Assembly (NCBI GenBank): GCA_963734895.1 | Contig: CAVTIN010000005.1 | Span: 279 to 64,278, forward strand | DNA from: an uncultured Chloroflexia bacterium | GTDB taxonomy: Bacteria > Chloroflexota > Limnocylindria > Limnocylindrales > CSP1-4 | Reading direction: 5' to 3' | Length of the DNA stretch: 64,000 nt | In this document: positions 1-64,000 of the stretch, piece after piece | How positions within the stretch are numbered: the stretch's first letter is position 1 | Layout of the letters: the number at the start of each line of letters is the position of its first letter | Position numbers and translations under genes: made by a program | The notes under the pieces: generated by a model | The model's database searches: none | The model's input: the letters and a program-made list of their open reading frames with translations, nothing else | What the model was told of the DNA's origin: nothing

Positions 1-209
1 TCCCCACGGTGGGCGATCACCAGGCGCCGAAGCCGCTCCGACCTCGCGCGGAGTGTAACCCCACGAGTTCCGGTATTCGACCGGCGAGAGCCAGAACAGC
101 GCCAGTCCGTTCGCGGACCGGACGTGGATGTGCGGCGGCTCCCTCGTAGCCTGATTCTCCTCTGACCAAAGAAGAACCGGTACGGACCGAAGCGGTGGAC
201 GGTAGGCAC
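1..209 (-). pseudogene. DUF4160-like small protein gene, first ~70 codons (3' end lies beyond the window), interrupted by two 1-nt frame breaks
   Basis: GTG at 209 with GAGAGG 5 nt upstream. The minus-strand reading gives MPTVHRFGPYRFFF | WSEENQATREPPHIHVRSANGLALFWLSPVEYRNSWGYTPREV | ERLRRLVIAHRG in three different frames. The breaks lie near 168-171 (A/T run) and near 38-40 (G run). The EPPHIHV...FWL core matches my memory of DUF4160. Confidence 0.45.
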
Positions 210-386
210 CCGGACCTCTCGGATGGCCGGCGGACCGCCATCGTCGCAACCGCGGCTTCACTGTGGCTCACTGGGAGGGGCTCAACGCCGTCGGGTCCCG
301 GCGGTAAACTGCCAATTGACAGCCCGATCGGACGGGGGAGGGGAGTGGCCAGAGCCGGCACGGAGTCGACGCCCACGGCGATCACC

Positions 387-822
387 TGTCCCGATTGCGG
401 CTGGGCGATGGTCAAGCGGCGAAATCGTCGGACCGGGGAGACGTTCCTCGGATGCTCTCGGTTCCCGGCGTGCCGTGGAACGCGGCAGATAGATCACTCA
501 CCTCGCGGCCTTCCAGGGGACCGAGCATCCCGCTCCACATCGTGCCGGCACACGGCGAGCCCCGCGTCCCGCTCGAGCACGCATCCGGCTCAGCTCGGGC
601 CATCGAGAACCACGCGGTGCGGGCGACTACGCCGAGCTGATCGTCGCCCGGCTGGTCGGCCGCAGCCTGACACCGGTCCAGGGCCTGTTTGCACAGGTGG
701 CTGGCGTGATCCTGCTCGCGGGCGCCTTCTACTGGTTCCTCGCTTCGGGCACGATGGCGCAGGTCGTAACCTCGATAGTTGGCACCATGCATCCATTCAC
801 CGTCACGCCCTCGCCGTCGTGA
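387..822 (+). pseudogene. Remnant ORF(s): a topoisomerase-type C4 zinc ribbon followed, in another frame, by a hydrophobic tail
   Basis: Frame 0, 387-473: CPDCGWAMVKRRNRRTGETFLGCSRFPAC (CxxC...CxxxxxC). Frame 1, 634-819: ELIVARLVGRSLTPVQGLFAQVAGVILLAGAFYWFLASG..., ending at TGA 820-822, which overlaps the GTG of the next gene. No single intact frame with a start codon joins the two parts. Confidence 0.3.
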
Positions 823-3637
823 GCGCACCCACCCTGACCCCGGCCGCCTTCGCGCAGAAGTGGCGCGGCTCCACCACGACCGAGAAGGCCGCGTCCCAGG
901 AGCACTTCATCGACCTGTGCCGGATGGTGGGGGAGCCCACCCCCAACGAGGCCGATCCCACCGGCGAGCAGTACGCCTTCGAGCGCCGGGTCGAGAAGGC
1001 CGGGGGAGGGGACGGCTTCGCCGACGTCTGGAAGCGCGGCTTCTTCGCCTGGGAGTACAAGGGCCACAAGAAGGACCTGAAGGCCGCGTACCTCCAGCTC
1101 CTCAACTACAAGGACGACCTGGGCAACCCGCCGCTGCTCATCGTCAGCGACCTCGACAGCATCGAGATCCGGACCAACTTCACCGGCCTCAGCCCGGTCC
1201 TCACGACGATCACGCTCGACGACCTGGCGGCCGACGATCCCTCAACAGCGCTCCAGACGCTGCGCGACGTGTTCACCGCGCCCGAGGAGCTTCGGCCCAG
1301 GCTCCGGCCCGCCCAGATCACCGAGAAGGCCGCCGGCCACTTCGCCGAGATCGCGCAGAGCCTTCGCGAGCGGGGCCACGACCCGGACAGGGTCGCGCAC
1401 TTCCTGGACCGGATCCTGTTCTGCCTGTTCGCCGAGGACGCCGGGCTGCTGCCCAAGGGCATCTTCATGCGCCTCAGCGAGGCCTCGAGGGGCCGCAGCG
1501 ACGTGTTCAGCAACGCCCTGGGCGAGCTGTTCGCGAAGATGGCCAACGACGGCGGCCTGTTCGGGACCGAGGAGATCGACTGGTTCAACGGCGGCCTGTT
1601 CGACACCGGCGAGGTCCTGCCGCTCACCGGCTCCGAGATCTCGACCCTGCTCGAGGTCAGCCGGCTCAACTGGGCGCTCATCGAGCCCGCGATCTTCGGC
1701 ACCCTGTTCGAGCGCGGCCTCGACCCCGACCAGCGCGCCCAGCTGGGCGCCCACTACACGGACCGCGACGCCATCTGGAAGCTCGTCGAGCCCGTGATCC
1801 TGCGCCCGCTGCGCCGCGAGTTCGTGGCGATGCAGACGCGGGTGACCGAGCTCCTGCTGTCCGGCCGCAAGGTGACCAAGGCGACGCCGCGCGACCAGGA
1901 CCCCAACGCCGTGTTCGAGGACTTCCTCACCCGCCTGCGCGGCGTGCGCGTGCTCGACCCCGCGTGCGGCAGCGGCAACTTCCTGATCGTGAGCCTGTGG
2001 GCGCTCAAGGACCTCGAGTTCGAGGCCATCAACTGGGGCTCGCTCGTGCTGCGCCGGCCGATGCAGGTGCCGCAGATCGGCCCCGAGGCGGTCCTGGGCA
2101 TCGAGATCAACGCCTACGCCGCCGAGCTCGCGCGGGTGACCGTCTGGATCGGCGAGATCCAGTGGATGATCCGCCACGGCCTGGGCTACCGCCGCGACCC
2201 GATCCTGAAGTCCCTCGACCACATCGAGAACCGCGACGCGCTCCTGGACCTCTCCGACCCCGCGAACCCGAAGGAGGCGGAGTGGCCCGAGGCCGAGTTC
2301 ATCGTCGGCAACCCGCCGTTCCTGGGCGGCAAGCTCCTGCGGCGCGGCCTCGGCGACGACTACGTCGACGCGCTGTTCGCGGTGTTCGACGGCCGCGTGC
2401 CGCGCGAGAGCCGACTTCGTCGTCCTACTGGCACGAGAAGGCGCGGGCGCAGATCGAGCGCGGAGCGGACGACGCGGGCCGGCCTGCTGGCGACGCAGGC
2501 GATCCGCGGCGGCGCCAACCGACGGGTCCTGGAGCGGATCAAGGCAGTCCGGCGACATCTTCTTCGCCCGCTCGGACGATCCGTGGATCCTCGCCGGCGC
2601 GAACGTCCACATCAGCTTCGTCGGCCAGGACGACGGCACCGAACGACGACCGCGAACTTGATGGCCAGCCGACGTCGACGATCAACGCGAACCTGACGTC
2701 GGGCGTCGACCTGACGGCGGCCCGCCGGCTGCCCGAGAACGCTGGGCATCGCCTTCATGGGCGACGTCGAAGGGCGGCCCGTTCGACATCGACGCCGAGA
2801 CTGGCGCGCGCAGACTGCTCGCGCAGCCGAACCCAGACGGTCGATCGAACGCGCGACGTCGTCCGCCCCTGGGTCAACGGCCAGGACATCACGCGGCGCC
2901 CGCGCGGCATGTGGATCATCGACTTCGGCGTCGACATGCCGCAGCGACGAGGCCGCGCTCTACGAGGCGCCGTTCGAGTACGTCCGCGCAGCACGTCAAG
3001 CCCGATCGCGATCAGGAATCGCCGCGACCGCCTACGCGGAACGACTGGTGGCTGCATGCGAAGCCGCGGCCAGGAATGCGCGCGGCGCTCGCGGGCCTGC
3101 AGCGCTACATCGCCACGCCCGACGACCTCAAGCACCGGCTCTTCGTCTGGCTCCGATGCCGAGACGCTCGCCGACAGCGCCCTCGTCGTCGTTCGCCGCG
3201 CGACGACGACTACACCTTCGGCATCCTGCACTCGCGCGTCCACGAGGTCTGGGCCCGCGCCATGGGCACGCAGCTCCGCGAGGTCGAGTCCGGCTTCCGC
3301 TACACGCCCACGACCTGCTTCGAGACCTTCCCGTTCCCGCGACCCCACACCCGAGCAGCGCGCCAGGGTAGGGGAGGCCGCCCGCCGCCTCGTCGAGCTC
3401 CGCGACGGCTGGCTCAACCCGCCCGACCTCGCCCCCGCCGACCTCGAGAAGCGCACCCTCACCAACCTCTACAACCAGCGCCCCACCTGGCTCGCCAACG
3501 CCCATGAGGAGCTGGATCGCCGGGTGATTGACGCCTATGGCTGGGACGACACACTGAGCCAAGACGACATCTTGAAACGACTTCTGGACGCGAATGCAGC
3601 GGCACTAGGAGTCACCCTTGATCGCGGCACGCCATGA
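819..3637 (+). pseudogene. MmeI-family type IIL restriction-modification enzyme (N-terminal D...EYK nuclease, N6-adenine methyltransferase, target-recognition/C-terminal region); 3' third heavily frameshifted
   Basis: One clean frame covers 819-2405, with FADVWKRGFFAWEYKG (about 1020-1060), LDPACGSGNFL (about 1953-1985) and GNPPFLGG (2310-2321). From about 2405 to 3360, family-like peptides hop between all three frames: ADFVV / YWHEKARAQIERG / RAGLLATQAIRGGANRRVLERIKA / GDIFFARSDDPWILAGANVHISFVGQDDG / RELDGQPTSTINANLTSG / GPFDIDAE / RDVVRPWVNGQDITRRPRGMWIIDFGVDMP / EAALYEAPFEYVR / HVKPDRDQ / WWLHAKPRPGM..YIATP..KHRLFVWL / DAETLADSALVV / DDDYTFGILHSRVHEVWA. The last frame ends ...LTNLYNQRPTWLANAHEELDRRVIDAYGW... 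with a stop at 3635-3637. Confidence 0.8.
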
Positions 3638-3669
3638 ACCGTTTCATTGGGATGGAGAGCGAGTAGCAA

Positions 3670-4830
3670 ATGTCGGAATCAGAAGACGCCATCGACCCGG
3701 CAGTGGGCTCCGATGACGATCCTGCCGGGATCTCGGAGGACCCTGCCACCTACATCACGGATGCAGAAGCGGCTGACCTCATTGAGGCCGAGCCCGTCGC
3801 AGCGGCGGTCAGCTACTCGGGTCAGGACTTCGATGTCGCTGGTTTGGTGCGCCGTCTCCGCTCCGAGGACATCTTGATTCCTACATTCGGCCACAGGGAC
3901 GAGCGTATTTCGTCGGCCGGGTTCCAGAGGTCATTCGTGTGGACGCGACCGCAGATGGACCGCTTCATTGAGTCCCTCCTGCTCGGCTACCCAGTTCCAG
4001 GGATCTTCCTCGTTCGGCAAGGCGATCGACGTTACCTCGTGCTCGACGGTCAGCAGCGGCTGAGGACGTTGCGGTACTACATGGACGGCGTTCACGAAGG
4101 GAAGGAATTCGCGCTCCAGAACGTTGCGACTCAATTCAAAGGTCTCACATACAAGTCCTTGCCAGAGGACATGCGGCGCCTCCTCGACGACACGTTCTTC
4201 CAGGCCACGATCGTCGTAACTGACGGCACCGCTGAGTCTCTCGAGTCGATCTACCGCGTCTTCGAGCGAGTCAATGCCGGCGGAACCCAGCTCACTCCCC
4301 ATGAGATCCGAGTCGCGTTGTTCGCCGGCCCACTCATCGACTACCTCGAGGAACTGAACACCGACGCCGCCTGGCGGTTCCTGTACGGGAAGAAATCGCC
4401 GCGACTCCGCGACCAGGAACTGGTCCTCCGGATTCTTGCTCTGCTTGACTCTGCGGCAGAGTACCGGCGGCCACTAAAGAGTTTCCTCAATGACTTCGCG
4501 TCCACAAGGCGGTATCTCGCCGGCATTGACAAGGAACTAACGACTGGGCAGTTCCGGTTGTCATCATGGTTGCTCGCGGAGGCGGGCGGCCGTGAGGCGA
4601 TCCGACCCGGAGGCCAGCAACTGAACTCCGCGCTGACTGAGGCCGTCTTCGTCGGACTGATGCGTCGCCTGCGGACGAGCATCAATATTGAGCCCGCGGA
4701 AGTGGCTGCTGCACTCGCAGTTATGGCAGGGAGCGACGAACTACTTCTCGTCACCAGCCGCGCAACAGCTGACGAGGAGAGCGTGAAGAAGCGCCTCGAG
4801 ATCACCACCTCCGCCTTTCAGGGGGAGTAG
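3670..4830 (+). CDS. DUF262 (ParB/Srx-like, GmrSD N-terminal type) domain protein without a fused nuclease domain
   Basis: Intact 386-aa ORF with GGAGAG upstream. Motifs: FQRSFVW (3922-3942), DGQQRLRTL (4045-), RVFERVNAGGTQLTPHEIR. It has an acidic N-terminal tail and a helical C-terminal half with no H-N-H/DUF1524 motif that I can see. GC is lower than in neighbouring genes. Confidence 0.85.
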   Translation: MSESEDAIDPAVGSDDDPAGISEDPATYITDAEAADLIEAEPVAAAVSYSGQDFDVAGLVRRLRSEDILIPTFGHRDERISSAGFQRSFVWTRPQMDRFIESLLLGYPVPGIFLVRQGDRRYLVLDGQQRLRTLRYYMDGVHEGKEFALQNVATQFKGLTYKSLPEDMRRLLDDTFFQATIVVTDGTAESLESIYRVFERVNAGGTQLTPHEIRVALFAGPLIDYLEELNTDAAWRFLYGKKSPRLRDQELVLRILALLDSAAEYRRPLKSFLNDFASTRRYLAGIDKELTTGQFRLSSWLLAEAGGREAIRPGGQQLNSALTEAVFVGLMRRLRTSINIEPAEVAAALAVMAGSDELLLVTSRATADEESVKKRLEITTSAFQGE

Positions 4831-4833
4831 CGC

Positions 4834-5313
4834 ATGTGGCAGGGGGCTTGGCCATCCCTCACCATTGTGCAGCTCCGAGACTCCCTTGACGCTGTCGTGG
4901 ACCTCGTAGACCGTCCGGCGGCGGGTCAAACAGACGATGTCACTCGTGCACTCGCTCGTTTCCTAGTCGTGCGATCCTGCGGCTTCCTCGAGCAGGTGTC
5001 GGAGGAAGCCTGCCGCTGTTACATCCGAAGCAAGTCATACGCTGCCGTGCCGGCATATGCCTCCAGCTGGCTCGGATGCGGCGCCAACCCGACACCGGAG
5101 AACCTGCTGAAGCTCGTGCGGCGCTTCGACGGTCAGTGGGCAGACGCACTCGAGCAGTTCTTGAAGAACAACGACGAACTCTTCTGGCGCGAGATCGCCC
5201 TCCTCGTGGATCGCCGCAACAAGGTCGCTCATGGACTAGGCGAAGGAACTGGCGCTGCGCGTGCCGTCACGCTCGCCGGCCACTCCAGGGCGGTGGCTGA
5301 TTGGTTAGCGTAA
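4834..5313 (+). CDS. HEPN-superfamily protein (resembles the HEPN family that commonly follows DUF262 genes); predicted RNase
   Basis: Intact 159-aa ORF starting 3 nt after the DUF262 stop, with GGGGGAG upstream. The all-helical sequence ends in the Rx4H motif RNKVAH (5215-5232, R128/H133), followed by G. It shares the low GC of the upstream gene. Confidence 0.7.
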   Translation: MWQGAWPSLTIVQLRDSLDAVVDLVDRPAAGQTDDVTRALARFLVVRSCGFLEQVSEEACRCYIRSKSYAAVPAYASSWLGCGANPTPENLLKLVRRFDGQWADALEQFLKNNDELFWREIALLVDRRNKVAHGLGEGTGAARAVTLAGHSRAVADWLA

Positions 5314-5480
5314 CTCAATTCGATCCCAGATAGGCGACATAACTCACCTTATCGGAAGTGCCACACCCCGCTCAGGACGCCCTGCGCGCCGTTTGAGCTC
5401 CTGGCCCGTCACCGGCCTCTGTGGCCGGCTGCGAGTCGATCCGACCAGACGCGCCTAACGGTCGCCGGGAGCGGGCCGCG

Positions 5481-6008
5481 TCAGCAGTCGAACGCAAACC
5501 AGCACAGGTGATTGCGTAGACGCTGGTCGTCGAGCACGAGTTCCCGGATCTCCTGGGGCAGCTGGGCGCGCTGCCACTGGCACTCCAGGCGACCGGCTTC
5601 TGCGCGCTCATCTTCATACGCCGCCGATCGCACCGCCCTGATCGCGTAGGCCGCGGAGCCGAGCTCATGGGCCGCCACATGGCCCACCGCGGCGGCCTGG
5701 CCGGCCGCGTATGCGGCGTATCGCGCGGCGCCGCTGAGGTCCCTCGCGGCGGCATTTGCATGGCCGGCCGCCGTCCGAGCCTCGGCCCACGTGACCTCAC
5801 CTCGTGCCCAGGCACGCCCGAGATCGAGCGCCCGACGTGGACGGTCGTCCTTTGGCCGTGCCTCCTCGAAGTGGTGCAGCACGTGGCCCGCGCATGCAGC
5901 TGCCCACAGCGCGAGGAGGCGATGATCGTCGTCCTGGAGGGTCCCGCCTCGACGGACGGTGATGAACCGAGGATCCCGGACCTTGGGGAGGATCACGGAT
6001 TGCCCCAT
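5481..6008 (-). CDS. Alanine-rich helical protein; resembles proteins annotated as 'putative immunity protein (Imm-5-like)'
   Basis: ATG at 6008 gives 175 aa: MGQSVILPKVRDPRFITVRRGG...HRLLALWAAACAGHVLHHFEEARPKDDRPRRALDLGRAWARGE...AAYAAGQAAAVGHVAAHELGSAAYAIRA...LPQEIRELVLDDQRLRN. The family call is from memory only. The longer start at 6191 adds non-protein-like sequence. Confidence 0.45.
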   Translation of the reverse strand: MGQSVILPKVRDPRFITVRRGGTLQDDDHRLLALWAAACAGHVLHHFEEARPKDDRPRRALDLGRAWARGEVTWAEARTAAGHANAAARDLSGAARYAAYAAGQAAAVGHVAAHELGSAAYAIRAVRSAAYEDERAEAGRLECQWQRAQLPQEIRELVLDDQRLRNHLCWFAFDC

Positions 6009-6313
6009 CGACAGAGCGCGCACGGAAACGATGAAGGCCGGCAAGACGGGGCCATCGCAGCGCGGGCCTGTCACCCAGCCGACATTGCCGGGCGCAACGA
6101 AACGCCCGAAGGAACCCTCCGGCCCGTCTCCGTCCCCGCTGATGCAAGCACCTGCGGCTTCTTCGCCGTTCCTTCTGGCCCCTTCGGGCAAACCGAATAC
6201 TACGGGACGCCCTCGGGCGCCACAACGGGCTTATCCACGAGTTCGCCGGATCGAGGGCGATGGGCGGCAGGTTGTCCACAACCCGTCCACGAACTCGCGG
6301 TTCGCACGGTCCC

Positions 6314-6913
6314 CTACTCCGCGGTCTGGAGCTCCAGCGGCCAGGTCGGGTCTCCCTGGAAGGCGGCGGGCACGCCAGTGTCGTCGAGGTCCACGGTCAT
6401 GTCGGGGCCGCCGTCGGCGGCGACCAGCCGCCAGCGCCGCTCACCCACCCGCGCGACCCTCCAGGTGGCGGGCCGGACCTGGAGCTGTCGGCGGACCTCG
6501 ACGGCCGGCACCGTATCTCCCTCCCCTACCCCGACCCGGCCCTCCAGCCAGGAGGCTGCGGCCGCCGCCGTGATCGGCAATTCACCGACCACCAGCACGT
6601 GATCCGGCGACCAGGGCAGGTCGACATGCTCGATCCCGGCCGGACGCACCACGTTCCCGTGAAGGCGGAGCCCGTCGTCGGAGGGATGGAGCGTGAGCAG
6701 GGCGTCCGCGCCCGCCAGCTCCAGTCGGGTCGGTCGCCCGCCGGCGTCGACCTCCAGCAGCAGCGCGAGGGCGAATCGGCCGTCAGGTCCCACGCTGATG
6801 GACCGCCATCGCCGGCCGCGACGGCCCTCCGCGAGGACCCAGGTCACGCTGGAGCCGTCATCCAGGCGTGCGGCCCCTGCGACCCGGACGGCCGGCGCCG
6901 CTTGTCCGGCCAT
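6314..6913 (-). CDS. Hypothetical protein (199 aa) immediately downstream of hflX
   Basis: ATG at 6913 lies 2 nt after the hflX stop. Codon usage is typical, and the sequence ...SSVTWVLAEGRRGRRWRSISVGPDGRF...VDLPWSPDHVLVVGELPITAAAA...WRLVAADGGPDMTVDLDDTGVP... looks beta-rich and globular. I could not make a family assignment. Confidence 0.55.
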   Translation of the reverse strand: MAGQAAPAVRVAGAARLDDGSSVTWVLAEGRRGRRWRSISVGPDGRFALALLLEVDAGGRPTRLELAGADALLTLHPSDDGLRLHGNVVRPAGIEHVDLPWSPDHVLVVGELPITAAAAASWLEGRVGVGEGDTVPAVEVRRQLQVRPATWRVARVGERRWRLVAADGGPDMTVDLDDTGVPAAFQGDPTWPLELQTAE

Positions 6914-6915
6914 GA

Positions 6916-8244
6916 TCAGGACGGGATGCCGTCGGCGGCGAGCGTCTCCCGCCATCGGTCCGCGGCGGCTCGCAGCTCGCCGGCCATCGCGGGCGCCATC
7001 CGGCCCCGCACATGGACATCGTGATTGCCGTACTCGAGGTCCACGGTCCCGCGCTCGCGGACGCGGGCGAGCAGCTCGCCCGCGGCATACGGCACCGCAA
7101 CGTCCACGTCCTCCCACAGCGATGCCAGGAGGGCCGCGATCTCGGCCCGCAGCGTGTCCAGACCGAACCCGGTGGCGGCAGACACGAGCACGCTGCCCGC
7201 GACGGCGGGAGCGGGCATCGACCCGTCCGCTCCCGGGTACAGGAGGTCGGCCTTGTTGAATGCGGCCAGTCGGGGCTTGTCGCCCGCGGCCAGCTCGTCC
7301 AGGACCACCTGCACGGTGGCCCGGTGCTCCTCGTGGTGCGTATCCGCGGCATCCACGACCTCGACCAGCACGTCCGCGCGCGTCACCTCCTCGAGCGTCG
7401 CGCGGAACGCATCGACCAGCTGGTGCGGCAGCTTGTGGATGAAGCCCACCGTGTCGGTCACGATCGCGGTCTGTCCGTCGCCCAGCTTCACCTGGCGGGA
7501 GGTCGGGTCGAGCGTCGCGAACAGCTTGTCCTCCGCACGGGCGACCTCGGATCCCACCAGCGCGTTGAGCAGCGTCGACTTGCCCGCATTCGTGTAGCCC
7601 ACGATCGCGACCGTCGGGTACAGCCGTCGATCGCGACCGCGCGCCGCAGTCTGCCGCTGCTGGCGGACGTTGTCGACGCGCTCCTTCATCTTCTTGATCC
7701 GCTGGCGGATGAGCCGGCGATCCGTCTCGAGCTGCGACTCGCCCGGGCCCCGGGTGCCGATCCCGCCGCCGGTCCGCGACAGGTGCGTCCACAGCCGGGT
7801 CAGGCGCGGCAGCTGGTACTCGAGCTGCGCGAGCTCGACCTGGAGCCGGCCCTCGTGGGTCTGCGCGTGGAGCGCGAAGATGTCGAGGATGAGGCGGCTG
7901 CGGTCGATGACCTTGACGTTGAGCAGCGTCTCCAGGCTCTTCTGCTGCGCCGGGCTCAGCTCGTCGTCCGCGACCAGGACGTCGAACCCGGTCTCGGACT
8001 TGGCCTGGAGGAGCTCCTCGGCCTTGCCCTTCCCCGCGTACCAGTTGGGGTCCACGTGGCGGCGGTTCTGCCACTCCGCGCCGACCACGTCGGCACCCGC
8101 CGTCTCGGCCAGCGCAGCGAGCTCGGTCAGGCTGTCCTCGGCGGTCCAGCCGGGGTCGTCACCGGTGTCCACCGCGAGCAGGAACGCCTTCTCGACGGGC
8201 GGCGCGAGGTCGATGGTCGAACGCGGGCTCATGGCGGCCAGCAT
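6916..8244 (-). CDS. hflX: GTPase HflX
   Basis: HflX N-domain (RSRLILDIFALHAQTHEGRLQVELAQLEYQLPRL), G1 VGYTNAGKSTL, G3 TDTVGF, G4 NKAD. Confidence 0.95.
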   Translation of the reverse strand: MLAAMSPRSTIDLAPPVEKAFLLAVDTGDDPGWTAEDSLTELAALAETAGADVVGAEWQNRRHVDPNWYAGKGKAEELLQAKSETGFDVLVADDELSPAQQKSLETLLNVKVIDRSRLILDIFALHAQTHEGRLQVELAQLEYQLPRLTRLWTHLSRTGGGIGTRGPGESQLETDRRLIRQRIKKMKERVDNVRQQRQTAARGRDRRLYPTVAIVGYTNAGKSTLLNALVGSEVARAEDKLFATLDPTSRQVKLGDGQTAIVTDTVGFIHKLPHQLVDAFRATLEEVTRADVLVEVVDAADTHHEEHRATVQVVLDELAAGDKPRLAAFNKADLLYPGADGSMPAPAVAGSVLVSAATGFGLDTLRAEIAALLASLWEDVDVAVPYAAGELLARVRERGTVDLEYGNHDVHVRGRMAPAMAGELRAAADRWRETLAADGIPS

Positions 8245-8335
8245 ACCGGCTTGCCGGTCCGATCCCCCGTTCGCCTAACCTCGGTAGTCCTTCCGGCGTG
8301 TGTCGCGTGGATGCACCACGCTCGATGCTTGGTGC

Positions 8336-10274
8336 ATGCCCCTCGCTGACCTTCTCCACGACGCATTCGGCTGGCTTCGCGCTCCCGCGCCTGGCCCCGC
8401 CCTGCCCGAGCCCGAGACCGCGCTCCGGCGATCCGTGATCCGCGGGATCGCGATCGTCGCGCTCGTCGCGAGCGCCCTCTACCTCACCTGGCGCACCACG
8501 TCGACGCTGGACCTCGGCGTGTGGTGGGCGTCGGTTCCCCTGCTGGTCCTCGAGATCCACGCCGCGTTCGGGCTCGCGCTGTTCGCGTTCTCACTGTGGG
8601 ACGTTGATCGCCGCCCGGCGCATCGCGACGTTGCCTCGACCCGGCTCCGGATCGCCGTGCTGGTGCCGACCTACAACGAGGGCATCGAGATCCTGCTCCC
8701 GACCATCGCGGCCGCCAAGGCGATGCGGCTGCGCCACGAGACCTGGGTCCTCGATGACGGCACACGACCCGAGGTGGAGCGGCTCGCCCGCTCGCTCGGA
8801 GTCCGGTATCTCACTCGTCCGGAGCACACGCACGCGAAGGCCGGCAACCTCAATCACGCACTCACCGTGATCGACGCGGACCTGATCGCCGTTCTGGATG
8901 CCGACCACGTCGCCGACCGCAAGCTGCTCGTGCGGACGGTCGGGTACTTCGACGACCCGCAGGTCGCCCTGGTGCAGACGCCGCAGGAGTTCTACAACCA
9001 CGATTCGTTCGAGCACGACGCGGTCGCCGGCGACGGCGAGCGGTTCCACGAGCAGGCGCTGTTCTACCGGATGCTGCAGCCGGGCAAGAACCGATGGGGC
9101 GGCGCGTTCTGGTGCGGCACCGGCGCGCTCGTCCGGGTCGCGGCGCTGCGTGATGTCGGCGGGGTGGCCACCGACACGATCACCGAGGACATCCACACCA
9201 CGATCCGGCTCCACCGGCACGGCTGGAAGACCGTGTACCACAACGAGGTCCTTGCGCGCGGCCTGGCCGCCGGTGATGCCGACACGTACCAGCTGCAGCG
9301 CCTGCGCTGGGGCACCGGCGCGATGCAGGTCCTGCGCCGCGAGAACCCGCTCTGGGTCTCCGGCCTGACGCTGCCGCAGCGCCTGTCGTACGCCGCCACG
9401 CTGCTCGGCTGGTTCGACGCCTGGCGGACGCTCGCCTTCGCCTTCTTGCCGATGGTGGTCGTGCTGACCGGCGTCGTCCCGATCCGGGCCGACCTGCGCA
9501 TCTTCGCCACCGCGTTCGGGGTCACCTTCCTGCTCCAGCAGCTCGCACTGCTCGCCCTGAGCCGGGGCTCACACCGACCCGTGCTGTCGATCGTGTTCGA
9601 GCTCGTCCGGATGACATCGAACCTGCGCGCGACACTGACCCTGGTGACCCGTCGCCGGCCCGCGTTCGCGGTGACCCCCAAGGGCCGGCTGGGCGACGGC
9701 CGAACCCGGGTGCGCGTGCCGCTCCCGCTCCGTGTGCTGCTGGTGGCTTCGTTCCTGTCGGCGGCCTGGTTCGCCCTGACGCTGCTCGGTCGTACGTTCA
9801 TCACCTACGCGGAGCCGGGCGCGATGATCGCCGCCTTCGGCTGGCTGCTGTTCAACGTCGCTCTGGTGTGCCTGGCGATCGTGCGCATCCGGTCCCTGAA
9901 GTACGCGCCCGAGCGGCGGGCCAGCGTCCGCTTCGACGTCGAGCTGCCGGGGTTGCTGGGCGATTTTGCCGCCGAGGCGCGTGACGTGTCGGCGGCCGGC
10001 GCACGGGTCGTGGCCGGAACGGAGATCGCCCCGGGATCGAAGGTCAAGCTGGTGCTTGCGACGCCGGGTGGGCCGCTGGCCCTGCGGGGCACCGTCCGCT
10101 CCGTCCGCCGCGATCCGCGGGGTGGACATCGTCCACGGCCTGGAGTTCCTGCCGGGCCAGAACCGGGCACGCGCCCGGCTCGCGCTGTTCCTGTTCGAGC
10201 AACAGACACGCCCCAGGGTGGACCGGACGCCAGTCGCGACCGCGATCCCGGAGCTGGTGCCGACCCCCGCCTGA
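8336..10274 (+). CDS. Family-2 glycosyltransferase (cellulose-synthase-like, multi-pass membrane) with C-terminal PilZ domain; one frame break inside the PilZ domain
   Basis: Motifs: VLVPTYNE, LDADH, TEDIHTT, QLQRLRWGTGA (QxxRW); TM segments on both sides. PilZ motifs: RRASVR and DVSAAG. After ...GTVRSVRRD (frame 2), the PilZ-like continuation GVDIVHGLEFLPGQNRARARLALFLFEQ... is in frame 0 and stops at 10272-10274. The break is near 10112-10122. The ATG at 8336 was chosen over the GTG at 8300. Confidence 0.8.
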
Positions 10275-10304
10275 GCGCCGCGGCGCGAAGCTCGAGGCGG
10301 GCTT

Positions 10305-10340
10305 CCGACGGGCTCAGCCCTGCGCCGACGGGCTCAGCCC
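10305..10340. repeat. 20-bp-period tandem duplication at the 3' end of miaA
   Basis: CCGACGGGCTCAGCCC occurs at 10305-10320 and again at 10325-10340. The second copy contains the miaA stop codon (10334-10336). Confidence 0.8.
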
Positions 10341-11344
10341 GGCGCCTGCTCCAGGAACTTGCCGACCGCCGGCAGCACCGTGTCCGCCGGATCCCCGGTC
10401 GCGTCCACCACCGTGAGCGCGGGCTCCCTGCGGAACCATGTCCGCTGGCGTTTGGCGAACTGGACGTTGCGCCGGGCGTCGCGAGCGAGCGCCTCCTCCA
10501 GCGTGCACTCGCCATCGAGCAGCGCCCAGCTCTCGCGATAGCCGATCGCCGAGAATGCGGGCAGCTCCGGGTCGAAACGTTCGCGCAGGTGTCTCGCCTC
10601 CTCGACCAGGCCGGCCTCGAACTGTGCGCGGGCGCGATGCAGCATCCGGCGCTGGTGCTCCGCGGGTTCCACGACCAGCTGCACCCCGAGGACCGGCGCC
10701 GGGTATCCGACGCGCGCCGGCAACGGGGCGTCGCCGCGCAGAGTCGCGATCTCCATGGCACGGACCACGCGGCGTGGGTTCCGGAGGTCGATGTGCGCAG
10801 CGAGCGAAGGCGCCCTGGCCGTGAGCCGCACCACCACGGCCTCGAGCCCGTCGGACGCCAGCGTTGCCTCGATCTCCTTCCGGACGTCCGGATCCGACGG
10901 CAGGGCGTCCGTGTCGATCCCCGCGAACACGGCGCGCAGCCAGAACCCGGTGCCGCCGGCGAGGACCCCCACCCCGCCCCGCTCGCCGAGCGTGCGCAGC
11001 GCAGCCAGTGCGTGGGCGCGGAAGTCGACGATCGTGAACGGGCAATCGGGATCCACGAGATCGAGGCCGTGGTGGACGACCCGGCCGCGCTCCTCGGGGG
11101 TTGCCTTCGCGGTGCCGATGTCGAGGCCCCGGTACACCTGGCGCGAGTCCGCCGACACGATCTCTGCGGGAATGCCGCGGGCCATCAGCTGCTCGGCCAC
11201 CTCGATGGCGAGCCCGGTCTTGCCCGTGGCGGTCGCACCGCCGATGACGACGAGCGGCGGCAGGTCCCCCGGCCCTCCGCTCGCTGGCGGCGGCAGGTCC
11301 CCCGGCCCTCCCCGCCCGGGCGCGGGATCGCCGGCCGAGGGCAT
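10334..11344 (-). CDS. miaA: tRNA dimethylallyltransferase
   Basis: P-loop GGATATGKTG, SADSRQVYRGLDIGTAKATPEER, typical length. The N-terminal extension contains an in-frame duplication. Confidence 0.95.
   Translation of the reverse strand: MPSAGDPAPGRGGPGDLPPPASGGPGDLPPLVVIGGATATGKTGLAIEVAEQLMARGIPAEIVSADSRQVYRGLDIGTAKATPEERGRVVHHGLDLVDPDCPFTIVDFRAHALAALRTLGERGGVGVLAGGTGFWLRAVFAGIDTDALPSDPDVRKEIEATLASDGLEAVVVRLTARAPSLAAHIDLRNPRRVVRAMEIATLRGDAPLPARVGYPAPVLGVQLVVEPAEHQRRMLHRARAQFEAGLVEEARHLRERFDPELPAFSAIGYRESWALLDGECTLEEALARDARRNVQFAKRQRTWFRREPALTVVDATGDPADTVLPAVGKFLEQAPG
11256..11311. repeat. 33-bp-period in-frame tandem duplication in the 5' end of miaA
   Basis: GGCGGCAGGTCCCCCGGCCCTCC occurs at 11256-11278 and at 11289-11311. 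It encodes GGPGDLPP twice (GGPGDLPPPAS GGPGDLPPLVV). Confidence 0.85.
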
Positions 11345-11349
11345 CGGGC

Positions 11350-13008
11350 TCAGGCCAGTCGTCCGCGGAGCGCGTACGGCCCGGCGTGGTCCACGGCGAC
11401 CGTGACCAGCTCTCCCACGAGCGAGGCGGCGCCCGCCACGTGGACCAGCTTGTTCTCGCGTGATCGACCGGCCAGGTGAACGACGCCATCCGGGAGGTGA
11501 GCGAACGCGTCGCGCGACTCGGCGGTGCCGGTGTCGGCGGCGTCCTCGTCGTCATGGTCGTGGCGCCGGGGCGGGATGATCGTGTCCACCAGCACCTCGG
11601 TCGTGCGCCCCAGCCAACCGCGGTTCCGCTCGTGCCCGATGCGCTCCTGGACCGCCAGCAGCTCGACCAGACGGCGGCGCTTCTCCTCGGCGGGCACGTC
11701 GTCCACGAGCCGCGTCGCAGGTGTGCCGGGCCGCTCGCTGTAGGCCGCCGCGAACACCTGGTCGTACTCGACGGTCTCGAGCAGCCGCAGCGTTGCTGCG
11801 TACTCCTCGTCCGTCTCGCCGCAGAAGCCGACGATGACGTCCGTGGACAGCGCGATCCCGGGGATCGCCTCGCGGATCCGGCCAAGCCGTTCGAGGTAGT
11901 GCTCGATGGTGTACTGGCGGCCCATCCGGCGCAGCATCGCGTCGCTGCCGGACTGGACCGGGAGGTGCAGCGCCTCGCACACCGACGGGCAGTCGCGCAT
12001 GGCCTCGATGAGTCGATCCGACAGGTCCCAGGGATGCGAGGTCACGAACCGGAGGCGAGGGATCGCCGGACCGTCGCCGACCGCCGCCACGCCGTCGAGT
12101 GCGCGGATCAGCTCCGCGAGATCGGGCCGCGCCTCGCGGTCCTGGTGCCGTCCGACTGTGCGAGCTGTGACGACGTGGGCAAACCGCGGCTCGGCCGGCA
12201 GGTCGTGGCCGTAGCTGTTGACGTTCTGTCCCAGGAGCGTGACCTCGCGGTAGCCAGCCGATGCCAGCGCCCGGGCCTCGTCGACGATCTCGTCGAACGG
12301 TCGGCTGCGCTCGGGGCCCCGGCTGAACGGGACGATGCAGTAGGTGCACGTCTTGTCACAGCCGTAGATGATCGGCAGCCAGGCGCTGATCGTTGAACTC
12401 CGGCTCACGGCGCTCCCCGCGATCGCGTCCGCGCGGGCCCGCACCAGGTGCGTCGCATCGGAGACGACGGCGCGGTTGACCACCGTGGTCGCGGCGGTCA
12501 TCGCCAGCGCACCGACCGGAGCCTGGGCGGAGGCCAGCCCGAGCCGGTCGACGAGCTCGGGCTCCTCGTCCGGGCGCAGGAACAGGTCGATTGCCGGGTA
12601 CCGGCGGGTGAGGGCGTCGCGGTTGTTCTCGCGGACGGAGCAGCCGGTCATCACCACGCGAAGGCCGGGGTTGGCGGCCTTGAGCCGGTTGAGCTGGCCC
12701 TGACGGCCGATGACCTTCGCCTCAGCCGCCTCACGGATCGCGCAGGTGTTGATGACCACGAGGTCGGCCGTCTCCAGCGCGGGGGATTCCGCGCACCCGG
12801 CGGCCAGCAGCCGACCGGCCATCTCCTCGGAGTCGCTCTTGTTCATCTGGCAGCCGAGCGTCCAGACGAAGAACGATGGGAGCGAGCGGGGCTCGGGGCG
12901 GAACTCGCCCAGCCGGTCGTCGTCGGGGTCGAGCGGGCTGCGCGGCCCGTCCGCGCCGACCGAGGGCGGGAGGATCTCGAGCACGGGCAGCCGTCGGGTG
13001 GTCGTCAT
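11350..13008 (-). CDS. miaB: tRNA-i6A37 methylthiotransferase (radical SAM)
   Basis: Motifs: TLGCQMNKSDSE, VINTCAIRE, radical-SAM CDKTCTYC, TRAM-like C-terminus. ATG at 13008 (MTTTRRLPVLEI...) is preferred to the ORF-track start at 13089. Confidence 0.93.
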   Translation of the reverse strand: MTTTRRLPVLEILPPSVGADGPRSPLDPDDDRLGEFRPEPRSLPSFFVWTLGCQMNKSDSEEMAGRLLAAGCAESPALETADLVVINTCAIREAAEAKVIGRQGQLNRLKAANPGLRVVMTGCSVRENNRDALTRRYPAIDLFLRPDEEPELVDRLGLASAQAPVGALAMTAATTVVNRAVVSDATHLVRARADAIAGSAVSRSSTISAWLPIIYGCDKTCTYCIVPFSRGPERSRPFDEIVDEARALASAGYREVTLLGQNVNSYGHDLPAEPRFAHVVTARTVGRHQDREARPDLAELIRALDGVAAVGDGPAIPRLRFVTSHPWDLSDRLIEAMRDCPSVCEALHLPVQSGSDAMLRRMGRQYTIEHYLERLGRIREAIPGIALSTDVIVGFCGETDEEYAATLRLLETVEYDQVFAAAYSERPGTPATRLVDDVPAEEKRRRLVELLAVQERIGHERNRGWLGRTTEVLVDTIIPPRRHDHDDEDAADTGTAESRDAFAHLPDGVVHLAGRSRENKLVHVAGAASLVGELVTVAVDHAGPYALRGRLA

Positions 13009-13036
13009 GACACGCGTGATGGTACGGCCTGGGCCG

Positions 13037-13966
13037 TCAGCGCGACCGTGCCCCGGTCGTGCGGCCGAGCGCCGTGCGAATCCCGGCAACCAGTGCCTCG
13101 GGCATCACGAGCTCGGCGTGCGCCTCGGCGTACGGACCCAGGTCGCCGTGGTAGTCGGTGCCCCCCGTCTCGACGAGCCCAAGCTTCCTAGCGACCTCGC
13201 CGACCGCCTCCCGAGCCTCGGCGTCGAACGACCGGTGATGCGACTCGAGGCCTTCGAGGCCCTCGGCGACGAGCTCCCTCAGCAGCGGCACGCGACGCGG
13301 TGCCTCGGGGAAGTGGGCCAGGGAGCTCAGCCCGCCCGCGGCCCGGATCGCGCGGATCGCATCGATGGGACCGAGCCCCCTGCGCGGCACGTACCCGGGC
13401 ATGCCGTGACCGATGATCCGCTTGAAGGCATCTTCGACGCTGTCCGCAAACCCGGCGGCCATCAGCGCCCGGGCCAGCGTGGGGCGTCCGAGGGCATCGT
13501 CCCCACGCAGGTCGAGCTCGGCGATCTGTGCATCGACCGGGACGCCGATCTCGCGCAGCCGGTCGACCGTGGCCTGGAACCGCACGCGCCGCGCGCCGCG
13601 CTGCGTCGCCAGGGCAGCCTCGAATGCGTCGTCCGCCGGGTCGACGCCGATCCCCAGCACGTGGAGCTCGCCATCGGGGAGGTCGAGCTCGAGGCCCACG
13701 GTGACCGAGTTGATCTCGACTGCGGGCACCAGCTCCATCCCGGCCGGCAACGGGTCCGCGTCGGGCGCGACGAGCTCCCGGTACGCGGCGAGGTTGTCGT
13801 GGTCCGCGATCGCGAACAGCCGGACGCCCGTGGCTGCCGCCTGCCGCACGAGCTCCGCCGGCTCCAGCACGCCGTCAGACCGGGTGGTGTGGGTGTGGAC
13901 GTCCGCGATGGCGGTTCCGGACCGGAATGGTGCGCCGTCCGCACGCGGCTGATGGCGAGCGCTCAC
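13037..13966 (-). CDS. PHP-domain metal-dependent phosphoesterase (TrpH/YciV-like)
   Basis: DVHTHTTRSDG, IADHDN, HVLGIG, GTDYHG motifs. Confidence 0.85.
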   Translation of the reverse strand: MSARHQPRADGAPFRSGTAIADVHTHTTRSDGVLEPAELVRQAAATGVRLFAIADHDNLAAYRELVAPDADPLPAGMELVPAVEINSVTVGLELDLPDGELHVLGIGVDPADDAFEAALATQRGARRVRFQATVDRLREIGVPVDAQIAELDLRGDDALGRPTLARALMAAGFADSVEDAFKRIIGHGMPGYVPRRGLGPIDAIRAIRAAGGLSSLAHFPEAPRRVPLLRELVAEGLEGLESHHRSFDAEAREAVGEVARKLGLVETGGTDYHGDLGPYAEAHAELVMPEALVAGIRTALGRTTGARSR

Positions 13967-13969
13967 CGG

Positions 13970-14833
13970 TTAGACCTCGACGATGCGCTGGATCCGTTCG
14001 ATCTGCAGCGCCCGACCCGTGGCGGGGTCGATGTCCACCTGGCAGGCATTGAGGACCACTGGTCCGTCGCCGACCTCGAACCGTGTCGGAAGCGCGTTGA
14101 CGAACCGCGGCAGGACGGTCGCCGGCTTGAACCCGATGACGCTCCACAGCGGCCCGGTCATGCCCAGATCGGTCAGGTACGCGGTCCCCTTGGGCAGGAT
14201 CCGCTCGTCGCCGGTGACGACGTGCGTGTGTGTCCCGACCACGGCGGAGACGCGCCCATCGAGGTACAGGCCCATCGCGTTCTTCTCGGAGGTGAGCTCG
14301 CAGTGGAAGTCGACGAGCCGGATCGGCGGCAGCGGTTCGGATGCTTCGTCGAGCAGCCGGTCCACGTCGGTGAACGGATTGTCGATCGGGATCATCGTGG
14401 TCCGACCCTGGAGGTTGATCACCGCGAGCTCGCTGCCGTCGAGCGCCTGGAAGATCCCCCAGCCGCGGCCGGGAACATCGTGCGTGCCGTAGTTGAGCGG
14501 CCGCAGCACGCGCTCGGACTGGTCGAGGAACGGGTAGATCTCGCGCTTGTCCCAGATGTGGTTGCCCGAGGTGATCACGTCCACGCCGGCCGCGAACAGC
14601 GCCTCGGCGGTGCTCACGGTCAGCCCCATGCCGCCGGCGAGGTTCTCGCCGTTGGCGGTGACGAAGTCGATGCCGCGCTCGTCACGCAGCCCTCGAAGCT
14701 CGCTCTCGAGGGCAACCCGGCCAGGCTTCCCGATGACATCGCCGATCAGCAGGATGCGGCAGGCACCGGGTGGGCGGGGCGCATTGCCGTTCGGCGGGTT
14801 GCCCAGACCGGCCCGCTCGCTGTCGCGCGTCAT
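13970..14833 (-). CDS. ymdB: YmdB-family metallophosphoesterase (TIGR00282-like)
   Basis: ILLIGDVIGKPGR, TANGENLAGGMG, SGNHIWDK, VGTHTHV. It is located directly downstream of rny, as in Bacillus. Confidence 0.9.
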   Translation of the reverse strand: MTRDSERAGLGNPPNGNAPRPPGACRILLIGDVIGKPGRVALESELRGLRDERGIDFVTANGENLAGGMGLTVSTAEALFAAGVDVITSGNHIWDKREIYPFLDQSERVLRPLNYGTHDVPGRGWGIFQALDGSELAVINLQGRTTMIPIDNPFTDVDRLLDEASEPLPPIRLVDFHCELTSEKNAMGLYLDGRVSAVVGTHTHVVTGDERILPKGTAYLTDLGMTGPLWSVIGFKPATVLPRFVNALPTRFEVGDGPVVLNACQVDIDPATGRALQIERIQRIVEV

Positions 14834-14847
14834 CGATGGCCCATGTG

Positions 14848-16377
14848 CTACTTCGCGTATTCGACGGAGCGGGTCTCGCGGATGACCGTGACCTTGATCT
14901 GGCCGGGGTAGGTCAGGCTGTCCTCGATCTTCTTGACGATGTCGCGGGCGAGCCGGCCGGCGCTCAGGTCATCGATCTCCTCGGGGCGAACGAGGATCCG
15001 CACCTCGCGACCCGCCTGGACGGCGAAGGAGCGATCCACGCCGGTGAAGCTCTCCGCGATCGCCTGGAGGTCTTCGAGCCGCTTCACGTAGGTCTGCATC
15101 GTCTCGCCGCGGGCGCCCGGGCGTGACGCCGAGATCGCGTCGGCGACCTGGACGATCGGTGCCTCGATGCAGGCGAACTCCACCTCCTGGTGGTGGGCCG
15201 CGATGCCGTTGACGACCTTGAACGGCAGGCTGTGCTTCTGGGCGATCGCCGCGCCGATGGCGGCGTGCGGGCCCTCCACCTCGTGGTCCACGGCCTTGCC
15301 GATGTCGTGCAGCAGCCCGCCGATCTTGGCGGCCTGCACGTCGGCACCGAGCTCGGCCGCGATGATCGCGGCGAGGTGGCTCGTCTCGACGCAGTGGACC
15401 AGCACGTTCTGGCCGTAGCTCGTCCGGTACTTGAGCCGGCCCATGAGCTTGATCATCTCTGCCGGCAGGCCCGGGACCCCGGCGTCGTAGGCGGCCTGTT
15501 CCCCGGCCTGGCGGATGACGAGGTCGACCTCGGCGCGGGCCTTGTTGACGACTTCCTCGATCCGTCCGGGATGGATCCGGCCGTCGGCGATCAGCTTGGT
15601 CAGCGCCAGCCGCGCGACCTCTCGACGGACGGGGTCGAACCCGGACAGGATGACCGTCTCGGGCGTGTCGTCGATGATCAGGTCGACGCCCGTTGCCTGC
15701 TCGAGGGCGCGAATGTTGCGGCCCTCGCGGCCGATGATCCGGCCCTTCATCTCGTCGCTGGGCAGGTGGACGCTCGTGACCGTATGCTCGGCGGTGTGGT
15801 CGGCGGCCACCCGCTGCATCGCGGTCACGATGATCTCGCGCGCCTTCTCCTGCGCCTCGTCGCGTGCCTGACGCTCGATGGCGCGCGACAGCTTGACGGC
15901 GTCGTGCTCGGCCTCGTCGCGAATCGCGTCCAGGAGGATCGCCTTGGCGTCGTCCGCGGACATCCCGGACACCTGCTCGAGGGCCACGATCCGTTCGGCG
16001 TTGAGCCGTCCCAGCTCGTCGCGCTCGTGCTCCAGGTCCCGCTCCCGGTCATTGATCTTGCGGCTCTTCTCCTCGAGCATGTCCGCTCGCTGGTCGAGCT
16101 GCTCGTCGCGCGACAGCAGCCGGCGCTCGAGGTTCTGGAGCTCGCCGCGCTTGGCCCGCGCCTCCTGCTCGGCTTCACGCCCGAGGCGCAGCTTCTCGTC
16201 CTTCGCCTCGAGGATCATGTCCTTCTGCTGGGTACGGGCCTCGGCCACGATCCGGGCGGCCTTGTCCTGCGCAGCCTTGATCGTCTGGCTGGTAAAGATG
16301 CCGCGAGCGGCGAATCCCACGGCGGCGCCGGCGGCGGCGGCGATGACGGCCGCGCCTGCGACGACGAATGGTTCCAT
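14848..16377 (-). CDS. rny: Ribonuclease Y
   Basis: N-terminal TM helix, coiled coil, KH domain ([24 protein letters not shown]), HD domain ([12 protein letters not shown]). ATG at 16377 has GGGGGGGAGGA upstream. Confidence 0.95.
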
Positions 16378-16614
16378 CTTCAGTTCCTCCCCCCCGACCG
16401 GACTGATGGGCCGGAGGCGTTGTCGAGTCAATATCGGGCTACGTGCGGCACGGAATGCTTGGGCGCTGGGAGCAGGAGGCTCGGTGCTCTCCCACTCTCC
16501 TCCGGAACGCACGGCTCGCCCGGAAGCAGCCCGCAGGTCCGCGTCCGGTTGTGTGCGTAGCCTACAGCGTCACCCCGGAACCGGCTCGCGATCGCTCGGG
16601 GGCCCGTGCGGCAG

Positions 16615-17220
16615 CTACTCGCCGTCCGCCGGGGCGTCCGGATCAGCGGGTTCGTCCATGCGTCGCAACGCCGCCGACGCGACGGACGGGTCGAAGCCGT
16701 GGCGCGCGAGTAGCGCATAGGCTCGCTGCCGCCGCCGGCGTGGATCGGCGACACGGTCCAGCGCGCGCGCATTTCGTTCCAGCAGGTTCGCGGCTGCGCG
16801 CTCGTCCGCAGACGCAGCCTCAGGATCAGCGTCTCTCGCCGCCCGCCGCTCGCCGAGGACCGCGTCGACGGTCTCGCGGTCGATCCCCTTGAGCCGGAGC
16901 TCCTGGCGCAGCGCGTGCTCTCCGCGCGGATGGGCACGATCCCGCGACTCGACCCACGCCCGCGCAAATCCCGCGTCGTCGAGATAGCCGAGCTCCGTCA
17001 TCCGCGCAATGGCCGCCTCGACGAGGTCCGGGCGGTAGCCGGCCCCGGTCAACCGGCGACGAACCTCCGCGATGGATCGCGGCCGCGCCTCGAGGAAGCG
17101 GGCCGCTGCGTCAAGGACCTCGCCGACATCGTCGACGGCGGCACGACGTTCGCGACGCTCCGCGATCGACGGCTTGCGACGCCGCGATGGGCCTCCCGGC
17201 GACTGCGCGTCCCAGCCCAT
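16615..17220 (-). CDS. recX: Recombination regulator RecX
   Basis: Three-helix repeat pattern (RSIAEVRRRLTGAGY...VEAAIARMTELGYLDDAGFARAWVESR...), directly downstream of recA. Confidence 0.88.
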   Translation of the reverse strand: MGWDAQSPGGPSRRRKPSIAERRERRAAVDDVGEVLDAAARFLEARPRSIAEVRRRLTGAGYRPDLVEAAIARMTELGYLDDAGFARAWVESRDRAHPRGEHALRQELRLKGIDRETVDAVLGERRAARDADPEAASADERAAANLLERNARALDRVADPRRRRQRAYALLARHGFDPSVASAALRRMDEPADPDAPADGE

Positions 17221-17232
17221 CGAGGGTGCGGC

Positions 17233-18312
17233 CTACTCGGCCTCCTCGATCCCCTCGACGGGCACGGCGACCTCGATCATCTTGGCCCTGATCAGCCGGT
17301 CGATCTCGGCGGCGAGGTCCGCGTTGTTCCTGAGGAAGTCCTTGGAGGCCTCGCGTCCCTGCCCCAGGCGCGTATCGCCAAACGTGAACCATGCTCCGGT
17401 CTTGGTCACGACGTCCATCGCCACGCCGACGTCCAGCAGGCCGCCTTCCTTGCTGATTCCCTCCCCGTACATGACGTCGAACTCGGCGACGCGGAACGGC
17501 GGCGACACCTTGTTCTTGACGACCTTGACCCGGACGCGGTTGCCGACCGACTCGGTCCCGGTCTTGATCGTCTCGATGCGCCGGATGTCGAGCCGGACGG
17601 AGGCGTAGAACTTGAGCGCGCGCCCACCGGGCGTCGTCTCGGGGTTGCCGAACATGACCCCGATCTTCTCGCGCAGCTGGTTGGTGAACACGAGCGACGT
17701 GTTCGAGCGGCTGACGGCGCCCGTCAGCTTGCGCAGCGCCTGGCTCATGAGACGGGCCTGGATGCCGACAAAGCTGTCGCCCATCTCGCCCTCGATCTCG
17801 GCGCGCGGCACGAGCGCCGCGACGGAGTCCAGGACGACGCAGTCCACGCCGCCGGAGCGGATGAGGGTCTCGGTGATCTCGAGCGCCTGCTCGCCGGTGT
17901 CCGGCTGCGACACCAGGAGCTCGTCGACGTTGACGCCACAGGCGCGTGCGTACGCAGGATCGAGCGCATGCTCGACGTCGATGAACGCCGCGATGCCGCC
18001 GCGGCGCTGGGCCTCAGCGATGACGTGCTGGCACAGGGTGGTCTTGCCCGACGACTCGGGACCGAAGACCTCGGTGATCCGGCCGCGAGGGATGCCGCCG
18101 ACGCCAAGCGCAAGGTCGAGCGCGATCGAGCCCGTGGGGATCGAATCGACCGCCTGACGCTCGCGTGAGCCGAGCTTCATGATCGAGCCACGCCCGAACT
18201 GCTTCTCGATCGCGAGGATGGCGGCATCAACCGCGCGACCCCGTTCGGCGACGGCCTTCTCAACGGCCTTGTCGGCGGCGCGCGCGTCCGTGTCCCTGCC
18301 CGTGATCGTCAT
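17233..18312 (-). CDS. recA: Recombinase RecA
   Basis: [15 protein letters not shown], Walker [57 protein letters not shown]. Confidence 0.98.
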
Positions 18313-18382
18313 CCCTGTCCTCGCTCCTGGCGGCTTGAGCCGACCTGAGGGAGCGGGACCCGGTCCCCGCCCGCCCGGCGCG

Positions 18383-18544
18383 TCAGCCCTCGCCGGACTC
18401 CTGCTCGTCCCACCGAGGCTTGCGCTGCTTCCGGATGACCTCCACCTGCTGTGGAGCCTCGGACAGCGGCGCGAGCTTGGTCTGGGTGGACTTGTCCTTG
18501 GGCTTCTTCTTGCCTTCCTTCGCGGGGCGGTCTCGTGAACCCAT
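18383..18544 (-). CDS. Small lysine/arginine-rich protein (53 aa), unannotated by the ORF track (<60 aa)
   Basis: ATG at 18544 with GGAGG 6 nt upstream. Product: [53 protein letters not shown], stop at 18383-18385. The third codon position is G/C-rich, as in neighbouring genes. It fills the tgt-recA gap. Confidence 0.45.
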
Positions 18545-18583
18545 TGCTCGCCTCCACGTGCACCGACGATACGGGCACTGACT

Positions 18584-19740
18584 TCACGCGGGCTTCACGG
18601 AGCGTTCTCCGCGACTCATCCGAACGGCGCGTTCGCGCAGCATCGGCATCTCCACGGGGAACGTTCCGGCGCGCAGCGCGGCCCGGATCCTGTGCATGAA
18701 GTCTAGGGTGAAGGTCAGGTTGTGACAAGTTGCGAGCCGGTACGCCAGCAGCTCTCGAGCCCGGAACAGGTGGCTCAGATACGCGCGCGAGAACCGGACA
18801 CACAAGGGGCATGGGCAGTCCTCCTGGACCGGTCGCGGATCGTCGCGAAACTGCTCGTTGCGGAGGTTGAGGCGGCCGCCCGGTACCCACAGCTGGCCAT
18901 TGCGGGCAACACGCGCCGGGAGCACCGAATCGAACAGGTCGATTCCCCGGTGCACCGCCTCGAGCAGGTCCGTGGGCGACCCCAGGCCCATCAGGTAGCG
19001 CGGGCGGGGATCGCCGTCGAGCAGCGGCACCGTCACGTCGAGCGTCAGGTTGCGCTCGTCCGGGGTCTCGTCCCCTGCGAGCCCGCCGATGTTGATGCCG
19101 TCGAACGGAAGGCCCGAGATGAACGCCGCTGACTCGGCGCGAAGCTCGGGGTCCAGCCCGCCCTGGACGATGCCGAACAGGGCCTGGTCCGCGCGGGTGT
19201 GCGCCTCCAGCGAGCGCTCCGCCCAGCGATGCGTCCGGCGCATCGCGTCCACCACGACGGCGCGCGGCGAGCTGGGGAACACCGGCTGGTCGAAGGCGAC
19301 CGCGATGTCCGGGCCGAGGGCCTGTTGGACCGCGATCGAGTGCTCCGGCGTGAACCGGTGCGTCGACCCGTCGAGGTGGCTCTTGAACGTCACGCCGTCG
19401 TCGTCGACGACGCGAAGGTCGCCCAGCGAGACCACCTGGTAGCCGCCCGAATCGGTGAGGATCGGGCGGTCCCAGCCCATGAACCGATGAAGGCCGCCGA
19501 GCTGCTCGATCCGCTCATGACCCGGGCGCAGGTACAGGTGATACGTGTTGGCGAGGATGATCGTCGCGCCCGCGTCGGCCACCTCGTCCGGGTGGAGCGC
19601 CTTGACCGTCGCGTTGGTCCCGACGGGCATGAACTGCGGGGTCTCGACGACGCCGTGGGTGAGCGTCAGCCGTCCCAGCCGGGCGCGCGTCGAGCCATCC
19701 GCGGGCGGCGGGACGAGGACCTCGAAGCCGGCAGCGGCAG

Positions 19741-19744
<4 letters not shown>
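18584..19744 (-). CDS. tgt: tRNA-guanine transglycosylase (queuine tRNA-ribosyltransferase)
   Basis: [28 protein letters not shown], zinc site CPCPLC...H. GTG at 19744 overlaps the ruvB stop (GTGA) and is preferred to GTG at 19765. Confidence 0.93.
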
Positions 19745-20814
<1,070 letters not shown>

Positions 20815-20876
20815 CGCGCGCAGTCTAGCAGGCTCGCGGCCATTTGGTACAGATGTTCTAGGCGGATTGGCGACCG

Positions 20877-22943
20877 ATGGCGACGCCGCCGCGATGGCAT
20901 GATGGCGCCATGACAGACCCGTTCACGATCGATCGCATGCTCCAGCTCCCCCGCCTCTCGTCGCTCCGGCTGAGCCCCGACGGACGACGCCTCGTGGTCT
21001 CCGTCTCGACCGTCGCCGTCGACGGCAAGAAGATGGCTGCCTCCGTGTGGCAGGTCGATCCCGACGGCTCGATACCGCCCCGACGTCTGACCCGCTCCGC
21101 GGCCGGTGAGGGCAACGAGGTCGCGTTCCTGCCCGACGGCTCGCTGCTGTTCACGTCGACGCGTCCGGACCCGGACGCCAAGCCGGACCCCGATCGCAGG
21201 ATCGATGCCCTGTGGCTGCTGCCGCCCGATGCTGGCGAGGCGCGGCTGCTCGCGGCCCCCGAGGGCGGCCTGTGCGGGGTCTCCGCGGCACGCGGCACGG
21301 CCGCAATCCTGTTCGGCGCCAACGTCTATCGAGATGCGCCTGACTTCGCGACCGATGCCGAGCGCGCCAAGGTGCGCAAGGACGCCGGCGTCGAGGCACT
21401 GCTGTTCGACGAGTACCCGATCCGCCATTGGGACCACTACCTCGGTCCGCGGATCCGACGCCTGTTCGCGGCGCCGGTTCCCGACGGCGAGGGCAGGATC
21501 GAGGCACCGGTCGATCTCGAGCCCGCAGCGATCGGGTTCACGTTCGAGGAGTCGGGATCGGACATCAGCCCCGACGGCTCGACCGTCGTGGCCACGCGCC
21601 GGCTGCCCGGCAGCGTGCCTGAGACCTGGGACGACCTCGTCGTCTACGACGCCGCCACCGGCGCGGCGCGCCAGCTCACCCACGGCGACGCGGGCTACCA
21701 CGAGCCCGTCATCTCGCCGGACGGCCGGCATGTCGCCGCCGTGCGAATCACCTATGCGACTCCCGACAAGGCCGAGGCCGCCACGCTCGTCCTGATCGAC
21801 ATTGCCAGCGGTGAGCAGCGGACGCTCGCGGCCGAGACCGATCGCCTCCCCGAGCACCCGACCTGGGGACCCGATTCCTCGGTCCTCTACTTCTCGGCGG
21901 ACGACGAGGGCATGCACTCCGCGTACCGCGTCGACCTGCCATCGGGCGTCGCAACCCGCCTCACCGCCGACGGCTCGGTCACGGACCTGTGTCCGGCGCC
22001 CGATGGAGCCACGGTCTTCGCCCTCCAGTCCACCATGGTGTCGCCGCCTCGCGTGGTGCGGTTCGATGCCCACACCACGGACCAGGTCCCGGTCCCCGTG
22101 CCCAACGCCATCGAGGAAGCCGCGGTCGAGCTGCCCGGCCTGCTGGACAGGGTCATCACCACGGCCGAGGACGGAACCCGGATCGGCGCCTGGCTCATCC
22201 GTCCGCCGGCGGCATCGGCTGCGGCGCCCGCGCCGCTCGTCGTGTTCGTCCACGGCGGGCCGCTGGGCTCGTGGAACGGGTGGCACTGGCGCTGGAATCC
22301 GAACATCCTGGTCGAGCAGGGGTATGCGGTGCTGCTTCCCGACCCTGCCCTCTCGACCGGGTACGGCCAGGCGATGCTCGATCGAGGCTGGGGCCAATGG
22401 GGCGGCACGCCGTACACGGACATCATGGCCACCGTCGACGCGACGGTGGCGCGCCCGGACATCGACGGCGAGCACGTCGGCCTGATGGGCGGTTCCTACG
22501 GCGGGTATATGGCCAACTGGGTCGCGGGCCACACGGACCGGTTCGGCTGCATCGTCACCCACGCGTCGCTGTGGGAGCTCGTCGGCTTCCACGGCACCAC
22601 CGATCACGGGCCGGCGTGGGAGCACGAGATGGGCGATCCGTACGTGGACCCGTCGATCTACGTCGACAGCTCGCCCCGGAAGTACCTCGCGGCGATGGCT
22701 GCGGCAAAGACGCCGATGCTGGTGATCCACGGGGAACGAGACCACCGCGTCCCGATCTCGGAGGCGCTCATCCTGTGGACCGACATGCGACGGATGGGCG
22801 TACCCGGCCGCTTCCTCTACTTCCCCGACGAGAACCACTGGGTGCTCAAGCCGCAGAACGCGCGGGTCTGGTACGGGACGGTTCTGTCGTTCCTGGACGA
22901 GCACCTTCGCGGGATCGCGTTCGAAAGCCACGCGCTGCTGTAG
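20877..22943 (+). CDS. S9-family serine peptidase (prolyl oligopeptidase / acylaminoacyl-peptidase type)
   Basis: N-terminal beta-propeller-like repeats (SPDG... recurring). C-terminal alpha/beta hydrolase with nucleophile elbow GGSYGGYM, then HGERDHRVP and ENHW. Start is uncertain (20877 or ATG 20910). Confidence 0.88.
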
Positions 22944-22985
22944 CGGCCGAGCCCCGACGAGGCCGGGCGGCGCCGAGGCGCGCCG

Positions 22986-23579
22986 TCAGTCGCGCAGGAG
23001 CGTCCGCAGCGCCGCCTTGACACGCTCCTCGAGGCCCGCGCCGACCGCCGCGTCGTTCACCGCCAGCCGGGACGCCTCCCGCGCCTCGCCCAGCGAGTAG
23101 CCCAGCGCCTGGAGCGCCGCCACCACCTCGCCCTCGGACGCGGTGGCCATGGCCGCCGACGTGCCGGCCGCGATGCCCGCTGCGGAGACCTTCTCCTTGA
23201 GCTCGAAGATGATCCGCTCGGCGAGCTTCTTGCCGATTCCCGGGATGGACACCAGCACCGCCTGGTCCTGCTGGAGGATCGCGAGCTGGAGATCCGCGGT
23301 CGCCCGCGAGCCGACGATCGCGAGGGCGACCTTGGGCCCCACGCCGGTGACCGTCAGCAACAGGTTGAAGAAGCCGAGCTCCTCGCTGGTCCGGAACCCG
23401 AACAGCGCCTGCTGGTCCTCGCGAACGAGATGGTACGTGTGGAGCTTGAGGCGGCCACCGGGCGTGGCGTCGGCGATGACCGACGGCGCCGCGAACACGC
23501 GATAGCCGATCCCGCCGACCTCGATCACCAGCGAGTCACTGGCGATCGCTCCGACCACGCCCTCGACCGAGGCGATCAC
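22986..23579 (-). CDS. ruvA: Holliday junction DNA helicase subunit RuvA
   Basis: MIASVEGVV..., FGF...E..FF..LL.V.GVGPK, HhH IPGIGKKLAERI. Confidence 0.95.
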   Translation of the reverse strand: MIASVEGVVGAIASDSLVIEVGGIGYRVFAAPSVIADATPGGRLKLHTYHLVREDQQALFGFRTSEELGFFNLLLTVTGVGPKVALAIVGSRATADLQLAILQQDQAVLVSIPGIGKKLAERIIFELKEKVSAAGIAAGTSAAMATASEGEVVAALQALGYSLGEAREASRLAVNDAAVGAGLEERVKAALRTLLRD

Positions 23580-24247
23580 CCGCGCACGTTCGTCCGGCCG
23601 CCCCTGCCGGTTGCGGCAGCCGGCCGGCCGGTCTTGCCGCCGGACCGGGTGTCGCGGACCAGCGCCTCGCGGACCGCGCGCTCGTACGGCGTCTCGCCGC
23701 GCGTGATCGGTGCGACCGCCGCGCGGTCCAGGATCGGCGCCCGGGCGTTGCCGGAACCCGTGTTGCCCTGCGCCTCCGGGCGCTCGCGGTTCGCGATGCA
23801 GATCGCGATCGCCAGCGCATCCGACGTGTCGTCGGGTGTCGGGACCTCGGCCAGCTCCAGGATGACCGTGACCATGCGCGCGACCTGGCCCTTGTCCGCG
23901 CTCCCATACCCCGTGACACCGAGCTTGACCTCGCTCGGCGTGGCCTCGCGGACGCTGACGCCGGCCTGCGCGGCAGCCAGCAGGACGACTCCGCGCGCCT
24001 GGCCGACCGCCAGCGCGGTCTGGACGTTACGAGAGAAGAACAGCCGCTCGACCGCCACCAGGTCCGGGTGGTGCGTCTCGATCAGCTCGGAGACCAGCGC
24101 ATGGATCTGGACCAGGCGGTCCGGCAGCGGGACGTCGGGGCTCGTGGTCAGCGTGCCGTAGTCGACGGCGCGGAGCCGGCCACCCGTTCGCTCGACGATC
24201 CCATACCCGAGGGAAGCGGTCCCGGGGTCGATCCCCAGGATGATCAC
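23576..24247 (-). CDS. ruvC: Crossover junction endodeoxyribonuclease RuvC, with a ~60-aa basic C-terminal extension
   Basis: ILGIDPGTASLGYGIVE, VAVERLFF, TGYGSADKGQV, DALAIAICIA. It overlaps the ruvA start by 4 nt. Confidence 0.93.
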   Translation of the reverse strand: MIILGIDPGTASLGYGIVERTGGRLRAVDYGTLTTSPDVPLPDRLVQIHALVSELIETHHPDLVAVERLFFSRNVQTALAVGQARGVVLLAAAQAGVSVREATPSEVKLGVTGYGSADKGQVARMVTVILELAEVPTPDDTSDALAIAICIANRERPEAQGNTGSGNARAPILDRAAVAPITRGETPYERAVREALVRDTRSGGKTGRPAAATGRGGRTNVRG

Positions 24248-24993
24248 CCGGCGACCTCGGCCATCAGCTCTTCGGGGATGTCGACGTTGGCGCTCACGCG
24301 CTGGACATCGTCAAGGTCTTCGAGCAGCTCCACCAGCCGCAGCGCCTTGCGCACGTGATCGGCGTCCATGCTGACGGTCTGCTTGGCGAGCATCGCGGTC
24401 TCGGCGGCCTCGACGCTGACGCCTCCGTCTTCCAACGCCCGGCGGACTCGCTCGAGGTCGCCCGGTTCCGTGTAGATCTCGATCGGGTCGGACTCCGTGT
24501 CCACGTCGACGGCGCCCGCGTCGATCGCGGACAGGGCGACCTCGTCCGCATCCGCGCCCTCGCGTGGGACCGTCACCAGCCCGCGTGGCTCGAACTGCCA
24601 GGCAACCGCGCCGCTGCCCGCCAGCTGGCCGCCGGCCTTGACGAAGATAGACCGGACCTCGGCCGCCGTCCGGTTCCGGTTGTCGGTCGCCGCCTCGACG
24701 AGCAGGGCCACGCCGCCGGGGCCGTAGCCCTCGTAGACGATCTCCTCGTACTGGACCTCGTCGCCCCCGCCGGTCGCCTTCTCGATCGCGCGCTTGATGT
24801 TGTCCGCGGGCATGTTGATCGCGCGTGCCTTCTCCACCGCCAGCCGCAGGCGATAGTTCGCGTCAGGATCACCGCCACCGGCGCGCGCGGCAACCGCAAC
24901 CTCGCGCGCGACCTTCGTGAACATGGCGCTGCGCTTGGAATCGTTGACGCCCTTCTGGCGCTTGATCGTCGACCATTTGGAATGTCCGGACAT
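24244..24993 (-). CDS. yebC: YebC/PmpR-family transcriptional regulator
   Basis: MSGHSKWSTIKRQKG..., AVEKARAINMPADNIKRAIEKA. It overlaps the ruvC start by 4 nt. Confidence 0.95.
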   Translation of the reverse strand: MSGHSKWSTIKRQKGVNDSKRSAMFTKVAREVAVAARAGGGDPDANYRLRLAVEKARAINMPADNIKRAIEKATGGGDEVQYEEIVYEGYGPGGVALLVEAATDNRNRTAAEVRSIFVKAGGQLAGSGAVAWQFEPRGLVTVPREGADADEVALSAIDAGAVDVDTESDPIEIYTEPGDLERVRRALEDGGVSVEAAETAMLAKQTVSMDADHVRKALRLVELLEDLDDVQRVSANVDIPEELMAEVAG

Positions 24994-25169
24994 CGGGCGG
25001 GAGTATACCGACTATCATCGTGACAACGGGTCCACCGTCCCGGTTGAGGGTGCGAAGCGTGCCCCAGGTCCGGACCCGGCGTTGCAGTCCTGCGCATCCT
25101 GCGCCCACCGTCCCGTCACGGCCGGGCCCCCGGTCCGACGGTCGAACCTACCGAGAGGAACCGCGCGCG

Positions 25170-27248
25170 ATGACCTTGAAGAGCGTCGATATCGCCCATG
25201 TCCGCAGCGTCGTGCTGGCCGGCCACGCCGGCAGCGGCAAGACGACGCTGGCGGAGCAGGTCCTGTTCCGGGCGGGGGCGATCCCGCGGCTGGGCCGGGT
25301 CGACGACGGAACGGCCCACCTCGACTACGAGCCCGAGGAGCAGAAGCGCAACCAGACGCTGAGCCTGGCGGTCGGCACCTTCGACCACGACGATCACGAG
25401 ATCACGGTGGTCGACACCCCCGGCTACCCGGACTTCGTGGGCGAGATGGTCCAGGGGTTCCACGCGGCCGATGCGGCGCTGTTCGTGATGGATGCCTCGG
25501 CCGGCGTCGAGGCGGGGCTCGAGTCCGCCGTTGCGGTTGGCCGGGCGACGAACACGGCGGCCTGCTTCGTGCTCAACAAGTGCGACCGGGAGAACGCCGA
25601 TCCGGGCCGGGCGCTGGACGACCTCCGGACGACGTTCGGCAACAAGATCGCGCCCCTTCACCTGGCGATCGGCGCGGCCGACACCTTCACCGGCTACGTC
25701 GATCTCGTCCACCGGCGCGCCTGGCGGTTCGAGGACGACAAGGAAGTCCAGATCGACATTCCCGCCGAGCTCGCAGACGAGGTTGCACGCCGGCGGGATC
25801 AGCTGCTCGAGGCCGCCGCGGAAGCGGACGACGTCGTATTCGAGAAGTACCTCAACGAGGAGGAGATCTCGGACGCGGAGCTGGATGCGTGTCTCCACAA
25901 GGGGGTCCGCGAGGCCGTCCTCGCCCCGGTCCTGGTGGCCTCCGCCGCCAGGGGCATCGGCCTGGGCGCACTGCTCGACGCCATCGTTCGCTATCTGCCG
26001 TCGCCCGAGGAGGAAGGCCCCTACGCGGCCACGGACAAGGCCGGCAAGGAGGTCGAGGTCGCGGCGTCGGTGGATGGCCCGCTCCTTGTCCGCGTGTTCA
26101 AGACGGCAGCGGACCCGTTCGTCGGCCGGTTGACGTACCTCCGAGTCCTGTCCGGCACGCTCAAGAGCCAGGGCGGCGTGTTCAACGCCAGCAAGGGCGC
26201 CGATGAACGGATCGGGCAGCTCCTGTATCTCCACGGCAAGGAGCAGGAAGCTGCCGGGGCGCTCAAGGCCGGGGAGATCGGCGCCGTCGCGAAGCTCGGC
26301 GTGACCGAGACCGGCGATACCCTCGCGGGCAAGGAGCACCCGCTGATCCTGGCGCCGATGGCGTTCCCCGAGCCCACCCTCCTGGTCGCGATCGAGCCCG
26401 AGTCGAAGGGCGATCTCGACAAGATGGGGCCGGCGCTCCAGCGGATGCTCGAGGAGGAGCCGACGGCGCGCGTCGAGCGCAGCGAGACCGGGGAGCAGAT
26501 CCTGCGCACGATCGGCGAGGCACAGGTTGCCGTCATCACCGAGCGGCTCAAGCGCAAGTTCGGCGCCGCGATCGTGACTCGCACCCCGACCGTCCCGTAC
26601 CGGGAGACCATCCGCGGCAAGACCCAGGTCCATGGCCGGTACAAGAAGCAGACCGGCGGCCACGGCATGTTCGGCGACGTCTGGCTGGAGCTCGAGCCGA
26701 GCCCGGGCAACGGGGTCGAGTTCGCGGACCGCGTCGTGGGCGGGTCGGTCCCCAAGGGATTCTTCACCGGGATCGAGAAGGGCATCCGCGAGACGGCCGC
26801 AGACGGCGTGTTCGCCGGCTACCCGCTGATCGACTTCAAGGCGACCCTTTATGACGGGTCGTTCCACCCCGTCGACTCCAACGAGCTGGCATTCAAGATC
26901 GCCGCCTCGATGGCCCTCAAGGACGGCGTGCTCCAGGCGAAGCCCGTGCTGCTGGAGCCGATCATGGCGGTCGATGTCCGGGTGCCGGAGCAGTACATGG
27001 GCGAGGTCAACCGTGACCTCAACGGCCGCCGCGGACGCCTGCTGGGGCTCGACTCAGCCGACGGCATCCAGGTGATCTCGGCGCACGTCCCCCAGGCCGA
27101 GCTGTTCTCCTACGCCACCGAGCTCAGGGCCTTCACCGGCGGGCGCGGCACGTTCAGCGCCACGCTCGACCACTACGAGGACGTTCCGTCGCACCTCGCC
27201 GAGAAGATCGTCGAGGCGCACAAGAAGGAGCTCGCCGAAGCCCACTGA
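25170..27248 (+). CDS. Elongation factor G paralogue (EF-G2-like translational GTPase)
   Basis: G1 AGHAGSGKTTL, G3 DTPGYPDF, G4 NKCD, and EF-G domains II-V (e.g. HGRYKKQTGGHGMFGDVWLELEP). ATG at 25170 has GAGAGG upstream. The ORF-track start at 25020 adds non-protein-like sequence. Confidence 0.9.
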   Translation: MTLKSVDIAHVRSVVLAGHAGSGKTTLAEQVLFRAGAIPRLGRVDDGTAHLDYEPEEQKRNQTLSLAVGTFDHDDHEITVVDTPGYPDFVGEMVQGFHAADAALFVMDASAGVEAGLESAVAVGRATNTAACFVLNKCDRENADPGRALDDLRTTFGNKIAPLHLAIGAADTFTGYVDLVHRRAWRFEDDKEVQIDIPAELADEVARRRDQLLEAAAEADDVVFEKYLNEEEISDAELDACLHKGVREAVLAPVLVASAARGIGLGALLDAIVRYLPSPEEEGPYAATDKAGKEVEVAASVDGPLLVRVFKTAADPFVGRLTYLRVLSGTLKSQGGVFNASKGADERIGQLLYLHGKEQEAAGALKAGEIGAVAKLGVTETGDTLAGKEHPLILAPMAFPEPTLLVAIEPESKGDLDKMGPALQRMLEEEPTARVERSETGEQILRTIGEAQVAVITERLKRKFGAAIVTRTPTVPYRETIRGKTQVHGRYKKQTGGHGMFGDVWLELEPSPGNGVEFADRVVGGSVPKGFFTGIEKGIRETAADGVFAGYPLIDFKATLYDGSFHPVDSNELAFKIAASMALKDGVLQAKPVLLEPIMAVDVRVPEQYMGEVNRDLNGRRGRLLGLDSADGIQVISAHVPQAELFSYATELRAFTGGRGTFSATLDHYEDVPSHLAEKIVEAHKKELAEAH

Positions 27249-27255
27249 GGCCGTC

Positions 27256-27284
27256 GCGCCGGCCGGGGATCGACCGCCCGGCGC
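27256..27284. terminator. GC-rich hairpin between the convergent EF-G-like and hisA genes (possible bidirectional terminator)
   Basis: GCGCCGG (27256-27262) pairs with CCGGCGC (27278-27284). The inner pairs are CGG/CCG. There is no clear U-tract. Confidence 0.3.
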
Positions 27285-27290
27285 CTACTC

Positions 27291-28037
27291 TCAGCCGCGT
27301 CCGCCGGCGGAACCCAGGGCCTCGACCAGCGCCCGAAGATCGATCTGGCCCTCGTACAGCGCCCGACCGACGATGACGCCCGCGCACCCGGCCGCCTGGG
27401 CGGCCAGCACATCGTCGACGGACGCGATCCCGCCCGAGGCGATGATCCGTCCACGACCGAGCGCGACCAGCCTCCGCAACGTCGCGAGGTCCGGGCCCTC
27501 GAGGAGCCCGTCCCGTTCGATGGCCGTGACCTCGAAGCCGGTGATTCCGGCGTCGGCGAGCATGGCCACGGCATCCGCCGCGGGGAGACCGGGCGCGCCG
27601 GTCCGCCAGCCCTCGCCCAGTGCCAGCCCGTCACGAACGTCGATCGAAGCAACGACGCGATCTGCGCCGTGGCGCGCCACGATCTCGGCTGCGAATGCCG
27701 GATCCCGCAGCACGGCCGTCCCGACGGCCACCCGGCTCACCCCCGTGCCCAGCGCGCCGGCGACCGAGGCTGCAGATCGCAGGCCCCCGCCGAGCTCGAC
27801 CTGGGCTCGACCCCGAAGCTCCGCAACGACCGCGGCGACCAGCTCGAGCTGCCGCGGCTCCCCCGCCCGCGCCCCGTCGAGATCCACCACGTGGACCCAG
27901 GCGGCACCGGCCTCGGCAAACGCGCGCGCCGTGGCCCGCGGATCCGAGCCGTAGGTGGTCTCGCGTGCGAAATCGCCCTGCCGGAGCCGGACCACCCGCC
28001 CCCCGAGCAGGTCGATCGCCGGCAGCACCTCGAACAT
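27291..28037 (-). CDS. hisA: ProFAR isomerase HisA (possibly PriA-like)
   Basis: MFEVLPAIDLLGGRVVRLRQGDF..., VELGGGLRS, ASGGIAS. ATG at 28037. It is transcribed divergently from the rest of the his genes. Confidence 0.92.
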   Translation of the reverse strand: MFEVLPAIDLLGGRVVRLRQGDFARETTYGSDPRATARAFAEAGAAWVHVVDLDGARAGEPRQLELVAAVVAELRGRAQVELGGGLRSAASVAGALGTGVSRVAVGTAVLRDPAFAAEIVARHGADRVVASIDVRDGLALGEGWRTGAPGLPAADAVAMLADAGITGFEVTAIERDGLLEGPDLATLRRLVALGRGRIIASGGIASVDDVLAAQAAGCAGVIVGRALYEGQIDLRALVEALGSAGGRG

Positions 28038-28060
28038 TGACACTCCGACCCCCATCCTGC

Positions 28061-28078
28061 TAGCGTTGTAGCACGCTA
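28061..28078. promoter_or_regulatory. 18-bp inverted repeat in the hisA / his-operon divergent promoter region (candidate operator)
   Basis: TAGCGT-tgtagc-ACGCTA, overlapped by GTAGC-ac-GCTAC. It lies about 100 nt upstream of the TrpR/YerC-like gene and 24 nt upstream of the hisA start. Confidence 0.4.
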
Positions 28079-28179
28079 CTACAGCATCATCGCACGGGAC
28101 GCAATCCCGCCCGGGGGCATCCGCCCGCGAAGCTCCAGCGTCGCATGCCTCGCCCATGGAAACAAGGAAGGAGACGCCC

Positions 28180-28506
28180 GTGACCGACGACTGGCGCACC
28201 CCGGACTCCGAGGCGCTGATCGAGGTCCTGCTGCGCCTCGACTCGCCCGAGGACGCCGAGCGGTTCCTGCGCGACCTGTGCACGCTCGGCGAGCTGCGGG
28301 ACATGGCCCAGCGATGGGCGGTCGCCCGGCTCCTGGACGCCGGCCTGCACTACGCGGAGATCTCGCAGCGGACCGGAGCCAGCACCGCGACGATCACGCG
28401 CATCGCATCCTGGCTCAACCACGGCGAAGGTGGCTATCGCCGGATGCTCGACCGAACGCGCGACTCCGAGGCGGCCGTGGGCGACGCACCCGGCAGCGTC
28501 CGATGA
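28180..28506 (+). CDS. YerC/YecD-type TrpR-family DNA-binding protein, first gene of the his operon
   Basis: ...LIEVLLRLDSPEDAERFLRDLCTLGELRDMAQRWAVARLLDAGLHYAEISQRTGASTATITRIASWLNHGEGGY. GTG at 28180 is preceded by AAGGAAGGAGA. ATG at 28156 is the alternative start. The stop overlaps the hisG ATG (ATGA). Confidence 0.85.
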   Translation: MTDDWRTPDSEALIEVLLRLDSPEDAERFLRDLCTLGELRDMAQRWAVARLLDAGLHYAEISQRTGASTATITRIASWLNHGEGGYRRMLDRTRDSEAAVGDAPGSVR

Positions 28507-29363
28507 GGGAACGCCTGCGCCTGGCGATCCCCAACAAGGGACGCCTCGTCGAACCGACGCTGGCCCTGCTCCACGACGCCGGACTCGTGTTCGAGGAGCA
28601 CGACCGCAACCTCGTCGCGCGGGTCCAGAACCACCCGCTCGACATCCTGTTCGTGCGCACGGGCGATGTCGTGGAGTTCGTATCCGACGGCGTCGCGGAT
28701 GCCGGGGTCACGGGCGTCGACATCCTCGCCGAGAGCGGCGTGCCGCTGCCCACCCTTCGCCCGCTCGGCTACGGGCGGTGCCGGCTGGCCGCAGCCGTCT
28801 CCGCGGATGCGCCGTTCCAGGCGATCAAGGATCTCGCCGGGCTCAAGGTCGCCACCTCGCATCCCAACGTCACCCGCGGCTTCTTCGCGGACCAGGGGAT
28901 CCCCGTGGAGGTCATCTCGCTGTCGGGTGCCGTCGAGGTCGCGCCGAGGCTGGGTCTCGCGGACGCGATCGTGGACCTCGTGTCCACCGGCTCGACGCTC
29001 GCCATGAACGGGCTCCGTCCGATCGGCGAGATCCTCGCCTCGGAGGCGATCCTGGTGGCAAGCCCCACCGCGCTCGAACAGCGCGCCGGCGAGCTCGAAT
29101 CCATCGTCACGATGCTCGGCTCGGTCATCGCCGCCCGCGGGCGCAAGTACCTGATGATGAACGCGCCGTCGGCCAGACTCGCCGTCCTCGAGGACCTCCT
29201 GCCGGGGCTCGAATCTCCGTCCGTCATCCCGCTGGCGCACGCGGGCATGATCGCCATCCACAGCGTCGTGGGCGCCGACGAGGTCTGGGGGCTGCTGCCC
29301 CGGCTCAAGACCGCCGGCGCCTCGGGGATCCTCGTGCTCCCGATCGAGAAGATCCTGCCGTGA
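28503..29363 (+). CDS. hisG: ATP phosphoribosyltransferase
   Basis: LRLAIPNKGRL..., DILFVRTGDV, DLVSTGSTL. Confidence 0.93.
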   Translation: MRERLRLAIPNKGRLVEPTLALLHDAGLVFEEHDRNLVARVQNHPLDILFVRTGDVVEFVSDGVADAGVTGVDILAESGVPLPTLRPLGYGRCRLAAAVSADAPFQAIKDLAGLKVATSHPNVTRGFFADQGIPVEVISLSGAVEVAPRLGLADAIVDLVSTGSTLAMNGLRPIGEILASEAILVASPTALEQRAGELESIVTMLGSVIAARGRKYLMMNAPSARLAVLEDLLPGLESPSVIPLAHAGMIAIHSVVGADEVWGLLPRLKTAGASGILVLPIEKILP

Positions 29364-30718
29364 GCGGGGCCATCACCGGCACGGCACCCGCCGAGCTGCG
29401 GCTGCGGCGGCTCGACCTCCGCGCGCCAGACGCGGCCACGGTCCGCGAGCGCGACGCGCTGTTCCGGCGCGGTGCCGTGCCCGATCCCGCGGTCCGCGAA
29501 TCCGCCCGCCGGATCCTCGCCGATGTTCGCTCCCGCGGCGCGGACGCGGTCCGGGAGGCGTCCGCCCGGTTCGGCGGCGGGCGTCCCGACGGCCGGCTGC
29601 TGATCTCCCGCGAAGAGCTTCTCGACGCACGCGACGCGCTCGGGCGCGAGCAGCGGGACGCGCTGGAGCTGGCTGCCGCGAACATCGAGCGGTTCGCGCT
29701 CGCGCAGCGGCCCATCTCCACGCGGACGTCGATCATTCCGGGCGTCGATCTCGAGCGCCGCTGGCTCCCGGTCTCCCGCGCAGGTGCGTACGTGCCTGGT
29801 GGCTCCGCGCCGTACCCCTCGTCGCTGCTGATGACGGTCGTGCCTGCCCGCGTGGCCGGCGTTGCCTCGATCGTCGTTGCGTCGCCCGCTGACCGCGACG
29901 GAGCGATCCACCCGGTGTTGCTCGGCGCCGCTGGCCTGCTGGGCGTGGAGGCGCTGCTCGTCGCGGGCGGCGTCCAGGCGATCGGCGCGCTGGCATACGG
30001 GCTGCCGGACATCGACCTTGCGCCCGTGGACCTCATCGTCGGTCCGGGCAGCACCTGGGTCACGGCAGCCAAGATCGAGGTGGTGGGCGAGGTCGGGATC
30101 GATCTCCCGGCCGGGCCTTCGGAGGGGCTGGTGCTCGCCGACGCATCCGCCGACGTCGCCATCGTGGCCGCCGACCTGATCACCCAGGCCGAGCACGGAG
30201 TGGACTCACCTGCCCTCCTGGTGACGCCCGACGAGGCGTTGGCCGATGCCGTGGAGCGCGAAGTCCGGCGCCGGCTCGCGACCGCCGCCCGGCGCGAGAT
30301 CCTGGCCCTGGCGCTCGCCGATCACGGACGGATCGTGCTGGTGCCCGATCTCGCTGCCGGCATCGAGTTCGTCAACGGATACGGACCCGAGCACCTGTCG
30401 ATCGAGGTCGACGACGCGGAGGCCGCCGTCGCGCAGATCCGCAACGCGGGCTCGATCTTCGTCGGCCGCTGGTCGCCGGAGTCTGCCGGCGACTATGCGT
30501 CCGGGGCGAACCACGTCCTGCCCACCGGCGGGCTTGCGCGCGCGTGCGGACCGCTGGCCGTCGAGATCTTCGGCAAGTACAACCAGGTCCAACGGATCAC
30601 GCGCGACGGCCTGGCCGCGCTTCGGCCGGCGATCCGCACGCTCGCCGAGGCGGAGGGCCTGCTCGCCCACCGCGACGCGGTCGAGGTCCGCTTCGAGGGC
30701 GAGGGAGGTCGGCCATGA
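29360..30718 (+). CDS. hisD: Histidinol dehydrogenase
   Basis: GTG overlaps the hisG stop. Motifs: YVPGGSAPYPSS, QAEHG, GDYASGANHVLPTGG. Confidence 0.95.
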   Translation: MSGAITGTAPAELRLRRLDLRAPDAATVRERDALFRRGAVPDPAVRESARRILADVRSRGADAVREASARFGGGRPDGRLLISREELLDARDALGREQRDALELAAANIERFALAQRPISTRTSIIPGVDLERRWLPVSRAGAYVPGGSAPYPSSLLMTVVPARVAGVASIVVASPADRDGAIHPVLLGAAGLLGVEALLVAGGVQAIGALAYGLPDIDLAPVDLIVGPGSTWVTAAKIEVVGEVGIDLPAGPSEGLVLADASADVAIVAADLITQAEHGVDSPALLVTPDEALADAVEREVRRRLATAARREILALALADHGRIVLVPDLAAGIEFVNGYGPEHLSIEVDDAEAAVAQIRNAGSIFVGRWSPESAGDYASGANHVLPTGGLARACGPLAVEIFGKYNQVQRITRDGLAALRPAIRTLAEAEGLLAHRDAVEVRFEGEGGRP

Positions 30719-31861
30719 GCCCCACGCCCGTCAGCTTCTCGTCGCCCGTGAAGCCGTCGTCCTACAGCTGGGAGGCGACCGACGAGGGCGTCGCGTCCAG
30801 ATATGGCCTTCCGATCGACCAGGTCATCCGGTTCGACCTCAATACGTCGCCCGCGCCCCCGCGCCTGCTCGCCGACCTGCTCGCCGGCTGGGACGTTCGA
30901 GACGAGCCTCAGCGAGTATCCGCCCGGTGATTACCGCAGGCTGGTGGAGGCCGCGGCCACCCGCTACGCCGTCGGCACAGATGAGGTCGTCCCCGGCGCA
31001 GGGGCGGACGAGATCCTGGACATGTGCGTCAAGGCGTTCCTGCCCGCGGGTGCGTCGGCGGTGATCCCGGTCCCCAGCTATGCGATGTATCGCGTCGTCA
31101 CCGAGCAGCGCGGCGGTGTCGTCGTCCCGGTCCCGCGGTTCGGGCCGGATCGCGCCTTCGGGTTTGACGAGGCTGGGATCCGCGCGGCGGTGGCGGGCGC
31201 GTCGATGCTGTGGCTGTGCAACCCGAACAACCCGACCGGTCAGCTCGAGGCACCCGGCAACATCGAGCACCTGCTCGAGGGCATTGCTGCCGACGCGGCC
31301 GAATCCGGGCGTGAACCGGCCGCGGTGATCGTCGACGAGGCGTACGCGGAGTTCGCCGGGGAGACCGTCATCCCGCTGCGGACACGGTTCCCCAACCTGG
31401 TCGTGGTCCGGACCGCATCCAAGGCCTACGCGCTGGCCGGGCTCCGCGTCGGGTTCGCCGTCGCCGCACCCGCGACCCTGGCGCGCGTCGCGCTGTACCG
31501 GCCGCCCGGGTCGATCGGCACGATCTCGGAGACCGCCGTGACCCGGGCCCTGCTCGATGCCGAGGAGATGCGCGAGAACGTCGCCCGGGTCGATAGAGAG
31601 CGCGTTCGCCTCGCCCAAGCCTTCGCCGGCATCGCCTGGCCGCCGTATCCGTCGGTGACCAACTTCCTGCTCGTCGACATCCGGACGCCGGATCGGGCTG
31701 CGTTCGTGGCCGACCGCCTGTTGCGGCTGGGGCTGGTCCCGCGGACATTCGGCGCGGACCATCCCCTCGCCCATTGCCTGCGGTTCACGGTGCGAGCCGC
31801 CGGCGAGAATGATCGCCTCATCGCTGCCGCGCGCGCCATCGCGCAGGAGGTTCCCGCATGA
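30715..31861 (+). CDS. hisC: Histidinol-phosphate aminotransferase, with one frame break near 30895
   Basis: ATG overlaps the hisD stop. MSPTPVSFSSPVKPSSYSWEA...IRFDLNTSPAPPRLLADLLAGWD is read in frame 1. The continuation FETSLSEYPPGDYRRLVEAAA...NPNNPTG...RTASKAYALAGLRVGF... is in frame 2 and runs to the stop at 31859-31861. One extra G near 30895 would explain the shift. Confidence 0.88.
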
Positions 31862-32484
31862 CGACGCCGCTCGGAAGCCTCGACGTCCTCGAGCACGAAG
31901 CCCGCCGGGTCCGCCTGCGGCGCCGAACCCGGGAGACCGACATCGAGGTCACGCTCGATATCGACGGGACCGGCCGTGCCGACGTCGCGACCGGCGTCGG
32001 CTTCTACGATCACCTGCTCTCGTCGCTCGCCCACCATGGCCTGTTCGACCTCGACGTCCGGGCAACCGGCGATCTCGAGGTCGATGAGCATCACACGGTC
32101 GAGGACGTCGCCCTGGTTCTCGGCTCTGCATTCGCCGCAGCGCTGGGTGATCGCGCCGGGATCCGGCGGTTCGGCGACAGCTCGGTCCCCATGGACGAGT
32201 CGCTCGCCACCGCCGTCGTGGACATCGGCGGGCGGCCGTACGCCGTGATCAACCTGCCGTTCCGCGGTGAGCGCGCCGGGGCGCTGCCGCTCCAGCTCGT
32301 TGACCACGCGCTCGAGGCGTTTGCCCGCACGGCGGGCGCGACCCTGCACCTCGACGGCCGCGGCCGCAACGATCACCACCTCGCCGAGGCGGCGTTCAAG
32401 GCGCTCGGCCGCGCGCTCCGTGACGCCTGCGAGCCGGATCCACGCCGCGCCGGCGTCGCATCCACCAAGGGCTCGCTCGGGTGA
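31858..32484 (+). CDS. hisB: Imidazoleglycerol-phosphate dehydratase
   Basis: [33 protein letters not shown]. Start and stop each overlap the neighbouring gene by 4 nt. Confidence 0.95.
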
Positions 32485-33956
32485 CAGCCCCGGGACCGCT
32501 GGTCGCCGTGGTCGACTACGGCGCGGGCAACCTCGTATCCATCGACCAGGCGCTCGGCGCGGCAGGCGCCCGCGTGCGTCTGGCAAAGTCCGGTGGCGAG
32601 ATCGACGACGCGGACCTGCTGGTCGTGCCCGGAGTGGGCGCCGCGGCGCCGGCGATGGACCGTCTCCGAGCCGGCGGGTTCGTGGCCCCGATCCGTGACT
32701 GGGTCGAGGCCGACCGGCCGTTCCTGGGGATCTGCCTCGGCCTCCAGCTCCTGTTCGACGGCAGCGACGAGGACGGCGCGACGACGCTCGGCCTCCTGCC
32801 GGGCCGGACGGTACGCCTCGACGACGCCCCGACCCTGCCCCACATCGGCTGGAACCAGGTGAGCCGCCATCGCTCGCATCCCGCGTTCGCGGGGATCGGC
32901 GACGACGCCGACTTCTACTTCGTCCACTCCTATGCCGGCCTCCCGGCGGCCGGCCTCGCGGACGAAACGGTGCTCGCCACGACCGAGCACGGCCGGCCGT
33001 TCGTGTCGGCGGTGGCACGTGGCCGGCTGCTCGGCGTCCAGTTCCACCCGGAGCGCTCGGGCACGGACGGGCTGCGCCTGCTGGCCAACGTCGTGGCAAC
33101 CGTGTCCGGGGCGGGCCGCGGTCAGGACGCTCGGACCGGACGCCGCCTGATGCTCCGCCGGCGGGTGATCCCCTGTCTCGATGTCGCCAACGGGCGCGTG
33201 GTCAAGGGCACGAAGTTCGTGGACCTGGTCGACGAGGGCGATCCGCCCGAGCTCGCGGAGCGCTATGCACGCGAAGGCGCCGACGAACTCGTGTTCCTCG
33301 ACATCACCGCGGCGCCGGAGGGTCGCGGGACGCTCCTCGACATCGTCGAGCGAACCGCCCGACGAGCGTTCGTGCCGCTCACGGTGGGCGGCGGCGTGCG
33401 CACCGTCGACGACATGCGCGATGTGCTGCGCGCCGGCGCGGACAAGGTGAGCCTCAACACGCGCGCCGTCAGCGAACCCGACCTGGTCACGCGGTGCGCG
33501 GCGCGGTTCGGCAGCCAGGCCGTCGTGGTCGCGATCGACGCGCGTCGCGTCGCCCGGTCCGACGGGGATCCTCGTTGCCCGTCGGGCTTCGAGGTCGTCG
33601 TCAACGGGGGGCGCGAGGCGGTGGGCCTCGACGCCGTGGCATGGGCGGCACGCGCCGTCGGCCTCGGTGCGGGCGAGCTGCTGGTCACGTCCATCGATCG
33701 GGACGGCACCCGGTCCGGTTACGACACGGAGCTGCTCCGCGCGATCACCCGCTCAGTGGTCGTCCCGGTCATCGCCTCGGGCGGCGCCGCCGGCCCGGAC
33801 GACTTCGTCGCGGCCGTGCGCGACGGCGGAGCGGACGCCGTCCTCGCCGCATCGATCTTCCACCGCCGGATGTTCTCGATCGCCGACGTCAAGGCTGCGA
33901 TGGCGGCCGCCGGGCTTCCCGTCCGGCTCACGGCGAAGTCGGAGGTGGTCGCGTGA
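32481..33956 (+). CDS. hisH-hisF: Imidazole glycerol phosphate synthase, with HisH (glutaminase) and HisF (cyclase) in one uninterrupted reading frame
   Basis: HisH part: [29 protein letters not shown] ~20-aa linker ([19 protein letters not shown]) follows. The HisF part starts at internal ATG 33150: [34 protein letters not shown]. There is no stop codon between the two halves. Confidence 0.85.
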
Positions 33957-34660
33957 GCGACGTGGCCAACGCGGGGCCCATCGCCCTCGCCACCGGCATG
34001 GACCCTGTCACCGTCGCCTGGGACGAGACGGGGCTCGTCGCCGGGGTCGTGCAGGACGTCGCGGACGGCCGCGTGCTGATGGTCGGCTGGCTGGACGCTG
34101 GGGCGCTCGCAGCCACGCTCGCGACCGGGGAGGTTCACTTCCACTCCCGCTCGCGTGGCCGGCTGTGGCGCAAGGGCGAGACGTCCGGAAACATCCTCCG
34201 ACTTCGGTCGCTGGCGCTCGACTGCGATGGTGACGCGCTGCTGATCGGCGTGGAGCCGCACGGACCGACCTGTCATCGAGGCACACGGAGCTGCTTCGAC
34301 GCGGCCGGGGCGCCCGCCGCACCGCCGGTGGAGACGCAGGGGTTCGCGTGGCTGGAGACGCTGTGGGCGACGATCGCGGCCCGGGTGGCAGATCGACCGG
34401 TCGGTTCCTACACGACCCGGCTGCTGGACGGCGGCGTCGACCTCGCCGGACGCAAGGTCGCTGAGGAGGCGACGGAGGTGCTCCTGGCCGCCAAGAACGA
34501 CGAGGCGGCCGAACGGTCGGGTGCGGCTCGCGACGAGACGCGGGCGCTGCTTGCAGGCGAGGCGGGAGACCTCGTCTATCACGCACTCGTGCTGCTTGCG
34601 GAGCGGGGGCTCGAACCGCGGGCGGTCGTCGGGGTGCTGCGCGACCGGCACGCTGACTGA
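33953..34660 (+). CDS. hisIE: Bifunctional phosphoribosyl-AMP cyclohydrolase / phosphoribosyl-ATP diphosphatase
   Basis: GTG overlaps the hisF stop. HisI motifs: [36 protein letters not shown]. HisE helical part: [12 protein letters not shown]...[11 protein letters not shown]. Confidence 0.92.
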
Positions 34661-34666
34661 CGCCGG

Positions 34667-34973
34667 CTATTCCGCGGGCTCGACCAGCCGCACGTTCTTC
34701 TTCCCGTCCGAACGACCCAGAAGCGACCATAGAGCGGCTCCGGTAGCGGAGCATCAGGGTCGGTCAATGCGGATGTTGTTCACGTAGAACCCGCCGCCGT
34801 CCATGCCTCGCCGCGCTTCGCCGTTTGACGTGTACGCATTGGAGCCGATCGCCGTGCCCGAGGGCCTCTGCAAGGCTTCTCGGCAGGGACCTCAAAGGGC
34901 GGCACCTGCTCGCGCATCTTGGCGAGAAAATCGAGCGACAGTACGGTCAGGTCGCGGTAGTCCTGCACGAACA
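34667..34973 (-). other. tyrS: Frameshifted remainder of tyrS encoding the C-terminal S4-like tRNA-binding domain
   Basis: Downstream of the in-frame TAA (34974-34976), TyrS-like peptides continue in alternating frames: MFVQDYRDLTVLSLDFLAKMREQVPPFEVPAEKP / RPSGTAIGSNAYTSNGEARRGMDGGGFYVNNIRID / DPDAPLPEPLYGRFWVVRTG / KKNVRLVEPAE, with a stop at 34667-34669. This matches the ...SK.EARR.I..GGV.VNN..V......L.G....LR.GKK... pattern of TyrS C-termini. Confidence 0.7.
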
Positions 34974-35987
34974 TTACTTGCTCTGCCGCTCGGCATCCCG
35001 AGCCGCATCCGCGCCATGGACGCGCGCGGTGACGTCGAACGCGAGGCGTCGCTGCGCCTCGCGCCGCTCCGGGTGAGCGGCGATCTCGGCGTCAAGCGCC
35101 TCGATGTCCGCGCGATCCCAGGTCGTGAACCAGCGCATGTACGTGGACACGTCCCGATCGTCGGCCTGGATCCAGTACTGGTAGAAGGTGTACGGCGTCG
35201 TCCGCGCCGGGTCGAGCCACACCGAGTCGCCGCCCTCGCTCTTGCCGAACTTCGCGCCGGATGGCGACAGCAGCAGCTTGTACGCGATGCCGTGGGCCGG
35301 GTCGTCGCCGTCCGTCTCACCGCTCGTCCGGCGGATCAGCTCGAGTCCGGCGGTGATGTTCCCCCACTGGTCGGCGCCGCCCATCTGCATCTCGACGCCG
35401 TGCTCCCGGTACAGCGTCGCGAAGTCGAACGCCTGGAGGGTCATGTAGCTGAACTCGGTGAACGAGAGCCCCCGCTCCAGGCGCTGCTGCACCGAGTCCT
35501 TGGCCAGCATGTACGGAATCGTGAAGTGCTTTCCAACGTCGCGCAGGTAGTCGATCAATGACAGGCTGCCGAGCCAGTCCAGGTTGTTGACCATCGAGGC
35601 CTGCGCGGGCCCCGGCGCGAAGTCCAGGAACCGCTCGAGCTGGGCGCGGATCGCGGCCACGTTGTGCTCAAGGGTGTCCCGGTCGAGGAGGTTACGCTCG
35701 CCGGAGCGCCCGGACGGATCACCGATCATCCCGGTCCCGCCGCCGACCAGCGCCACCGGGCGCCCACCGTGCTGCTGGAGGCGAACGAGGCCGAGGATCG
35801 GGATCAGGTGGCCAACGTGGAGTGAGTCCGCCGACGGGTCGAATCCGTTGTAGGCGGCGATCGGTCGCCCGGTGCCGAGGCGCGCCGCCACGCCGGGCGT
35901 CGTGGCGTGCAGGATCCCGCGCCACTCCAGCTCCGGCAGCAGTCCCGCGAGGCCAGGGGACGGGTCTCGTGCGACGGGCTCGTTCAT
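34974..35987 (-). CDS. tyrS: Tyrosine--tRNA ligase: catalytic and anticodon-binding-helical domains (ORF as it stands lacks the S4-like domain)
   Basis: HIGH motif (SLHVGHL), KMSKS motif (KFGKSEG), GGTGMIGDPSG, EAQRRLAFDVTARVHG. ATG at 35987. Confidence 0.93.
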   Translation of the reverse strand: MNEPVARDPSPGLAGLLPELEWRGILHATTPGVAARLGTGRPIAAYNGFDPSADSLHVGHLIPILGLVRLQQHGGRPVALVGGGTGMIGDPSGRSGERNLLDRDTLEHNVAAIRAQLERFLDFAPGPAQASMVNNLDWLGSLSLIDYLRDVGKHFTIPYMLAKDSVQQRLERGLSFTEFSYMTLQAFDFATLYREHGVEMQMGGADQWGNITAGLELIRRTSGETDGDDPAHGIAYKLLLSPSGAKFGKSEGGDSVWLDPARTTPYTFYQYWIQADDRDVSTYMRWFTTWDRADIEALDAEIAAHPERREAQRRLAFDVTARVHGADAARDAERQSK

Positions 35988-36082
35988 CGGACCGTCACAC
36001 GCAGAGGGCCGGAGGCGTCCACGCTCCGGCCCGAACAAGGGGTTCGGGCTTCCATCCCCTGCATGGTATCGTTCCGCCCGCA

Positions 36083-38821
36083 ATGAAAACCAGCCTCGCG
36101 CGGAGGCAGCGCCAACGCCGGCTTGGCAACAAGCGCCGTCCCCGCGGAAGCGGCGCCGCTCGCGCCGCGGTCGTCGCCCTTCCCCTCTTCCTGTTCGCCA
36201 CCCTGATGCTGGTCGGCCTGGTCGGTGCGGCCGGGGCGGTCGCCGGGTACTCCTACCTCTCGCGCGACCTCCAGGATCCGAAGTCCCGCCTGGAAGCCAT
36301 CGAGTTCTCGCAGCAGACCACCGTCTATGACCGGACCGGCGAGACCGTCCTCGCCCGTCTGGGCGATGACCGGCGAGTGGTGGTGACCTTCGACCAGATC
36401 CCGCCTGCCCTGATCGACGCCACGACGTCGATCGAGGACAAGACGTTCTGGGACAACGCCGGCTTCGATCCCCTGGGCTTCGTGTCTGCCGCGATCGACA
36501 CCATCAACGGCCGGGACCGAGGCGGCTCCACGATCACCCAGCAGCTCGTGCGGGCACGATTGCTTCCCGCCAGCGCGTTCACCGGCAGCATCTACGAGCG
36601 CAAGGCCAAGGAGATCATCCAGTCGATCCGCCTGACCGAAGCGTATCCCGGCGAGGCCGGCAAGCAGACGATCATGGAGAAGTACCTCAACCAGAACTTC
36701 TACGGGAACCGCAGCTACGGCGTACAGGCGGCGGCACGAAGCTACTGGCGCAAGGACCTCAAGGACCTCGACCTCGCGCAGCTCGCCTTGCTCGCCGGCA
36801 TCCCCCAGTCGCCGACCAAGTTCGACCTGGTCAAGAACGCGGTCGAGGAGACCTACACGGACGACAACGGCAACGAGCGAACGCGTCTGGTCGTACCGCC
36901 GAACACGGAGATCGTCCGGCGCCGCAACTTCATCCTGGACCTGATGAAGACGCGGAGCGTCCTGACCAAGGGCCAGTACACCGACGCCGACTACGAGGCC
37001 GCCAAGGCCGAGCCCGTGATCTTGGCCTCGCAGGCTGCCGATCAATGGAAGGCACCCCAGTTCGTGTGGCAGGTGCGGAACGAGCTTGGTTCGATCCTGT
37101 GCGGGTCCACCCAGTGCGAGGCAATCGACACCGGCGGCTACAAGGTCATCACCACGCTCGACTACACGATGCAGAAGACGGTCGAGAAGTGGGTCTACGC
37201 CGCGGCCATCGCCCCCAACATCACCAAGCAGGACAAGACGCAGACGGTCAGCAAGGTGCTGACCGCGCTCAAGATCCCCAAGAGCCAGTGGACGTGGGTC
37301 AACAACCTGCGGGGAAAGAACGTCAACAACGCGGCGGCGAGCGTGCTCGACTACCGCACCGGCGACATCCTCGCGTACGCGGGTTCCGCGTCCTACACCG
37401 CCAAGGGCTACGCGCAGTTCCAGCCGCAGTACGACGTCCTCGCAGACGGCTGGCGGCAGCCCGGATCCTCGATCAAACCCGTCGTCTACTCGATCGGGAT
37501 CGAGGACCGGACCATGACCGCGGCGACGATGTTCATGGACGTGGTCACGAACTTCGCGCCCAGCGGCGCGAAGGCATATACGCCCACGCAGGCGGACAAC
37601 AGGGAACGCGGACCGGTGCGTCTCCGAAACGCGCTCCAGTTCTCGCTCAACGTGCCGGCGGTCAAGGCGGGCTTCATCAACGGGCTCGACCACGAGTTCC
37701 GGCGGATGCAGGACTTCGGGCTGACGTTCCCGGCGGGCACGGTGCCCGTGGCCTCCGAGAGCATCGGGACCCTCGAGGTGCACCCGATCGACGAGCTCTC
37801 CGCGTATGGCGCGATCGCAAACGGCGGCGTGCTCGTCCCGCACCGGACGATCCTCAAGGTCATCGACCCCAGCGGCACGCAGATCTGGCCGGCGACGGAT
37901 GCCAAGCCGACGGGCAAGCGGGTGATCTCAGCTGAGACCGCCTACGTGATCACCGACATCCTGGCCGGCAACACGATCAAGAGCGTCAACCCGTTCTGGG
38001 CCAAGTGGGCCGTGCATGATGGCATCGGCGGCAAGCTGCGGCCCGCCGCATACAAGACGGGCACCACGCAGAACAACAAGGACGTCCTTGCGTACGGCTT
38101 CCTCCCGCCGCCATCGGACACGTCGCTGCCCGCGCTCGTGACCGGGATCTGGATGGGCAACTCCGACAGCACGCCCATGGGCAAGACGTCGCTCGAGACC
38201 ACCGCACCCGTGTGGTCAGCGATCATGTCCGAGATCTCCAAGGGCATGCCGGTCGAGGGGTTCAGCCGGATCAAGCCCAAGACCCTCGAAACGGCCACCG
38301 TCGACGCCTTCACCGGGATGCTGCCGGGTCCGACCACGACCAAGACCGTCAAGGAGCTGTTCCTGCCCGGAACCGCACCAACGCGCTCCGCCGACGTGAC
38401 GGTGTCCGTGGACATCAATTCGGCGTCCGGCCTGCTGTGGCAGGATGGCTGCGCGGGCCCGATGGTCACCAACAGCTACCTGGACTTCAGCCGCGCCGAG
38501 CCGGCCTTCCCCGTGTGGCAGAAGGCGGACATCGCGTGGCAGAAGCGCGCCGCCAGGGGCGCCGGCGTCGCCGGCGGTCCGAAGCGCTCCTCGACGCAGT
38601 ACTTCTACGGCGACGGCTTCTACCCGTTCGGGCACACCTGGGGCGGCAAGTTCCCGCCGACCGCGACCTGCACGGTCGTTCCGCCATCACCGACGATCTG
38701 CTTCTCGCTCGATCCGTTCTCCCCGTGCCCGACCATCCAGCCATCTCCGACGCCGGTGCCGTCGAACCCCGGCAATGGTGGCGGTCCGAGCCCCAAGCCC
38801 AAGCCCTCGCCGAAACCCTGA
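36083..38821 (+). CDS. Class A (PBP1A-family) penicillin-binding protein: transglycosylase plus transpeptidase
   Basis: N-terminal TM anchor. GT51 motifs: EDKTFWDNAGFD, GGSTITQQL, RKAKE. Transpeptidase motifs: SSIKP (SxxK), SLN, KTGT. Pro-rich C-terminal tail. ATG at 36083. Confidence 0.93.
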   Translation: MKTSLARRQRQRRLGNKRRPRGSGAARAAVVALPLFLFATLMLVGLVGAAGAVAGYSYLSRDLQDPKSRLEAIEFSQQTTVYDRTGETVLARLGDDRRVVVTFDQIPPALIDATTSIEDKTFWDNAGFDPLGFVSAAIDTINGRDRGGSTITQQLVRARLLPASAFTGSIYERKAKEIIQSIRLTEAYPGEAGKQTIMEKYLNQNFYGNRSYGVQAAARSYWRKDLKDLDLAQLALLAGIPQSPTKFDLVKNAVEETYTDDNGNERTRLVVPPNTEIVRRRNFILDLMKTRSVLTKGQYTDADYEAAKAEPVILASQAADQWKAPQFVWQVRNELGSILCGSTQCEAIDTGGYKVITTLDYTMQKTVEKWVYAAAIAPNITKQDKTQTVSKVLTALKIPKSQWTWVNNLRGKNVNNAAASVLDYRTGDILAYAGSASYTAKGYAQFQPQYDVLADGWRQPGSSIKPVVYSIGIEDRTMTAATMFMDVVTNFAPSGAKAYTPTQADNRERGPVRLRNALQFSLNVPAVKAGFINGLDHEFRRMQDFGLTFPAGTVPVASESIGTLEVHPIDELSAYGAIANGGVLVPHRTILKVIDPSGTQIWPATDAKPTGKRVISAETAYVITDILAGNTIKSVNPFWAKWAVHDGIGGKLRPAAYKTGTTQNNKDVLAYGFLPPPSDTSLPALVTGIWMGNSDSTPMGKTSLETTAPVWSAIMSEISKGMPVEGFSRIKPKTLETATVDAFTGMLPGPTTTKTVKELFLPGTAPTRSADVTVSVDINSASGLLWQDGCAGPMVTNSYLDFSRAEPAFPVWQKADIAWQKRAARGAGVAGGPKRSSTQYFYGDGFYPFGHTWGGKFPPTATCTVVPPSPTICFSLDPFSPCPTIQPSPTPVPSNPGNGGGPSPKPKPSPKP

Positions 38822-38847
38822 CGCCCCGGCGGTAACGCCGTGCGCGG

Positions 38848-41196
38848 TCAGAGCCTCACGATCGTCGCGCCGTCACCGCCCTCTCCCCGCTCGCCGGCGC
38901 GGAACGACTTGACCAGGGGATGCGAGCTCGCCTCCGCCCGCACGGCGTCACGCAGGGCCCCCGTTCCGAGCCCGTGGATCACGATGACCTGCTCCAGGCC
39001 CGCCAGGGACGCGTCATCGAGATAGCGAGACAGCGCGTCGAGCGCTTCCTCGACGCGCGCCCCGCGGAGGTCGAGCGATGACGCGACCTCCCGTGCCTTG
39101 GTCAGGCGGAGCGCCGTGGTTCCCGAACCCCCTTCGTCCCCGCGGCCGCCGCTCGGCACTCCCCCGCCGAGCGCCGGCTCCAGGTCGCTCACCGGCACCG
39201 ACACCCGCATCCCGCCCGCTTCGAGCGTCGCCCGCGTCCCACCCTTCTCCAGGGCCGCGATCCGTCCCTCCCAGCCACCGTTGCGGCTCCGGGCACGGTC
39301 GCCAAGCTGCCACGTCCTCGGGACCGCGGGCGCGACGGGCTCGGGTTCGCGGCGTGGTTCCGGCAGATGACCGAGGATCCCCTCTGCCCGCGCGAGCGCC
39401 GCATCGATCGCCGGCGCGGTGACCGTTTCACGTTCCAGGCGCCGGCGAATCCCGGCGACGTCGTCGCGCAGGCTCGCGACCAGGCGTTCGGCCTCCGCGC
39501 GTGCGGCGCTCACCGCCTCCTCGCGCTCGCGCCGCGCCCGGTGCCGCTCCTCCTCCGCTGCCCGCAGCGCTACGGCCGCCCTGGCGTCGGCGGCGCGAGC
39601 CCGCTCCACGGCATCGGCGATCTCGCCTTCCTGGCGCCGGATCGACGCCAGGGTTGCCTCGAACGCGCGCTCGTTCTCGGTCAACCGGCTGCGAGCGCTG
39701 GACACGATCGCCTCTGGCAGCCCGAGGTGCTCGGCGATTGCGAATGCCTGGCTGCCGCCCGGCAGCCCGATCGTCAGACGGTAGGTCGGCGACAGCGTGG
39801 CAAGGTCGAACTCCACGGACGCATTGCGCGCCGTGGGCGTCTCGTGGGCGTAGACCTTGATCTCCGCGTAGTGCGTCGTCGCAGCGATCAGCGCGCCCGA
39901 CCGGATGAAATGATCGAGCAGCGCCTGTGCAAGCGCAGAGCCCTCGGTCGGATCGGTGCCGGCGCCCAGCTCATCGAGCAGGACGAGCGTTTCCGGCCCG
40001 GCGTGCTCGACGATCCGGATGATCGATCGTAGGTGACCCGAGAAGGTGGACAGCGACTGGGCGATCGACTGCTCATCTCCGATGTCGGCGAACACGTCGC
40101 GGAACACGGGGAGCTTCGATCCCGACTCGGCGGGAACGTGGAGGCCGGCCTGGTGCATGAGCGACAGGAGGCCGAGCGTCCGCAGCGCCACCGTCTTGCC
40201 GCCCGTATTGGGTCCCGTGATCACCAGCGCGGTGTACCCGTCGCCCAGTCGCAGGTCGATCGGCACCACGCGGCCGGTCAGTCCCGGATGGCGGGCCGAC
40301 AGGAGGACCACCTCGGTCCGTTCCGCGAGCGCGGGCCGGACCCCGTCGAGCTCGGCGGCGAGCTGCGCCTTGGCAGCCCAGAAGTCGAACTGGGCGAGCG
40401 CCTCTAGGGTCTCGCGGAGCAGCGTCGCGTTGGCGCCGACGAGCGCCGACAGCTCGTCGAGGATCCGCCCTTCCTCCTCCTCGACGCCAGATTGGGCCTC
40501 CCGCCAGGCGTTGCCCAGCTCGACGATCACGAGCGGCTCCACGAACAACGTCTGGCCGCTGCCCGACGCGTCGTGAACGATGCCCTTGACCCGGCCCCTC
40601 GCCTCTGCCCGGATCGGAACCACGTAGCGCCCGTTGCGCAGCGTGACGATCGGCTCCTGGAGCGCACTGCCGAGCTCCGACCCGACCAGGCTGTCCAGGC
40701 GCCGGCGGAGCCGATCGTAGGTGACCCGAACGGCCGCCCGCAGACCGCCCAGACGTGGCGACGCGGTGTCCAGCAGCTCACCCACCGGATCGAAGCTGCG
40801 ACTCAGCGTGCTCCGCACCGCCGGCAACGGGTGCAGCCGGCGGCCGAGCTCGCGGAGCAGGGGGCGGCGCTCATCGGCGAGGGCGGTTGCCAGGCGCGTC
40901 GCCGCGTCGAGCGTTTCCGCGATCTCGAGGAAGTGCTGCGGGTCGAGGCGCCCGCCGCGCGCCGCGCGTCCGATCCATGGCTCGATATCGTGGGCGGCAC
41001 CGATCCCGACGCCGGCCCGATCCTGGAGCAGCTGCCGCGCCTGGTCGGTCTCGTCGAGGCTGCGGCTCACGATCACGGCGTCGGATGAAGGCTCGAGCGA
41101 CTCGGCCAGGCGACGGGACGGAGGAAACGAGGTGTGCTCCGCGAGCCGGGCCCGGACGGCCGGAAACTCGAGCAGGGCGATCGAGCGGGCGTCCAT
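38848..41196 (-). CDS. mutS2: Endonuclease MutS2 (MutS-family ATPase with C-terminal Smr domain)
   Basis: Walker A GPNTGGKTV, DELGAGTDP, coiled-coil region, Smr domain (LDLRGARVEEAL...VIVIHGLGTGALR). ATG at 41196. Confidence 0.93.
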   Translation of the reverse strand: MDARSIALLEFPAVRARLAEHTSFPPSRRLAESLEPSSDAVIVSRSLDETDQARQLLQDRAGVGIGAAHDIEPWIGRAARGGRLDPQHFLEIAETLDAATRLATALADERRPLLRELGRRLHPLPAVRSTLSRSFDPVGELLDTASPRLGGLRAAVRVTYDRLRRRLDSLVGSELGSALQEPIVTLRNGRYVVPIRAEARGRVKGIVHDASGSGQTLFVEPLVIVELGNAWREAQSGVEEEEGRILDELSALVGANATLLRETLEALAQFDFWAAKAQLAAELDGVRPALAERTEVVLLSARHPGLTGRVVPIDLRLGDGYTALVITGPNTGGKTVALRTLGLLSLMHQAGLHVPAESGSKLPVFRDVFADIGDEQSIAQSLSTFSGHLRSIIRIVEHAGPETLVLLDELGAGTDPTEGSALAQALLDHFIRSGALIAATTHYAEIKVYAHETPTARNASVEFDLATLSPTYRLTIGLPGGSQAFAIAEHLGLPEAIVSSARSRLTENERAFEATLASIRRQEGEIADAVERARAADARAAVALRAAEEERHRARREREEAVSAARAEAERLVASLRDDVAGIRRRLERETVTAPAIDAALARAEGILGHLPEPRREPEPVAPAVPRTWQLGDRARSRNGGWEGRIAALEKGGTRATLEAGGMRVSVPVSDLEPALGGGVPSGGRGDEGGSGTTALRLTKAREVASSLDLRGARVEEALDALSRYLDDASLAGLEQVIVIHGLGTGALRDAVRAEASSHPLVKSFRAGERGEGGDGATIVRL

Positions 41197-41198
41197 CG

Positions 41199-41936
41199 TC
41201 AGCGCGATGCCGATGCCGGCGACGGCGCCCGCCGACGCGCGGCAGGACCCGAGACGGACGCGCTGCCGGCGACGAGGAACCGCCACGGGACGCTGGCCCA
41301 CGGCTCCCCGGCATAGGCAATGCCGATCCGAGCCGTTGCCAGGATGTCCGGCGCCGGGTCGCTCGCCGGCGCCAGCTCCAGGTGAACGGGCGACGCCGGG
41401 TCGCACAGGTCGATCCCGGTGTGGCGTCGATCGATGTCGAACGCGGCAGCGACCAGTCCGGGTCCCGCGGCGACGCGAGCGTCGGGCACGGCGCGTGCCG
41501 CGTGCCTGCCGCGTGAACGCCGCGCGCGTGCCGACCGCATCTCCTCCACGCCAGCCACCGGCTCGACCGCGCGAATGAGCACCGCCGCGGGCCGCGGAGC
41601 GGCTTCGGTGACGACGTTGAGGCAGTGGTACATGCCGTAGACAAGGTACACGTAGGCAACGCCCGGATCGCCGTACATCACCGCGTTGCGGGCGGTCCGG
41701 CCCATGCGTGCGTGCGAGGCGCGGTCCTCCTCGCCGAGGTACGCCTCGACCTCCACGATGCGCCCGACCCGGCGGGGCGCAGCCGGCCCGTGGGCCGGCG
41801 CATTGATCCGTTCGGAAACCCTGACCAGGCGGGCGCCCAGCACTGCTCGTGCCGCGTCGATCGTGTCACCGGCCAGCAGCCGGCGCGGGAACGGAAGCCC
41901 TGGCGGTGGTCCGCCGCCGCCGGAGCCGACCGTCAC
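41199..41936 (-). CDS. mpg: DNA-3-methyladenine glycosylase (Mpg/AAG family)
   Basis: GRIVEVEAYLGEEDRASHA, AYVYLVYGMYHCLNVV, AAVLIRAVEP, GPGLVAAAFDI. GTG at 41936 overlaps the cvpA stop (GTGA). Confidence 0.85.
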   Translation of the reverse strand: MTVGSGGGGPPPGLPFPRRLLAGDTIDAARAVLGARLVRVSERINAPAHGPAAPRRVGRIVEVEAYLGEEDRASHARMGRTARNAVMYGDPGVAYVYLVYGMYHCLNVVTEAAPRPAAVLIRAVEPVAGVEEMRSARARRSRGRHAARAVPDARVAAGPGLVAAAFDIDRRHTGIDLCDPASPVHLELAPASDPAPDILATARIGIAYAGEPWASVPWRFLVAGSASVSGPAARRRAPSPASASR

Positions 41937-42520
41937 CGGACCCCGTACAGGAGCTTGACCGACTCGGGGATCAGGAACGCGGTGAGCGAGATGAAGTTCG
42001 GGATCACGGTCTGGTGCAGCAGTGCCCCGGTGCCCGACCCGTTGATCGTGTTCCAGAAGTCGCGCAGGAACGGCAGCTCGTCGGAGTCGACAGGAAAGCC
42101 CGGGCGCAGGAAGAACTGGTCCAGGATGATCGTCACGAACAGCAGCAACAGGAAGCCCTGGACGATCCCCAGCACCCCGCCGATGGCCTCGTCGAGCGCC
42201 GGATACTTCACCCACAGCGGCGCCTTCTTGTAGGTGCCCTGGATCACCAGCGAGAACGCGATCACGGCCGCGACGAACACGGCCAGGAAGCCGATCATCG
42301 ACCCGTACTCGGGCGGGAACTGTGTCCAGTTGTCGCCCAGGAACCCGCCGAGCTGCACCTCGACCTGGGCCGCGAACAGGAACGAGAACACGATCGACAG
42401 GATCCCGACCAGGCGTCGGATCGTGCCCTGGATGAAGCCCACGATGAAGAACCCGAACAGGACCAGGATCACCAGGACGTCGAACAGGTTGATCGATCGA
42501 AGGAAGTCAGCGACGTTCAC
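41933..42520 (-). CDS. cvpA: CvpA-family membrane protein
   Basis: INLFDVLVILVLFGFFIVGFIQG..., four predicted TM helices. GTG at 42520 with GAGG upstream. Its position between pheT and mutS2 mirrors the Bacillus yshB locus. Confidence 0.8.
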   Translation of the reverse strand: MNVADFLRSINLFDVLVILVLFGFFIVGFIQGTIRRLVGILSIVFSFLFAAQVEVQLGGFLGDNWTQFPPEYGSMIGFLAVFVAAVIAFSLVIQGTYKKAPLWVKYPALDEAIGGVLGIVQGFLLLLFVTIILDQFFLRPGFPVDSDELPFLRDFWNTINGSGTGALLHQTVIPNFISLTAFLIPESVKLLYGVR

Positions 42521-42631
42521 GCGGGTACCTCGTGACGGCGGCCGCACCCCGGTCGGCCGTTTCCCTGCGCGAAGCGTAGCAGTGCGCTTGGCGCGGTCGC
42601 AATGGGGCGAACGCCCCCCCACCGCACCGGA

Positions 42632-45139
42632 TCATCCACGCAGGCGCCCCCCGATCGTCACCAGCGCCTCGACGATCGCCGCCACGGCGGCGTCGATCTC
42701 GGGCTCGGTAAGCGTCCGATCCGATGCGCCGAAGCGGATGCGAAAGGCGAGGCTCTTCTCGGTGGACGACAGCGGACTCCCTCGGTAGAGATCGAACAGG
42801 CGCACGTCACGCAGCAGGTCGCCGCCACGGGTCGCGAGCAGGGTTTCCACCGCGACCGCCGGCGTCGACTCGGGTACCACGACCGCGAGGTCGCGCTCGA
42901 CCTCGGGGAAGCGGCCCACCGCGGATGCCAGCTCGGGAGTGAGCCGGCCCGAGTCGAGCCCGTCAATGGCGATCTCCGCGAGCAGCACCCGCTGGCCCGT
43001 TCGCAGGCCCCATCCATCGACCAGCTGCGGGTGCGCCTCGCCGAGGATGGCCGCGAGACGACCGGGAATGGCTGCGCGGGCGGTTCGTCCGGGATGGAAC
43101 AGTGGCTCGTCGCCCTCAGCTTCGTAGGCCGGCCGTCCCATGCCGAGCCGCCCGGCAAGCAGCTCGACCAGGCCCTTGGCGTCGTCGAGATCGTACGGAC
43201 GATCCGGGCGGTTCCAGGCCCGCGGTTCGGCGGCGCCGGTGAGCGCAAGCCCGAGGCGCCACCACTCGCGCGGTGCGTCGCCGGTTCGCGCGTATCCCTT
43301 GCCGACCTCGAACACCGCGATGTCACCGGTGCCCCGGCGAAGGTTGGTGCCGACGACGTCGAGCAGGCTGCCCAGCAGGTTCCGACGGAGCAGGGAGTGA
43401 TCCTGCGACAGCGGGTTGGTCACGCCGATGGCGTCGCCCCCTGGCTCCGGCTCACCGCCGACCGACGGAACGTCGCGCCGGAGCACGAACGTCTCGACGT
43501 GCCGCGGCGAGACCAGCGCCGTGGTGATCACCTCGGTCACCCCGGCGCCGGCAAGGGTCTCGCGGATCAGCTCACGGATCTCGAGCGGCGACGGACGATA
43601 GGCCGGCATCTCCGTGTCCGGCCTGATCGACGGTATGAGCTCGTAGCCGCGGACGCGCGCGACCTCCTCGGCCACGTCCGCTTCGACCAGGATGTCCCGC
43701 CGCCAGGTGGGGACCAGCGCCGACAGCGCGCTGCCCGGCGCTGCGTCGATGTGCAGCGGCTCCGGCTCCAAAGCGACCGTAACCTGCGTCGTGCCCAGGG
43801 GCTCCTCCGTCTCGATCCCGACCCGGTCAAGCAGGTCGCGCTGGTCGGCGGCCGACAGCGCAACGCCGAGCAGCCGGCTGACTCGTTCCGGACGGAAGGC
43901 AACGCGCGACGGGCCCGGCTCGATGGGGGCCGTGTCGATCCGTCCGGCGGCGACCGTACCGCCCGCCCATGCCTGGATCAGCTCGGCCGTCCGATCCGCC
44001 CCACGGCGTGCGAGGCGCGACTCCTGGCCCTTCTCGAACCGGCTGCTCGCCTCCGATCGCAGCGCGTGCCGATGCGCCGTTCGACGGACGCTCACGGGAT
44101 CGAAGATGGCCGACTCGATGATCACGTCGGTCGTCGAGTCCGACACCTCCGACGCGGCTCCGCCCATCACCCCGGCGATCGCGAGCGGGCCGTCCAGGCC
44201 CGCGATCAGCAGCGTCTCCGGGTCGAGATCCCGCTCGACGTGGTCGAGCGTCTCGAGTCGCTCGCCCGCCGCAGCGCGGCGGACCACGATCGTCGCGCGC
44301 CCGTCCGGCCCCGCGACCACCGGCGCGGCATCGAACGTGTGGATCGGCTTGCCGAGCTCCAGCATCACGTAGTTCGACGCGTCGACGACGTTGGAGATCG
44401 GTCGCATGCCCGCGGCAAGCAGCCGCATCTGCACGTGATCCGGTGCCGGCCCGACGGTCACCCCGCTGACCCAGCGCCCGACGAACCGCGGGCACAGCTC
44501 TGCATCGCGGACGTCCACGAGCAGCCGTTCTGCCGTTGTCGGGCCGTCGCCCTCGAGGACATCGATCTCCCCTCGCTCGCGGACGGGACGGCCGGTTGCG
44601 GCGGCCACTTCGCGGGCGAGACCCAGGATCGACAATGCGTCACCGCGGTTGGGCTTGACATCGACGTCGAGCACCACGTCGCCGTACAGGTCGGCGAGCG
44701 GGACCCCGAGCGGCGTTCCGGCGGGCAGGATGAGGATCCCGTCGCCGTCGCCGGTCAGGTGCAGCTCCTCGCCCGAGCACAGCATGCCGTTGCTCACGAC
44801 GCCCATCTTCTCGGCACGTTCGATCCGGCGATCGCCCGGCAGGATCGCGCCGGGCAGGGCGACGGGGATCCGCTGGCCCGGGGCGATGTTGGTCGCGCCA
44901 CACACGATCGAGAGCGGCTCACGGCCATCGCCCAGGGTCACGGTGGTGAGCGAGAGGCGGTCGGCGCGCGGATGCTTGTCGACGGTCAGCAGCTCACCCG
45001 TCACGACCTGTTCCCAGTCCGAGCCCCAGCGCTCGATCTTCTGGACCTCCATCCCCAGCAGCGTCAGCCGTTCGGCGAGCTGCTCCGGGGTCAGGTCGAT
45101 GTCGACGAGCTCGCGCAGCCATGACAGGGGAACTCTCAT
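42632..45139 (-). CDS. pheT: Phenylalanine--tRNA ligase beta subunit
   Basis: MRVPLSWLRELVDIDL..., tRNA-binding domain (IVCGATNI), B3/4 and B5 domains, C-terminal FDX-ACB-like domain. ATG at 45139 overlaps the pheS stop. Confidence 0.95.
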   Translation of the reverse strand: MRVPLSWLRELVDIDLTPEQLAERLTLLGMEVQKIERWGSDWEQVVTGELLTVDKHPRADRLSLTTVTLGDGREPLSIVCGATNIAPGQRIPVALPGAILPGDRRIERAEKMGVVSNGMLCSGEELHLTGDGDGILILPAGTPLGVPLADLYGDVVLDVDVKPNRGDALSILGLAREVAAATGRPVRERGEIDVLEGDGPTTAERLLVDVRDAELCPRFVGRWVSGVTVGPAPDHVQMRLLAAGMRPISNVVDASNYVMLELGKPIHTFDAAPVVAGPDGRATIVVRRAAAGERLETLDHVERDLDPETLLIAGLDGPLAIAGVMGGAASEVSDSTTDVIIESAIFDPVSVRRTAHRHALRSEASSRFEKGQESRLARRGADRTAELIQAWAGGTVAAGRIDTAPIEPGPSRVAFRPERVSRLLGVALSAADQRDLLDRVGIETEEPLGTTQVTVALEPEPLHIDAAPGSALSALVPTWRRDILVEADVAEEVARVRGYELIPSIRPDTEMPAYRPSPLEIRELIRETLAGAGVTEVITTALVSPRHVETFVLRRDVPSVGGEPEPGGDAIGVTNPLSQDHSLLRRNLLGSLLDVVGTNLRRGTGDIAVFEVGKGYARTGDAPREWWRLGLALTGAAEPRAWNRPDRPYDLDDAKGLVELLAGRLGMGRPAYEAEGDEPLFHPGRTARAAIPGRLAAILGEAHPQLVDGWGLRTGQRVLLAEIAIDGLDSGRLTPELASAVGRFPEVERDLAVVVPESTPAVAVETLLATRGGDLLRDVRLFDLYRGSPLSSTEKSLAFRIRFGASDRTLTEPEIDAAVAAIVEALVTIGGRLRG

Positions 45140-46185
45140 CGGAACGCCCCCAGGAACCGCAGGTCGTCCTCCATGTACAGCCGCAGGTCGCCGACCGCGT
45201 GCCGCAGGTTCGCGATCCGCTCGACGCCCATGCCGAACGCGAAGCCCTGGTAGCGCTCCGGGTCGATCCCGCCGTAGCGCAGGACGACGGGATGGACCAT
45301 CCCCGCGCCCAGGATCGTCATCCACCCGGTCCGCGAGCAGGCCGGACACCTCTCGCCGTTGCAGATGACGCACAGGATGTCGAATGCGACCGACGGTTCG
45401 GTGAACGGGTAGTAGCCGGGGCGGAACCGGGTGGCGCGGTCGGCGCCGAACATCGCGTGGGCGAACTGGTCGAGCAGCCCCTTGAGGTCCGCCATCGAGG
45501 TGCCCTCGTCGATCATCAGGCCCTCGACCTGGAAGAACTCCGAGGCGTGGCTCGCGTCGACCGCCTCGTACCGGAAGCAGCGGCCGGGCAACAGCGCCCG
45601 GATCGGCGGCCGCTCCTGGTGCATCACGCGGATCTGGCCGGGACTCGTGTGGGTCCGGAGCAGGCGGCCGTCGACGTCGAGGTAGAGCGTGTCCCACAGG
45701 TCCCGGGCTGGGTGATCCGGCGGGATGTTGAGCATCTGGAAGTTGGTGAGGTCGTCCTCGATCTCGGGACCTTCGTAGACGACGAACCCGAACTGGCCGA
45801 ACACCTGGGCGATCTCGCGCGCGGTCTCGATGATCGGGTGGAGGCTGCCTCGGCCGACCGGGCGTCCCGGGGTCGTGACATCAACAGCCTCGGCCGCAAG
45901 CCGCGTCGCCAGCTCCGTGCTCCGGAGCCGGGTCCGCGCGTCCCCGATCGCCGCCTCGACGGCCAGCCGGACCTGGTTCGCCATTGCCCCGACCTTCGGC
46001 CGATCCTCGGCCGGAAGCGCGCCGATGCCGCGCAGGATCGCCGTCAGCCCACCCTTCTTCCCCAGCACGTCGACCTCGAGCGCATCGAGCGCGACCGTGT
46101 CGGGCGACGCTGCAGCAGCGTTGATGGCATGCGATCGCAGTGCGTCGAGGTCCTGCGTGAGCTGGGCGAGATCCATGGGTGGCAA
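45136..46185 (-). CDS. pheS: Phenylalanine--tRNA ligase alpha subunit
   Basis: HPARDLWDT, FRYEAVDASHASEFFQVEG, GFAFGMGVERI. Confidence 0.96.
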   Translation of the reverse strand: MPPMDLAQLTQDLDALRSHAINAAAASPDTVALDALEVDVLGKKGGLTAILRGIGALPAEDRPKVGAMANQVRLAVEAAIGDARTRLRSTELATRLAAEAVDVTTPGRPVGRGSLHPIIETAREIAQVFGQFGFVVYEGPEIEDDLTNFQMLNIPPDHPARDLWDTLYLDVDGRLLRTHTSPGQIRVMHQERPPIRALLPGRCFRYEAVDASHASEFFQVEGLMIDEGTSMADLKGLLDQFAHAMFGADRATRFRPGYYPFTEPSVAFDILCVICNGERCPACSRTGWMTILGAGMVHPVVLRYGGIDPERYQGFAFGMGVERIANLRHAVGDLRLYMEDDLRFLGAFR

Positions 46186-46281
46186 TGGTCCTGGCGGTAG
46201 GGCGGGGTGCTCAGCTCCCGTGAATCACGAACCCCCGAGCGTCGGGGACGTCGAGGGTCGAGAGCGCCACGTGCGGGCGGG

Positions 46282-46632
46282 TCAGGCGCCGCGCGCGACC
46301 TCGGCGATCCGGCCGAAGGTCGCGGCATCACGAACCGCGAGGTCCGCGAGGGTCTTCCGGTCCAGGTCGACACCGGCCTTCTTGAGCCCGGCAATGAACT
46401 TGCCGTAGGTGATCCCGTTGAGGCGGGCGGCGGCGTTGATCCGGATGATCCACAGCTCACGCATGTCGCGCTTGCGCTGCTTCCGGTCGCGGGTGGCGTA
46501 CGCCAGCGCGTGCAGCGTCGATTCGCGCGCCCGCTTGACGAGCTTGCGGTTGGTTCCCTTGCGGCCCTCGGCCGCATTGAGCAGCCGCTTGTGTCGCTTG
46601 TGGGCGGTGACGCCCCGCTTGACGCGTGCCAT
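46282..46632 (-). CDS. rplT: 50S ribosomal protein L20
   Basis: [18 protein letters not shown]...[23 protein letters not shown]. Confidence 0.98.
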
Positions 46633-46641
46633 CGATCGCTC

Positions 46642-46839
46642 CTAGAGGTACGGCAGGAGCCGGCGGAGCTGCTCCTGGTGCTCGGGGCCCACGACGGTCT
46701 TGCCCGCGTAGCGGCGGGTCCGACGCGAGGACTTGATCTCCAGGTGGTGCCCGCGCCAGGCCTTCACGCGGGTGAACTTCCCGCTGCCGGTGACGGTGAC
46801 GCGCTTCTGCGTCCCCTTGTGGGTCTTGATCTTGGGCAC
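46642..46839 (-). CDS. rpmI: 50S ribosomal protein L35
   Basis: GTG at 46839 gives (M)PKIKTHKGTQKRVTVTGSGKFTRVKAWRGHHLEIKSSRRTRR..., 65 aa. The longer ORF-track start at 47001 is antisense-like low complexity. Confidence 0.93.
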   Translation of the reverse strand: MPKIKTHKGTQKRVTVTGSGKFTRVKAWRGHHLEIKSSRRTRRYAGKTVVGPEHQEQLRRLLPYL

Positions 46840-46846
46840 GCTGGCC

Positions 46847-47551
46847 TCACTCTCCTGCTGGTGTCGCCTCGGCCGCGGGGGCGGCAGCAGGCGTCGGTTC
46901 GGGTGCGGTTTGGTCTGCCGGCGTCGCCGCCGGCGGAGCTGCGACTGGGGCTTCCTTGCGCTCCGGTTCGGGCTGGGCGGTGACCGCCTGGCTCTCCCCA
47001 TCGGGCCGCGCCCCGGCGATCTTGTGCTCGTGGACCCGCGGCTTGTGGACCGACGCGAGCGTCATGAACATTGACTTGCCTTCGAGCGCCGGCATGCGGT
47101 CCACGGTGCCGTGATCCTTGACCGCCTCGCCGAACCTGGCGAGCAGACCCCGTCCGATCTCCGGGTGGGTCAGCTCTCGGCCGCGGAAGCGGACCGTCAC
47201 CTTCAGGCGATCCCCGTCCTCGAGGAACTCGATCGCGCGGTGGACCTTGGTCTCGAAGTCGCCCACGCCGATCTTGGGCGTGAGGCGAACCTCCTTGAAC
47301 TCCACCGAGCGCTGCTTCCGCTTCGCCTCCTTGTCGCGCTTGGTCAGCTCGTACTTGTACTGACCGAAGTCGAGGAACTTGACGACCGGCGGCGCCGCCG
47401 TCGGCGCGACCTCCACGAGATCGAGCCCACGCTCCTGCGCCATCGCCAAGGCCTGCTGCGTCGGCATGACGCCGAGCTGTGAGCCATCTTCGTCGAGGAC
47501 CCGGACCTGGGGGACACGGATCATCTGGTTGATGCGCAGGTCTCGGCTGAT
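46847..47551 (-). CDS. infC: Translation initiation factor IF-3, probable non-canonical ATC start, Pro/Ala-rich C-terminal tail
   Basis: ISRDLRINQMIRVPQVRVLDEDGSQLGV... The conserved N-terminus extends 9 codons upstream of the first ATG (47524) to ATC at 47549-47551, which has AAGGGA 7 nt upstream. IF-3 N and C domains are followed by ~55 aa of P/A/E-rich tail. Confidence 0.9.
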   Translation of the reverse strand: MSRDLRINQMIRVPQVRVLDEDGSQLGVMPTQQALAMAQERGLDLVEVAPTAAPPVVKFLDFGQYKYELTKRDKEAKRKQRSVEFKEVRLTPKIGVGDFETKVHRAIEFLEDGDRLKVTVRFRGRELTHPEIGRGLLARFGEAVKDHGTVDRMPALEGKSMFMTLASVHKPRVHEHKIAGARPDGESQAVTAQPEPERKEAPVAAPPAATPADQTAPEPTPAAAPAAEATPAGE

Positions 47552-47624
47552 GTCGTGGTTCCCTTTGTTTCGAGATGCTTCAGATTCGCGGCACGCAGGC
47601 TCAGCGCCCTACGCAGCCGCCGCG

Positions 47625-47656
47625 GGAGGATAGCACAGGGTTTCGAACGGTCGCAA
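47625..47656 (-). promoter_or_regulatory. Candidate sigma-70-type promoter for infC-rpmI-rplT (extended -10)
   Basis: The minus strand reads TTGCGA (47656-47651), an 18-nt spacer, then TGcTATCCT (-10 at 47632-47627). The 14-mer CTGTGCTATCCTCC is identical to one upstream of tRNA-Val. It lies about 75 nt upstream of the infC start. Confidence 0.45.
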
Positions 47657-47936
47657 CGAACGGCGACCCCTCCCGGGAGGCCCCGGAACCGCGCCGCGTC
47701 CGGCGCCGAAGGGCTCCGAGACCGAGCCGCCGGGGCTGCCACACGCCGCCTTCCCGAGCACGAATCTCCGGCCGATCGGGGCGACGCTGACAAACCGCAG
47801 CCCGCGTTAGCGCAGCCGCTCGCCGGGCCGGCGGCGGCTCGTCGTCCGGTGGCCCCTTGTGTCCGGCGACGGCTCGATCGCTGCCAGCGAACACTTTGGG
47901 GCGCAAGACCGCAGTGTCGCCGCGTTCGAAGCCCTA

Positions 47937-48103
47937 CGTTCGGCAGTGGCGATGGAAACCGTTCCTGGACCGGCGGCTGGGCAGGTTCGCGAAGATTTCG
48001 TTCGTTGCCGGCGATGGCCCGGAGGCGAGCACGATCGTGGTGCGGCCCTGAGCCCGGCTCGCGCCGATTTCGTTCGCTGCCGGCGATGGCCGGGGCCGAG
48101 CAC
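47937..48103. repeat. Imperfect direct repeats in the thrS-infC spacer
   Basis: GATTTCGTTCG(T/C)TGCCGGCGATGGCC occurs at 47994-48019 and 48066-48091 (72-nt period; similarity extends to about 46 nt). A weaker third copy, CGTTCGGCAGTGGCGATGG, lies at 47937-47955. Each copy contains a small CCGGC-N4-GCCGG hairpin on the minus strand. Confidence 0.7.
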
Positions 48104-48117
48104 TCCGCCTGGGCGCC

Positions 48118-49971
48118 CTACTCCAGTCGGCGCTCCCGGACCTCCTCACCGAGCCGCTGTGCGAGGTCGGCCCAGCCGATCCCCTGCTCCTGCGAACCGT
48201 CGCGCCGGCGGATCGATGCAGTCCGTGCCTCGACCTCGCGATCACCGAGGATGACCATGTACGGGACCTTCTGGCCCTGGGCCAGCCGGATCTTGTTCTG
48301 CATCCGGTTGTCGGACTCGTCGACCTCGACGAACCGGACGCCGGACGCGCGCAGCTCCGCGGCCAGCTCCCTGGCCGGTTCTGCGTGACGGTCGGCGATG
48401 GGGATGACCACCACCTGGAGTGGGGCGATCCACAGCGGGAATGCTCCCGCGAAGTGCTCCACCAGGATGCCGATGAACCGCTCCAGCGAGCCGTAGATCG
48501 CGCGGTGGATCGCCATGGGGCGCTTCGGCTGGCCGTCCTCGTCGATGTAGGTCAGGTCGAACCGCTCAGGCAACATCTGCAGGTCGATCTGGATGGTCGC
48601 CATCTGCCACTCGCGACCCAGCGCATCGTCGATGTAGATGTCGATCTTGGGGGCGTAGAACGTCCCGTCCTTCGGCTTGAGCTGGTAGCTGAGGCCCGTC
48701 GCCGCGAACGCGTCGATCGTCAGGCGCTCGGCGAGCTCCCACAGCGCGGGGTCCCCGATCGCCTTGTCCGGCTTGGTTGCAAATGCGAAGCGCGGCTCCA
48801 TCCCGAACCATCCGAACGCCTCGCGGACCTCGCCCAGGAGTGCCTCGATCTCCGCCGTCAGCTGGTCCGGACGCAGGTAGATGTGCCCGTCGTCCTGGAT
48901 GAACTGGCGGACCCGGGTCAGGCCCGACAACGTTCCCGACCGTTCGTTGCGGTGGAGCCTGCCGTACTCGCTCAGCCGCAGCGGGAGATCCCGGTACGAC
49001 CGCAGGCGGGACCGGTAGATGAACGTGGACTCGGGGCAGTTCATCGGCTTGAGGCTGAACTGCTGCCCCTCGCTGTCCACGATGAACATGTTCTCGGCGT
49101 AGTGATCCCAGTGCCCCGACTGCCGCCACAGTCGCTCCGAGACGAGGATCGGCGTGCTCACCTCCTCGTAGCCGCGGCGGTCCTGGAGCTCGCGCATCGC
49201 CGTCTCGAGGGTGCGCCAGATCCGCTGGCCCTTGGGGTGCCAGAAGGCCGAGCCCGGGCTCACGTCGTGGAAGCTGAACAGGTCGAGCTGGACGCCGAGC
49301 TTGCGGTGGTCGCGCTTGCGCGCCTCGTCGCGCCGCCACAGGTAGGCATCGAGCTCCTCCTGCGTCTCCCAGACCGTTCCATAGATCCGCTGGAGCGACT
49401 CGCGAGCCTGGTCGCCGCGCCAGTAGGCGCCCGACACGGCGAGCAGCTTGAACGGCCCGATCCGTCCGGTGGATTCGACGTGCGGTCCCTTGCACAGGTC
49501 GCTGAACGGTCCGTGGTCGTAGAACGTGACCGGCGCCATCGGGCTGCCCGTCTCCGCGGCCTTGCGCGCCAGGTCGTCAAGGATCTCGACCTTGAACGGC
49601 TGGGCGGCCCCCTCGACGAGCGCCCGGCCTTCTGCGAACGGAACCTCGCGGCGGGTGAACGAATGATCTGCGGCGATGCTGGCGCGCATTCGCTCCTCGA
49701 TCGCCGACAGGTCATCCGGGGTCACCGGGCGCGGCAGGTCGAAGTCGTAGTAGAAGCCGTTGGCGATCGCCGGTCCGATCCCCAGGCGGGTGCCCGGGAA
49801 CAGGTCCAGCACCGCCTCCGCCATGACGTGCGCGGCGCTGTGGCGCATCGCGTCGATCGGCGCGTGCGCCCCGGCGTCGAGGAGCTCGTCGGCCGAGCCC
49901 CGCGCGGGCGCGTCGAGCGCCAGATCCTCGTCCTCGGGTTCGTCCGGTTGCTGCTGCTGATCGTCGGCCAT
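48118..49971 (-). CDS. thrS: Threonine--tRNA ligase
   Basis: Editing-domain HSAAHVMA, class II motifs (LHRNERSGTLSGLTRVRQFIQDDGHIY; GAFPLWIAPLQVVVIP). ATG at 49971 (MADDQQQQPDEPEDED... acidic N-terminus). Confidence 0.96.
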   Translation of the reverse strand: MADDQQQQPDEPEDEDLALDAPARGSADELLDAGAHAPIDAMRHSAAHVMAEAVLDLFPGTRLGIGPAIANGFYYDFDLPRPVTPDDLSAIEERMRASIAADHSFTRREVPFAEGRALVEGAAQPFKVEILDDLARKAAETGSPMAPVTFYDHGPFSDLCKGPHVESTGRIGPFKLLAVSGAYWRGDQARESLQRIYGTVWETQEELDAYLWRRDEARKRDHRKLGVQLDLFSFHDVSPGSAFWHPKGQRIWRTLETAMRELQDRRGYEEVSTPILVSERLWRQSGHWDHYAENMFIVDSEGQQFSLKPMNCPESTFIYRSRLRSYRDLPLRLSEYGRLHRNERSGTLSGLTRVRQFIQDDGHIYLRPDQLTAEIEALLGEVREAFGWFGMEPRFAFATKPDKAIGDPALWELAERLTIDAFAATGLSYQLKPKDGTFYAPKIDIYIDDALGREWQMATIQIDLQMLPERFDLTYIDEDGQPKRPMAIHRAIYGSLERFIGILVEHFAGAFPLWIAPLQVVVIPIADRHAEPARELAAELRASGVRFVEVDESDNRMQNKIRLAQGQKVPYMVILGDREVEARTASIRRRDGSQEQGIGWADLAQRLGEEVRERRLE

Positions 49972-49974
49972 GTC

Positions 49975-50250
49975 ATTCGCTCCTGGGAAACACGAAACCT
50001 CTCGTCCCGACAGGACGAGAGGTTGTTCCTCCCGCGGTTCCACCCGCCTTCACGCCGCCGGGGAAACCCGGTGGTGTGCGCTCGAGCCGCGCTAACGGGC
50101 GGATCCCGGACCGGTTCACCGGCCGCTCGCGGGTGGTGCCGGCACCGGTCGGGTCCGTCGGGGCTTGCAGCCGATGGCCCCGGCTCTCTGGCGACGTCCC
50201 GGTGCGGCGCGTCCCGCTCGACGCGTCCTATGGCTCGGGCCCGGAGGCCG
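49975..50250 (-). promoter_or_regulatory. T-box riboswitch leader of thrS
   Basis: The minus strand carries the T-box sequence AAGGCGGGTGGAACCGCGGGA (50050-50030). A perfect 12-bp terminator stem AACCTCTCGTCC/GGACGAGAGGTT (50024-49996) follows, and then UCGUGUUUCC. Upstream there is an AGAGAG element (about 50189-50181) and GGUGAACCGGUC, with an ACC (Thr) triplet at 50115-50113 as candidate specifier. Confidence 0.75.
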
Positions 50251-50254
50251 GAGA

Positions 50255-50331
50255 TGGTGGGCGATACTGGACTCGAACCAGTGACCTCATGCATGTCAAG
50301 CATGCGCTCTAACCAGCTGAGCTAATCGCCC
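50255..50331 (-). tRNA. tRNA-Val (anticodon GAC), CCA encoded
   Basis: The minus strand reads GGGCGAT-TA-GCTC-AGCTGGTTA-GAGC-G-CATGC-TTGACAT-GCATG-AGGTC-ACTGG-TTCGAGT-CCAGT-ATCGCCC-A-CCA. The cloverleaf is complete, with T-loop TTCGAGT and anticodon loop TT-GAC-AT. Confidence 0.95.
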
Positions 50332-50340
50332 TTCGGGCGC

Positions 50341-50354
50341 GGAGGATAGCACAG
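50341..50354 (-). promoter_or_regulatory. Candidate extended -10 promoter element upstream of tRNA-Val (and possibly thrS)
   Basis: The minus strand reads CTGTGCTATCCTCC, with TGcTATCCT ending 11 nt before the mature tRNA 5' end. The 14-mer is identical to the one upstream of infC (47638-47625). Confidence 0.45.
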
Positions 50355-50361
50355 CTCCAGG

Positions 50362-50396
50362 GTCACTCCGACGTTCCCTGTCACTCCGACGTTCCC
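50362..50396. repeat. Perfect 17-nt unit repeated in tandem (18-nt period) just upstream of the tRNA-Val promoter element
   Basis: GTCACTCCGACGTTCCC occurs at 50362-50378 and 50380-50396. Confidence 0.85.
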
Positions 50397-50516
50397 AGCC
50401 GCGTGATCTCCGAGGGCGCTGCGCTCGCGGTGAGGTGCCGTTGCTCGACGCCGGCTCCAACGAGTCGCTACGCTGCCAGCTTGAGAGACCAAGAGGCGAA
50501 CGCAGGAGACCCCGGG

Positions 50517-52166
50517 GTGACATCGTCGGCACCCGATCGAGGCCGAGGGCACTGGAGCGACGGCCCGTGGCTGCTGCTCATCGCTGCCTGCGCGCTCGTC
50601 GTCCGGTTGGCATGGATGTGGCAGCACGGCGCGGTGATCGAGAACGAGGGCGCCGCTTACGCGCGACTCGCCGAGAACCTGCTGGCCGGTCACGGGTACA
50701 TCAGCAACTCAGGGGGCCGTGACACGCTATTTCCGCCCCTGTACCCAGTGGCTATCGGCGTGCTGAGCGCCCTGACGGCCAGCACCGAGCTCGCCGCCAG
50801 GCTCCTGTCGCTGGCCAGTGGTGTGCTCGTGCTCTGGCCCGTCTACGGAATCACGCGCTACCTCGGGGGCCGATCGAGCGCGTTGATCGCCGCGACCCTG
50901 GCGGCGGGCTCCGGCGTGCTGGTTGCGCTGTCCGGCTCCGCGTACTCGGAGTCCACCTACTTCCTGCTGCTGCTGTCCGGCATCTACTTCAGCTGTCGAG
51001 TACTCGAGGGTGGCTCCCTGCGCGTCGCGACCGCAGCCGGCGTCTGCTTCGGATGCGCCTACCTCGTCCGACCCGAAGCACTGGCCTATGCCGGTCTCGC
51101 CGTCGCCTTCCTCGCTGGCCATGCAGTCGCGGCGCGCCGACCCCTGCGGCAGACCGCCGCGCGGATCAGCGCGATCGGAGGAAGCGTGGTCCTGCTCGCG
51201 GCCCCGTACATCGCGTGGCTGTCGCTCAACAGCGGCTACCTTCGATGGGAGGGCAAATCGCTGATCAACGGGATCATCAGCGATGGCATGAGCCGGGGCA
51301 TGAGCTACCAGGAGGCCGGCTATCGTCTCGGTCCCAACCTTGAGCGGCTCGGTCCGTACCTCATCGCCGACCGTTTCGACATCGTCGCCCCGGCCGGCGC
51401 CGGTCCGGGGTTCGCGGTCACCAACATCCTGACCGACATCGTGCCCCGCCTCGTGGAGATCGCGCGGGACTTCGCGTCGCCATCAGGGCCTGGTGGACCT
51501 GTCTTGGCACTGCTGGCGGTGGTCGGTCTGGCGGCAGCCATGCTGGCGAGGCAGGATCGGGCGCAGAAGCTGTTCTTCACGGCGATGGGTGCGTTCTACC
51601 TCGTGATCCTCCTATCGCTGCAGTTTCGCTGGGACCGCTTCGAGTTCCCGCTGCTCCTTCTGGCTTTGCCATGGGCTGCGATCGGCGTTTCGGTGGTCAG
51701 CAACACGATGGCACGCGTGCTGGCTCGGTCGGTTCGCACGTCCCCGTGGAAGTCACCGGTGCTGGTCGGGACGACAGCCGTGGTCATCGCGCTCGTTTCG
51801 ATCCTGAGCTTCCGGTATGCCGCCGCCGCCGGAGAGTTCACCCAGTCGACCGCGTACGATCTGAAAGCTGCGGGACTGTGGCTGCGTGACAGGCAGCCCG
51901 CGACGGTCATGGGGCTGGGTGGAGTCGTCCCCTACTACGCCGGCGCGACTCTGGTCTACCTGCCGTGGACGCAGGAGGAGACCGCGCTGCGGTACATCCG
52001 CGCGGTGAATCCCGACTACATCTATGTCCGCCACGGCGATGAACCACAGAACCCCTACATCGGAGGTTGGGTGGTCGATGGAATCCCGGATCAGTGCGCC
52101 GTCCCGGTCCAGACATTCCCCGAAGCTGGCGGAGGGCAGCTGACCATCTTCGAGTGGCGATGCTGA
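50517..52166 (+). CDS. Polytopic membrane glycosyltransferase, ArnT/PMT-like (GT39/GT83-type)
   Basis: About 12 hydrophobic segments. N-terminal pattern ...LLLIAACALVVRLAWMW..DEGAAY-like (IENEGAAYARLAENLLAGHGY), PPLYP. Soluble C-terminal domain. GTG at 50517 with AGGAG 8 nt upstream. GC is slightly lower than in neighbouring genes. Confidence 0.7.
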   Translation: MTSSAPDRGRGHWSDGPWLLLIAACALVVRLAWMWQHGAVIENEGAAYARLAENLLAGHGYISNSGGRDTLFPPLYPVAIGVLSALTASTELAARLLSLASGVLVLWPVYGITRYLGGRSSALIAATLAAGSGVLVALSGSAYSESTYFLLLLSGIYFSCRVLEGGSLRVATAAGVCFGCAYLVRPEALAYAGLAVAFLAGHAVAARRPLRQTAARISAIGGSVVLLAAPYIAWLSLNSGYLRWEGKSLINGIISDGMSRGMSYQEAGYRLGPNLERLGPYLIADRFDIVAPAGAGPGFAVTNILTDIVPRLVEIARDFASPSGPGGPVLALLAVVGLAAAMLARQDRAQKLFFTAMGAFYLVILLSLQFRWDRFEFPLLLLALPWAAIGVSVVSNTMARVLARSVRTSPWKSPVLVGTTAVVIALVSILSFRYAAAAGEFTQSTAYDLKAAGLWLRDRQPATVMGLGGVVPYYAGATLVYLPWTQEETALRYIRAVNPDYIYVRHGDEPQNPYIGGWVVDGIPDQCAVPVQTFPEAGGGQLTIFEWRC

Positions 52167-52378
52167 AGTCCTGTCTGAGGCCGGTTCGCCGCCCGGATGG
52201 TTCTCCTCCGAGAACGCCTGCCTCAGGTGGCTTGAGACTGGCAGGGGCACATTGCGTACACCGCCCGGCATGAGGCGGTAGCCCGGCCCCGCCGGCCACC
52301 GCCGGTGTCGGGCGTCCCGGATGGCCGCGTCAACGGGGCGCACCTGCGGGCTTGCGCCTCCCTGCGGTCGTGTCCCGC

Positions 52379-52396
52379 CTGTGATCGCGATCACAG
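52379..52396. promoter_or_regulatory. Perfect 18-bp palindrome matching the CRP/FNR-family consensus TGTGA-N6-TCACA
   Basis: cTGTGAtcgcgaTCACAg, 25 nt upstream of the ATG at 52422. It is followed by a second small palindrome, CGCAC-ct-GTGCG (52397-52408). Confidence 0.5.
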
Positions 52397-52421
52397 CGCA
52401 CCTGTGCGCTGACGTGCGACG

Positions 52422-53264
52422 ATGACGTCGATGGCGGACCTTGAGCTCCTCGACTGCGGTGGCGGACGGCGCCTCGAGCGGTTCGGGGCCGTCGTGATCG
52501 ACCGTCCCGCCCCGGGAGCGATCATGCCGCCCATCCTCCCGGAGGCCGAGTGGCATCGGGCGCCGCTCGTGTTCGGGCGCGGCGGCTGGGTGCGTGGCGG
52601 GGAACGCGCACCCTGGACCGTCGGGGCCGCTGGCCTGACGCTCGAGTGCCGGCCCGCCGCCGGTGGCCAGGTCGGCGTGTTCGCGGAGCACGCCGCGACG
52701 TGGGCCTGGCTCGAGCGGTCGGTTCGCGACATCGGGACGCGGCTCGGGCGCCCGGCGGAGATCCTGTCGCTGTTCGCCTACACGGGTGGCGCCACGCTCG
52801 CATGCGCGCGCGCCGGGGCGCGAGTCGCCCACGTGGATGCCTCGCGGCCGGCCGTCGCGTGGGCGCGCCGGAACGCGGAGCTCTCGGGGCTCGTCGACCG
52901 GCCGGTTCGCTGGCTCGTCGACGATGCCCGCGCGTTCGTCCGTCGGGAGCGGCGTCGCGGCCGGCACTACGACGGCGTGGTGCTGGATCCGCCGACCTAC
53001 GGTCACGGCAACGGGGCGTGGCAGATCGAGACCGACCTCGAGCCGCTGCTCGAGGACTTGGCTGCGCTGGTCGGTCCGAAGCCGGCGCTCGCGACGCTCA
53101 GCGCACATACGCCCGGGTTCGACGGTGAGCGGCTCGCCGCGCTGCTGCGAGAGCACCTGGCGGTCGACGCGGCGGGCGCCAATCTCGAGCTCGTCGCGCG
53201 CACCGGCAACGTCCTGCGCCTGGGCAGCTGGGCGAGGCACCCCGGCCGCACGCGTGAACGCTGA
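52422..53264 (+). CDS. Class I SAM-dependent methyltransferase (RlmI/RlmK-like catalytic domain, no PUA domain)
   Basis: GVFAEHA, SAM-binding LSLFAYTGGATLACARAGA, VDAS, catalytic VVLDPPTYG. Confidence 0.8.
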   Translation: MTSMADLELLDCGGGRRLERFGAVVIDRPAPGAIMPPILPEAEWHRAPLVFGRGGWVRGGERAPWTVGAAGLTLECRPAAGGQVGVFAEHAATWAWLERSVRDIGTRLGRPAEILSLFAYTGGATLACARAGARVAHVDASRPAVAWARRNAELSGLVDRPVRWLVDDARAFVRRERRRGRHYDGVVLDPPTYGHGNGAWQIETDLEPLLEDLAALVGPKPALATLSAHTPGFDGERLAALLREHLAVDAAGANLELVARTGNVLRLGSWARHPGRTRER

Positions 53265-53271
53265 GCGGCCC

Positions 53272-54075
53272 GTGACCGAGTCACCGATCACCAGCCACCG
53301 CAACCCGCGGGTCAAGGCGGCGGCCGCGCTTCGCGACCGGCGCGCCCGGGACCTTGCCGGGCTGACCCTCGTCGACGGTGCGCGCGAGCTCGCCAGGGCG
53401 GTGGCGGGTGGCGCAGCCGTCGTGGAGGTGTTCGTCGACATCGATGGGATCAACGACGCGGGCCGTGAAGCTGTCGCCGCCGCGACGGCGAGCGGGGCGA
53501 CGGTGACGGCGGTTGCCGGCGCCGTCCTCGACAATCTCGCGTACGGCGCCCGGAGTGAAGGGGTTGTCGCGACGGTCCGGATCCCGGATCTCTCGCTCGA
53601 CGCGCTGCGCCTCCCGCACGACCCCCTGGTCGTTGTCGTCGAAGGCGTCGAGAAGCCCGGCAACCTGGGCGCGGTCCTGCGCTCGGCCGATGCTGCCGCG
53701 GCCGATGCCGTGATCGCGGCGGATCCGCGCACCGACCTGTTCAACCCCAACGCGGTCCGTGCCTCGCTCGGCACGATCTTTGCCGTACCGGTGGCCGCCG
53801 GCTCCAGCGCGGACGTCCGGGCACGGCTCGAGCGAGACGGCGTCGCACTGGTCGCCGCGCGCGTCGATGGGCTGTCCGGATATACCGAGGTGGACCTCCG
53901 TGGTCCGGTGGCGATCGTCCTGGGGAGCGAGGCTGACGGCCTGAGCGCGACCTGGCAGGGCGACGCTGTCACGGCGGTTCGGCTGCCGATGCTCGGGGTG
54001 GCAGACAGCCTCAACGTCTCGATCGCCGCCGCCGTGCTCCTGTACGAGGCCCGCCGCCAGCGAGCGCTCGGATGA
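53272..54075 (+). CDS. TrmH/SpoU-family RNA 2'-O-methyltransferase
   Basis: NPRVKAAAAL (substrate-binding N-domain), SpoU motifs VVVEGVEKPGNLGAVLRSADAA, IVLGSEADGLS, LPMLGVADSLNVSIAAAVLLYE. Start is uncertain (GTG 53272 or 53254). Confidence 0.88.
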   Translation: MTESPITSHRNPRVKAAAALRDRRARDLAGLTLVDGARELARAVAGGAAVVEVFVDIDGINDAGREAVAAATASGATVTAVAGAVLDNLAYGARSEGVVATVRIPDLSLDALRLPHDPLVVVVEGVEKPGNLGAVLRSADAAAADAVIAADPRTDLFNPNAVRASLGTIFAVPVAAGSSADVRARLERDGVALVAARVDGLSGYTEVDLRGPVAIVLGSEADGLSATWQGDAVTAVRLPMLGVADSLNVSIAAAVLLYEARRQRALG

Positions 54076-54088
54076 GAATTCGGCGACG

Positions 54089-55471
54089 ATGACTGCCATG
54101 CAGACGTTTGACTTCGTGATCATCGGTGCCGGCCCGGCCGGCGAGGCCACAGCACACAAGGCGCGAGCCCTGGGCGCCACCTCGGCGGTCATCGATCGCC
54201 GGTGGTTCGGGGGGTCCTGCCCGCACATCGGGTGCGTCCCGTCGAAATCGCTCCTTCACGCCGCCGACCGGCACGCCGCGGGTGACGACTACCCGTGGTC
54301 CCGGGCGTCCGAGCGGCGCGACTACATGGTCAACCGCCCGGCCGGCGCCGCCGAGCCCGACGACGCCTCGCACGTGAAGGCGCTCGAGGGCGATGGGTCG
54401 GTCACGTACCGGGGTGAAGCCCGGATCACCGCCCATGGCCGCGTATTGATCACCCACGACGGCGTCACCCACGAGATCGCCGCGCGGAACATCGTGGTCG
54501 CGGTCGGATCGCGGTCCAAGGTCCCGCCGATCGAGGGGCTGGCCGAGACGCACCCGTGGACGAACCAGGACGCGACTCTGGCCCGCGAGCTGCCCCGGAG
54601 CCTGCTCGTGCTCGGGGGCGGCCCGACCGGCTGTGAGCTGGCGCAGGTCTACGCGCGGTTCGGGGTGCCCACCACGATCGTGCAGTCGGGGCCCCGGCTC
54701 GTCCCGACCGACCATCCCCGCAACGCCGAGGCGGTCCAGTTCGCGCTCGAGCGCGACGGCGTGACGGTCCTTACCGGCGGTCGCGCGGTGCGCGCGCGAG
54801 CAGGCGCCGGAACCGACGGCGCCCACGTCATCGAGCTGGACAACGGCACCACCGCGGAAGGCCACGCGATCCTGCTCGCGGTCGGACGGGAGTTCCCGCT
54901 GCGCGACCTCGGGCTGGACGTGTACGGGATCGAGGTATCCGGGCCCGGCGCATATCGCCGTGACGGCAGCCTCCGGCTCGCGGACGGGCTGTGGGTCGCC
55001 GGCGATCCCGCCGGACCCGAGCTCCATACGCACCAGGCGCACTACCAGGGCGAGCTGGTTGTCCGGATGGCCCTCGGCGAGCCTGTCACGCCCGACTACC
55101 GCGCGCTCCCACGCGCGACGTACATGGATCCCGAGGCCGCGTCGGTCGGCATGACCCTCGAGCAGGCGCAGGCCGCCGGGATCGACGCGTTCGAGTGCGT
55201 CGCCGACTTCCCGCATACGGCCAAGGGATATTCCGTGGAGGCCGAGACGGGCCACGTCACGATCGTGGTGAATCGAGCCACGCGCCAGCTTGTCGGGGCG
55301 GCCATGGCCTGTCCGGACGCATCGGCCGCCATCCACGAGTGCGTGCTCGCCATCAAGGCCAGGGTGCCGGTCGACGTCCTCGCCGAGACGATCCACGCGT
55401 TTCCATCGACGTCCCGCATCTTCAACGGCCTGTTCAACGAGGCACGCCAGCGGCTCGACAGCCCCGACTGA
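54089..55471 (+). CDS. FAD-dependent pyridine nucleotide-disulfide oxidoreductase (dihydrolipoyl dehydrogenase / mercuric reductase-like)
   Basis: FDFVIIGAGPAGEA, redox-active GGSCPHIGCVPSK, NAD(P) fold LLVLGGGPTGCELA, C-terminal dimerisation domain (HAFPSTS). Confidence 0.88.
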   Translation: MTAMQTFDFVIIGAGPAGEATAHKARALGATSAVIDRRWFGGSCPHIGCVPSKSLLHAADRHAAGDDYPWSRASERRDYMVNRPAGAAEPDDASHVKALEGDGSVTYRGEARITAHGRVLITHDGVTHEIAARNIVVAVGSRSKVPPIEGLAETHPWTNQDATLARELPRSLLVLGGGPTGCELAQVYARFGVPTTIVQSGPRLVPTDHPRNAEAVQFALERDGVTVLTGGRAVRARAGAGTDGAHVIELDNGTTAEGHAILLAVGREFPLRDLGLDVYGIEVSGPGAYRRDGSLRLADGLWVAGDPAGPELHTHQAHYQGELVVRMALGEPVTPDYRALPRATYMDPEAASVGMTLEQAQAAGIDAFECVADFPHTAKGYSVEAETGHVTIVVNRATRQLVGAAMACPDASAAIHECVLAIKARVPVDVLAETIHAFPSTSRIFNGLFNEARQRLDSPD

Positions 55472-55492
55472 CCCGCGCCCCGGGCGCCCGTC

Positions 55493-57154
55493 TCAGGCGG
55501 TGACGACGACCTCGCCGTCCATCAGGACCAGCAGCGGACGCGCGTTCCACAGCGCACCGCCGGCCTCGACCGGTTCCGCGACCGCGGCCGCGGGGATGAC
55601 CACCATGTCGGCCCGGTGGCCGCGGGTCAGCCGTCCCCGGTCTCCTTCCCCGGCGCTGATCGCCGGATCCACGCAGCTGGCCCGGATCGCCCGCCACAGC
55701 GCCAGGGCGTTGGCCGGGCCGAACGGCGGCGTGCCCGCGGGCCATGACGGCGCCGATCGGGTGACCGCGCAGGCGATGCCCGGCCACGGATCCACGGGCT
55801 CGACGGGGGCGTCGGTGCCGGCAGGGAGCACTGCGCCCGCCCGGGCCAGCGCCGCGAAGGCATACGCCCGCTCCTCCGCGCGGGGGCCCCACAGGCGACG
55901 GGCCCTCGCCGCGTCCGATCGGACGTGGATCGGCTGTACCGAGGCGGCGATACCGAGCGCGGCGAAGCGAGGCACGTCGGAATCGGCGATCAGCTGGACA
56001 TGCTCCACGCGGGGCATCAGCGGGGTCGCGCCGACCGTCGGGGCGAGGGCATCGAGCGCCGCGCGCACGGCTGCATCGCCGATCGCGTGGATCTGGGTCA
56101 CGATTCCCACGGCCGCCGCCCGTGCCGCCTGATCCCGCAGCGCGTCAGGCGGGACCATCCATACGCCGTAGCCATCGTTGGGCGGCAGCGGCTCGCCGGC
56201 GATCGGCTCGAGCGGGTCCAGCAGCGCCGCCGTCCGGGACCCGAGGGTGCCGTCGGCGAATGTCTTGAGCCAGCCCAGCCGGAGGCGATCGCGCGGATCC
56301 GGGCCCAGGGCCGCCCCGCTGCGGACACCCTCGGCCTCGGCAGCGGCGAGCTGTTCGGGCCGGATGCAGGGATGGACGCGGACCTCGAGGTCCCCGGCCG
56401 CCGCGAGACGACGATATGCCGCAATTGGTCCACGCAGGCCGTCCTGGAGCACGAGACCCCCGGGGTCGTGGACTGCGACCACGCCCAGCGCGAGCAGCTC
56501 ATGGGCGAGCGGCCGCACCGCGGCCTCGATCATGGCCTCGTCGGGCGCCGGGACCCGCGCCGACACCAGGCGAGCAGCCGTCTCGTGGAGCACGCCCGTC
56601 GGGCGCCCGTCGGCCTCGCGCCGGATGACACCGCCGTCGGGGTCTGACCGGCCGGCGTCGATACCGGCCTCCGACAACACCCGCCGGCTCACCAGCAGCG
56701 CGTGGTGATCGTGGGCCCACAGCGCGACGAGGCGGCCGCGGGCGGCGCGCTCGAGATCGTCGGCCGTTGGCCAGCGCCCGAAGCGGTCGGCGTCCCAGCC
56801 GGCGCCTTCGATCCAGCCGTCCGGGTCGGTGTGTGCCGCCGCGGCACGCGCGACCCGGTCGATCGCGTCGTCGATCGAGATCGCGTCATGCAGGTCGACC
56901 CGTGCCCGCGCGAGCGCCGCCTCGACGAGGTGGAGGTGGGCGTCGGTCAGGCCCGGAATCGCGATCGCATCGGGCGGCAGCACGATCCGCCGCGTCGCGG
57001 CCACCGCAAGCGCCTCGATCTCGGCGTTCGTCCCTGCCGCCAGCACGCGGCCATCGGCCACGGCGACGGCCTCGACCCAGCCCGGGCCATCGGACCCGGC
57101 AAGCGTCGCGATCCGCCCACTGACGATCAGCCCGGCTCGCGCCGACGCGCTCAT
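55493..57154 (-). CDS. Amidohydrolase-family metal-dependent hydrolase (amidohydro_3-like)
   Basis: IPGLTDAHLHL near the N-terminus, ...IHAIGD..., VQPIH, ...GTDAPVEP. ATG at 57154 overlaps the upstream MFS stop (ATGA). Confidence 0.85.
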   Translation of the reverse strand: MSASARAGLIVSGRIATLAGSDGPGWVEAVAVADGRVLAAGTNAEIEALAVAATRRIVLPPDAIAIPGLTDAHLHLVEAALARARVDLHDAISIDDAIDRVARAAAAHTDPDGWIEGAGWDADRFGRWPTADDLERAARGRLVALWAHDHHALLVSRRVLSEAGIDAGRSDPDGGVIRREADGRPTGVLHETAARLVSARVPAPDEAMIEAAVRPLAHELLALGVVAVHDPGGLVLQDGLRGPIAAYRRLAAAGDLEVRVHPCIRPEQLAAAEAEGVRSGAALGPDPRDRLRLGWLKTFADGTLGSRTAALLDPLEPIAGEPLPPNDGYGVWMVPPDALRDQAARAAAVGIVTQIHAIGDAAVRAALDALAPTVGATPLMPRVEHVQLIADSDVPRFAALGIAASVQPIHVRSDAARARRLWGPRAEERAYAFAALARAGAVLPAGTDAPVEPVDPWPGIACAVTRSAPSWPAGTPPFGPANALALWRAIRASCVDPAISAGEGDRGRLTRGHRADMVVIPAAAVAEPVEAGGALWNARPLLVLMDGEVVVTA

Positions 57155-58731
57155 CCCGGGTCGGCGCCCGGCTCCGGCCGGTCGGGATCCGTCGGCGACC
57201 CAGCCACGGCCGTCGGCGAACCAGCGGCGCCCAGCTCGGGCGCGACCTCCGCCTTCTCGCGAGCACGACGCTCCTCCGCATCGACCTCGCTCGCGATCAT
57301 GACCGCGACCAGGTCGATCGCCGCTGGCGTCGTCGGCCCGGTCGCCATCGACCGTGCTTCGAGCAGATTGAGCGGACCGCGGGTGAGGATCGACAGCACG
57401 CCCGCCAAGCCGACGAACGCGGCGACGAGGAGCAGCACGATCGTGGTCCCGACGAGGTCGGACACGGGGCCCACCACGATGATGGGCGCAAAGCTCGCAA
57501 CCGACACGAGCATGTTGAGCACGCCGAACACGCGACCCCGCACGTCCTCGGGCAGCTCCTCCTGGAGCTGGGTCTGCGACGGGATTGCGACGAACCCGTA
57601 GGCCATCCCGGCGAGCAGCGCGATCGCAATGACGATCGCCAGCAACGAGGTCAGACCGGACAGGTCGTTGAGGCCCGTGGCCGCCTGCGCGCCCTGGAGG
57701 AAGCGCGAGATCGGGCCGGCGCCGGCGAGCGCGGCCAGCAGGACGCCCAGCGCCACCAGGCCGCCCTCGATGATCCTGCGGCGCGGCACCATGTGCCCGA
57801 ACGAGTTGAGGACCAGGATCCCGGTCACGATGCCGAACCCGAGCGGCAGCACGACCACCACGAAGTCCTTGGGCGCCAGACCCAGCGACGAGGTCGCGAA
57901 GTCGGTGCCCAGGACGCCCAGGACACCCACCAGCGATGCGGCGATGCCGAGGTAGAACAGCGACCAGGTGATGGTCGGGTTGGCCCGGATGAAGTCGATG
58001 CCCTCGCGCAGCTGCGCGATCGTGGATCCGACGGCCTCCTCGGCGTCGCCCATGACGCCGCGCATCGAATCCCCTTCGAGCGGCGTCGGCGGGGCGGACG
58101 GAAGGGTCCAGCAGAACCCGGCCGCGACCAGGTAGCACGCCGCGACGAGCAGGATCAGGGCCGGGGCGCCGGCGATCGTGACCACGATCGGCCCGAGCAG
58201 CGCGAACCCGATCGCGAACGCCCCGTTGAGGGTGAGCGTGAAGATGCCGTTGGCGGAGATGAGCTGCCGGCGGGGCACGAGGTGCGGGATCATCGCGGCC
58301 TCCGCGGGCCCGAAGAAGACCGTGATCGTCGAGACCGTGACGTTGAGCACCAGGATCACGGGCAGGTTGCTGCCGGCGAGGAAGGTCAGGACGAAGGCAC
58401 CCGCCCGCAACAGGTTGGTCACGACCAGGATCGTGCGCCGGTCGACCCGGTCGACGTAGACGCCGGCAAGCGCGGAGAACAGGACCGCCGGCACGAGGAA
58501 TGTGAGGATCAGGAGGCTGACCGCGGTCTTGGACGATGTCGACTCGAGGATGATGACGGTCAGGCCGTAGATGACCATGTTGCCGCCGACCTGCGTGAAC
58601 GCCTGGCTGAGCCAGAGCAGCAGGAACGGCCGGTTGCGGAAGACCTCGAGGCCGCTCGACGGCTGCTCGCCGTCGCCCCCCGCGGCCGCGTCGAGGGCCA
58701 GGGCGAGGGCCTCGGTGTCCTGGTCGCTCAC
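57151..58731 (-). CDS. MFS transporter
   Basis: About 12 TM helices. N-terminal RNRPFLLLWLSQAFTQVGGNM... and VDRVDRRTILV (MFS loop 2-3 motif). Confidence 0.88.
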   Translation of the reverse strand: MSDQDTEALALALDAAAGGDGEQPSSGLEVFRNRPFLLLWLSQAFTQVGGNMVIYGLTVIILESTSSKTAVSLLILTFLVPAVLFSALAGVYVDRVDRRTILVVTNLLRAGAFVLTFLAGSNLPVILVLNVTVSTITVFFGPAEAAMIPHLVPRRQLISANGIFTLTLNGAFAIGFALLGPIVVTIAGAPALILLVAACYLVAAGFCWTLPSAPPTPLEGDSMRGVMGDAEEAVGSTIAQLREGIDFIRANPTITWSLFYLGIAASLVGVLGVLGTDFATSSLGLAPKDFVVVVLPLGFGIVTGILVLNSFGHMVPRRRIIEGGLVALGVLLAALAGAGPISRFLQGAQAATGLNDLSGLTSLLAIVIAIALLAGMAYGFVAIPSQTQLQEELPEDVRGRVFGVLNMLVSVASFAPIIVVGPVSDLVGTTIVLLLVAAFVGLAGVLSILTRGPLNLLEARSMATGPTTPAAIDLVAVMIASEVDAEERRAREKAEVAPELGAAGSPTAVAGSPTDPDRPEPGADPG

Positions 58732-58967
58732 GTCCGCTGCGGACCGATCGCGGCGCTGATCCCGGGGTCTCCACGGCGGACAAACCCGGCGATCCTGCGC
58801 TCGAGCGCAGACCGCGCGATCAGCGCGTGACGGCTACAGGTCTCGCAACGGAGGCCGATGTCCGCCCCGAGCCGATCGATCAGCCACGTGTCACCACCGC
58901 ACGGGTGGCGCCGACGGAGCCTGACGACATCGCCCAGCAGGAGCTCGAGGACGGGACTTCCGGACAC
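58728..58967 (-). CDS. DUF951-family small protein
   Basis: LGDVVRLRRRHPCGGDTWLIDRLGADIGLRCETCSRHALIARSALERR (C..G...C..C pattern typical of DUF951). It overlaps the MFS start by 4 nt. Confidence 0.75.
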   Translation of the reverse strand: MSGSPVLELLLGDVVRLRRRHPCGGDTWLIDRLGADIGLRCETCSRHALIARSALERRIAGFVRRGDPGISAAIGPQRT

Positions 58968-59030
58968 CGGCCGAGGGTAGCAGAGGGCACCCGTGGAGAC
59001 GATGAAGCGGCCCGCGCGATGGCGCCGCGA

Positions 59031-59705
59031 TCAGAGGCGCGGCTTGCCCAGGACGGGAGCGAGGTCACGTTCGGTGCTTGCCAGCGTGACGCCATCGAGG
59101 GCGAACACGCTCACCGTTGTCTCCGGGAACCGCGCCGCCAGCTGGGCGATCGGGCCGCCTGCCCGGGTCAGCGAGCCGGTGAGCGTTTCGGGCTGGCCGA
59201 CGGCCAGGATTTCGAGCGGCTCGGTCGGTGACACGCCGTCCACCGTCAGCGCGTCTGCCGGACCGGTGGCCACGACGCCCGGCACATCGCGGATACCGCC
59301 GATGGAGATCCCCTCGGCCCCCGCGTTCCGGAGCTCGTTGATCAGCTGGCTTACGGCATCCCCGGCGATCGGACCCTCGACCAGGATCCGGACGCCGGGT
59401 CCGGTGATCGCGAGCACGCCGGACCAGCCCTGGATCCGGTTCAGGTCGGCCCGGATCTGGACAGCGGAGGTGTCGCCGCGGTCGATCGCTGCCGCCACGG
59501 AATCTCGCTGGCGCGCGAGCGTCGCCACCTCCTCCCGCAACTGATTGTTGCGGGTCGTGAGGTTCGCGACCAGCACGGTCAGGTCCTGGGCGGACAGGCC
59601 GGCAAGTCCGGGGTTGACCGTCTGCAGCCGCAGCTGGGCGACGACCAGGAAGCCCAGCAGCATCAGCACGAGGCTCACCGCGAGCCGGCCGGACGGTCGC
59701 CGCAT
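59031..59705 (-). CDS. DUF881-domain membrane-anchored protein (copy 1)
   Basis: ATG at 59705: MRRPSGRLAVSLVLMLLGFLVVAQLR..., coiled coil, ...ITGPGVRILVEG...LINELRNAGAEGISIGG.R. Confidence 0.85.
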   Translation of the reverse strand: MRRPSGRLAVSLVLMLLGFLVVAQLRLQTVNPGLAGLSAQDLTVLVANLTTRNNQLREEVATLARQRDSVAAAIDRGDTSAVQIRADLNRIQGWSGVLAITGPGVRILVEGPIAGDAVSQLINELRNAGAEGISIGGIRDVPGVVATGPADALTVDGVSPTEPLEILAVGQPETLTGSLTRAGGPIAQLAARFPETTVSVFALDGVTLASTERDLAPVLGKPRL

Positions 59706-60472
59706 CAGGGGGCCTCCGACGACGCCGGACTCGGGTTCGTTCGCCCGTACCGCAGGACGACCGATCCGGCGTAGGCGGGAAGGTCCACGGCCTCCGGGAC
59801 GGCGTACGACACGCCGATCCCGAACGTCTCGGACCTGGCCCGGATGAAGTCGACGAACCCGGCGGATCGGGTCAGGCGATCGAACATGTCGGCGGGTCCG
59901 ATCGCCGATATCTGGTACGGCGCGGCGATGTACGCCGAGTTGACCAGGACCGAGCCGCCGATATCGACGATCGCGGTGGCCACGGCAATTCGCTCCCCGT
60001 TGACCGCGATGCCCTCGGCGCCCGCAAGCCACAGCTCCTCGACGACGGTCAGGACGTCCTGACCGGATACGAGGTAGTCGCGCTGACTCCCATCGGGCGG
60101 CACGGCCGAATCGGAGTCGGACAGCTGGAGCACGATCCCGGGACCCGTCATCGCGACCAGTCCGGCGCCGATCCGGGCGCTCTCCAGTTCGCTGTTGAGC
60201 TGGCGCGTGATCGCGGCGCCACCCTGGCCCGCGGCTTCGAGGTCCTGGATCGCGCCACGCAGCTCGAGGATCTGCTGCTTGAGGCCATCCTGCTGCGCCT
60301 GGAGATCCCGGGCGGTCTCGACCAGCGGTGTCCGCTCCTGGCTCGTATAGCGGATCCGCGGGCCCTCCGAGGCGAGCTGCGCAGCGACGAGGAAGCCCAG
60401 GCCAAGCAGCGCAAAGCCCAGCGTGACCTGCCAGCTCGGGATGGCGCGAACCCGCGCGGCGAGGGCGCTCAT
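59705..60472 (-). CDS. DUF881-domain membrane-anchored protein (copy 2)
   Basis: ATG at 60472: ...VTLGFALLGLGFLVAAQL..., coiled coil, ...MTGPGIVLQLSD...VVEELWLAGAEGIAVNGERI. The stop overlaps the start of copy 1 by 1 nt (TGATG). Confidence 0.85.
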   Translation of the reverse strand: MSALAARVRAIPSWQVTLGFALLGLGFLVAAQLASEGPRIRYTSQERTPLVETARDLQAQQDGLKQQILELRGAIQDLEAAGQGGAAITRQLNSELESARIGAGLVAMTGPGIVLQLSDSDSAVPPDGSQRDYLVSGQDVLTVVEELWLAGAEGIAVNGERIAVATAIVDIGGSVLVNSAYIAAPYQISAIGPADMFDRLTRSAGFVDFIRARSETFGIGVSYAVPEAVDLPAYAGSVVLRYGRTNPSPASSEAP

Positions 60473-61827
60473 GTGGCTCGGGACCGGCGGCGCGCCAGCG
60501 CGAGGCCGAGGCCAACGGCCACGACCACGAGCGCGACCGCCAGGTACAGCTGACCGACGTCGCCGCCACCCTCCGACGATGACGTCCCGGGCGTCGGTGT
60601 GAGCGCAGGAGATGGCGCGCCGGGTATGGATACCTGGCCCGAGCCACCCCAATCGGCAGGCAGCGGACCGGCCGGCGCCGGCTGTGGCCCGTACCGCACC
60701 GGCACCTCGGCGCCAAGCTCGTTCAGCCAGCCCGATTCGAAGCCCGCCAGGTCCGTGCCGAGCGCGCGGGTGAATGCCTCGTCGTCGGTCAGCCCGTCCT
60801 TGTAGCCCAGAACGAGCCCGTACAGCGTGCTGGAACCGTCGGTCCGGACGAGATAGTCGATCGCGGACACGCTCTCGGCATAGGCGAGGTAGGTCTTGTC
60901 GACATCGGTCGGGAACTGGCCCCCGAGCGCGTCGAGCGGGATCAGGTCCTTCGACCGAACGGCGTTCCGGACCCGACCCTGGTCGGTCGAGGTGTTGCCC
61001 TCGGACAGGTAGACGGCGAGGCCCTCGTTGAGCCAGCGTGGCGGGAAGCGGTAGGGGTTGCGGACCGCGGTATCGAACACGAGGTGAACCAGCTCGTGCG
61101 GAATGACCACGCCGACCCACGAGTCGTTGATCGCATCCGGCGTGATCAGCGCGAACAACGTCCGGATGTCCGCGTGTGCCTGGCCCCCGACGTTCTCGCG
61201 GGTGCCCGGACCCAGCGCGGCGCGGAACGACGCGTCGTCACCGTAGATGAAGAAGTCGACCGGATCGCGCTCGGTCACGCCGAGCAGCGCGCTGGTGTCG
61301 CGGATCGCCTTCTCCCCGATCGCAAGCGCGCGCCTGGCGAAGGCATCGTCGCCGTCGTACCAGTGAACGGTCATCAGGTCGCCCTTGACCGACCTCCAGT
61401 CGTGCGTCGTGTCCGAGTACAGGACCGGGAGCTCCCGGCTGCTCACGGACGCGCCGCCACTGGTGAACGCCACCCACTGCTCCACGATCGTCGTGTTGGG
61501 CACGAGGTGGCCGTCCCCGGTCAGGTCGAGCGTGTAGCGCAGGGTCTGTGTGGCGCCGGCGGGTGCGGCAACATCGACGATGTACGGGCCCAGCGAGTCC
61601 GGGAAGGTCAGGTGCAGCTCGACGCGGTCGATCGCCTCGCCGGCGGTCACCGGGACGCTGAACTCGATCGATTCCCCGTACGTGACCGATGCTGACGGTG
61701 TCCCGAACGTGACGCCGGCCGCCGAAGCGGCCGGGGCCAGCGACGGGACCAGGACCGAGGCTCCAAAGAGCGCCGCAACGAGCGGGCGCAGCAGGCGGCC
61801 AATCCGCGACACGTGACGTCCGCTCAT
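60469..61827 (-). CDS. Secreted peptidase-MA-like zinc metalloprotease with C-terminal TM anchor
   Basis: Signal-like N-terminus (LVAALFGASVLVPSLAPAASA), HELVHL (HExxH) followed by WLNEGLAVY, Pro-rich linker and terminal hydrophobic helix plus RRRSR. Confidence 0.75.
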   Translation of the reverse strand: MSGRHVSRIGRLLRPLVAALFGASVLVPSLAPAASAAGVTFGTPSASVTYGESIEFSVPVTAGEAIDRVELHLTFPDSLGPYIVDVAAPAGATQTLRYTLDLTGDGHLVPNTTIVEQWVAFTSGGASVSSRELPVLYSDTTHDWRSVKGDLMTVHWYDGDDAFARRALAIGEKAIRDTSALLGVTERDPVDFFIYGDDASFRAALGPGTRENVGGQAHADIRTLFALITPDAINDSWVGVVIPHELVHLVFDTAVRNPYRFPPRWLNEGLAVYLSEGNTSTDQGRVRNAVRSKDLIPLDALGGQFPTDVDKTYLAYAESVSAIDYLVRTDGSSTLYGLVLGYKDGLTDDEAFTRALGTDLAGFESGWLNELGAEVPVRYGPQPAPAGPLPADWGGSGQVSIPGAPSPALTPTPGTSSSEGGGDVGQLYLAVALVVVAVGLGLALARRRSRAT

Positions 61828-63479
61828 TGCCCGGTGCCCCAGGCAAGCCCCGCGAGGCGCATGATCCCGAGCCCGTTCTGGCTGGCACCGAGCAGGCCGT
61901 CGCGGACGAGCGAGAAGGAGGTCCCGTAGCTGACGGGCACGATCGGCGCCTGGTCGCGGACGATGGCCATCGCCCGCGCGTAGGCCGCCGTGGCATCGGC
62001 CGCGGTTGCGGCAGCACCCGCGTCGGCGATCGCGGCATCGAAGTTCGAATTGGACCAGCGCCCCTCGTTGGCGGTCGAGCCCGTGCCCAGGAGGACGCCC
62101 AGGAAATCGTTGGGACCCGGGTAGTCGGCCACCCAGGACAGGTTCCAGATGTCCGGCGGATCCGTGGCCAGGCGATCGATGTAGGCACCGAAGTCCATCG
62201 TCGCGTAGTCGACGGTCACGCCCAGGTTGTCCCGGAGCATGGCCACGATACCCTCGTCGTAGCCGCCACCGCTGGAGATGAACGAGACGGCCGGAAAGCC
62301 CGCGGCCTCCGGGAATCCGGCCTGCGACAGCAGCGTCTTCGCACCCGCCGGGTCGTAGGCGGGCATGTAATCGCCACCCGGGGCGCCGGGCATGCCCGCG
62401 GGTACGATCCCCGTGGCAGGGATCGACGAGCCCACTTCGTCGAGATGCGCCAGGCGGCGCCAGTCGACCGCCTCGGCAAACGCCCGGCGCACGAGCGGAT
62501 CGTCGAACGGAGGCTGCCGGGTGTCGAACCCGTAGTAGGTGACCGAGAGCGAGGGATCGCTGCGCAGCGACGGCCCGAGGGCCCGGTCGTAGGCAATCCA
62601 GCCCGCATCGACGAAGCCGATCGGGGCAACGTCCACATCGCCCGCGACGAACGCGTCGACGGCACTCCGGCCGCTGATCGTCGTGACCATCCGTACCGTT
62701 TCGATGGCCGGCGTGCCCGCCCAGTAGTGCGGGTTGGCCTTGAGCACGAAGGCGTCGGGCTGGACGTCCGACAGGACGTATCCCCCACTGCCCACGAACG
62801 TTGCCGGCTCGGGCGCGATCTCGTTGCTGCCCACCGAGCGGGGCACGACCGCGAACGGCGCCCCCGACACGATGGCCGGGAGGTCGCCGCCGCCACGCTC
62901 CAGGTCCACCACCACGCGCCGATCGCCATCGGCCCGGACGCCCAGCGTCGCCGGATCGGTCGACCGTCCGCCCAGGAGGTCCCGGGCGCCGACAACATCG
63001 GCCGCGAGCGAGGCAAGAGGCGACGGATGCGCGGGATCGAACAGGCGACGCCAGGAGCGCACGACGTCATCGGCGGTGAGCGGACTCCCGTCGCTGAACG
63101 TCAGCCCCGGGCGAAGCGTGAACACGACCTGTCGCCCACCGTCCTCGACCGACCACGACTCGGCAAGCGCCGGCCGAACGGTCAGCGACGGGTCGACCGC
63201 GGTCAGGGTCTCGAACAGCTGGCTCACGAACGAGGCGCTGCCGAGGTCGCCGTGGTACGCAGGGTCGATCGATGCCGGGGCGCCGGCAAGGATGGTCACG
63301 GTCACCGGATCGGCGGCGGCGACCTGGTCCGATGCGGGCCGGCCCATCGGCCACAGCCGGACCAGCATCGCCAGCGCGACCAGCACCGCCACGACGGCGA
63401 TCAGAGCACGCCGGCGCCGCGAGGCCGGGCCTTCGGGGAGGTCCTCGTACGGCGGCAGGTTCAGGTCAGCTTCCACCAC
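61824..63479 (-). CDS. Family-5 (Opp/Dpp/Nik-type) solute-binding protein, N-terminal TM anchor, no adjacent permease or ATPase genes
   Basis: ASFVSQLFETLTAVDP...PALAESWSVEDGGRQVVFTLRPGLTFSDGSPLTADDVVRSW (cluster C SBP signature region). GTG start at 63479. The stop overlaps the peptidase start. Confidence 0.85.
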   Translation of the reverse strand: MVEADLNLPPYEDLPEGPASRRRRALIAVVAVLVALAMLVRLWPMGRPASDQVAAADPVTVTILAGAPASIDPAYHGDLGSASFVSQLFETLTAVDPSLTVRPALAESWSVEDGGRQVVFTLRPGLTFSDGSPLTADDVVRSWRRLFDPAHPSPLASLAADVVGARDLLGGRSTDPATLGVRADGDRRVVVDLERGGGDLPAIVSGAPFAVVPRSVGSNEIAPEPATFVGSGGYVLSDVQPDAFVLKANPHYWAGTPAIETVRMVTTISGRSAVDAFVAGDVDVAPIGFVDAGWIAYDRALGPSLRSDPSLSVTYYGFDTRQPPFDDPLVRRAFAEAVDWRRLAHLDEVGSSIPATGIVPAGMPGAPGGDYMPAYDPAGAKTLLSQAGFPEAAGFPAVSFISSGGGYDEGIVAMLRDNLGVTVDYATMDFGAYIDRLATDPPDIWNLSWVADYPGPNDFLGVLLGTGSTANEGRWSNSNFDAAIADAGAAATAADATAAYARAMAIVRDQAPIVPVSYGTSFSLVRDGLLGASQNGLGIMRLAGLAWGTGQ

Positions 63480-63769
63480 GAGCCCTCAGGAAGACCGGCA
63501 TCCGGCCCGCGTTGATCCAGGAGTCGCTCGATCGGGACCGGGATCCGCGGGCGTGCAGTCCAGGCATAGCTGTCACCGGAGAACCCGACGAGCATGGCCA
63601 CGATGCAGACCCAGCGACGCACGGCCGGAGTATAGGGGTGCAACCGCCGAGGACCCGTGCGGCGGACAGGAAATGAGGCCTCGCTGTGCCACACCGCCGG
63701 GGGAACGATGCAATCCGCGAGGCCTCTGTTCTCTAAACGAGCCTGACGCCATTTCGTTATGGGGATGCA

Positions 63770-64000
63770 ATGAAGAATCTCGCAGGCCGGCCAATCGCGC
63801 CGCCGCGCGTCCCTCCAGCCATGGCGCACGCGTCCGTCCCGCCGACCGACCCGGCCCGACGTTCACCCTGGCGCAACGAGGAGGTCACGGCGGGTCGCGA
63901 ACCGCTTGAGAACCCGGTAGTGGTTGCGTCTCGCCAGTCGATCCCCATCCGCGGCCACGACGCCCGGTTCACCCCCTGGCTCACCCCGCCGGACGGGAAG
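63770..64000 (+). CDS. Open reading frame running off the right edge (function unknown)
   Basis: ATG at 63770 with no stop to the end of the window: MKNLAGRPIAPPRVPPAMAHASVPPTDPARRSPWRNEEVTAGREPLENPVVVASRQSIPIRGHDARFTPWLTPPDGK. No recognisable motif. Coding status is uncertain. Confidence 0.25.
   Translation, partial: MKNLAGRPIAPPRVPPAMAHASVPPTDPARRSPWRNEEVTAGREPLENPVVVASRQSIPIRGHDARFTPWLTPPDGK

Follow-up and report, generated by a model that had tools for sequence, protein, structure and literature searches.

Two adjacent genes lie on the forward strand of the 64-kb stretch of DNA that we analysed (hereafter, the window). Gene 1 (3670–4830) encodes 386 amino acids, and gene 2 (4834–5313), which follows after a gap of 3 nt, encodes 159 amino acids. 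Each gene has its own Shine-Dalgarno-like sequence, identified from the sequence: GGAGAG (3654–3659, forward strand) lies 10 nt 5′ of the ATG of gene 1, and GGGGGAG (4821–4827, forward strand), which serves gene 2, lies inside the end of gene 1. Thus, the two genes are translationally coupled. An MmeI-family type IIL restriction-modification gene (810–3637) lies upstream on the same strand, 32 nt from gene 1. All of MmeI_N, MmeI_hel, MmeI_Mtase and MmeI_C matched this gene in Pfam, and its reading phase changes at least seven times between 2340 and 3353 when it is compared with the open 478-aa ORF of a relative, L001, showing that it is a pseudogene. These results agree with an earlier sequence-only reading of the locus, which had described two ORFs with a 3-nt gap and separate Shine-Dalgarno sequences directly after a broken MmeI-type gene. 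An Imm5-like gene is located 3′ of gene 2 on the opposite strand. We found no sigma-70-like promoter and no forward-strand terminator at the module, no meaningful flanking repeats around it, no tRNA near it, and no Rfam match in 3000–6500.

Together with the 3′ end of the MmeI-like gene, the two genes form an islet of low GC content (3500–5363). The GC content of this islet is 60.9%, as compared with 70.5% for the whole window and 71.3% for hflX, and the lowest-GC 1.86-kb stretch in the whole window starts at about 3600. The lower GC content had been recognised before, but the figure given then, 52–58%, was not reproduced, as we measured 61–63%. The foreign-looking composition nevertheless supports the proposal that the genes were acquired horizontally.

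Gene 1 encodes a DUF262 protein. It matched PF03235 at 1.8e-26, and its one other Pfam match was a sub-threshold match to DeaD_dimer. The motifs FQRSFVW, DGQQR and FERVNAGG, which had been pointed out as hallmarks of DUF262, were invariant or nearly invariant across 59 homologues. In the DGQQR motif (D126–R130; 4045–4059, forward strand), D126, G127, Q129 and R130 were invariant and Q128 was at least 90% conserved among the same homologues. DGQQR is the nucleotide-binding/hydrolysis motif of DUF262 proteins according to the literature on BrxU, SspE and HEC-06, and defence by related DUF262 proteins requires it. The N-terminus of gene 1 is acidic and disordered; it is followed by a DUF262 domain of the ParB/Srx fold and, at the C-terminus, by a helical domain of the DNA-binding ParBDB type. 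The best structural matches of its AF2 model (pLDDT 84) were ParB-N, Noc, SspE, PadC, KorB and Srx, with weak PDB E-values. A sequence profile matched BrxU (7p9k) at 3.4e-8, and the homology to the N-terminal domains of BrxU and SspE is weak, as is the homology to PADLOC REase_II and HEC-05/06. The Pfam search found no DUF1524 in gene 1 or gene 2, consistent with the earlier description of a ParB/Srx-like protein without the His-Me nuclease half. NCBIfam gave nothing informative for either gene. We regard gene 1 as a putative NTP-dependent DNA sensor.

Gene 2 matched PF18735 (HEPN_RiboL-PSP) at 31.5 bits, above the Pfam cut-off of 28.4. Its AF2 model (pLDDT 89) has six helices. The highest-probability structural matches were HEPN proteins (5yep_C, 7bxo, 1ylm, 4nqf and 7ae6), none of them at E<1e-3, and the best of these matches were the HepT/SO_3166 toxins. 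Family alignments revealed the Rx4H catalytic motif, R128-N-K-V-A-H133 (5215–5232, forward strand), within the sequence RNKVAHG at residues 128–134. R128, H133 and G134 were invariant in 105 gene 2 homologues; across 147 more distant representatives, their conservation was 90% or higher. Gene 2 had been described as a small all-helical HEPN protein that ends in RNKVAH; the profile match, the helical model and the Rx4H motif uphold the HEPN assignment, but the motif is internal and not terminal. At least 1,339 clusters (50% identity) matched the profile of the HEPN partner at E≤1e-3. Gene 2 is a putative RNase effector which, as read in the window, is truncated at its C-terminus.

The truncation results from a 2-nt insertion, AG, at 5307–5308, which was identified by comparison with the copy in L001. 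The insertion turns the end of gene 2 from ...DWFVTQFDPR* into ...DWLA* and leaves an out-of-frame remnant of the tail, FVTQFDPR, with its stop codon at 5331–5333 (5307–5333 in total, forward strand). When AG was deleted in silico, the reading became ...ADWFVTQFDPR*, the same as that of L001. This tail, W-F-[IV]-x-R-[FL]-D-P-R, is kept in at least 99 of the 105 gene 2 homologues. Both genes had been thought to be intact; this is correct for gene 1 but not for gene 2, which has lost its conserved tail. The copy of the module in the relative (L001/L002) is about 99.8% identical, while its flanks are about 90% identical, the relative being about 10% diverged. The two sequences are 100% identical between 3545 and about 5040, as compared with 67–99% in the flanks, and there is no substitution between the two copies over about 1.5 kb. 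As far as the sequence tells, the identity of the islet together with its foreign composition suggests a foreign origin and a recent exchange. Both genes are frameshifted in the relative's copy: gene 1 has lost 1 nt, at the position that corresponds to 4436 of the window, and gene 2 has gained 1 nt within RNKVAH, at the position that corresponds to 5224. Because of the loss of the gene 2 tail and the frameshifts in the relative's copy, the module may be inactive in this genome, or the assemblies may contain indel errors.

These indels raise the alternative that the pair is a decaying, non-functional remnant, which was recently acquired and has already been inactivated like the MmeI-like neighbour with its many phase changes. 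The AG insertion, which strips gene 2 of its conserved tail, and the frameshifted state of the nearly identical copy favour this alternative. However, gene 1 is full length and has all the invariant residues, and gene 2 retains the whole HEPN core with Rx4H. Furthermore, no substitution has accumulated over about 1.5 kb, which leaves little time for decay. Long-read assembly errors may account for the indels; another gene of the window, a bcsA-like housekeeping gene, is frameshifted by 1 nt as well, at about 10126. Decay is thus unlikely in our judgement, though it deserves serious consideration.

Homologues of the two genes showed strict co-occurrence. In 44 of the 45 assessable homologous loci, which are the genome loci with enough sequence, gene 1 was directly followed by a co-directional gene 2-like ORF, and the gaps between the two genes were mostly −8 to +8 nt. 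The adjacency that had been noted in the window therefore extends across genomes. We analysed 121 flanking proteins from 35 loci and found no third conserved gene, as none of the 142 Pfam families occurred in more than four proteins. The very strict operon structure and the absence of a third conserved gene support the idea that this pair of proteins suffices. The same flanking genes showed no enrichment for defence genes, and hence the possibility that such pairs sit in defence islands was not substantiated at these 35 loci. The clade is mainly actinobacterial. Most homologues are chromosomal, but the pair is also found on plasmids of Kocuria and Arthrobacter and in one IMG/VR provirus. The nearest enterobacterial homologue that we found is about 31% identical to gene 1. 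An exact-match scan of metagenome contigs for the gene 1/gene 2 junction gave no match.

The architecture of this pair is already known. PD-T4-2 from E. coli ECOR65 was listed as 'DUF262, HEPN' (Vassallo et al. 2022; PMC9519451), and its B protein was assigned to PF18735 by HHpred at 97.8% (PMC9519451). PD-T4-2 protects K-12 from T4, and its deletion in ECOR65 restores plaquing of T4 (PMC9519451). It acts on T-even phages, which have modified DNA. A family-level table of 2013 already contained the entry 'Ribo L-PSP-HEPN ... operon with ParB' (PMC3710099), in line with the remark of the sequence-only reading that DUF262-HEPN adjacency had been noticed in earlier work. That reading also took the module to be uncharacterised, which is not supported, and stated that no phenotype had been shown, which is wrong because the same architecture was validated against T4 in 2022 (PMC9519451). 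In the 2025 paper on Menshen, PD-T4-2 was still termed 'largely uncharacterized' (Li et al. 2025).

The pair shares with PD-T4-2 a two-gene operon in which A lies upstream of B in the same direction, without DUF1524. The A protein, with about 365–385 amino acids, belongs to DUF262, and B is a stand-alone RiboL-PSP HEPN protein (PF18735) of about 160–170 amino acids. In a comparison made with the PADLOC profiles of PD-T4-2, the DGQQR-bearing A component matched PD-T4-2_A at 1.2e-36 (model positions 57–362 of 363), whereas gene 2 of the window did not match PD-T4-2_B at E≤0.1. PD-T4-2_B was weakly matched by 46 of the 105 gene 2 family members (best, 1.8e-5), being their most often matched PADLOC model, and by 7 of the 147 more distant representatives. 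The pair differs from PD-T4-2 in that the sequences are distant, that the window's gene 2 falls below the PD-T4-2_B model and is frameshifted at its C-terminus, and that the pair comes from a soil bacterium of high GC content; phage resistance is known for the E. coli prototype only. DUF262 pairs were also found on an E. coli IncX1 plasmid, in an e14-like prophage and in a P2-like phage. On IncX1 plasmids of E. coli and Salmonella, a DUF262-HEPN pair lies directly after the replication initiation gene and overlaps it. The profile score ruled out the IncX1 pair as PD-T4-2 proper, and the pairs in the e14-like prophage and the P2-like phage have sizes unlike those of PD-T4-2. The HEPN partner of the IncX1 pair belongs to PF18735 as does gene 2, and BLASTP, the gene 2 family HMM and hhalign detected nothing significant between the two. 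Since the pair has the PD-T4-2 architecture, it largely falls within a recognised system, and no new kind of system is revealed. We conclude that the cassette is very probably a PD-T4-2-type module. Because the A component alone is recognised, PADLOC-type profiles probably miss this clade, and neither PADLOC nor DefenseFinder would be likely to call a system in the window.

Other known systems resemble the pair in part. The best PADLOC match of gene 1 was NsnA of Menshen (NsnA-NsnB-NsnC; Millman 2022, Li et al. 2025), at 3.1e-50 over model positions 38–379 of 385, which scored above PD-T4-2_A. Gene 1 has the architecture of NsnA, a ParB-DUF262 domain followed by a helical C-terminal domain, and the proposed logic of a DNA sensor with an RNase effector is also similar. 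In the module, however, a HEPN effector is paired directly with the sensor. PADLOC detected neither the NsnB ABC ATPase (AAA_15/DUF3696) nor the NsnC inPIN-nuclease in three window proteins, and both were absent from the homologous loci. Gene 1 is followed by the 159-aa HEPN protein and then by the opposite-strand Imm5-like gene, so that the pair is not a Menshen system. GmrSD, BrxU and SspE have in common with gene 1 a ParB/Srx-like NTPase domain of the DUF262 family that carries DGQQR, but their fused DUF1524 His-Me nuclease cuts or nicks DNA, whereas the window has an RNase-type HEPN protein in trans. The lack of DUF1524 in both genes rules out membership of this group. Gene 2 shares the helical HEPN fold and Rx4H with HEPN-MNT (HepT/SO_3166) and with AbiD/AbiF, of which RiboL-PSP HEPN has been described as a distant relative (PMC3710099). 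Unlike HEPN-MNT, the pair has a ParB-like partner and no MNT nucleotidyltransferase or RNA antitoxin. HEPN-MNT membership was ruled out, because gene 2 is paired with a DUF262 protein and an NTP_transf domain is missing from both.

A role in defence is the best reading of the pair, and the best explanation of the locus is a self-contained two-gene anti-phage module that was horizontally acquired by a high-GC bacterium. Gene 1 would most likely be the sensor and would bind the DNA of invading phages, perhaps modified DNA, with nucleotide dependence. Gene 2 would most likely dimerise to form the Rx4H RNase site and would stay inactive as long as gene 1 reports no infection. Once released, gene 2 would put an end to phage growth by cleaving RNA, probably through an arrest that resembles abortive infection. 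We infer this sensor-to-RNase logic together with its trigger, its RNA target and the function of the window copy; protection against T4 by a system of this design comes from the literature on PD-T4-2. We put forward the specific sensor-to-RNase mechanism tentatively, giving it slightly less than even weight. As a compromise between this assessment and that of the module type, we consider the two together, a PD-T4-2-type anti-phage module that works from sensor to RNase, to be moderately probable. To our knowledge, a 'DNA sensed, RNA cleaved' mechanism is not documented for PD-T4-2 or for any other DUF262-HEPN pair. A further reading, to which we also give somewhat less than even weight, is that this clade, with a HEPN protein too diverged for the PD-T4-2_B model, may be a distinct subtype, in which a ParB/Srx-like, nucleotide-dependent DNA sensor would directly license a HEPN RNase with no ATPase transducer. 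If this is true, the pair would be a minimal two-protein 'DNA sensed, RNA cleaved' switch. The present results extend the PD-T4-2 type of DUF262 plus RiboL-PSP HEPN, which is validated but mechanistically unsolved, into high-GC soil bacteria. They also supply diverse orthologues for structural and biochemical studies on the control of an RNase by a ParB-like NTPase.

The pair might instead be an addiction module of the toxin-antitoxin kind, in which the HEPN RNase is a toxin neutralised by the DUF262 protein, and which serves the upkeep of plasmids or islands over the sensing of phages. HEPN proteins are the toxins of HEPN-MNT, and the structural similarity of gene 2 to HepT/SO_3166, the translational coupling and the occurrence of homologous pairs on plasmids, where the IncX1 pairs overlap the replication initiation gene, are consistent with this idea. 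However, the gene upstream of the HEPN gene encodes neither an MNT nor a small antitoxin but a ParB-like NTPase of 380 aa whose catalytic motifs are conserved, PD-T4-2 confers defence against phage, and most homologues are chromosomal. This makes an addiction module improbable. Roles in toxin-antitoxin and in abortive infection are mutually compatible.

The anti-phage module could also work in the reverse manner, with gene 1 as the effector, a ParB-like DNase that acts on phage DNA like a type IV enzyme, and the HEPN protein as its partner in regulation or nucleotide binding. In restriction-modification contexts, domains of the ParB fold have been regarded as DNases (PMC3710099). The weak homology of gene 1 to the N-terminal domains of BrxU and SspE, to REase_II and to HEC-05/06, as well as the action of PD-T4-2 on T-even phages with modified DNA, would fit such an effector. 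In GmrSD, BrxU and SspE, however, it is DUF1524 that cuts, and this domain is absent here, while Rx4H, invariant in more than 250 relatives, points to a catalytic role of the HEPN protein. We therefore consider a DNase effector quite improbable, and favour gene 2 as the effector of the module.

Finally, the pair is very improbable as an accessory of the adjacent MmeI-type restriction-modification gene, for example as a modification-dependent backup as BrxU is for BREX, because, although it lies 32 nt 3′ of that gene on the same strand and the recently exchanged segment takes in the 3′ end of that gene, the MmeI-like gene is a pseudogene here, the neighbours of the homologues are heterogeneous, and an MmeI-like gene adjoins none of the homologues in the other 47 genome loci. 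A functional link was rejected on this last ground. The MmeI-like gene, which is found upstream in the close relative only, is a neighbour and lies outside the module.

Judging by its sequence, the gene pair belongs, as a diverged member, to the DUF262-HEPN family of the PD-T4-2 type. Two plus-strand ORFs, gene 1 at 3670-4830 (386 aa) and gene 2 at 4834-5313 (159 aa), are separated by 3 nt in the window, and each is preceded by one Shine-Dalgarno-like site (GGAGAG at 3654-3659 and GGGGGAG at 4821-4827, respectively), as the sequence-only reading had described. Gene 1 matches Pfam PF03235 (GmrSD_N/DUF262) at 1.8e-26, and DUF1524 was absent in the Pfam search. It also matches two PADLOC profiles over nearly their full length, NsnA of Menshen (3.1e-50, profile positions 38-379 of 385) and PD-T4-2_A (1.2e-36, positions 57-362 of 363). 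F85-Q-R87, F89-V-W91, D126-G127, Q129-R130 and E199-R200-x-N202 are invariant in 59 gene 1 homologues. The AlphaFold2 model (mean pLDDT 84) begins with an acidic, disordered stretch (residues 1-29) and continues into an alpha/beta ParB-like domain and then a C-terminal helical one. Its top PDB matches are ParB-N, Noc, SspE, PadC, KorB and sulfiredoxin, with best probabilities of 0.7-0.94 and weak E-values (0.03-0.6), and BrxU (7p9k) was matched by the sequence profile at 3.4e-8. Residues 1-45 (3670-3800) form an acidic predicted-disordered tail plus a short conserved helix, in which L29, E33, L37 and A40 are conserved; an E. coli plasmid homologue has a similar acidic N-terminus. This tail might serve to bind a partner or to autoinhibit the protein.

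Gene 2 scores 31.5 bits against PF18735 (HEPN_RiboL-PSP; curated cut-off 28.4). G50, E53, R128, H133 and G134 are invariant across 105 relatives, and the last three are still at least 90% conserved among 147 more distant cluster representatives. The AlphaFold2 model is a six-helix bundle (pLDDT 89, pTM 0.85). It has no PDB match at E<1e-3; the matches with the highest probability and best TM are all HEPN proteins, including SO_3166 (5yep_C; probability 0.92, TM 0.52/0.61), HepT 7bxo, YutE 1ylm, 4nqf, 7ae6, HI0074 and 2hsb. The assignment of gene 2 to HEPN thus draws on three things: its Pfam score, its invariant motif and a fold consistent with them. Its profile retrieves 1,339 clusters (50% identity) at E≤1e-3 and 617 at E≤1e-10.

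A 2013 HEPN census tabulates 'Ribo L-PSP-HEPN ... operon with ParB' (PMC3710099). PD-T4-2, from E. coli ECOR65, was recorded as 'DUF262, HEPN', with two ORFs over 1,540 nt; HHpred assigned PD-T4-2A to DUF262 (99.7%) and PD-T4-2B to PF18735 (97.8%) (Vassallo et al. 2022). The system is protective in K-12, and its deletion from ECOR65 restores T4 plaquing (Vassallo et al. 2022). The earlier statement that no phenotype had been shown for such pairs was therefore incorrect, while its companion, that no mechanism had been shown, still stands: our literature search found no paper giving one for a DUF262-HEPN pair. Reviews place PD-T4-2 among DUF262 systems without DUF1524, and in the 2025 analysis of Menshen it is described as 'largely uncharacterized'. 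Gene 1 corresponds to the A component and the pair has the overall architecture of PD-T4-2. Gene 2 fits the B component by Pfam family (PF18735) but not by the PADLOC profile PD-T4-2_B, to which it has no match at E≤0.1. PD-T4-2_B is the PADLOC model matched by the largest number of gene 2 relatives (46 of 105, best E-value 1.8e-5), and it is matched by 7 of the 147 more distant representatives. This clade would probably escape the defence-finder profiles now in use, and the value of the pair lies mainly in that and in the family's unsolved mechanism.

On an E. coli IncX1 plasmid (NZ_CP102858.1, 3004-4644), a DUF262 protein (365 aa) 31% identical to gene 1 (1e-48) is paired with a HEPN protein (180 aa) that matches PF18735 at 2.9e-13. 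This HEPN partner has no PD-T4-2_B match and no detectable similarity to gene 2. By this comparison, the HEPN partner evolves much faster than its DUF262 counterpart. The plasmid pair starts just before the replication initiation gene has ended, and its NsnA score is better than its PD-T4-2_A score. Such pairs are found on many E. coli and Salmonella plasmids and may have a defence or stability role. In the P2-like phage Peduovirus P24B2 (NC_049387.1, 140-2015), the gene for a DUF262-like protein precedes one for a 239-aa HEPN protein that belongs to the MAE_28990 family (7.6e-18). Here another HEPN family accompanies a ParB-like protein, and a DNA methyltransferase adjoins.

With gene 1 as the query, a word-indexed search at E≤1e-5 retrieved no fewer than 1,975 proteins. 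We surveyed gene 1 relatives in one genome per species (49 loci, mostly Actinomycetota). Of these, 45 have enough DNA downstream to be assessed, and in 44 a gene 2-family ORF comes next in the same orientation, supporting the adjacency of the two families. The gaps are mostly -8 to +8 nt, indicating translational coupling. In the only assessable exception, in Corynebacterium phocae (4888-8638), the gene 1 homologue is followed by a 650-nt gap and a DNA methyltransferase-like gene of 663 aa; the HEPN gene was lost there, or the partner is a different one. The pair is also present on Kocuria and Arthrobacter plasmids and in one IMG/VR provirus. The 121 flanking proteins from 35 loci gave 142 Pfam families, none in more than four proteins; a small number of the proteins are transposases, an integrase or HsdM. 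This heterogeneity indicates that the pair is an autonomous two-gene cassette. No third conserved partner was found among these proteins, and the same flanks showed no clear enrichment of the kind expected in defence islands.

The pair occupies a small islet of low GC content, recently exchanged, beside hflX. GC content is 61.0% in gene 1, 62.9% in gene 2 and 60.9% in 3500-5363, compared with 70.5% in the whole window and 71.3% in hflX; GC3 is 71-74% in the pair and 93% in hflX. The lowest-GC 1.86-kb stretch of the window begins at about 3600. Thus the islet had been recognized correctly, but the hand-counted values of 52-58% were underestimates. A contig labelled uncultured Chloroflexia MAG (CAVYXU010000057.1, here the relative) is about 90% identical to the window in the flank on the hflX side, with 16 gap openings in 5.2 kb, whereas 3500-5363 is about 99.8% identical to 1320-3162 of its locus L001, with zero substitutions from 3545 to about 5040. 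The exchange of the cassette is therefore far younger than the divergence of the genomes, a pattern indicative of recent recombination or of transfer between related strains. The exchanged tract takes in roughly the last 140 nt of the upstream MmeI-like gene and ends abruptly at 5363, past which the window has an Imm5-like gene and the relative a chromate transporter. This spot just after gene 2 is variable (window 5363-6080, L001 3162-4653); the Imm5_like putative immunity gene lies at 5481-6191 on the minus strand (PF21805, 1.2e-35).

The window and the relative differ at few places within the cassette, and most of these differences are indels. In the relative, gene 1 carries a 1-nt deletion and gene 2 a 1-nt insertion inside RNKVAH. 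In the window, an AG insertion at 5307-5308 turns the gene 2 tail DWFVTQFDPR (stop) into DWLA (stop), and the lost C-terminal tail is kept in at least 99 of 105 relatives. If these indels are real inactivating mutations, the cassette may be a dead remnant, which we regard as possible but doubtful; they may instead be long-read assembly errors. The bcsA-like glycosyltransferase/PilZ ORF (8300-11479) has a 1-nt insertion relative to the relative at about 10126, which shifts the frame at residue 597 (of 645) so that the ORF extends to 1,059 aa. This is either a real change in a housekeeping gene or an assembly indel error, and the latter possibility bears on how the gene 2 truncation is read.

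For a functional defence pair, a division of labour can be proposed. DGQQR drives NTP hydrolysis and is required for defence in BrxU, SspE and HEC-06, and DNA sensing is assigned to the ParB-DUF262 and C-terminal domains in the model for NsnA (2025 Menshen analysis). Because of these analogies, gene 1 is likely a sensor of phage DNA, and gene 2 would be the RNase effector, acting via a dimeric Rx4H site. A toxin-antitoxin-like addiction module, with which carriage on plasmids would be compatible, is unlikely; the pair is without the MNT of HEPN-MNT systems. That gene 1 is itself the effector, a DNase, is less likely still: it shares DUF262 with GmrSD, BrxU and SspE, but the pair differs from them in having no DUF1524. 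The pair also falls outside Menshen, being without NsnB and NsnC.

An MmeI-family type IIL R-M gene with a broken reading frame lies upstream of gene 1 (810-3637), yet a role of the pair as its accessory is highly improbable, as the MmeI-like gene shows no linkage to gene 1 homologues across 47 other genome loci. It has at least seven phase changes compared with the open 478-aa ORF of the relative, in which the 3' half is open, and this comparison marks it as a true pseudogene in the window. The damage is reciprocal: the MmeI-like gene is broken in the window, and the relative is frameshifted in genes 1 and 2 instead. Upstream of it, a topoisomerase-type C4 zinc-ribbon (381-494; PF01396, 2e-11) in an otherwise garbled frame is probably another gene fragment.
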